DNA of 44,741 nucleotides, from the NCBI RefSeq assembly GCF_006345805.1, contig NW_021834895.1:1-44741 (forward strand), given 5' to 3'. Position numbers and translations under genes: made by a program. This DNA is from Octopus sinensis (Eukaryota). Shown piece by piece: positions 1 through 44,741 of this stretch (positions within the stretch are counted from its first letter, which is position 1; each line of letters opens with the position of its first letter). The notes below the pieces were generated by a model that had not been told where the DNA came from, made no database searches, and saw nothing but the letters and a program-made list of their open reading frames with translations.

Positions 1-87
1 TATATATATGTGTAATATTACATGTACACTCTCTATATATATACATCTAGACTACATGTATACATATACATGTATACATATACATGT

Positions 88-135
<48 letters not shown>

Positions 136-204
136 ATATTATATATATATATATATACATATATATATCATTATATATACATGTTATATATATGTATATA
201 TATA

Positions 205-470
205 TACATCCATTACATACAATAGAGAGATGCTTTTGTTTCACTTTTAACACGTAATACTGAAATAGTGTAGAAGATGTTGTATTGCTGTGAGCTCGCC
301 CTACCCAAAAAAGTTAAACATTGTTTTTGCCCATGTCACTACATGGACCCTAAGTAAGGCATGTGTAAAATTGAATGAAATTGGTTGTGTAGTTCTCAAG
401 TTTTAGGGATTCACACAACACACACACACACACACTTTCTCAGCATATATTATATATATATTATGTATAT

Positions 471-480
<10 letters not shown>
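205..480 (+). mobile_element. Possible non-autonomous Helentron/Helitron-type (DINE-1/Lep1-like) 3' fragment
   Basis: The order AAAATTGAATGAAATTGGTTGTGTAGTTCTCAAGTTTTAG, (CA)n, ACTTTCTCAGCAT, TATATAGAT resembles the 3' region of DINE-1/Lep1-type elements. Pattern recognition only. Confidence 0.35.
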
Positions 481-516
<36 letters not shown>

Positions 517-598
517 GCTACAATCAAACAATATAAATAAAATATTAGATAAACGACATTCCCCATCATGCACCCTTGCTATATCCCAATTCCTGATC

Positions 599-2402
599 TT
601 GCAAAGCTTAAGAAACAAAAACCCCATCTACAAAGGGAAAGAATTCTGCATTATAGACAAACCCATTTCCAACAAACTAGGTATCGAGCACCTCAGTGAC
701 CCCACACTAAATGAAGAGGTTCACAACATCATACCCCACCAACTGGAATCCACCATCAACACCAGCTGGACCAACATTTGTCACCAAAGTAATCTCTCAA
801 AGAAGACTAGACTGAACTACACATCTAAAAGCACCACCGTTCCATCCTTCTATCATTTAATAAAAAGCCACAAACCCGGACCTAAGGTCAAAATCATACC
901 CTTAGTAACAGGAATTAACGGTCCTTTCAATAAGATCTCTTGGCTCCTCTCTAATCTCCTCAAGCTCTTAGTACACGCATTCCCCGGACACGTCAGCAGC
1001 ACCCACGAAATCTTCACAAGACTCAAATATATCGACCCCCTCCTTACTTAAAACTGACAAATCCCCTTTTAGTTTAGACGTTGTTTCCCTCTACACCTCT
1101 GTTCCCGCTCTCCCAGCCGTCGATATCCTCATAGGCCACATCATGTTCTTACTTCCCCCACATCTCCTTCCCCAACCTCCTTCTTAATCTCTTCCTCCCT
1201 CTCCTGCAACCTCCTCCTCTCCATCATTCCCCTTCATCTTCTCCCACTTCTCATTCCATCAATCTCCACCTCTTCCGCCTCACACCCACAGACATACGAG
1301 ACTTATTAACCATTATAGTTAGTAACGCCTATTTCCAGTATAACGGTGTGATTTACAAACAGACTTCCGGCCTACCTATGGGATTTAGCCTTTCAGGCCT
1401 GCTGGCCATCACGTACATGGATAAGCTAGAACACACAGCACTCAACACCTGCCGCTCGTGCATCTCCTTCTCCAGGTACTTTGATGACATCCTTATCATC
1501 AAGTCCTCCAGGGATGAGGCCATTATCATACACCTGACCTTCAATAATATCGACATAAACATCAAATTCAAGCGTGAACATCCAGTGGAATCCGGAACCC
1601 TCTCTCTACTCAACATTCAACTCAGGATGACAGAGGAAGACTCCATATTTACCAACTTCTACAGAAAACCTGCTAGCAGAAAACTTTTCGTCTAGTACCA
1701 ATCAGCCTTACCCACCATAGCCAAAGCCGCATACGTGAGAAACAAGATTGCACGTATAAACAACAATTGCAGCGAAGTGACCGACAAGCCGTCAACACCA
1801 AGCAGTTCCTCAGAGACCTAACCCTGAATGGCTACCCACCATCCTTAGCCAAACAACGGCGCCTAAAGAACATCAAGGCCAATAAACCCCGGAAGAACTC
1901 TCATACTCCCAATCCGACACTTGCCTTCCTAAAGCACCCACATTTGGATGACAGAACTACTGCAGCGATACAACATGCAGTCCGCGTGGAAGAACTTGAC
2001 ATACAGATAGTGCACACCGGCCCATCTCTGAGAAAAGCTCTGTCTACGAACAAAACCTTTCACTACTCCGAGGAGTGCACATTATCGAAGGGCCTCATCA
2101 ATGACCCTTAAATGTGCTAGAGAACCTATTTTGTATACGTGATCATCTGTGGCAAATGTGGCGCATCCTACATTGGAGGCACAGCAAGAAAACTGCATAT
2201 ACGTAGAAAAGAACATACGCAAGCAGACACTTGCGTGAAGAAACATGAACGGAAGTCCCAGACCCGGGAATTTACAGTGCACATCAGGGCAACACAATGC
2301 AGCAGGGATGACCTTAGAATCTCCGAGGCCATCCTCATACACAAAAGGAAACCAACCATCAACAACAGAAGAGAATTACAAGAAGCTAGTTGGTTGCTAT
2401 AG
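599..2402 (+). pseudogene. PLE reverse transcriptase + GIY-YIG endonuclease, disrupted by stops/frameshifts and a C/T-rich stretch at about 1150-1290
   Basis: ORFs 599-1051, 1348-1695 (QTSGLPMG, RYFDDI), 1767-2111 (LTLNGYP) and 2139-2402 (VYVIICGKCGASYIGGTARKLHIRRKEH, ISEAILIHKRKPTIN). Confidence 0.9.
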
Positions 2403-2469
2403 CAACAACTTCCCGCTCATGTCCACTCCACATACACTCACACACACGCACATCTGCAACATTCGTTAA

Positions 2470-2507
2470 TTTCTTGAGGCTGGGTTCATAACCCCGAAAT
2501 ACAGAAT
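2470..2507 (+). ncRNA. Degenerate minimal type-I hammerhead ribozyme in the PLE pLTR
   Basis: TTC-TTGAGGC-T-GGGTT-CAT-AACCC-C-GAAA-TACA-GAA. Stem II and GAAA are intact; about 4 substitutions from the CUGANGA/NUH consensus. The position downstream of the PLE ORF is as expected. Confidence 0.5.
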
Positions 2508-2620
2508 GCAAGGTAAATCTACATTCAAATATTTGTTTTCTTGTGATTTGCCTTGCTTTTACTTCGCATGTTCTGGCCTTATCCACGATCCTTTATACAA
2601 TACAAACACACACACACACG

Positions 2621-2698
<78 letters not shown>

Positions 2699-2715
2699 AT
2701 AATATATGTATATAA

Positions 2716-2755
<40 letters not shown>

Positions 2756-2983
2756 TATATATATAATACACACATGTAATATATATATATACATACATAT
2801 TACTATATATTACATATATATTGTCCGATGGAAGACTTATATAAATGGCTGAAGATTGGTCAACATTTAAAACTGATGTAATATTTACAATGTTTAATAA
2901 AATAAAGTAGCATGAAAAGATCGTACCAAATTACCGAAGATATACTTGTTGCTTATTTTGATATATATTACACACACACACAC

Positions 2984-3055
<72 letters not shown>

Positions 3056-3084
3056 GTGTGTGTGTGTGCGTGTGTGTGTGTCAG

Positions 3085-3425
3085 AAATGGATAAAGAAAT
3101 TTACTTTCAGAATGACAAGATGACCATAATCAATGACTGATAAATTCATATAGACAAAGCGAATAAGGTAAAGCGACTAGATATTAAAGTCAAAGATTAT
3201 TATGTAAAGAAAACAAATGTGTTGTAATTGTTGTATCGGTTCCAGAAGACACCAAAAGAAATCTCTATGAGAAATAAAGAAAATATTCGAAAAGTAAGAT
3301 CTGAAAATAAGGATAATCAAAACGTGTGTATTGTAGGGTATAACAACAATACAAACAATCCTGGAGGATGAAATACGACTAGGCACTACAAATATACTAC
3401 AAGGAATACTTTTAATACAATAGGA
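3085..3425 (+). mobile_element. Old R4/Dong-like LINE fragment (RLE endonuclease C-terminus)
   Basis: Broken translation IHIDKANKVKRLDIKVKDY...VSVPEDT...LGTTNILQGILLIQ*, homologous to the 8666-9167 fragment. Confidence 0.6.
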
Positions 3426-4462
3426 AAAATTATAAATTGCATCTAATGAAAGCACACGGAATTCCATTCAGCTGTACAGAAAGTTACCATCTTCCTAAAT
3501 AGTTAGAGCGCCACTCTTAGCTTGAACATGCAAACATGTATTTATTGATTAATTCTGGCTTAATAATCGGTTAACAGTTTCGTTCTTTCAATGTATTCTA
3601 TTTTTCACCAATGAGAATCATTCTGTCATTTATCGCTGTGCTCCATGTTTTCATATAATTGTATATGTGTAATGTAGAAAACACAATACCTAAATTGCTA
3701 TCTATGTTTATTTCTTTTCCCCGCCGAAACATGATATACCAATATATAAAGTATGGCATTGATTTTCGATCATTCTCTCCGCAGGGAATCAGATTTCCAT
3801 TTAAAGAACATCATCATACCAAAAACGTTTTAGAAATGAATTCCCGAAAAGGGAGTAGAAATGTCTTAAGCCTGTCTTCTAAATAACATACGCTTATTGA
3901 TTTGGCACTACGCACTCAAATCAAGAATAAATGCGAAACTCTGAAAAAAATCACTCCACAGACACATATTTACATAGAAAATAAACAACCAAGTTAATAT
4001 TTATAATAAAACGGATAAATTTTTTTCTATATTTCTCTCAGTGAAATCTGGGAATAAATAATATTATATTCTGTTGGCTAGTCAAAGTTGCTGTAAGGTA
4101 AAAGGACTTCTCTGCTACTTTTTGTCGTTTTCTTGTTTTATTTTCTTTTCATCGAAAAATTGCATTACTCTAGAAATTTCAATATATTAATACTATTTGA
4201 AAACAGAGATGCTTCTGGGTAATTTGAAGAAATGAATGAATCAGACGACAATTTCTTGTCTTAGAATTACTGAGCGTAGATTTACGATGCACTCAAGTAC
4301 ACTGCTTAAAACTTTACAAATGTTCTATAGGTATGTGTCTGGAAGACGTCCAGATAATGTGATACAGTTATGAAAATGTATATACACATACAATATAAAT
4401 GTATATGTACCTGTATGTATGTATATATGTATGTACATTTGTTGCATACTTGTATGTAAGTA

Positions 4463-4513
<51 letters not shown>

Positions 4514-5149
4514 GCACACATATATCATATATATACATATATATTGTACACACACATATGCACACACATATACACATGTGTGCTTGGGTGGGAGGCATTC
4601 ATTTGCACAGACGTGTGAATGTAATTTCCTTAAGTAGATACCAAACAGAGGTTTAAATAATAATGCTTGTTCGAATCTATAAGATGGCTAACTGGTAAAG
4701 ACTTCCAGCAACAACTACAAGATTCTCGCAACTGTGACGTTGTCTTCCAAGAAACAAGGAATAATAAGAATAAATGAAAGCTATTTGCTAAATAATGGCA
4801 ATGAGCTAACGATCTTAGTCTCTTCTAGAAGTCAGATGCCAAAGGAAACTACTTTGAAGCAGCTTATATTGCTTATAATTCTTACATATATTTAATAATC
4901 TCCATGCTGGTCAAATATCGGAGCTCCAACCAACGTATACGTCTAACTCTTAATATAAGTGGGATCGTAAAGGACATCAAGCTTAACGGAGAGTAGATTT
5001 TGATACTCTGCTGTCGGTCTTCTAAAGATTCACAATACAGATATAATGGACCTAAAAATATTTAAATGCTACGAATAAAAATCATGGCAATTTTGAGTGG
5101 CGTCTCTCGTACAGAGGCTGCAGATTTTAGGTGTTTGATAGAAAGGAGG

Positions 5150-5310
5150 GTATGAATTCAATCAATTGTTAACCCCAGTATTTGACCGGTAATATTATAT
5201 TGACCTTGGACGGGTGAAAGGCAGAGTAAGAAGTTGACATCACCGCTTTACCGATTTTGTTTGCTACAACCATTTTGTTCTCTGATGCTTTACCGATCCT
5301 ACAAATTTAC
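5150..5310 (-). mobile_element. Decayed Nin-domain-type SINE
   Basis: The reverse complement contains TGCCTTTCACCCGTCCAAGGTCAAT...ATTACCGGTCAAATACTGGGG, similar to copies at 38170, 38795 and 42350. Confidence 0.45.
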
Positions 5311-5488
5311 TACCACTTTCTGTAGTAGTAAAGATTGTTTGCCAACATAACATGGCAGTCCTGGTTTAGGTCAGATGCTGCTGTAATTTAGCCCCTGGAG
5401 ACATCGACTCCAACTGGCCATACGACACGATATGTGTCTTTATATTTTCGAGCAAGGGAATCTAGCACCCCAACTCAGCTCAAAACTA

Positions 5489-5533
5489 TCTGTGAATCAC
5501 GATTTCAGGATTATTTCTCTTCATCAGCACAGA
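5489..5533 (-). ncRNA. Minimal type-I hammerhead ribozyme (left arm)
   Basis: Minus strand: TCTGTG-CTGATGA-AGAG-AAATAA-TCCT-GAAA-TCGTGA-T-T-CACAGA. Perfect 6-bp stem I, intact core, near-palindromic stem III, one mismatch in stem II. Confidence 0.8.
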
Positions 5534-5698
5534 ATAATTGTTCAGCTAGAGGTGGCGCTGCCAAATTCCCGTTCAAAATAAATAGTTTTTAAAGTGACAA
5601 ATTATTTTCTAATTTATAGATCAGTGACTAGTTGTCACTTTGAAAAGTATATATTTCGAATGGGAATTTGGCAGCGCCACCTCTACCCGAACAATTAT

Positions 5699-5743
5699 TC
5701 TGTGCTGATGAAGGGAAATAACCCGAAAATCGCGATAGACAGA
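5699..5743 (+). ncRNA. Minimal type-I hammerhead ribozyme (right arm)
   Basis: TCTGTG-CTGATGA-AGGG-AAATAA-CCC-GAAAA-TCGCGAT-A-GACAGA. Palindromic ATCGCGAT stem III, AUA triplet, one mismatch in stem I. Confidence 0.75.
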
Positions 5744-6404
5744 TATTGTTTTGAGCTGGGTGGGGTTGCTAGATTCCCTTGTTCGAAAATATAAGGAAAC
5801 AGATTGTGTCGTATAGCCAGCTGGAGATGATGTCTTCTGGGGCTAAATTACAGCAGCATCCGTCCTAAACCAGGACTGCCATGTTATATTGGCAAACAAT
5901 CTTTACTACAAAGTACTGTTGCTGAATATCTCACGTTGTGAGATTTAAAAATAAAAATAACACTTTCTGTAGTGTTGATATATGTAAACAGGGTTTATGG
6001 TACCAAATCATATTCTTATAATGATTCTCTAAACTCAAAGATGGAATATCAAAACGATTCTCCCGTAAAAAATGAATAAAAACGAAAATAGCAATAAAAC
6101 CAATGAGAAAGAATGGAAAACATGATTGGGTTCTGAAGAAGAAACGAAGAATGCGTCAGCTTCAGAGAAAAAAGTAAAAGGTGACGCAAAAAACAAAGTC
6201 TGTTTTTATTTTCTTTTTGATAAAAGGCATCATGGGAGAATGGTAGTTGCGTTGTTTACTTTTTGCTTTATTCGATATTTTTGGATTCTGGATGTTGTCA
6301 AAAACTGTTTCTCTCCAATGGCTCAAGGAATAAATGTTTTAAGATGCATCCCGAGAATATTTCGAGAAAAAATGTGTTATGTAGAGAGAAAGCTGTATGT
6401 GTGT

Positions 6405-6780
<376 letters not shown>

Positions 6781-7039
6781 GCCTGCTTCTAACAATAACA
6801 CAAAATTACATCCCGTAATATTTATTTCTCCCCTGATTCATTTACAAAATATCTTTTCTCATATTAACATGGAATCAAACTTCTCATAAAAGCACGAAAT
6901 TGTAACATTGAACGCAATCATGTTGGACAAAAGATATATTCTTTTTCTGGATACAATATTTTCTCCGCATTTTGCTTCATTTTATATTTTTCACTACAAT
7001 TAACTACATGGAAAAATATTTTTATTGTACTTTTCACCA

Positions 7040-7060
7040 TATCTATCTATCCATCCATCC

Positions 7061-7150
<90 letters not shown>
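7040..7150. repeat. (ATCT)n microsatellite, 5' flank of LINE copy
   Basis: Direct reading. Confidence 0.95.
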
Positions 7151-7151
<1 letters not shown>

Positions 7152-8228
7152 AACTCGTCTCCATGACCGAACTGCAGTCGTTGATCAAAAAGAGGCCGAG
7201 GAAGGGCGAATGGCACCGCGAGTGTAGCGTTGCTCTCAAGCAACTATGCCGTCTCGGGTCGACCTTGAGTGACTTCAACACAAAGCATTCTATAGGGGAT
7301 TAGTGGAGGGCAGGAACGACGACGATCCCGGGGTGAACCTGGACGTCGACGAGGAATACTTGACCTGTCTGTTCAGGACGATTTTCGGGCCAGGACCCAT
7401 GGAAAACGTCCAGAGATCCCTTGCCTGACAGTGCTACCGAGAAGCGCTACCCGTTCGGAATAAGCTCCACAGACACAGCTCGACAAACACGGTGTCGACC
7501 TGCCCGAGATGCGGTCAGAGCGACGACACCGTTCTGCACGCAATCGTGCAGTGTCCAACAATTTCCGACCTGTAGGCTTATGTCGAACGATTTCTGTCAC
7601 GTGTGGAACGAGTCGTTTTATCAGCCGAGTCTATCGTCAATATGTCACGCCTCCTTTCTTCAAACGGGAAGGAAGAGCTATTTTCATCATTCTTGTGTCT
7701 ATGGCGAAAGAATTTATCTGGTGGAGGCGTCTGAAAGGATTGGAGACAAACAGTTTCCTCTGTGGTCAATCTCTCATCAACTTCTTCAAGTATCACTTGA
7801 AAAGGAAAGTGAGAGTAAAGAGGCAAGTTTTGTCTAGCAAAGGTTTCAAAAAAGATGGGTGAATGTAGCAAGGATGGCACGTATGAATGACGAGCCACCT
7901 TGAGCATAATCATATGAACCCAGAAAATTGAAAACAGAAGGTAACCCACATGCAAACAAATGTGGTAACTTGTAACATTATTGACCGAGGTTACCGTGGT
8001 CATTTCCGTAGGCTTTTCTTTCCACGGATAAACCTTATCTGCTTCCCCATTTACACTTTACATCATGACATTTCTGTGATACACGATCCCTATCGTTTTT
8101 TCCTTTCCTTTTTATGATCCTCTTCATCGAAAACCTACCGCAAAAAGGCTTTTTTCTCCCCCCAAAGAATAGCTCTACTTTGTAATCTGTTCCGTCTGTG
8201 TGCAGCCCTGTGTGGCTAATAAAGAAAC
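7151..8228 (+). mobile_element. 5'-truncated L1-clade (Tx1-like) LINE in (ATCT)n
   Basis: Homologous to 17991-19030: IKKRPRKGEWHREC, CPRCGQSDDTVLHAIVQC, LINFFKYHLKRK. Ends CAGCCCTGTGTGGCTAATAAAGAAAC. Confidence 0.92.
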
Positions 8229-8478
<250 letters not shown>

Positions 8479-8608
8479 AGATGAGTAACCCTCCGACGCA
8501 CTGGCGTCCTATCGAGGTTAGGCGATATATACGCCATCGTGAAACCGGGTTACCGGCCCATCTGAGCCTAGCATGGCTCAAGAAGGAAACATTTATTTAT
8601 ACTGCTAT

Positions 8609-8665
<57 letters not shown>

Positions 8666-8669
<4 letters not shown>

Positions 8670-9167
8670 GGAATATATGCCAACATTATGGAATAACAAC
8701 AGAAAAAAAGATGGTATAGGCACACACCAGAAAAGGTCACAGAAAACGAGAAAGCAACCGTACTCTGGGATATGCCAATACACACAGATAGAGAAATTAA
8801 GGCCAAAAGGTCAGATATAGTTGTCAGAGATCATGAAGAAAGAAACTGCTTTCTAATTGATGTAACAATACCAGCAGATGACAACGTGTCTCTAAAAGAA
8901 ATGGAGAAACTTTCAAAATACAAAAACCTGGAAATAGAGGTAACTCGAATGTGGAATCTGCAATGTGGAAAACAGAAACAATTCCTATCATAATAGGCGC
9001 ATTAGGCATGATAAAAATATTCAGACAAATACATAACAAAAATACCGGGACTTACAAACACATACAGAAAATTGCACTACTAGGCACTGCACACATCCTA
9101 CGCAAAACACTTTCAATACAGTAACCGTCAGCGCATCACAACAAATCACAGCACATACCCAAGGCAC
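8666..9167 (+). mobile_element. R4/Dong-like LINE 3' fragment (RLE endonuclease)
   Basis: YWNICQHYG...WYRHTPEKVTENEKATVLWDMPIHTDREIKAKRSDIVV...LIDVTIPADDNVSLKEMEKLSKYKNL...IGALG...QKIALLGTAHILRK. This is the RLE (PD..D) region, with RPD mutated to RSD. Confidence 0.9.
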
Positions 9168-9175
9168 TCATTATC

Positions 9176-9222
<47 letters not shown>

Positions 9223-9226
9223 CATT

Positions 9227-9780
9227 GAGTGAGAGAGCAGTTCATGCCATCAAAGTGACACTGGGGTAAAATATACGAAGCCCAATATACCCATCATGAC
9301 TACCCGTCTGATAAAGGTACACCAGACACATGCATCACAACCATATGTGCGCGACATGGTGATCTCATATCAAGATAAACAGCACATGACCTTGCAGGTG
9401 GGGCCCACTTAGAATTTTCTTCAGGTTGAGTAGCCCATCCCGCTCAAACGGTCCCTGAATAAGGGTTGTTTAAGGATGTTGAAAGAACCACCCATGTTTC
9501 CAGAGGTGAACTATTCAAACCCCAAAGAATCCCTCTCAACACATGGTTATGATGCTCCCCCACTACTTCTGCTCGTGATCAGAGATGCACATATCGTCAG
9601 GCACTAAGGGACATGCTCAACTGGTTAAGGTCAAACAACTGACAAGCAAATCTGTGGTATTGAGCAGAATATTTGCTGTAGCCCATCTTTTATACCAAGA
9701 CAAAACAATGTACATGATAACACTTCCAATCAGTTAAGATCAGAAGCCATGAGAGCCACTGCCTGGTACTGCATCAGGGC

Positions 9781-9783
<3 letters not shown>
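9227..9783 (-). mobile_element. Non-coding, highly structured element of about 560 bp flanked on both sides by (TAA)n; probable Dong/R4-mobilised SINE-like element or 3' UTR
   Basis: A second copy at 31434-31795 shares the same terminus next to (ATT)n. Many hairpins; their G-U pairs favour the minus strand. No ORF. Confidence 0.75.
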
Positions 9784-9818
<35 letters not shown>

Positions 9819-9840
9819 TATTATTATTATTATTATTATT

Positions 9841-10120
9841 GCATTTGCACAGCTTCTAACGCTGGAGAGGTACTACAGTGTCAGCTGTTCACTATCAGTG
9901 AACTAAAGTAACACCCCTTATTTTTCGAGCACATTTCGGAGTGTTCGAGCGGTTCCAAGCAGTGCTGTTTTCTGCAAACGATCCACCATTATTGCAGCCC
10001 CTATTTGTTCCACGTACTTTTCGATAATTATGCTCACTGTTCCCAGGTACTGCTCCTTTTTCATCCACCACAACTGCTTAACTTCCCAATCTAATCTGTC
10101 ATATCTCTCGACTTTTCATC
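9841..10120 (-). mobile_element. R4/Dong-like LINE 3' end
   Basis: The reverse complement matches 34700-34856 (KVERYDRLDWEVKQLW...KYVEQIGAAIMVDRLQKTALLGTARTLR). The 3' UTR runs into (TAA)n. Confidence 0.85.
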
Positions 10121-10141
10121 ATTATCATTATCATTATCATT

Positions 10142-10214
<73 letters not shown>

Positions 10215-10868
10215 ATTATATGTATATATATATATATGTGTGTGTGTGTCTGTGTGTGTACATAACTACATTGACAAATACATTGTTTGGTCTTTGTATT
10301 GTTTAAATTCCAATCATGGAGCCTTGTTTCTGGGTTGAGGACGGTTCTTTTACTCTTGTGGGAAGAAATTTGAAAAGTGAAAATATAACATTACATGCCA
10401 TGCATTCATGCATATATGTATGCATACACGCACACACACACACTCACATACACACACACCTCATATATATAAGTATAATATATGCATATAGGCAGATATA
10501 TACATGGACACATATACAGATCAGGCATCAACGCACTCGTGCATTCCTACTCAAGCGCGCAGACACAGGCGCACACAAATGTATACATACATGCATACAT
10601 GCATACATACATACATACATACATACATACATACATTGGCATTTAGAGTAACTTACATGTACACATGACCATAACAATATCCATATACCTATATACTTCT
10701 TTCTCTCCCTCTTATATATATATATATGTACACACACATACATACATATATACATATATATATATACAGAGAGAGACATAGACAGAGACAGAGAGACAGG
10801 AAGATAGATAGATAAAGATACATACATACATACATATATACATATATATATATACATACATGCATACA

Positions 10869-10922
<54 letters not shown>

Positions 10923-11707
10923 TATACACACACACTCAGACACATAGATGAAAATATATTCAAACACATGCACACACACACAAACACAGATGCACGCATA
11001 TAGGTACACATATACACACCTAAATGAATTCATGTGTAAGAGGAGGTCTGTGTGCCGGGGTGTGTATAATTAAATTTCGGTGAAATGGTGTTGTTGTGTG
11101 AAGATTTATGTTTTTGCCTTCAGGGATTTTGAGACGCTCAATGTCTATGAGTTGAGTAATGTATGTAAATGTCGTTGTCTACCAAGGAATACATTTTCTT
11201 TGGATATATATGGAAATTATATTACATTCTACTCCTGTGTTTTTTTTTCGTGGCAGAATTATTGATTTGTATTCCCCTGCTTTTCGAATTACTTCATACA
11301 TACATACACACATAAATACATACATACATACGTACATACATACATACATACATACATACATACATACATACATACATACATACATACATACATACATACA
11401 TACTTACATACTTACATACATAATGCACACATGAACGTACATACATACAAACATGCATACATACATGGATGCATACATACATACGTACAGTCATATATAC
11501 ATACACACACATAATACATACATACTTAAATACATACATACATACATACAAAAATACATGAATACATACATAAGTACATTAAGTACATGCATGCAAACTT
11601 ACGTACATACATACAAACATATATATATATATATATATATTTATATCAAAGCATGCATGTATATACGTATATATATATATACATACATGCATACAAAAAC
11701 ACACATT

Positions 11708-11746
<39 letters not shown>

Positions 11747-11880
11747 ACCCGTGCTTAAAGTATGTTTACGTGATTATAGCTGTGTACACAATTTGTCTGT
11801 GCCTCTATGCATGTGAAAGTGTATTTTGTGTGTGTATGTGTGTATTTACGTATGCATGTGTTTGTATGTGTCTACGTTTG

Positions 11881-11911
<31 letters not shown>

Positions 11912-12199
11912 ATTTTTTAACTTACAATTCGAGAATGGAATTTATATGGTGTTATATTATGGGGACAATATATTTCACCGATGTTATTACATTTCTTCCA
12001 TCTTCTTTTGTTGTTTGTTTGTTTGACTAGAAAGGAGATGGCGACTAATAGATTCTGCTTTTCTCATTTATTTATTTTGTTTCTTATTGGAAATAAATTT
12101 CGGGAACACTTGTTGGTGATATAATAGGAATTTCTAAGTAATTTAGCAGTCATCATCGGCATTGATTATATTATTATTTCTTCCTAAACCATTGCAGTA

Positions 12200-12300
<101 letters not shown>

Positions 12301-13130
12301 CCGGCGCTTCATAGACGACAGTGAACAGGTGTGGTCGCCTTTTGTGCGACGCGCTTTCCCGCAGCTCGTCTCCTTGGCCGAACTGCAGTCGTGGATCAAA
12401 CAGAGACCGAGGCTAGGCGAATGGCACCGCGAGTGTCGTGTTGCTTCCAGGCAACTCTGCTGTCCGGGACTAAACTTGTTCGACTTCATTACAACAAAGG
12501 CGTTCTATAGAGGATTATTGGAGGGGAGGTGCGACGACGTTCTCAGGCGGAATGTGGGCGTCGACGAGGAACACATGACCCGCCTGTTCAGGACAACTTT
12601 CGGGCCGGGACCTATGGACAATCAGTTTTCATCGTACTGGTGGCCATGGTGAAAGAATGTATGTGGTGGACCCGAACGAAAGGATTAGAGACAAACACTT
12701 ACCTCTCTGGCCAATCGCTCATCAATTGTTTCAAGTACCACTTGAAAAGGAAGGTGAGAATGGAGAGGCAGGTTTTGTCCCGTGAAAGTTTCAAAAAAAG
12801 GTGGGTGAATGTAGCAAAGATGGTGTGTGCGTGTGACGAAACCACTTTGAGCATGATCCTGTAAATCGTCAGAGAGAGAGAGAGAGAGAGAGAGCGCTTT
12901 GCTCTCATGTGTTTATTTCCTCCTTGCCTGTGGTTACTGTGGTCTTTTCTGTTGGCGTTTCTTTCCACGGATGAAGCTAATCTTGTTTCTGTGATACACG
13001 ATCCCTTTTGATCGGAATTTTACATTTGTTTCCTTTTTTTCCCATTTTCTTTTTCCATCTTCGAAAAGAAAATCTCTACATTTGTATTTGTCCCCTCTGT
13101 ATTCAGCCCTGTCTGGCCAATAAAGAAAGT
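12301..13130 (+). mobile_element. 5'-truncated, internally deleted L1/Tx1-like LINE in (ATCT)n
   Basis: VWSPFVRRAFPQLVSLAELQSWIKQRPR matches 17960 onward. It jumps at about 12623, skipping about 270 bp including the Cys motif. AATAAA at 13119. The 5' flank is (ATCT)n at 12200-12300. Confidence 0.92.
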
Positions 13131-13136
13131 TATCTA

Positions 13137-13231
13137 CCCCCACTTTATTTTCTTGCCTCCCCCAAAAGAAAAGCTCTACTTTGTATTTTGTCCCCTTTGT
13201 GTTCAGCCCTGTGTGGCCAATAAAGAGACGC
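13137..13231 (+). mobile_element. Extra copy (about 95 bp) of the LINE 3' terminus
   Basis: AAAAGAAAAGCTCTACTTTGTATTTTGTCCCC...GGCCAATAAAGAGACG repeats 13063-13130 with a 100-bp period and several differences. Followed by (ATCT)n. Confidence 0.8.
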
Positions 13232-13321
<90 letters not shown>

Positions 13322-13949
13322 TTAACTATCTATCTATTTATCTGTCTGTATGTCTGTCTGTCTATCTGTCTGTCTGTCTGTCTGTCTGCCTGCCTGCCTA
13401 CCTACCTGTCTGTCTGTCTGTCTGCCTATCTGTCTGTCTATCTATCTTTCTCTCTCTATGTATATACATACATACATACATACATACATACATACATACA
13501 TACATACTCTCTGTCTCTCTCACGCCCACATACACACACATACACACGCACACAAACGCACACGTATTATTCTTTTACAAAATATTAAATACTATTGACT
13601 GTAACTTCGAAGTTTCGGCCAACTAAGCCATCGTTCTCTTGTGGTGCATTCAAGTTAATTTTGGCTTTGTATAGTTCCCGTTGGGATAACATTTTTAATA
13701 GAAAATAGCATAGTCTCCAATAGCGGTTCTCTAGCATTCTTTACGTACCATGTTATGTTGTTTTCTTCTGCTCTAATGCTATGTTCGCATCGAATAAGTC
13801 CTCTTCCCCCTCTTTTTCTTGGTACATACAGTCTGCCTGCGTCACTTTTTGAGTGGAGTGACCCATATCTAGTTAGTAACTTTTTTGTCTTTCTGTCTAA
13901 ACTGTTTATTTCGTCTACTGTCTATGTGATCACCCTTGCATCATATCTA

Positions 13950-15274
13950 ATGAGTGAAACCGTTTTATTTCGACTTAAGGATCAGTCTCAGTCGTAACCA
14001 AGGGGAAGCGTTTTGGAACCGTGGAGGTTCGCTTCCCAACAGAGGAGCTTGCAAGGGCGAACGCCATTTCGCCCTTGCAAACTGAGAATTTGTTACTAGT
14101 TCCGACCCACCTCGGGCGAAGAGTAACAAAAATAAAAATCGACCTCGCCCCCCCCTGAGCTAGATATGTCATGGCTGGTGGCAGCTGTCCTCTATGATAT
14201 AGAGGACACTACCACCATTCTAGATGTCAGGAGAGTGAGGGCGAAAAACTGGTTGGGGATGGGAGTGCTGCTTCTTGCGCAAATTCAGCAAGAGAATATC
14301 AGTAAAGTCCCTGATTTCGTAAGTTTGCCGGACGGCACCAGGCTAAACGTTGCTGTCGAGGGGCGAAAGCCAAAATGTTTCCTCTGCAGCAGCGAAAGCC
14401 ACTTAAAGAGGGACTGTCCCATTCACAAAAAGAGGATGGAGGCTTTCAGCAAGAGGCAGCAGCAACAACAACAACAACAACACAAGCAACAACAACAACA
14501 ACAGAAACATCAAAAACAGCAAGAAACACCAAAGGCTGCCACACCACCAACACCATCACCAAGACGAACAACACCACCTCCAACAACAACAACCACCACC
14601 AAACCAACACCGACACCAGTACCTCGAAAATCAACTGCAGCAACACCAACAGCAACAGGAGCAGCGGCACCACCGATACCGGCGGAACCAAAAACCTTTC
14701 GTCCTGCTACTGAAGCAGACCCCTCAACCATTCCTTTGCCGGATGAAGAGATCTCGGATTGTGCGAGCTCTGATTCCAACAAAGGAGAGTGGAACATAGT
14801 ACCTCCAAAGAAGAAAAGGAGGAAAAAACAAAAAGATTTACAGGGGAAGCACGAACAAATAGTACTTCCAACATCAACAACAACATCAACAACAACACAC
14901 ATTCACAACAACAAACAACAACAACAACACTTTCGACACCACTACTGCCACTGCCACAGACACAAACAAACACAGACACAATTACAGAAACGATTACAGC
15001 GATAAATACAAAAAACCAAGAACTGGTTGAGTATTTGAAAAACAAAACAAGCACAAACATTACAGATTTCATAATACCTACACACAACACACCACCAGCA
15101 CACATTCTCACAATAAAAATAAACAAAACAGTTTACAACGAAATAAAACAAATATTCCCTAACGATGTGGGATCGTTAGGGAAAAGTTTCTCTAAGAAAC
15201 TTTATAAAAATATTGTAGAAGCACCCGTGCAAAAGCACAAGGGAGCCACCCCCACCACCAACAACAGTAAGTAG
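13950..15274 (+). pseudogene. LINE ORF1 (gag-like, zinc knuckle), frameshifted
   Basis: MSETVLFRLKD.../VVTKGKRFGTVEVRF.../MSWLVAA...VEGRKPKCFLCSSESHLKRDC (CX2CX4HX4C), polyQ and T/P-rich linker, WNIVPPKKKRRKK. Continues in the 14789-15274 frame. Confidence 0.8.
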
Positions 15275-15325
15275 AGCCTTTTTTTTTTTCTCCTTTTTTT
15301 TTTTTTTTTCTCTAACTTTTGAAAC

Positions 15326-18300
15326 ATGGCAAATCTTAGAATCGGTTGCTTGAATGTGAGAGGCCTCGGGTCACCTTGGAAACAGGGTCACCTGTTAAAC
15401 GACCTGAGGTTTCATGATGTGGATGTAGCAGCCATCAGTGAAACCAGGCTCTCCGACCCGCAGGAACTCGCAGCCCTTTTCGGCGGATACGAGATATTTC
15501 TATCTCCGTGTCGGCCGGGAGCGGGCGGTGGTGGTACTGCGGTGTTGTTTCGGAAGGGCCTGGACCTGAAAATAAGGACAGTCTTCTTGGATCCGGAAGG
15601 TAAGTTGGTGGTCCTCGACGTGGACGGTAGTGACGGCGGTGCTTTCAGACTGGCTGCCTACGCTCCGACAGGAGCAGGGCAGTCGGATTATTTCAAACGT
15701 CTGGAAGTTTTCCTGGGAACGTCACGCACTCTAGTACTAGTTGGGGATTGGAACGCTGTCTTAGACGAACGTTTCGATCGGGTGGGCAGGGGTGCGTCTG
15801 ATAGGAGAGGGGGAGGTGTGCAAGAGCCTCGCCAACCTACTCGGCCGCTTTCAGCTGTCGACAGGTTTCGACTAGACAACCCGAATGTGCCAATGTGGAC
15901 TTGGACAAACCGCATCGGGTCGTCTAGATCGTACTTAGATAGAGTGTTTTGTAGGCCAGCGGATAAGGACAGCGTAGGGTGTCCACAATTCCACCTAGTC
16001 GAATATACAGACCACAAATTAGTGATCTGTACGGTCGACTTTGATAGGCTACATAGACAGGGACCCGGCTACTGGAAGCTGAACGCGTCGTTAACGGCGT
16101 GCAAAGCTTACAGAGACCGGATTAGTTTACTAGTTAAGCGGGCGCTCACGGGGCAATCATCAACAACAACTGGTGGTTTGCCCTCAAGAGAGCAATTAGA
16201 GTAGAGTCGATTAGGTATAGTAAGACTCTAGCTATTGAACGTAGGAAGAGAGAGCGGGATTTAGTTAAGAAACTAGACGAGGCTCTTGACACTGGCATCG
16301 CGACCGACGTGTTGGCGGCAAGGTTGGCCCTCGACCAACACTTCGACGCCAAACACGAGGGCTGCGTTGTCAGAGCTAAGGCACGTTCGCTAAGCGGGGA
16401 GGGGACTAGAGCCGCTCGATGGGCCCGCGTGGCGGAGGCGAAGCGAGGCAACAGAGCAACCATTCGGTCTTTGGTGGACCAGAACGGGCGCGAGGTTACC
16501 CAACCGAAGCAGATGTGTACGGTGCTTCAGCGGCACTTTGCTCAACTGTTTGGGACGAGCGGTGGAACGGACACCAACGGTACAGACTTCGGTGTGTACC
16601 TGGACGGACTGCCGCAACTCTCGGACAGCGAGGCAGAGTGCTGCGAAGGACTGATATCTGCCTGGGAAGTACAGGAAGCGATGAAGAGTTGCACGAGAGG
16701 TAGATCGCCGGGTTTGGAGGTCTGCCCTACGAGCTTTACTTTTCAATGCCAGACTTGTTTGCGGACCTGTTGGCAAACGTCTACTGCAACTGGCAGCAAA
16801 ACGGGAGAATTCCTGCTTTTGTCTGTCGAGGGGTGGTGGCTTTGCTAAAGAAGGACCCAAACAAGGGGGACGTTATAGGGAATTTCCGGCCCATCACTCT
16901 GCTCAATGCAGAGTTGAAGATTTTGGCCAAGGTGCTAGCCAAGAGATTGGCGCTTGTCGTGGACAAGCTGGTCGGCAAGACGCAGACATGCGCCGTGCCG
17001 ACCAGGTCGATACACGACAACCTCCATCTCATGCGCTACATCATAGAGAGGGTGGGTAACGACGCTGGCGCGGGTGGGGCTTTGATCAACTTGGATCAGA
17101 GTAAAGCCTTCGATAGGGTCGACCATCGGTACCTGGCAGCTGTCCTCGAAGCAATCGGCTTCGGTCCAGTCTTCCGCGGGTGGATCGCTGCTTTATACAG
17201 CAACATCTGCTCGGTGATACGGGTGAACGGTCACCTTTCGGAACCGTTCGACATCTCGCGTTCGGTCCGCCAAGGATGCCCTCTCTCCTCCCTCTTGTAC
17301 ATTTTGACTCTCGAGCCATTGCTGCGCAAGTTGGAGGCTTTGAGGGGTATCCCGCGCGATCTAGGAGGCGGAAACAGCGTGTCTGCTTATGCCGACGACG
17401 TCACCGTGGTGGTGTCGAGCCACAGGCACATTGGCCTGATTGGCGAGACGCTAAACCAGTACGAAGCGGTGACAGGAGCAAAGATTAACGCGGAAAAGTC
17501 TGTGGGCTTGCAACTGGGCACCTGGAGAGGCAAGCCCATGCCGTCTAACAGCGTCGTAGGGCGCTGGACAAACGGACCCGTTAAACTGCTCGGGGTCTGG
17601 TTCGGTCCGGACCTCCAGGTGGATAAGAACTGGGAAGAGGTGACGAGCAGGGTGGCACGTCTCACCCAGAAATGGGCCGAGAGGAAGCTGTCCCTGAAAG
17701 GTCGAGCGGAGGTGGCGAATGCGTACATCGCATCCGTCATTTATTACCGCTTGACCGTCGTCCCTTGTCCCGACCGCTGGTTGGCCAAGCTGGTACGTCT
17801 GCTCTTCGACTTTTTGTGGAAGGGTCAGGTGCCACTGGTCAGGCGGTCCATCTGCTGTCAACGACCGCTGAACGGAGGCCTTGGAATGCCGTGGTTGCTG
17901 TTGCGCAGACATGCGCTCAGGCTGCGGCATCTCAAGCGCTTCCTAGACGGTGAACAGGTGTGGTCGTCTTTTGTCAGACGCGATTTTCCGCAGCTCGTCT
18001 CTTTGACGGATCTGCAGACCTGGATCAAACGTAGACCGAGAAAGGGCGCTTGGCACCTCGAGTGCCGTCAAGCTCTCTCCGCCCTCCGCCGGGCGGGCAA
18101 TGCGGTCGGTTACAGCTCCACTCTAGCGTTCTATAGAGGGCTAGTGGAGGAAAAATGCGACGACGTTCTCGGGGAAACTCTAGGCGTTGAAGACGACGAA
18201 CTGAGCGGTCTGTTCGGGAGGACTTTCGGGCCGGGGCCGATGGATAATTTCCAGAGGTCTCTCGCCTGGCAGTGCTACCGAGGGGCTCTGCCTGTTCGAG

Positions 18301-18755
18301 ATAAACTCTACCGGCACGGAAGTGCCGTCAGCCGGGCCTGCCCGAGGTGTTGCCAGGACGACGAAACCGTTCTGCACGCACTCGTCCAGTGCCCGAGTAT
18401 TGCTGAAATATGGGTTTATGTCGAACAGCTACTGTCACGTGTTGGACGGATCCGACTATCGGCCGAATCCATAGTGAAGATTGCCCCGCCGACCTCCTTT
18501 AACAAGGAGGGCGAGGCCGTTTTCTTGTGCCTAGTGGCTGTGGCGAAAGAGGTCGTGTGGTGGACTCGTTTGAAAGGGCTAAAGACAGACACTTTCCTCT
18601 TTGGTCAAGGCCTCATCAACTTTTTCAAGTTTCACTTGAAAAGGAAGATGAGGTTAGAGAGGAAAGTGCTGTCCGATAGCAAGTTTTATGAAAGGTGGGT
18701 GAATTGTGCGAGACTGGCCTGTATAAATGGACCAGTTCTCAGGTTTCGCCTGTGA
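15326..18755 (+). pseudogene. LINE ORF2: APE endonuclease, reverse transcriptase and C-terminal Cys motif; about 4 single-base frameshifts
   Basis: CLNVRGL, ISETRL, GDWN, LDRVF, TDHKLV, YWKLN; NFRPITLLN, LDQSKAFDRVDH, VRQGCPLS, YADD, GGLG; CPRCCQDDETVLHALVQC. A 669-aa uninterrupted ORF spans 16746-18755. Confidence 0.95.
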
Positions 18756-19034
18756 TTTCAATAAAAGGTAATGTAAAAGGAGAAGAAAGGGGACTCTCTA
18801 CACCCCCTTTTTGTTTGACCAGGCTCCCGTTGGCTTTTGTAGGGTTTTTTCCACCAGGAACCTTTCGAAACGTCTCCCCCTTTTGGGAGTTTTTCATTGT
18901 TTTAATAATCATTGTTATAAAGTTTTTTACACGGATTTTTTAACAAACGGACAAAACCCTTTGTAACCTTTCGTCCTGTCTTGTCCCTTTATGTAATCAT
19001 GCGTGTCAGCCCTTGTGGCCAATAAAAAAGAATT

Positions 19035-19052
19035 GATTATTATTATTATTAC

Positions 19053-19137
<85 letters not shown>

Positions 19138-19140
19138 TAT
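19035..19140. repeat. (ATT)n at the LINE 3' end
   Basis: Direct reading. Confidence 0.95.
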
Positions 19141-19330
19141 TTTGCTCATCATGAGTAAGTTTGTGTGTATTAATTATTATATTTATTGTATCTAATTAAA
19201 AAAAATGTCTTCAACAATTCAGAAGCGTATAGAACATATTTTGTGCCTTACTTTTGGCCCACTCTGTGTGTATATATAGGTGTGTGTATGTATGTATGTA
19301 TGTATGTATGTATGTATGTATGTATGTATG

Positions 19331-19362
<32 letters not shown>

Positions 19363-19369
19363 TATGTAT

Positions 19370-19495
<126 letters not shown>

Positions 19496-19909
19496 TATAC
19501 GTCATAAGCAGAATAACTTTAACATTATAATTATTGGAGAATATATGACCGCAAGGATGAAGAAAAAATATACTCTAGATAAACGTAATAAGTTATTTTC
19601 TGCAACGTTTTAAGATTTCGTTTCCGAATAGTTAACAAGAACTAATTAGATAAAGCGATAGCCTCCTTCGTTGATAGGCGTTGGCAGGTTTCTCAACAGC
19701 CTCAAGAATGATCTCATTTACGGAGACCTTTTGATTGCTCAGCACCAAATCATGGCATCCTAAATAGCAAACGTTCAGAATTTACTTTCCACCATCGAAA
19801 ATCGTTACATTTTATTGCCTTTTAACTGATGTTCACATCTTATGTATATATGTATATACATATATGCATACAGACACACAAACGGACGGACATACAGACG
19901 TCCATAATA

Positions 19910-20026
19910 CGTACATACATACATACATACATACATACATACATACATACATACATACATACATACATACATACATACATACATACATACATACATACAT
20001 ACATACATACATACATACATACATAC
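19910..20026. repeat. (ATAC)n microsatellite
   Basis: Direct reading. Similar compound (ATAC)/(TA)/(TG) tracts occur at 10590-11020, 11295-11910, 19270-19500, 23115-23500 and 25270-25560. Confidence 0.95.
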
Positions 20027-20850
20027 AACACCTATGTATTTAGGCATCTGCTACCTAAACGCACACGCGACAATAAAGAGAGATGTGTATGCTAAAATGA
20101 GGAGAATGGTCAAGAGGAATAGGTGAGGGAATAGGAAAGAAAGAAGAGAAAATGAAAAAGTGTGTTAATCGGTGATCAAGATATTATGAGGGGGATGGGA
20201 GAAGCGTAGGGGAGGGATCGGAAGAGATGAAAATGTAAGGAATGAATATGTGTGAGAAGTGGAAGGTGGGGGTGATATGTTTGAAAGCACTAAGGTGGAG
20301 GAAGGGGTACAGAGGTAAGGTTTACTAACATGAGTAGTGAACTTCAAAAAGGAAGGAAAGAATAATAAGATATAATGGTCAAGTTTCTAAAAATGGACGG
20401 TATTTATTGTACTGACTAATGAGATAATGGGGCCTGAGTAATTAGAGAAAGAGAAAGAAAGAAAGAAGTCTATATTGATACGCGGAATTGCACACACACA
20501 TACATATACGTGTGTATAAGCACTATTATATACGCCCGCATACTTATGTACTTAAATCCATATGCATATATGCACATACATATATATGCACACACACACA
20601 ACACACCCATAGATATATGCATACACACATACACATGCGTACATATACACACATACACATACATACATATATATATATATCCACACACATACACGCATAC
20701 ATGTATACATGTCCATATATGTATTATTATACACGAAATAAGATTGGCGAGTTAAAAAATTTAAAACAGGAGACAATGAAATGTCAAATAGGGTTGCTGG
20801 AGATCCCCTAAGGGGTGTTCGGGGTATTCACTGTGTAGTGATTTAGGTTG

Positions 20851-21502
20851 CATTTAGATTTGTGCTAAAATTTGAAAGTATGAAAAAAAGCAGTGGTCGC
20901 ATGTACCTAGGGCCTCCTATTTATTTAGTAATATTGAAGAGTTGTGTTTTAATATGTGGAATGCTTCTTTTAGGCATAACTTACAGGCTGAGCATCGACC
21001 CTGGTATGGAAGCCCTCAATCTATTATGGACCATGAAAAAAATGTATGGAATATTTCTGTTTCTGAGATGAAAACTTTCTCTATATTATCAAAACTTACA
21101 CTGTAACAACTCTGAATACACGAGCGCCCAACATATATGTAACTCCAATATCAAAACCTATGCCTTAGACCATTACGAAAACATATATCATACATACTAG
21201 GGCAGCTACATTTGTATACATGTATTTATAAACGTATGTACGTGTGCATATATGTATGTATGTACATATGTACGTATGTATGTATCTATTTATCAATAAA
21301 GCTATCGGCTACCTGCATGCATACTTGGGAGATAGATTGAGGACTTCCATACCAGGGCCAGCGCTCAGCTTGTAAGTTATGCCTAAAAGAGGCATTCCAC
21401 ATATTAAAACACAACTTTTCACTATTACTAAATAAATAGAGGCTCTAGGTACATGCGACCACCGCTTTTTTCATACCTTCAAATTTTAGCAGGAATCCAA
21501 TG
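20851..21502. repeat. Inverted repeat with arms of about 170 bp (20851-21024 / 21332-21502) and a spacer of about 305 bp
   Basis: TGCTAAAATTTGAAAGTATG...GGTCGCATGTACCTAG...CCCTGGTATGGAAGCCCTCAATCTAT versus ATAGATTGAGGACTTCCATACCAGGG...CTAGGTACATGCGACC...TTCAAATTTTAGCA. Confidence 0.9.
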
Positions 21503-21519
21503 AATACGGATATATATAT

Positions 21520-21757
21520 ACAACTTATAAACAAGGGCAAAAGAAAAGATTCCAATGCAAAATATGCCGAAAATAGACTTAAATCGTCAATAACTATATA
21601 ATTCATCACTTATTGACGATTTAAGTATATTTTCGGTATATTTGGTATTGGAATTTTTTTCTTTTGCCCTTGTTTATAAGTTGTTTATAAATTTAACTTT
21701 TAAAGGTATTTTTTAATATACTGGCCATTGATAAAAATTTTTCGAAAATTCTATCCT
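21520..21757. mobile_element. Short palindromic element (arms 21520-21593 / 21610-21684) plus a tail of about 70 bp, within (TA)n
   Basis: ACAACTTATAAACAAGGGCAAAAG...CTTAAATCGTCAATAA / TTATTGACGATTTAAG...CTTTTGCCCTTGTTTATAAGTTGT. (TA)n lies on both outer flanks. Confidence 0.8.
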
Positions 21758-21767
21758 ATGTGTATAT

Positions 21768-21844
<77 letters not shown>

Positions 21845-22031
21845 TGTGTGTATGTGTGTATATATATGTGTGTGTGTATGTATGTGTGTGTGTTGGAAAT
21901 TTATATGGTTGTGTGCGTCCGAGAAGACCGTTTTATATCACAATGATGTAATGTTTTCATTGATCGATTAAATGGAGCCGTTTGAAACGGCCGCAATGAA
22001 CTGATGCCTGAACATCCTTGTTAGTTATTTG

Positions 22032-22067
<36 letters not shown>

Positions 22068-22076
22068 TTACATATA

Positions 22077-23116
22077 CAGGGTGTGATGAGTAAATTGTTG
22101 CCATTCTAAATCTTATTGTTCACACATGCCCATTGTTTGTTTTCGATTTTGTCGACTGCACAGTAAAGTAGGATCAGTTGGGCACCGCCTGTGAGAAAAC
22201 ACCACCATGTTGCAATTCACTCAACCAAAAATTTGGAAGCGACATGTAGTACTGCTTGGTATTTCGCGCCGGAAGATCCAATACGGACACTTCACAGTTT
22301 TTGAGAGTGAATCTGAGGACAGTGCAGAGGATTCGGAAAGGGTTAAGTGAGTCTAATAGTGATTACGAAGGTACGGCCACTCGGAAAACTCACTCTGATC
22401 GTTCTGATCTTCAATTTGTTGGTGAGACCCAGACAATGGTTGACAACGATCCCGCCAAGTTAATCAGGTCCAAGCACCCCCTTCAATCGAACATGCTTTG
22501 GTTTTTCTCATCTCCCAAACGTACCGAAAGCAATAAAAATCAAATAGCGAGTCAACATCATAGTGTTTGGAGTGATTTCTAGTAATGGCGACGGTATGCC
22601 TCTGTTCATCTTCCCACATGGCCTCAGACTCAACACGGAGGCCTAAACCAAGTGTCTGGAGGAGGTACTGCTGTCCCGGGTCAAGAAGGTGGCTGCTGGA
22701 AGACGCTATGTCTGGCAACAAGATTCTGCACCATGCCATACATACAGGAGAACCCAGTCATGACTGTCAGACAATTTCTGCCACCAAATCACCCCTAACT
22801 TCTGGCCACCTAATTCCCCAGACTGCAATCCCATTCAGTATTATGTGTGAGGCGCAGTTAAGCGAGAGACCAACAAAATTCCTCGTAACATCAAAGATGA
22901 GCAGAAGCCAAAGATTAAGGTAACATTCACTAACTTAAACAAGGAGACCTTCCAGCAGAGCTGTAGGAGATTCCGAAGTCGGCTCAAGGCTGTGGTTGAA
23001 GCTAATGGCGAATTTATTGAACATTTCAAGATATTTTGATGTAATTTTGGCAAATATATCTGTTAAAGTGAGATGTCAGTGTTATTTTCCTTTTTGTGTA
23101 ACTTAGACCACAATTT
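22077..23116 (+). mobile_element. Decayed Tc1/mariner-superfamily transposon, DD37D (maT)-type
   Basis: Left end TA|CAGGGTGTGATGAGTAAATTGTTGCC. Transposase remnants at 22208-23022: LRVNLRTVQRIRK, VFGVISSNG, WQQDSAPCH...WPPNSPDCNP. 37 residues separate the second D from the mutated third-D position. The right TIR is mostly lost. Confidence 0.85.
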
Positions 23117-23150
23117 CTCTCTCCTTCTCTCTCTTTCTGTCTCTCTCTCC

Positions 23151-23211
<61 letters not shown>

Positions 23212-23288
23212 GAATGCTCGCGTATACGCAGGCATAAATATATGTATCAACACACACATATATAGGTACGTATCTATGTGTGTATGGA

Positions 23289-23319
<31 letters not shown>

Positions 23320-23333
23320 TGTATGTATGTATG

Positions 23334-23386
<53 letters not shown>

Positions 23387-23418
23387 GTGTTATACTTGTA
23401 TATCTATCTCTCTATCTC

Positions 23419-23501
<83 letters not shown>

Positions 23502-23994
23502 GCAGATATGTATTGTCAGACATATTGACTTGCAACCTACACAGTATACACACGATATTTCTCTATTTATGCTTATGGCCATAACACCAAGTAATAAATA
23601 AAATTTGTGATTGAGTTACAACCTGAAATAAAATGGCGTGTTTTTGTTTGAGTTACCACAACAAAGTATCATAAAAATATTTTGAGCAGCCATCGATCTA
23701 ATTTGATTTCTTGATTGAATTTCACAGCTACCCTACCAAGACTCTCATAAGCCAGATTTTTAACTACTTTAGGGCGTTATAAATATTCCACATGAAGACC
23801 AAAATAGTGTTGAGATGCTGACATAACCAGAAAGTGTGCGCTAAGATTTGGTGCATAAAACTGTCATTGTAAACACTTGGGTGAAAATCAAAAGAACTGA
23901 CTTAATCATCGAACACATTGCAAATGAAAGTTACAATGATCTATTTAAAGAAGTATATACATTCACTTCAATAAGCCGATCAACGATATATATA

Positions 23995-25075
23995 CACATA
24001 TACCTCTGGTCAAGTCGTTTCGATTTACGTCATTTCTGAAGAAACGTCGGTTTTTTCTAAAATATCAAATAATAAATACAGTATTAATTTACGTCACCTG
24101 GCCGAACGGCAATAACGTTCATACTATACTGTATTGTTAGTTCCGGGTTGTATCGATTGGTTCCGTTCGTATTCGTCTCCGGGAAATAAATAGAAAGAAA
24201 GCCAGAGAACCATATAATCTGCATAACAGATTAGAATTATTGTTAAAATACAGAATACATCAATAATCCCGAGCCGCGTCGTTTTACGTTGAAGAAAATG
24301 CAAGAGGCTTTTCCTCGTTTAGATAAATGTCTTTCTTTGAGGAAATGGATCCCAATGTACAACGGTTTGTAAAAATATTGAGGGATTGTCAAGAAACTGT
24401 TGCACCTTATTACCTAATCCTTGAAGAGAAGAAGAAAAAGGCAATTCAAGGGTTTTAGACAAGTTTGCGCAACGATCTACTCTCAGCGCTCCACCCTATT
24501 TTTATGTATAAATATATTTTTCTTTATATTTTACTAATTTATATATACAATGAATCATTTGATATTTAATATACTATATAATTTGTATACAATACTATCA
24601 TATTATAAATTTATAACGTCTCCCAAACCACTGACTTTCTCCCAATGCCTCTTTTTTCTCTACCGTCCCCTTAGACACCAGCACCCACCTGGACTCTGCC
24701 AACACCCACCGGAGGGTGGTAGCGCCCACTTTGAGAACCTATGATCTACACTATTACACCAGGAGTCAGCTGACGATACCTAACCATCGACATCTAGTGT
24801 GTAAACTCCTCCTCTTCCTCCACCAGCCTCAACGAATAACACCAACATCAGCCATCAGGTACAGCATTTGAAATTATTTCTTTCTAAAATCAAAGCAGCC
24901 TAGGCTTGTCTAACAATTTACTGAATTTATAGGCGAACATAAAAACAACCTAGGCTAGCCTAGGTTTTAATTGTTACATGTATATACATTTATCTAATGG
25001 TTATTTCGACTTAAGTGATTTTTCGAGTTAAGTTGTGTCCTCTGCAACCAATTAACAACGTAGGGTGAGGTGTGT
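23995..25075 (+). mobile_element. Tigger/pogo-like internally deleted transposon remnant, possibly with a nested hAT-like end at about 24660-24745
   Basis: C-terminal peptide FTLKKMQEAF...FEEMDPNVQRF...YYLILEEKKKKAIQ...LDKF at 24285-24470. Subterminal TTCGATTTACGT and TTCGACTTAAGT/TTCGAGTTAAGT motifs lie near both ends. Confidence 0.65.
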
Positions 25076-25079
25076 TTTT

Positions 25080-25268
25080 CTATCTTTATTTTCTCCCTTT
25101 ATTGCCACTTTTTATTTTCTCTTCTTGTTTCTTTCTGTGTTCCTTTCTGAGGAAGAGCGTAGGCTCGAAACGTTAAAGACTTTTTCACTTCCCGAGCGTT
25201 AAACTAATACATCTGTTTGTTGTCTATACCACCTGTCTTCGTCTTTTGCTTGTTTGTGAATTCTCCCC
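25080..25268 (+). mobile_element. Solo pLTR-like hammerhead-bearing element ending at (ATAC)n
   Basis: Pyrimidine-rich leader, hammerhead motif, a 3' segment of about 90 nt, then a microsatellite. Confidence 0.6.
25143..25178 (+). ncRNA. Minimal type-I hammerhead ribozyme with an extra A after A9
   Basis: CTTT-CTGAGGA-A-GAGC-GTAG-GCTC-GAAA-CG-T-T-AAAG. 4-bp stem I, perfect stem II, palindromic ACGT stem III, GUU triplet. Confidence 0.7.
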
Positions 25269-25301
25269 ATACATACATACATACATACATACATACATAC
25301 A

Positions 25302-25333
<32 letters not shown>

Positions 25334-25350
25334 CATATATACATATATAC

Positions 25351-25410
<60 letters not shown>

Positions 25411-26613
25411 CATACATATTATATATACATATACATACATATATATATATATACATACATATATATGTACATATATATGAATATATGTATATATATGTAT
25501 ATATATGCATACATATATATACATATATACACGCATACACACACATACATATGTATACAGGTATTCTTTAAGCTATTTGTGTACTTGATTGATGGTACTT
25601 CTGATGTAGCATTCATTTCATTACACCCTGTAGGGCCGCAGGCACATAGTTTCTTTGTCGAGAATTATACACTTGGCGTTGTTTTGTCTTGGTCCCTTTT
25701 TTAGTGAAGACCATCCTTAGGGAGGTTCCGGACTGTGCCAGTCAATCGTATAGTCATTTCCTACCTACGGAACGTACGGTGGATTGTAGTAGTTATTTGA
25801 GTACAACTCTTCAATGCCGTGCCCCAACATGGTCGCAGTCTAATGACTGAGACAAGTAAAAGAAAGGGCAAAGATTAGAACTATTAAGTGCCTGACATGT
25901 AAATATACGAAGATATACATTGGAAGAAAGCAAACGTAAAAGGCCTTTAGGAAATAAACCAATAAAGTAGAATTAAATCATTGAAATTACCGGAAAATAT
26001 GTGTCTTTGTGCATAACGTGCCAGATGCTCTCTCGGCTTCTAATTTACAATCAGAGATTGTGATTTCTCGCCAAAAGGAACGCTGTTAAGTTTATGAAAT
26101 TGTGACAAGTTCCAAATCATCACTATTCCGTGAAGATGGTTTTAAATGTGTTATTCTTTCTGATAAAACTAACACTTTTCTTGCCTATTTTGTTTCCGAT
26201 TCTCTTATAAACAGACAAATACACATGTTCAAACAAACGTACGCATGGACGCCCAAAAACAGACAGACAGACGGACAAGCAGACAGACAGAAAGACAGAC
26301 AGACAGACACACACACAGAAAAACACACTCAGACACACTCTTAGACCTACAAAAATACATACACACATAGATACGCGGACACTCAACAAAACTTCTCACG
26401 AACTCTCCTTCTTGGCCACATCTTTCGCCCTAGCCTCACTAATACATCTATACAAGACCTGGCAGTTGAAACAACTCTCATCATTTTGGGGTATCAAATA
26501 TTTTTCTATCATCTGAGACCTCAGCGGGCTCCAGTTTTCACAAACGATATATCTCAAAGACAAGCAACCATCCGAACCCTTAACAGCCACATTTCCAACA
26601 TTTCAGAACAATA

Positions 26614-27778
26614 CTAGGGTGGCTGAAAAGTTCAGAGGCTGACTATGAAGGAGTGATGCTAGAGATATGAAATCTTGCACGCATTAATTTCAAATCTTCT
26701 TATTAATAACTGAATTGCTTCTTTCCAGCTAAACAGACATCTGACCGTTCAACGAAGACTTCAAATGCAACTAGTAGCGACATCTTTTGAAGTTTTGGCA
26801 TCGTGGTATTATCAAGTACGTGCGGAAGAAGGGTTTAGCTCCCAAGGACATTCACGCTGTCATGGTTACTACATCCGGGGATGACACACCGGCTTAATCA
26901 ACGGAGCAAAATCAGGCAGATGAATTTAGGAGGGAAAAAAGTGTCTTGGAGATGACCTAAGGTCGGGACGTACTGCAGCTGCTACCACCGAGGAAAACAT
27001 TGATCGTGTTCACCACATGCTAATGGATGAGGGACGATTTACTATAAATTAGATAGTCAATTCTATTCGCATAACCCGTGCGTGTGTTGAAAATATTCAG
27101 TAGAATGAACTTGGCCCGACATGGGTATCATGTCTTTTGTCACCTAATCAAAAGGGCACCAAACGGATTATATAACAGAAAAATCAATGTATGAGGCAGG
27201 TCCAGCTGGTTTCCTTGAACGTTTTCCAACCTAGGATGAATGTTAGCTTCATCCCTTTGACCCAGAGACAACGAGACAAACCAGGCAGTGGAAACGCTTC
27301 TCCCCACCAGTTCCAAAGAGGGCCAGGGTGGTCATTTCATCTGCAGAGAAGGTGATGGCCTCAGGATTTTGGGATGCAAAAGTCATTGTTTGTTTAATAT
27401 TTTCGGAAGGGCTACACCATCAATGGAGAGTACTATGTCAAATTGCAGAGGCTGTTACGAAAGGCTATCAACACCAAACACCCTGGAAAACAGCCGAAAA
27501 GGATTTTGGTCCCATCTGAGTATCACCTGTACCCTAACGTAAAAAACAACACATTTAGCTGAGAACGAATATCGCAGTGATGATGACGTCATATCTGATG
27601 TTGATAATTTTTTTTTTTACTAACAGGATGAAAACTTCACCAATGGGATCCAGATACTGCAAAACCGGTGTAAGAAGTTTGTGGGCCACAAGGGGGTCTA
27701 TGTTGAAAAATAAACCTCATTGGGTCACGTTCCATGAGAATATCTTGGTCAGCTTATAATCTGTTCAGCCGACCCTCG
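26614..27778 (+). mobile_element. Decayed mariner transposon with both TIRs and TA TSDs
   Basis: TA|CTAGGGTGGCTGAAAAGTTCAGAGGCTGAC ... GTCAGCTTATAATCTGTTCAGCCGACCCTCG|TA. Remnants: HRGIIKY, DDLRSGR, FDPETTRQTRQW, SAEKVMASGFWD, TINGEYY, KGVYVEK*. Confidence 0.92.
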
Positions 27779-27869
27779 TAAAGACAAATATCTATAAGAT
27801 CGCTATTTTTATCCCAGTGAATCTCTTTTCCGACTTAAATTTCTCTAGAATAGTTACTCTCTTTTATTC

Positions 27870-28061
27870 TCTTATACTCTTTTACTTGTTTCAGTCATTT
27901 GACTGCGGCCTTGCTGGAGCACCGCCTTTAGTCGAGCAAATCTACTCCAGGACTTATTCCTTTGTAACCCTAGTACTTCTTCTATCGGTCTCTTTTGCCA
28001 ATCCGCTAAATTACGGGTACGTAAACACACCAGCATCGGTTGTCATGCGACGGTGAGATGA

Positions 28062-28121
<60 letters not shown>

Positions 28122-28285
28122 TATATATATATACGACGGGCTTCTTTCAGTTTCCGTCTACGAAATCCACTCACAAGGCTTTGGTCGGCCCGAAGATATA
28201 GAAGACACTTGCCCAAGGTGCCACGCAGTGGGATTGAACTCGAAACCACGTGGCTGGTAAGCAAGCTACTTACCCAAAAGCCACA
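27870..28285 (-). mobile_element. tRNA-derived CORE-type SINE with internal (TG)n
   Basis: Minus-strand head GTGGCTTTTGGGTAAG...GAGTTCAATCCCACTGCGTGGCACCTTGGGCAAGTG (box B plus CORE-like). The 3' part AGCGG...AAAAGAGACCGATAGAA...GGCCGCAGTCAAATGACTGAAACAAG is repeated across the window. Confidence 0.85.
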
Positions 28286-28449
28286 CGTGTAGAACTATAT
28301 CTAGTGAACATCTTCCTCCTTGGCTCATACAACGCCATTTCCCTGCTTTCGGCTACATTCAGGAATTAATATTGTTGAATTCGACAAAAAGACTTTCTAG
28401 CAGCGTCTTTCTGGAACGAGAACGTTTCAGTCCAGATGTCTGATCAGGA

Positions 28450-28614
28450 GGCGACGGCGAGGAGATGTGGGGCAAGAAGTTTGCTTCCCAATCAGATGCT
28501 TTCGGGTTCAGTTCCACTGCGTAGCACCTTGGGCAAGTATCGTTTACTATAGTCACAAGGCGACCAAAGCCTGGTCATATTATTCGGTAGACGGAAACTG
28601 ACAGAAGCCCGTCG

Positions 28615-28700
<86 letters not shown>

Positions 28701-29090
28701 ATTATCTATATATCTATCTATCTGTCTATCTGTCTATGTATGCATGTATGTATGTATGTATGTATGTATGTATGTATGTATGTATGTATGTATGTATGTA
28801 TGTATGTATGTATGTATGTATCTATCTATCTATCTGTGTGTGTGTGTGTGTGTGCGTGTGTGTGTGTGTTGCGTTTGTTTTTGTGCTCCACCACCACTTG
28901 AAAACTGATTTTCGTGTGGTTACTTCCCCGTAACTTAGCGGTTCGACAAAAGAGACCGTTAGAATGAGTATCAGGCTTTAAAAAACAGTAAGCCCTGGGG
29001 TCTATTCACTCGACTTAAATTTTTGAAGGTGGTGCCCCAGCATGGCCACAGTCTAATAACTGAAACAATTTAAAGATTAAGATAAAGATC
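28450..29090 (+). mobile_element. Same SINE family, with internal (ATCT)(ATGT)(TG) compound microsatellite
   Basis: GGGTTCAGTTCCACTGCGTAGCACCTTGGGCAAG ... GACGGAAACTG ... CCGTAACTTAGCGGTTCG ... GCATGGCCACAGTCTAATAACTGAAAC. Confidence 0.85.
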
Positions 29091-29914
29091 AGTTTCACCT
29101 TTCATCTTTTCGATTTCTTCTGTGATTGGAAATAATCAAAGTGATTGCATGTTGATGATCGAAGTTTTTACTAAATCGAAGTGATTACTGTTCAATATCG
29201 CCCAGTTAAACATCATAACATACATTCTAAAGATTCGGCGGAGAATCATTCTAAAAGCACCTAACGGAAACGCATGAATGTCACGACATCGACTCTAAAA
29301 ATCTCAATACTTTTTCTTTCTTCATTACTTAGAAGATGCAACGGAGCAGAATTCTTTATATTGTGTGGCGTTATCTCATGAGTCTAAATTCAGAAAGAAG
29401 ACGTGGTACTTTTAAAGAGGACACTGTAAGGCATTGTTAAAGTATTGAAGATTAAAATGAAATATTAGTCGGAATGGTTTAGACAGGAACTCTGTTTCTA
29501 ACACCATTTTAGTTAAATGTGTTTTTGTTATAAACGAATTATCGATTCCTTTAGATTTCAGAAAATACCTTGAGATTTACTCCTTCTATATTCTTCCATT
29601 GTTGTAAAACAGAGGAGTTAGTGAATAGCCAGACAGTTTCTATTGCTTCTAGTTCATGTCAACTTTCATTTTGTTCTAAGCTGGTTGATTAAATACAGCA
29701 GAGAGAACAGTGACAATAGTAAAACGAATAAAGAGTTGATAGCTTGTGGTTTCATGAATCATAAATTCATATCATATTACTTATTTTAAGGCTGATATAT
29801 GAATTATATATCGAAAAGTGTGATAAACTAAAATGTATTGAATAGGGTGTTGGGAAGTCGTTTTGTAAAACAATAATTTCAAATCATCTTCATTTTCTTA
29901 TGTTTGTGAGGAGG

Positions 29915-30095
29915 GCGTTCTTTTGTCTTTTTTGGTTGTCAATCGAGGTTCGTTGTTTATATCCCCAGTTCTGTAAAGGCGTCCGATAGAATAAGCATGA
30001 GCTTTAGAAAATAAGTACTGGGGTCCGTTTGTCTGACGAACTCTTCAAGGCTGTGCCTCAGCATGGCCGCAGTTCAATGAGTAAAACAAAAAAAA
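29915..30095 (+). mobile_element. 3' half of the same SINE (a shorter tail piece lies at about 25800-25870)
   Basis: CCGATAGAATAAG...AAGTACTGGGGTC...CAGCATGGCCGCAGTTCAATGAGTAAAAC. Confidence 0.7.
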
Positions 30096-30199
30096 AACAT
30101 AATAACGGTGAACCAAATAGCTTTTGTGTTCTGTCAAGAATGGATCACGAGACGAAAGAAACGATCTCGGAGCCAACACCCCTAACTCCTAAGCTACAC

Positions 30200-30800
30200 A
30201 TATTTACTCCACAGGAAACAGTGTAGTTTCTAAGTTGTCTTAGCTTTTAAGCTGTTCCATATTAATGTAGTGTCCCCGGGTTCGAATCTTTGCGTTGTCA
30301 AAGGTTTCATTCTTTTCTTATCGCCTTCAATCATTGCACGGTTCACCGAAGCAACTCTTTCGAAACATCCTCCTTCTGTTGATTGGATCACATATGGTTT
30401 CTTTCCAGATGAGCAATCAACACGTTAGACATTCCAAATATAAAGGTTTCAAATATATTTAGCAAACGCGTTATCAGTCCGTACTCTTAGAGGTCTTTGT
30501 GGTGAGGGAATCAATCATTTTAGCCCCACTCGTATGCAATCAACTGTTCACTCTTGTGGCTTACCTAATTTAGTAAATAGTATTGTCACATTCATAAACA
30601 CCAGATGTCGTCTTCATCCAGAAATATAATTCTGTTGCTAAATTCCTCACTAGTTACATTGCAACATACTTGCAAAGGAATTTCATTCCTTTTTTATACC
30701 TTTCTCTTCTAATGTATAGCGTTCTTTTGATTTTTTCCTTCGGTATTTTCTCTTATAAATTTATAAAGATTTCCATTGAAATTTTCGATGTTCCCTAAAG
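30200..30800 (-). mobile_element. Old R4/Dong-like RT fragment
   Basis: Minus-strand translation KDL*EYGLITRLLNIFETF...LIAHLERNHM*SNQQK resembles the NYRPITCL...HLE..QKG RT region also seen at 32440-32560. Confidence 0.5.
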
Positions 30801-31372
30801 TTATGCCATTTCTCTGTGGGACTCTTGTAAGATCTTTGTTATTTGTTTCTAATTCCTAATTCTCATGAAAAAGGAAAAAAAAAAAAAGCGTGCGTGTCTT
30901 CCCAAGCCCCTTCTACGCCATTACTTTACTGATACAAGATTTTATTTCACTTCTTCGACACATTCCCTTTCTTTATATTTTCTTATCGTGTGTCTTTCCC
31001 AATTTTAATTTCCTTAAGTAACGCTAGACCATTCCATTTCTTTCTAGTTTTATGTATATTCCCGCAGAGACTTTTATTACGTTTGGCTGAAGTGACTTTT
31101 ACTCTATCGATATCGAACAGAATCCCACTAGCAACTAGCACGGTTATTAAGGAAGCTTGATCATTTCGTCGCTTGATGTTTAGATTTATTTCTGGGAAAA
31201 TAATTCCAAGCTATATTTAGTTATATTTTCAAGTAGATTTTTGGTTTAATCTTAGCTTAGTAAAGAATTTCCTTTGTTTCATGTTTTATTCTGGAAAGGG
31301 ATTTCCGCTGATCGACGTTTATTGATTTTACTGGTAGCTTCAGTAGAAGAGACTTCCTTGATACCGGGATAC

Positions 31373-31433
<61 letters not shown>

Positions 31434-31795
31434 GAGTGGAGAGTGCAGTGCATGCCATCAAATTGACACTGGGGTAAAATATACGAAGCCCAGTGTACCC
31501 ATCATGACTACCCGTCTGATAAGGGTGTACCAGGTACATGCATCACAACCATATGTGCGCAACATAGTGATCTCATGTCAAGATAAACAGCGCATGACCT
31601 TGCAGGTGGGGCCCATCCCGTTCAAAAGGTCCCTGATTAAGGATTGTTTAAGGATGTTGAACGAACCACCCGTGTTTCCAAAGGTGAATTATCCAAACCT
31701 CTAAGAATTTCTTTCAACACACGTCTATGATGCTCCCCCACTACTTCTGCTCATGATCTGAGATGCACATATCGTCAGCCACTAAGGGGCATGCT
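31434..31795 (-). mobile_element. 5'-truncated second copy of the structured (TAA)n-flanked element
   Basis: Collinear with 9227-9617. Has a deletion of about 30 bp between two GCCCA repeats. Same terminus at (ATT)n. Confidence 0.85.
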
Positions 31796-32586
31796 ACATA
31801 TATGGAAGAAAAGAAACATAATGGGAGTGACAATAGAAAATATCCATGGTGGAAAAGAAGAATCCAGGCAGGGTTATACATGTTCCCAAAAGAAATCTCC
31901 GTGTTAGACCGAAAAGAGAAAGGGGAGCTTAAAAGCGAACAAAAATACAGGGCGCTGAAAAGGAAATATAATATTGAAAGGGCCTGAAAGTAGTAGTGGA
32001 GGAACTTAAACAGTACCTCGTTGCAAAGAAAGCAAAGATGGTAAGAGTTTACAGACGAAAAGTAGATACCAGATAACATCGAAAGTCAAAGGTTTTGGAG
32101 TGACATCTGGAGCAAGGACAAGGAGCACAAGAAGGATTCTGAATGGTTGCAAAAACTGAAACAAACAGTAGTCTGTCCAAAACAGACAGAACTAGTTATT
32201 TCACTTAGGGAAGAGAAGGAAATCATCAAAAAAAAAATAAATAAAAATAACAATGGGCAACTGGAAAGCCCCGGGACCAAATGGAATTCAAGGCTACTGG
32301 ATCAAAAGATTTGGTGATAGCTGCACGAATAGCTCCGCAACTCAACACCTTGTTAAATGCCGACCAAGGAACACCAAAGTGGTTGACATTGGGTAGGACA
32401 GTGCTGAGCTTGAAAAACATCGAAAAAGGCAATACGGTAGACAATTACAGGCCGATATCCTGTTTGCCACTTATGTGGAAGTTATTGACTGGAATACTCG
32501 CAGAATCAACATACGAACATTTGGAAAACATGGAGTCCTGCCACATAAGCAGAAGGGTTGCAAGCGTAAGTGCAGAGGTATCAAGG

Positions 32587-32588
<2 letters not shown>
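31796..32588 (+). mobile_element. R4/Dong-like LINE internal fragment (pre-RT to RT domain 2)
   Basis: [84 protein letters not shown]. Confidence 0.9.
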
Positions 32589-32654
<66 letters not shown>

Positions 32655-32697
32655 TTTATTTTTATTTTTATTATTATCATTATTATCATTATTATTA

Positions 32698-32752
<55 letters not shown>

Positions 32753-32781
32753 CATTATTATTATTATCATTATTGTCATTA

Positions 32782-32852
<71 letters not shown>
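32589..32852. repeat. (ATT)n microsatellite
   Basis: Direct reading. Confidence 0.95.
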
Positions 32853-33139
32853 TTCTAGCTCAGTTCTTCAGAAGATTCACAAATATTCCGTGGCATTGTA
32901 TGTAAGGTATTAGATTCCAATATTGGTTCCATGATAAGAAATTCTCCAGAGAACCGCCATTGAGGAATAATTATAAAGGCAAACTAAGATAAGGCATCGG
33001 ATCCCTGTATATACACACGGCACAAACAAAAAGATAACATAAATATACATACATGCGTATACACACACACACACACACACACGTGCGAGCACACACACAC
33101 ACACGTGCGAGCACACACACAGACACAGACACAGACACA

Positions 33140-33179
<40 letters not shown>

Positions 33180-33524
33180 TACACACACACACACACACAA
33201 ACACACACAGATATATAAAGAAAATCTTCCCAGATAAGAATTTTTTTTATTTTGGCAGAAAGAATAACTGCCAAATTCTCTAAGGTGAAGAATTCTCAAA
33301 GTAGAGGCTTGTTGCAGGTCGATAAACGAAGATGTCAATGAGTGTGTGTGTATGTGTGTGTGTATGTGTGTGTTTGTCTGTGAGTCTCTCTGTGTGCATT
33401 TACACATATATACGTACATATGTATATACGCATGTGTATATTTTCATATGCATATGTATACACACATACATATATATATATATAAATGCACACATGCATG
33501 ACTCTACAATGAAGGAAAAAAACT

Positions 33525-33595
33525 AAATAATAATAATAATGATGATGATAATAATAATAATAATATAATAATAATAATGATAGTAATTATAGTAT

Positions 33596-33633
<38 letters not shown>

Positions 33634-33743
33634 CTACTACTACTACTACTACTAATAATAATAATAATAATAATAATGATAATAATAACAATAATTATAA
33701 TAATTATAATAATAATAATATAATAATAATAATAATAATAATA

Positions 33744-33788
<45 letters not shown>
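33525..33788. repeat. (TAA)n/(TAG)n/(TAC)n compound microsatellite
   Basis: Direct reading. Confidence 0.95.
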
Positions 33789-34200
33789 GACCGGACCTAG
33801 TGGTTGGTGGACAAAGTGGGCCACAAATGGTATATAGTTGACGTTGCATGCCCCTTTGATCCGCAAATAGTCAAGATGGGAGTTACAAAGATAGATACAA
33901 CCCTCTTATGTACGAAATAGTCCGGTTATGTAAAACGCAGAAGGTAAAAATAGTGCCAAATGTTGTTTGGTTCTTTGGAACAGTATCAGAAGGCATCAAG
34001 GGGGAATATGAAGGAAATTGGAATAGAGTACCTAGCAGAGCTGTTACAAAAGGTTTGCCTCCTTGGGATGGCCAGAATAATCGGGGAAGTATGAGATAAT
34101 TGAACAGCACGAACAGCATGGTACCGTTGGCTGCAGGTAGTAAACACGCAACGCATGCAAGACTCCAGGAGCTCTTACAAAACCTGTGATAAAGAGAAAT
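33789..34200 (+). mobile_element. R4/Dong-like LINE 3' end within (TAA)n
   Basis: RPDLV...WYIVDVACPFD...RYNPLMYEIVRL...VKIVP...LLQKVCLLGMARII, then a 3' UTR, then AATAATAAT. Confidence 0.85.
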
Positions 34201-34264
34201 AATAATAAAAACAACAACAACAACAACAACAACAACAGCAACAACAACAACAACAATAATAATA

Positions 34265-34856
34265 ACTGAGGCTCTAATCTGTGCTGCCCAAGAGCATGCA
34301 CTAAAACAAACTACATAAAATACAGAATATGCAACACATCAGAAAGTGATAAGTGCAGAATCTGTGGACAAAACGGTGAAACCGTATGGCATATTACCAG
34401 CCAATGTACGCCACTAGACCAGAACGAATATGAGAGACGTCACGACAATATAGCTAGGCTTGTTCATTGGACACTTTGCAACAAGTATGGACTTGACAGA
34501 GAAAAAAATTGGTACGACCACAAACCTGAAGGCATCGTCGAAAATAGAAATGCAAAGATCGTAATAGGATTTTATGATTCAGTGCGACCATAGGTTTGAG
34601 AAGGCGGACATAGTCTTAATTGAGAAAGAAAACAAACAATGCTGGATCATAGATATATGACATGTCCAGCTGACAACAAGGTATGCGATAAGGAAGAAAA
34701 AAAAGTCGAGAGATATGACAGGTTAGCTTGGGACGTTAAGCAGTTGTGGTCGATGAAAAAAGTAGCAGTAGTAGCAATAATTGTCGGAGCCCTGGTAAGA
34801 GTGAGCAAAAATCTCGAAAAGTACGTGGAACAAATAGGGGTTGCAATAAGGGTGCA
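34265..34856 (+). mobile_element. R4/Dong-like LINE fragment (zinc knuckle + RLE)
   Basis: TEALICAAQEHAL, CRICGQNGETVWHITSQC, RRHDNIA, WYDHKPE, DIVLIEK, KVERYDRL, IIVGAL. Preceded by (TAA)n. Confidence 0.92.
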
Positions 34857-35329
34857 TTAATTTCAGTGATCTTTAATTTTTTAACCAATCAAAATCAGAT
34901 CCACTCGCAGAAAAAAATTATAAATACATCTTTCCCTAAAACATACCATTACATGAGGAACCGACTGTTTAAAGATCTGAGAAACCGTAATTTCCCCCTT
35001 TTTTTACTATTTCAATTCTCATAGTTTTTTTTTTTTTCAGTATGTCTTGTCGACCACCACTGAAATTAATGAACCTTGTACATTCTAACAAATTAATATA
35101 CAGTTTTAAATTTCAAACTTACACCCTCTGTTTCGAACATGATAATTTATCAACATTGAAATATTTGAATTTAATTTTGATTTGTCCACATTGAAATTTA
35201 TAACGTTGTTTTTACACTTTTACCATTGAAAAACAAAAAAATATTGTTGAAACTAGTTTGGTACATATGTAAATAAATTTTAAACATTCACGAGTTTAAA
35301 AATTTAATGCATTTTCAGCAACGCATTTT

Positions 35330-35380
<51 letters not shown>

Positions 35381-35439
35381 AGGGAAAAAGTCGTCAGAAT
35401 TTTGGAAAAAATATATGCGTATGTGTGCGTTTGTGTGTG

Positions 35440-35645
35440 TGCGCGGGCTTGTTTGTGTCGGTGTTTGTTCACCACCCTTCTTGATAACCGGTGTTAGTTT
35501 GTTTACGTCCCCGTAACCTAGCGGTTCAATAAATGGGATCGATAGAATGAGCGCCAGACTTACTGGGGGGCGATTCATTTGATCAAAATTCTTCCAAGGT
35601 ATGCCCCAGCAAGACAGCACTCCAAAGACTTAAAATGAGATAAAA
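35440..35645 (+). mobile_element. 3' half of the CORE-type SINE
   Basis: TTGATAACCGGTGTTAGTTTGTTTACGTCCCCGTAACCTAGCGGTTC...GATAGAAT...GCCCCAGCA. Confidence 0.75.
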
Positions 35646-36276
35646 AAAATAAATGATCCCTTTAAATGGATAATTCTTGGATAATTGTTTGGGCATGGTT
35701 TAACCTGAATTTGGATTATTTCTCAAGATAAACCACAAGAGGATATATTTCATAGAAAGCGAGTAATAGCTTGTATTACCAAAGAATCTTCTTTACGCAG
35801 ATGTTTGTAATCTGAATTTTAATGAGCTTTCAAATTAGTTAATTTGCATAATGACGTAAGCAACAAAGTAGAAAATAATTTATTTGCGGTTGGTGTTTAT
35901 TATCAAATAATACCTTTCAACTTTTTATTTAACATTTTTTTACGCATTTCTCCTCCGTTCTGGTTAACAGCAAAAAGAAGCAGAAAGAATTGAAGACAAA
36001 AAGTATTTCCCCGTTTGAAGATTTCGATAAAGAAATCAAAAGACGTCGCTATCACGTGGCAGATAAACTCGGAGATCAATGTTAAAGAGAAAGGCTCACA
36101 ACAGTTTGAAGAATACGCAATGTATGCGTAATTGGCAGCCATTAGAAACCATTCAAGTGTGGCAGAATCGGTTGCATGATGGAGGACAAACAGCTATGCG
36201 TCATACCATAGCCGAGCATCTGCAGCTAGAGTTTTAGCGATTTCTTTTTATGGGCCTCGTGCACCACATACATCAG

Positions 36277-36319
<43 letters not shown>

Positions 36320-36328
36320 ATATATATT

Positions 36329-36371
<43 letters not shown>

Positions 36372-37640
36372 CATACATTTATATATATATATATATCATA
36401 TATGCATGCATATGTATATAGATATGTATGCATGCATATGTTTGTGATTTCTTGCTTGTCCAAAACCTTAAACCTTTCCTCTTTTACATGTTAAAAAAAC
36501 TTATTGTATTTTGTGCTTTCCTTCAATAGAACGGAATAACTTGATAAAAATTCCACTTGTGTCAAAGAGTCGGTTCGCTAAGAATCTTACCAATGTTCGA
36601 TGTTGCAACTTAATGGGTTAATAACAAGAATCGACATTGCTAAATGGAGTTGAAATTGCAGTTTATTGGCTGCACAATACGCCATTTTGTTAATTCTAGA
36701 CTACTTTCATCTAAAGTTGTTGTTATTGTAGAAGCAGTAGTCGTAGCAGTTATTTTCGCAGTTGTTGTTGTTGTTATGGCTGTTGTTTTAGTTCAGTCTA
36801 AGGCCACCGTTGATCGAGCAGAAATATAATGAATCGCTTTCCAAACGTGACCACTCCGTCGTTGTGGATATCTTCCTCCTCTCAAGTTCTGTTCCGTGTT
36901 GTACAGCACATAATGTTGTTCTTGAGCGATTCCAGTTTTGTTCTACAAGAAGAAGTTGCTAGCCCCACCCCCGCTCCTACATCACTGAACACTTCACCGT
37001 TTCGTTTGAAAGGAACGCTGTGACTAGGATTCCACGATGTCTTTTTTACTTTGAAACTTCACTGATTTCAAGAGAGAGGGAGAGAGATGGAGAAGAGATA
37101 GAGAGTAGGAGAGAGATGGAGAAGAGATAGATAGAGGGAGAGAATGGGAGGGAGACGCAGAGAGAAAGAAAGAGCGGGAGAATGGACTCAACTTGGTTCT
37201 GGAAGAAATGAGAGCGGGTTTTGAACCCGAACCGTAGTGGGTCGGAACAAATACCGCGAAACTGTTATAATTGAGGCTCTACCGACCCATCTAAATCGCC
37301 GCCTTATGTATCTTTTATCTTTTGGCTTTTTCTTGTTCCAGTCATAAGACAGGACTGCGGCCATCCTGGGGCACCACCTTGAAGAATTATTAATCGAATG
37401 AATCGGCGCTAGTTCTTATTGCTTAACTCTGGTACTTATTCTATCAAATCTCTTTTTCCGAACCGCTAAGTTACGGGGACATAAACATACCAACACCGGT
37501 TCTCAAGGGGTGGTGGACAAACGCACACACTATATATATATACACACACACACAAATATATATACAATACACACACCACACATATATATATATAGATATA
37601 TATATATATATATATATAATTATATATATATATAATATAT

Positions 37641-37978
37641 AAACAATTGCAGCGTGGAAGGTTTTGTAAGCCATTTAAGAAACACACAAAAGCCGTTCGA
37701 TTCACTTCAACATTTAAGTTTAATTTGTCAAATATTATCGTCGCTTTATAATCTCGACCTGTTCGCTGACAAAATCCAGCACGGATGTTTGTCAGTGAAC
37801 AGGTCGCGGTTTTAAAGCGACGAAAATATTTTGACAAATTAAACTTAAATGTTGAAGTGAATCGAACGGCTTTTGTGTGTTTCTTGAATGGCTTACAAAC
37901 ACCTTCCACGCTGCAATTGTTTTCGTTTCAGCACACGATCTCAGATCAAATCACTTGCTATGCAAGTACATCTCCGTA
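37641..37978. mobile_element. Palindromic non-coding element: arms 37641-37777 / 37783-37922, 5-nt spacer, tail of about 55 bp, in (TA)n; hammerhead-like motif in each arm
   Basis: AAACAATTGCAGCGTGGAAGG...TGACAAAATCC agcac GGATGTTTGTCA...CCTTCCACGCTGCAATTGTTT. Confidence 0.9.
37788..37838 (+). ncRNA. Variant minimal type-I hammerhead ribozyme (G3-C8 core, extra G after A9)
   Basis: TTTGTCA-GTGAACA-G-GTCGC-GGTTTTAAA-GCGAC-GAAA-ATAT-T-T-TGACAAA. 7-bp stem I, 5-bp stem II, palindromic AATATT stem III, UUU triplet. A decayed mirror copy lies at 37724-37773 on the minus strand. Confidence 0.7.
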
Positions 37979-38169
37979 ATATATATATATATACATACAT
38001 ACACACACATACACGATGATCTTTAGCTCCCGCCTACCAATTCCACTCGCAAGGCTTTGATCGCTCCAAAGTTATTGTAGAAAACAAATACCCAAGGTGT
38101 CAAGCGGTGAAACTGAACCCGGAACCATGTGGTTGATCCTAGTATATCTAGAACTACATTATAAATGAA

Positions 38170-38320
38170 CCTTCTGAGTTCAAATTCCGCCGAGGTTGAC
38201 TTTGCCTTTCATCCTTTTGGGGTTGATAAATTAAGTACCGGTGTAATTCTGGGTCGATATAATCGACTATTGCCCTCCCCCAAAATTTCAAGCCCTGTGC
38301 CTATAATAGAAAGAATCATA
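38170..38320 (+). mobile_element. Nin-domain-type SINE (partial)
   Basis: GAGTTCAAATTCCGCCGAGGTTGACTTTGCCTTTCATCCTTTTGGGGTTGATAAATTAAGTACC (box B plus Nin-like domain). Confidence 0.8.
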
Positions 38321-38794
38321 AATGTGCCATCATTTTATTTAAGACGGTAAATTTTTGGATGGTATTAAATGCTAGTACTACGTGGTAAAGTAAACGTTTA
38401 GAAACTTTTTTCTTTCGGTTGAAATTTTAAAACTGATTGGCTGTGATGTTTTATGGTGGCTAGAAACTTTTACTTTTGAATTTTCTCCCAAGAGAAGATT
38501 GATAAAATGAAGAACATTATTGATGGAAACAATACTGTGAAAAAACTGAATTCACAAACAATTCTATATAAAACTTTTATACTGCGGAAATCAGTGATCA
38601 AAATACCATTACCTTTAGCAATGGAAACCAGTTTTATATACCAGTATATCTTTTGTCGAGGAATGTCATGTTTGAAACTGGTTTTCTTTGTTGAAATATG
38701 TCAAGTTTATTGAGGAAACGTGATTTGCAGAAAAATAACAATTCAATTTTTTTTCTTTTGGTAAATATTTGAGATAATTACAGAAATAACCATT

Positions 38795-38945
38795 TCGCAG
38801 TTCTGAGTTCAAATTCCTTGCAGGTAGACTTTGCCTTTCATCCTTTCCGGGTCGATAAGTACCAGCTGAACACTGGGGTCGATGTAATCGACTAGTCCCC
38901 TTCCTCCAGAAATTCTGGCTTTGTGCTAATAGTAGAAAAGATAAT
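38795..38945 (+). mobile_element. Nin-domain-type SINE (partial)
   Basis: GAGTTCAAATTCC...GACTTTGCCTTTCATCCTTTCCGGGTCGATAAGTACCAG...CTGGGGTCGATGTAATCGACT. Confidence 0.8.
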
Positions 38946-39254
38946 TGTTTGTTGGCTCGTATCTCTGATACATGTGGCAATAAAATTTGATGTCTGGAAA
39001 TGTTCAGAGAGAAAATGTAATGATCATTTTTTTTTTATTTACTGTAGCCAAGAATTAGAAAATATAAAATATCATAATAATTTGTTTACAACATCATAAC
39101 AACAAAACGACGTGGAAATTTCGCAGATACACAGAAGACATTCTATAATTTCAATCATTATAAAATCTAGTGGCATAATTATAAAAGACAAATTTCTAAA
39201 CAGATACTTTTTCAGTAATAATGCATTTACTAGCTGCGTCAATAATAATGCTGT

Positions 39255-39306
<52 letters not shown>

Positions 39307-39393
39307 GATGATGATAAGGATGATGATGATGATAAGGATGATGATGATGAAGATGATGTTGATGATGATGATGATGATAAGGATGATGATGAT

Positions 39394-39427
<34 letters not shown>

Positions 39428-39480
39428 TTGATGATGATAAGGACGATGATGGCGATGAGAAGGGTGATGGTGATAATGAC
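39255..39480. repeat. (GAT)n microsatellite
   Basis: Direct reading. It explains the poly-D/M/H ORFs. Confidence 0.95.
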
Positions 39481-39514
39481 AACGACGAGAAGAACAACAA
39501 CATTTCCTGTATTC

Positions 39515-39875
39515 TACAGGAATCCTAAGAAAGATTCTTGAGATTTGAGGAGATTTGTTATCATCAGAGCTCAAGGGAACATCCTTACTAATAGAACATC
39601 CTGAAATTGCATGAATTTAGGAGATGAAGAGTGTAATGGTTGCGCTTATGATATGGTTGGAGGAAATCGGAATAGAATGTCTTGTATAGTTTCCACAGAA
39701 TGTTTGCCTGTTAGGGTCAGGAACGATTATCAGGAAGATTTTAAGTGCTTGAAAGACTACAGGGCATTCTACTCCTGGCTCCTTCAACCATTTGTCAATA
39801 TCCTTGCTTACAGTTCCCAATGCACCAATTATTATAAGCACAATCTTTACATTTTTCATATTCCAAATTTATGGT
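39515..39875. mobile_element. Cluster of R4/Dong-like C-terminal fragments in both orientations
   Basis: Plus strand: GILRKILEI* and LEEIGIECLV*FPQNVCLLGSGTIIRKIL. Minus strand: MKNVKIVLIIIGALGTVSKDIDKWLKEPGVECPV. Confidence 0.7.
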
Positions 39876-41355
39876 AGCAAATATCATTTGAAGGCATTCT
39901 GAGACTGGTGTTGCTGGGAGAGGAAACTAGGCTTCCTTCTTTGCATCACCAGTCTCAGAACACCTTCAAGTAGCTTTTGATGCAATACGCATAGCAAATA
40001 TTCTTCCTGCCCTATACTACCAGTCTCAGAACGTCTTCGTGTGGCTTTTACTGTCACAGATATAATAAACGGCCTTCATGTCCTGAACTACTGGCCTCTG
40101 AAATTGCGCAGGTGGTTTTTCTGTCGCAGGTATGACAACTGGACTTCATTCTCAACTCCGACAGTCCCCTTGGCTTTCTTTCCGCGCCTACGACTAGGAA
40201 CAGCTCTAACATGGTCCGATGACTTTAACTGATCATGGAGACTAATAAGTACATTGAGACCCAACCGATTATTTGCCGATTTTCGCGACCTCAGCACCCA
40301 CTCCTTGCCCAGTCCGTGCGCCGCCGGTGATGACAATATAAGGGTCAACATTATTCATTCTGAGCCTCGTATTTTACGACCCTAAATGCTGTGGCACAAA
40401 AATATAGCGTAGTATACAAATGTGAAATAGTTTAATCGTTTCCTTCTCATATTTAAAAACTTCACTCGTGAGATTTACGTCGGATAACCTAGGCTGCCCC
40501 TCTAAATTTCCATTTGATCTGCTAATAACGGTTATTTCCTTCGAAGAAGAAAGTTCTTGTTTATCAAACCAGACTGATGTAACCAATATTTTTTCTCGCT
40601 CTGGAATAACGTGGGAAGGAAGAGTAATGTGTTGCTTGGTTACAGAACTTGGTCACGCTGACCTCATTTGTGTCGGAAACACCGATATTCAGTTTTTGAG
40701 TGTCATTGATGACGTCTGAGAGTGAAGACGAGGAGAAATTCCTTACTTGACAGCACAACTCAAGAATGCATTTGTATATATGTTCGTCCATGAGTATGTG
40801 TGTGTCTTGTCTGTATCTTGTGAGTGTATGTGTGTACAGCCATATGCTGCCAATATCGCTAAAAAAAGTCATTATTTTTTATTTGATTTATGTCAATATT
40901 TTTTCCTCTGTAAGTCTTGTGACGAAGGAAGACTTTTATTTTACATCTATTTTTGGTGTCTGCTTTTTCAGTATTTTTGGTTTCAATTTCCTGAGAATTA
41001 GTGGGAGGGAGGATACACTACGTGTTTATTGTAGAGGTTATTACCTATTATATGATTACCGGTTAAGTCATTATTGTAATTAATTAATGTGAGGAGCAGG
41101 TAGAATCGTCAGAGCTACGGAAAACTATGTGAGACGGGTAAGCTATACAAAGTTAACATTTATGAACGGTGAAAGATGCTTTATGATATACAGCCGGCAG
41201 CCAACACTTTTTTCTGCAAAATAGGGGTAGTTTATCCTGTTCAGGCTATACTATTAACATTATCCTGCGTTTGAGAATTTAACTTTCCAAGACATCTCAA
41301 CGCCTCTAAGTAAACTTCGTTTGTTGTTTACGTTCATCGTAATTTTTAATTATAT

Positions 41356-41398
<43 letters not shown>

Positions 41399-41630
41399 CG
41401 AGGGTGAGTCAAAAAGTAAATGCCATTTTGCTCAGGACAGGTATAATTTCCGACACGGAACATGTACCATACATCAAACTGAAGCGGGTTCTCTGTGGAT
41501 CACATCCCTACTTCTCAACATAGTTACCGTTTCTCTCAATAGCAATGTACAACTTCGAATGAGAGCATGTCTGTCTGCCTCGTAAAATTCTGTTGACTGT
41601 TCTTTGAGACACTTCTTCACTACAGTTTTC
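41399..41630 (-). mobile_element. Mariner 3' terminal fragment with TIR
   Basis: TIR TA|CGAGGGTGAGTCAAAAAGTAA. Minus-strand KTVVKKCLKEQSTEFYEA...IAIERNGNYVEK*. Confidence 0.85.
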
Positions 41631-42349
41631 AAAGAACAGTCAACAGAATGTTTGCACGAAAATAATTGAAAAAAAATAGGCTAAAACACTGAGTAAAATA
41701 ATATACATTTGCGAGGAAATATAACATGAAAAGAAACTTACCAACTGGATGGAATTATTGCAGCGCATGGCTTTATTCTGCTTCTATTGGTCGTATTGTT
41801 GCCTCGTACACTGAAATCCCCCTCTTAACATGTTTTGTATTGGTGGTGGCAGATAACCATTAATTTTTCAACGTGGGCCTCTTTGAGTCGGTTTTACTAT
41901 CTTTATGATTACTAGCAGTATGTCTTTTGCGAGTTCCACATACTCTAAAACCAACTTTTATTTTTACTTTATCAGAATGTCCCTGGCACCACAAATACCT
42001 AATTTCATCTATCAGTTTGGTTTTTGAAGATGGTGGATCCCTGCTCGTCTCTTCCCTTCGTTTTATCTTATACATTTCTATTCTGAGATGCAGAGAAATT
42101 TTGTTCGGGGAAAATTTTTCAACCATTTTAAGTGTTTTATTTTGAACGTTTGTTGGTTTCTTTTTATTTTTATTTTTCTTTTCATATTTCTCCTCAGAGT
42201 TTGGAAAGTTTACTCTGCTACCATTATCTCCTTTGGAATTGTACTATGAAGAATCTCACAACTTCAGAAGGAGGGAGATTCATTCCTTCCCTTCAAAATG
42301 GATAATTTTCAGCACAAATTAGTAATTATTATTAAGTGTAGTGTTAAAG

Positions 42350-42560
42350 TCTTGAGTTGGCAGAATCGATAGCACGCCGGACAAAATGCTTCGCGACATT
42401 TGGTCCGTTTTTACATTTTGAGTTCGAATTCCGCCGAGGTCAACTTTGCCTTTCATCCTTTTCGGATTGATAAAAAAAATACCAGCTGAGCACCAGGGTC
42501 AATATAATCGACTTCGCCCCTCGCGAAATTGGTGTCACTGTTTGAATATTTGAAGCCATT
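42350..42560 (+). mobile_element. Nin-domain-type tRNA-derived SINE
   Basis: Box A-like TGGCAGAATCG, box B GAGTTCGAATTCC, then TTTGCCTTTCATCCTTTTCGG. Followed by (TTG)n. Confidence 0.85.
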
Positions 42561-42974
42561 ATTATTTGTAGTGTTGTTGTTGTTGTTGTTACTGCTGCTG
42601 ATGCTGCTGCTGCATTTGTTGTTGTTGTTGCTGTTGTTGCTGTATGTTGCCCTGACAACACGTGTTCGCCTGCAGCTTTCGCTTGGATTTGTCGATCTTT
42701 TTTTAATAACAAATGTATGTTTAATTCTGTGTCATGTTTTGTAGACTTAATACAAACAGAGGCGAGGAATTAGCTTGAAGTGGTTTTCTTTTCTCCGCTT
42801 CCACTTTAAAGGATAAAAATGGCATTTTTGAAGATTTTTATATTCACCTTATCGATTCCCTAAATGACCCCGGCAAGACTTGAACTTCAAAATTACTGAT
42901 TCACAAGAAAAAATATTCTGAATAAATTCATCGTGAAATTGCTGTTGTTGATGATGATGATGATGACGACGACA

Positions 42975-43006
<32 letters not shown>

Positions 43007-43302
43007 ACATGCATCAGGGTAAAAGGAAAGAATATGGTGAAAACAAACATATAAACAAACAAAAGACAATGAAAATAATAGCAACACAAGACTACAAATG
43101 TAAAATACCAATATATGTATGTGTGTGTGTACGTTGGTGTGTATGTATGTGTTAAAGCATGTATGTGTGTGTGCGTATGTAAGTATGTAAGTATGCATAT
43201 GTTTATGTGTGAATGCACTTGTGTATGTAAATAAGAATATATAAACATATTGCATATGATGGGTGTGTTATATGTGTAATTATATATAATATATGTGTGT
43301 AT

Positions 43303-43342
<40 letters not shown>

Positions 43343-43439
43343 TACATAATATGTACATATATGTGGTAATATATCTACATATATAGGTACATTACTATAT
43401 ATATCTAATATATTATATATATATTATATATATACCTAC

Positions 43440-43475
<36 letters not shown>

Positions 43476-43794
43476 CATACATATATATATATACATATAT
43501 ATGTACATATATGTGTAAAGATTATAAATGTATATATACACATATATGTGTACACACACACATGCACACGCACACATATATACACACACAGCATGCGTGT
43601 GTGGCATAAATATAAACACGTGTGTGCGTGTCTGTGTCCATGTAAGTGTGCATAACAGAAACCTTTTACATCGGTTGCGGCAGATTTTCGTTGTGTTCTC
43701 TCATAACTGTCAACAGTGTATTTGGGCAAATTCTTCAGATGTCTCTTCGGATTTTATCTGCAATTTTACAAAAACCTGCTAACCTGTACACCAG

Positions 43795-43895
43795 CACCAT
43801 CATCGCCATTATCACCACCACCATCACCATCATCATCATCATCATCATCATCCTCGTCATCATCATCATCATCAACATCATCATCATCATCATCA

Positions 43896-43928
<33 letters not shown>

Positions 43929-43975
43929 CCATCATCACCATCACCATCATCATCATCGTCACCACCACCACCACC

Positions 43976-44007
<32 letters not shown>

Positions 44008-44020
44008 CACCACCACCACC
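43795..44020. repeat. (CAT)n/(CAC)n/(CAA)n compound microsatellite
   Basis: Direct reading. Confidence 0.95.
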
Positions 44021-44184
44021 ATAAACAACCTGTGTATGCATGTGTCGGTTCTGGTGTGTGTGTGTGTGAGAGTCCATAACCAACAGAAAGAAGAATTAAA
44101 GAGTCGCAAACAACAAAGAACGCGACTGACAAAATCAAGAATTTTGTGTTACTGTATTTTGCAGAGGATTTTCTTGCATTTATT

Positions 44185-44741
44185 TTTTTTTTTTTTTTGC
44201 TTTACCTGTTAGACTGCGGCCATGCTGGGGCACTACTTTGAAGAATTTTTAGTTGAATAAATCGACCACAATACATATGCTTATTTAGCCTTGTACTTAT
44301 TCTATCAATCTGTTTTGCCGAACCGCTAAGTTTCAGGAGCGTAAATACACCAGCTCCGGTTGTCAAGCGTTGTAGGGATCAAACATAAAAATGAAGGCAC
44401 AAATACACACACAACACACGCACACACACACATACACACACAGGTGGAATGAATAGAAATATTTTACCCCGTGCAGGAACTTCAGGGGATATTCAGAGGT
44501 TTTGCAAGTTCTAAATCCATTGAAATACTGAAAACCCTTCCGTATCATCAGCTGGTATCTCTGTATCACAAGCGTTTCGATCCTTAGCCTGTGCGACTCA
44601 CCTGTGTGTATGTGTGTGTGTGTGGGAGGGGGGCAGTGAGGACTGAGCTAGTCTTCACCTCCAGAAAGGTTCCACTTGCTGTCTCTTATCAACCAAAGTC
44701 ATCTTCCAGTTTCTGTCTACCAAATCCACTCACAAGGCTTT
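44185..44741 (-). mobile_element. CORE-type SINE, interrupted by an insert at about 44441-44700 and cut by the window end
   Basis: GACTGCGGCCATGCTGGGGCAC...GCCGAACCGCTAAG. Resumes at CAGTTTCTGTCTACCAAATCCACTCACAAGGCTTT. Confidence 0.8.

What the first reader, a model, noticed from the sequence alone, without database searches (positions are those of the whole stretch)
5314..5973. Palindrome of about 585 bp with two oppositely oriented hammerhead ribozymes, a one-sided tail and a 13-bp TSD
Seen: inverted arms of about 277 bp, each with CTGATGA...GAAA and a palindromic stem III. About 50 nt of unpaired tail follows the right arm. CACTTTCTGTAGT lies directly outside both ends. Merging the arms gives a canonical consensus, CTGTG-CTGATGA-AGGG-AAATAA-CCCT-GAAA-TCGCGAT-A-CACAG. 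Established: Penelope-like elements carry minimal hammerheads in their pLTRs and often have an inverted 5' pLTR and a 3' tail. Inference: this looks like a MITE but is an ORF-less, ribozyme-bearing PLE derivative.
Basis: partly seen in the sequence, partly recalled or inferred. Interest (0 to 1): 0.78.

Follow-up and report, generated by a model that had tools for sequence, protein, structure and literature searches.

The report
Octopus retrozyme inserted Penelope-style
This 585-base palindrome is one old copy of a 353-base repeat that carries a hammerhead ribozyme motif and encodes no protein, and the family's mirror-image insertions with two fixed ends suggest it was likely pasted in by a Penelope retrotransposon enzyme, which supports a link so far argued from co-occurrence and sequence likeness.

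Summary
Observation confirmed: inverted arms (243/274 identical), 51-nt one-sided tail, 13-bp TSD. The palindrome is not the unit. The unit is a 353-nt, ORF-less, circularly continuous monomer with one type I hammerhead. It also occurs in head-to-tail arrays, so it is a non-LTR retrozyme. In a tail-anchored sample, 76/89 insertions have an inverted 5' arm. The two outer ends are fixed about 55 nt apart, the centres vary, and TSDs are mostly 11-16 bp. This is the Penelope (PLE) two-start-site signature, not a MITE. Three sister families (351-357 nt, 59-71% identical) keep the hammerhead core and the fold through compensatory changes. Single copies decay neutrally; this copy's right hammerhead has a core G12A change. 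No PLE ORF was found joined to the unit, and 100 PLE-ORF loci showed no matching pLTR, so the mobiliser is unidentified. Contigs from two related organisms also appear filled at this site; no empty site was seen. Cleavage and circular RNA are untested. The scan noted similar PLE mini-palindromes before, in a shark. Verdict: new member of a known kind, with useful mechanistic evidence.

The parts
5314..5326 (+). Left target-site duplication (13 bp); its last 2 nt also match the start of the inverted arm
5327..5600 (-). Inverted arm, unit 304 back to 29, about 92% identical to the family majority; starts at the family's fixed inner end (unit 301-313)
5490..5532 (-). Left type I hammerhead: core intact, U at position 17, stem II weakened; predicted cut 5495|5494
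5601..5603 (.). 3-nt junction insert at the palindrome centre
5604..5953 (+). Direct arm: near-complete 353-nt retrozyme monomer (unit 1-350), 95.4% identical to the family majority
5700..5742 (+). Right type I hammerhead with core G12-to-A change (5726) and stem I mismatch (5738); predicted cut 5737|5738; predicted inactive
5910..5960 (+). One-sided tail: unit 307-350 plus 7 A-rich nt; the stretch between the family's two fixed ends
5961..5973 (+). Right target-site duplication (13 bp)

Best explanation
This is a decayed copy of a 353-nt, ORF-less, hammerhead-bearing tandem repeat (a non-LTR retrozyme), likely inserted in trans by a Penelope-like RT/GIY-YIG protein priming from both strands of the target. 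Shown: the unit, arrays, fixed two-end anatomy, TSDs, and cross-family conservation of core and fold. Inferred steps: (1) Tandem copies are transcribed, and two hammerheads pair through the palindromic stem III and cut at unit 134|135. (2) A long rod holds the monomer's ends together for ligation into a circle; uncut multimers could also serve as template. (3) A PLE dimer nicks AT-rich DNA on both strands about 12-14 nt apart. (4) One 3' end primes at unit ~305-308 and the other at ~8-11; the stretch between is the tail. (5) The two cDNAs stop near the same place on one template and are joined head-to-head by microhomology or short inserts.
For: Unit and arrays: period 353 in L014 (3.5 units) and L015; 337 exact matches to a 26-nt tail pattern and 441 to a 19-nt hammerhead motif, reversed controls 0. 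Anatomy: 76/89 distinct tail-anchored loci have an adjacent inverted arm; 60 have outer ends at unit ~292-325 (mostly 301-313) and 2-18. TSD score of 9 or more in 41/58 against 7/682 mismatched controls; lengths 9-16, mode 12-14. Template longer than a cut monomer: 16 tail arms and 26 inverted arms of 58 pass the predicted cut site, with single arms up to 574-653 nt. One template: the inverted arm reaches 0-45 nt further 5' than the tail arm in 26/58 (10.5 expected, 0/10000 permutations), and rare variants are shared within an insertion at 2.98 against 0.83 per kb between insertions. Ribozyme and fold: four families keep CTGAYGA and GAAA with four different palindromic stem IIIs and compensatory stems I; 29 of 72 consensus pairs show double changes against 6-8 in slid controls; circular fold z -6.8 to -12. 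Literature: PMC11167929 shows a PLE protein nicking and extending both strands from two RNA start sites that bound the tail. In-genome control: an RT + GIY-YIG PLE family makes the same kind of two-ended insertions, 10/30 loci.
Against: No mobilising PLE identified: no PLE ORF hit in 198 family-A loci (query proteins were one Penelope-type family only), and no pLTR homology in 100 PLE-ORF loci. The youngest PLE found has an ~80-nt tail and (TA)n targets, unlike this family. Within family A the core is no better conserved than the rest (0.951 against 0.945; 61/102 intact). The cluster of 5' ends near the cut site is weak (7/58 at 125-138). Arm lengths are uncorrelated overall (rho 0.02; 0.39 among the 46 sub-monomer cases). 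Only 13% of variants are shared between arms. In PMC11167929 hammerhead cleavage was not needed for insertion in vitro.
Confidence: 0.78

Rival explanations
1. The unit is simply the pLTR of an autonomous PLE that I did not find, and the copies are 5'-truncated stumps of it rather than a self-standing retrozyme.
For: Truncated PLEs give the same palindrome-plus-tail form (PMC8557442; PMC3846280). Xenopus retrozymes match pLTRs (bioRxiv 10.64898/2026.07.22.740005). Only 100 PLE-ORF loci of several thousand candidates were examined.
Against: Long arms run on into the previous monomer rather than into an ORF. All four families close into 351-357-nt circles with one shared fold. No ORF was found beside the family copies checked.
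Confidence: 0.12
2. Same element, but the mirror arm forms by self-priming fold-back of one cDNA, not by joining two independently primed cDNAs.
For: The one-sided 0-45-nt offset fits a hairpin loop, and the arms share rare variants. Self-priming was proposed for PLE palindromes in PMC3846280.
Against: The tail lies outside the inverted arm in most copies, so a second priming event is still needed. 33/58 junctions carry inserted bases, as in end joining. Both strands are extended in vitro (PMC11167929).
Confidence: 0.25
3. A MITE or foldback DNA transposon whose inverted repeats happen to contain a hammerhead-like motif.
For: Long inverted repeats, a TSD and no ORF in this one copy.
Against: Asymmetric ends, variable centres and lengths, variable TSD length, head-to-tail arrays, and hammerhead covariation across families.
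Confidence: 0.01
4. A SINE-like RNA mobilised by an APE-type LINE, with inversions made by L1-style twin priming.
For: TSDs of 11-16 bp in AT-rich DNA (75% AT); LINEs are present in the window.
Against: In L1 twin priming (recalled) the second primer lands at variable internal sites and the two parts do not overlap. Here the second end is fixed and the arms duplicate each other; there is no poly(A) or simple-repeat 3' end.
Confidence: 0.06

Closest known systems
Animal non-LTR retrozymes (Cervera and de la Pena 2020, PMC7229834; Li et al. 2026 preprint 10.64898/2026.07.22.740005)
   Same: 170-400-nt ORF-less tandem unit, one type I hammerhead per unit, low GC, large TSDs; 353-nt monomers are named there for mussel and axolotl; PLE mobilisation proposed.
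   Different: Here most copies are truncated palindromes with two fixed ends. Term searches of those two texts found no description of inverted arms or tails. No pLTR homologue was found here. Expression and circles are not shown.
EN+ Penelope-like elements: inverted pLTR, tail, minimal hammerhead (PMC8557442, PMC3846280, PMC4209133, PMC11167929)
   Same: 5' truncation, adjacent inverted 5' copy, one-sided tail, partial tandems, TSD, hammerhead with a weak stem III. PMC4209133 already notes opposite-strand hammerhead pairs 100-700 bp apart in Schistosoma.
   Different: No RT or GIY-YIG ORF; tail about 55 nt (30-40 reported); TSD 11-16 bp (8-10 in Adineta); the unit closes into a ~350-nt circle.
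Non-autonomous Chlamys PLEs such as MRC1 (PMC8557442)
   Same: ORF-less, with head-to-tail multicopy insertions.
   Different: Those resemble their autonomous partner's 3' end, and the N-terminal-EN clade is reported to lack canonical hammerheads.

Membership tests
Non-LTR retrozyme | Short (170-400 nt) ORF-less unit in head-to-tail repeats | tested here: met
   353-nt period, up to 3.5 units
Non-LTR retrozyme | One type I hammerhead per unit, with consecutive units carrying it | tested here: met
   Family majority core intact; successive exact motifs 331-355 nt apart; covariation across families
Non-LTR retrozyme | TSD longer than 4 bp; no LTR | tested here: met
   41/58 TSDs, mostly 11-16 bp; PBS and PPT not searched for
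Non-LTR retrozyme | Expressed as linear and circular monomer RNA | tested here: inconclusive
   RNA-seq reads of a related organism match, mostly as read-through, with no end pile-up; library type cannot show circles
Non-LTR retrozyme | Self-cleavage | not testable with these tools
   Needs an assay
PLE-type insertion | 5' truncation, inverted 5' arm, one-sided tail between two fixed ends | tested here: met
   76/89 inverted; 60 with both canonical ends
Autonomous EN+ PLE | RT and GIY-YIG ORF | tested here: not met
   No tblastn hit in 198 loci
pLTR-derived non-autonomous PLE | Sequence shared with an autonomous PLE's terminal repeat | tested here: inconclusive
   None in 100 PLE-ORF loci; nearby hits were separate insertions; sampling is partial
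MITE | Symmetric fixed TIR ends and constant short TSD | tested here: not met

The most novel reading that the evidence does not exclude
The genome hosts a long-lived lineage of viroid-like ~350-nt circular RNAs (at least four families) that are recognised by a PLE protein through shape rather than pLTR homology, and each palindromic insertion records two RT subunits copying one rolling circle from two fixed start sites. The family would then be a minimal natural substrate for the unresolved PLE integration mechanism.
Probability: 0.35. Interest if true: 0.7.

Novelty: new member of a known kind. Interest (0 to 1): 0.46.

Why it matters
Which enzyme moves animal retrozymes has been argued from shared hammerheads, co-occurrence and pLTR similarity. 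Here the insertions themselves carry the PLE two-start-site footprint, in thousands of candidate fragments across four families. The mapped ends, TSD size and junction offsets give concrete predictions for how PLE inverted structures form, on a 353-nt template that is easy to assay. For annotation, such elements are easily misfiled as MITEs. The single copy in the window is probably dead and of no special function.

Tried and rejected
Rfam: no match at gathering threshold. Partner search: the window's own PLE (518-2600) and 49 related RT loci have different terminal repeats; short BLAST hits in L204, L208 and L209 were chance or unrelated, and those in L210, L255 and L265 were separate sister-family insertions. 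The 260-nt stretch beside L013 is single-copy, not a partner. L113 is a local duplication, not a longer element. The young GIY-YIG family (L349) has the same 206-nt spacing from hammerhead to inner end but no sequence match, a longer tail and (TA)n targets, so it was not accepted. A recalled Pfam accession was not in the library. RNA: no RNA holder listed. Raw RNA-seq reads of organism B (1538-2030 laid per run) were equal in both directions, 64-72% ran into unlike sequence, and none piled up at the cut site; the 'goes back 353' joint also exists in genomic arms and is no evidence of circles. Empty site: contigs of organisms B and D (about 8% diverged flank) run through into the element's first 26 nt, so no empty site was seen; organism C is near-identical and organism E gave no flank cover. 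The 5'-end clusters at unit 125-138 and 183-191 were noted but not tested statistically; the second lies near the foot of the predicted rod.

Full report
Observation. The window holds inverted arms at 5327-5600 and 5632-5907 (243/274 identical), an unpaired 51-nt tail to 5960, and the 13-mer CACTTTCTGTAGT only at 5314-5326 and 5961-5973. Both arms carry CTGATGA. The genome G000 has 2.72 Gb with about 30 very large contigs. I take it to be an octopus from size and repeat landscape; this is recalled and was not tested.

The unit. Searching G000 showed that the repeated unit is not the palindrome but a 353-nt monomer (window 5604-5953) that also occurs head-to-tail, for example 3.5 units in L014. 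The first look gave 3361 candidates, which is not a copy number. Exact patterns gave 337 tail matches and 441 hammerhead matches, with reversed controls at 0. A majority sequence built in a script has an intact type I hammerhead with a 3-bp stem II and a palindromic stem III, and a predicted cut at unit 134|135. As a circle it folds at -118.7 kcal/mol against -78.7 +/- 4.6 for 60 shuffles, with a long rod that has the hammerhead at its tip.

Insertion anatomy. Of the 337 tail matches, 100 were listed (contigs C1-C7). I analysed 90 of them (89 distinct): 76 have an adjacent inverted arm, 2 a direct upstream piece and 11 neither. In 60, one arm ends at unit ~292-325 (mostly 301-313) and the other at 2-18. 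Two duplicates were dropped, leaving 58. A TSD scored 9 or more in 41/58 against 7/682 mismatched pairs; lengths were 9-16, mode 12-14, and 75% AT. Centres vary: 33/58 have inserted bases and the rest 0-6 nt of microhomology. The inverted arm reaches 0-45 nt further 5' than the tail arm in 26/58 (10.5 expected, 0/10000), with no excess the other way (7 against 9.1). Arms of one insertion share rare variants 3.6 times more often than arms of different insertions, though only 13% of variants are shared. By length, 16 tail arms and 26 inverted arms pass the predicted cut site, and arms reach 574-653 nt, so templates were uncut multimers or circles.

Sister families. Weak hits near PLE loci led to families B, C and D (1653, 3254 and 3287 first-look candidates). 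They are 351-357 nt, 59-71% identical, collinear around the whole circle, with two fixed ends and circular-fold z-scores of -6.8 to -12. The core CTGAYGA and GAAA are invariant, while stem III is a different palindrome in each family (ATCGCGAT, ACTAGT, ACATATGT, ACCCGGGT) and stem I changes compensatorily. Of 72 consensus pairs, 52 pair in all four families and 29 show double changes, against 8-15 and 6-8 in slid controls (the structure was derived from these same sequences, which favours it). So the source RNAs appear to have been under selection for the ribozyme and fold. Individual family-A copies were not: core identity 0.951 against 0.945 elsewhere, and 61/102 cores intact.

This copy. 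The right arm is 95.4% and the left about 92% identical to the family majority. The right hammerhead has G12-to-A and a stem I mismatch; the left keeps the core with weakened stems. Contigs from organisms B and D, about 8% diverged in the flank, continue into the element's first 26 nt, so the insertion looks old and shared; no empty site was seen.

Partner. No PLE ORF was found in 198 loci held (queries: the window's decayed PLE), nor joined to families B-D. A four-family profile against 100 loci taken for PLE RT or GIY-YIG matches found only separate retrozyme insertions; these are a small part of 2083 and 5029 candidates. A young RT + GIY-YIG family (781-aa open frame) has its own hammerhead and makes the same two-ended palindromes in 10/30 loci, but with an ~80-nt tail and (TA)n targets. 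It is a control for the anatomy, not a shown partner.

Mechanism. See Best explanation. The anatomy is shown. Cleavage, circularisation, the identity of the enzyme and the joining step are inferred.

Literature seen. PMC11167929 (parts 1-2 of 4): a PLE protein nicks and extends both strands, starts at two internal RNA sites that bound the tail, is a predicted dimer, and does not need hammerhead cleavage in vitro. PMC4209133 (part 1 of 4): minimal and dimeric hammerheads in PLEs, with opposite-strand pairs 100-700 bp apart. PMC7229834 (passages): retrozymes as 170-400-nt circRNAs with larger TSDs, PLEs a candidate mobiliser. bioRxiv 10.64898/2026.07.22.740005 (parts 1-3 of 5, plus a term search): co-occurrence and pLTR homology in vertebrates; only 1 of 9 dimers cleaved. 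PMC8557442, PMC3846280 and PMC8969392 (passages): inverted copy, tail, TSDs of 8-10 bp, self-priming proposal. Eight library searches listed no octopus retrozyme and no report of the two-end signature on retrozymes. Supplements, Repbase and Dfam were not seen and may hold these families.

Verdict. Interest 0.46.

Noticed in passing
window 518-2600 (+): Decayed Penelope-type PLE: RT (Pfam E 1.7e-8), GIY-YIG (E 0.0035) and a degenerate hammerhead-like motif at about 2472-2505; unrelated in sequence to the retrozyme.
   Followed up: partly
window 14136-18755 (+): LINE with a zinc-knuckle-like ORF1, APE endonuclease, RT and zf-RVT; 683-aa frame still open.
   Followed up: no
L349 / L369 (G000:C1:207473559-207479800): Young 5.9-kb tandem PLE (Neptune-type by recalled motifs, no tree built) with a 781-aa RT/GIY-YIG frame, an extra upstream 479-aa frame of no clear Pfam family, a long repeat-rich 3' region and (TA)n targeting; PLEs are usually described with one ORF.
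   Followed up: partly
L013 1854-3184: Seven or more direct 165-bp repeats of unit 147-307 (no hammerhead, ending at the inner fixed end) upstream of a full monomer: a satellite-like derivative.
   Followed up: no
L354 4954-5276; L345 44-422: Further retrozyme-like copies matching the four-family profile; L354 has another palindromic stem III (ACTCGAGT), suggesting more families.
   Followed up: no
L217, L222, L226, L253, L266: Other PLE families in the genome carry their own distinct minimal hammerheads downstream of the ORF.
   Followed up: no
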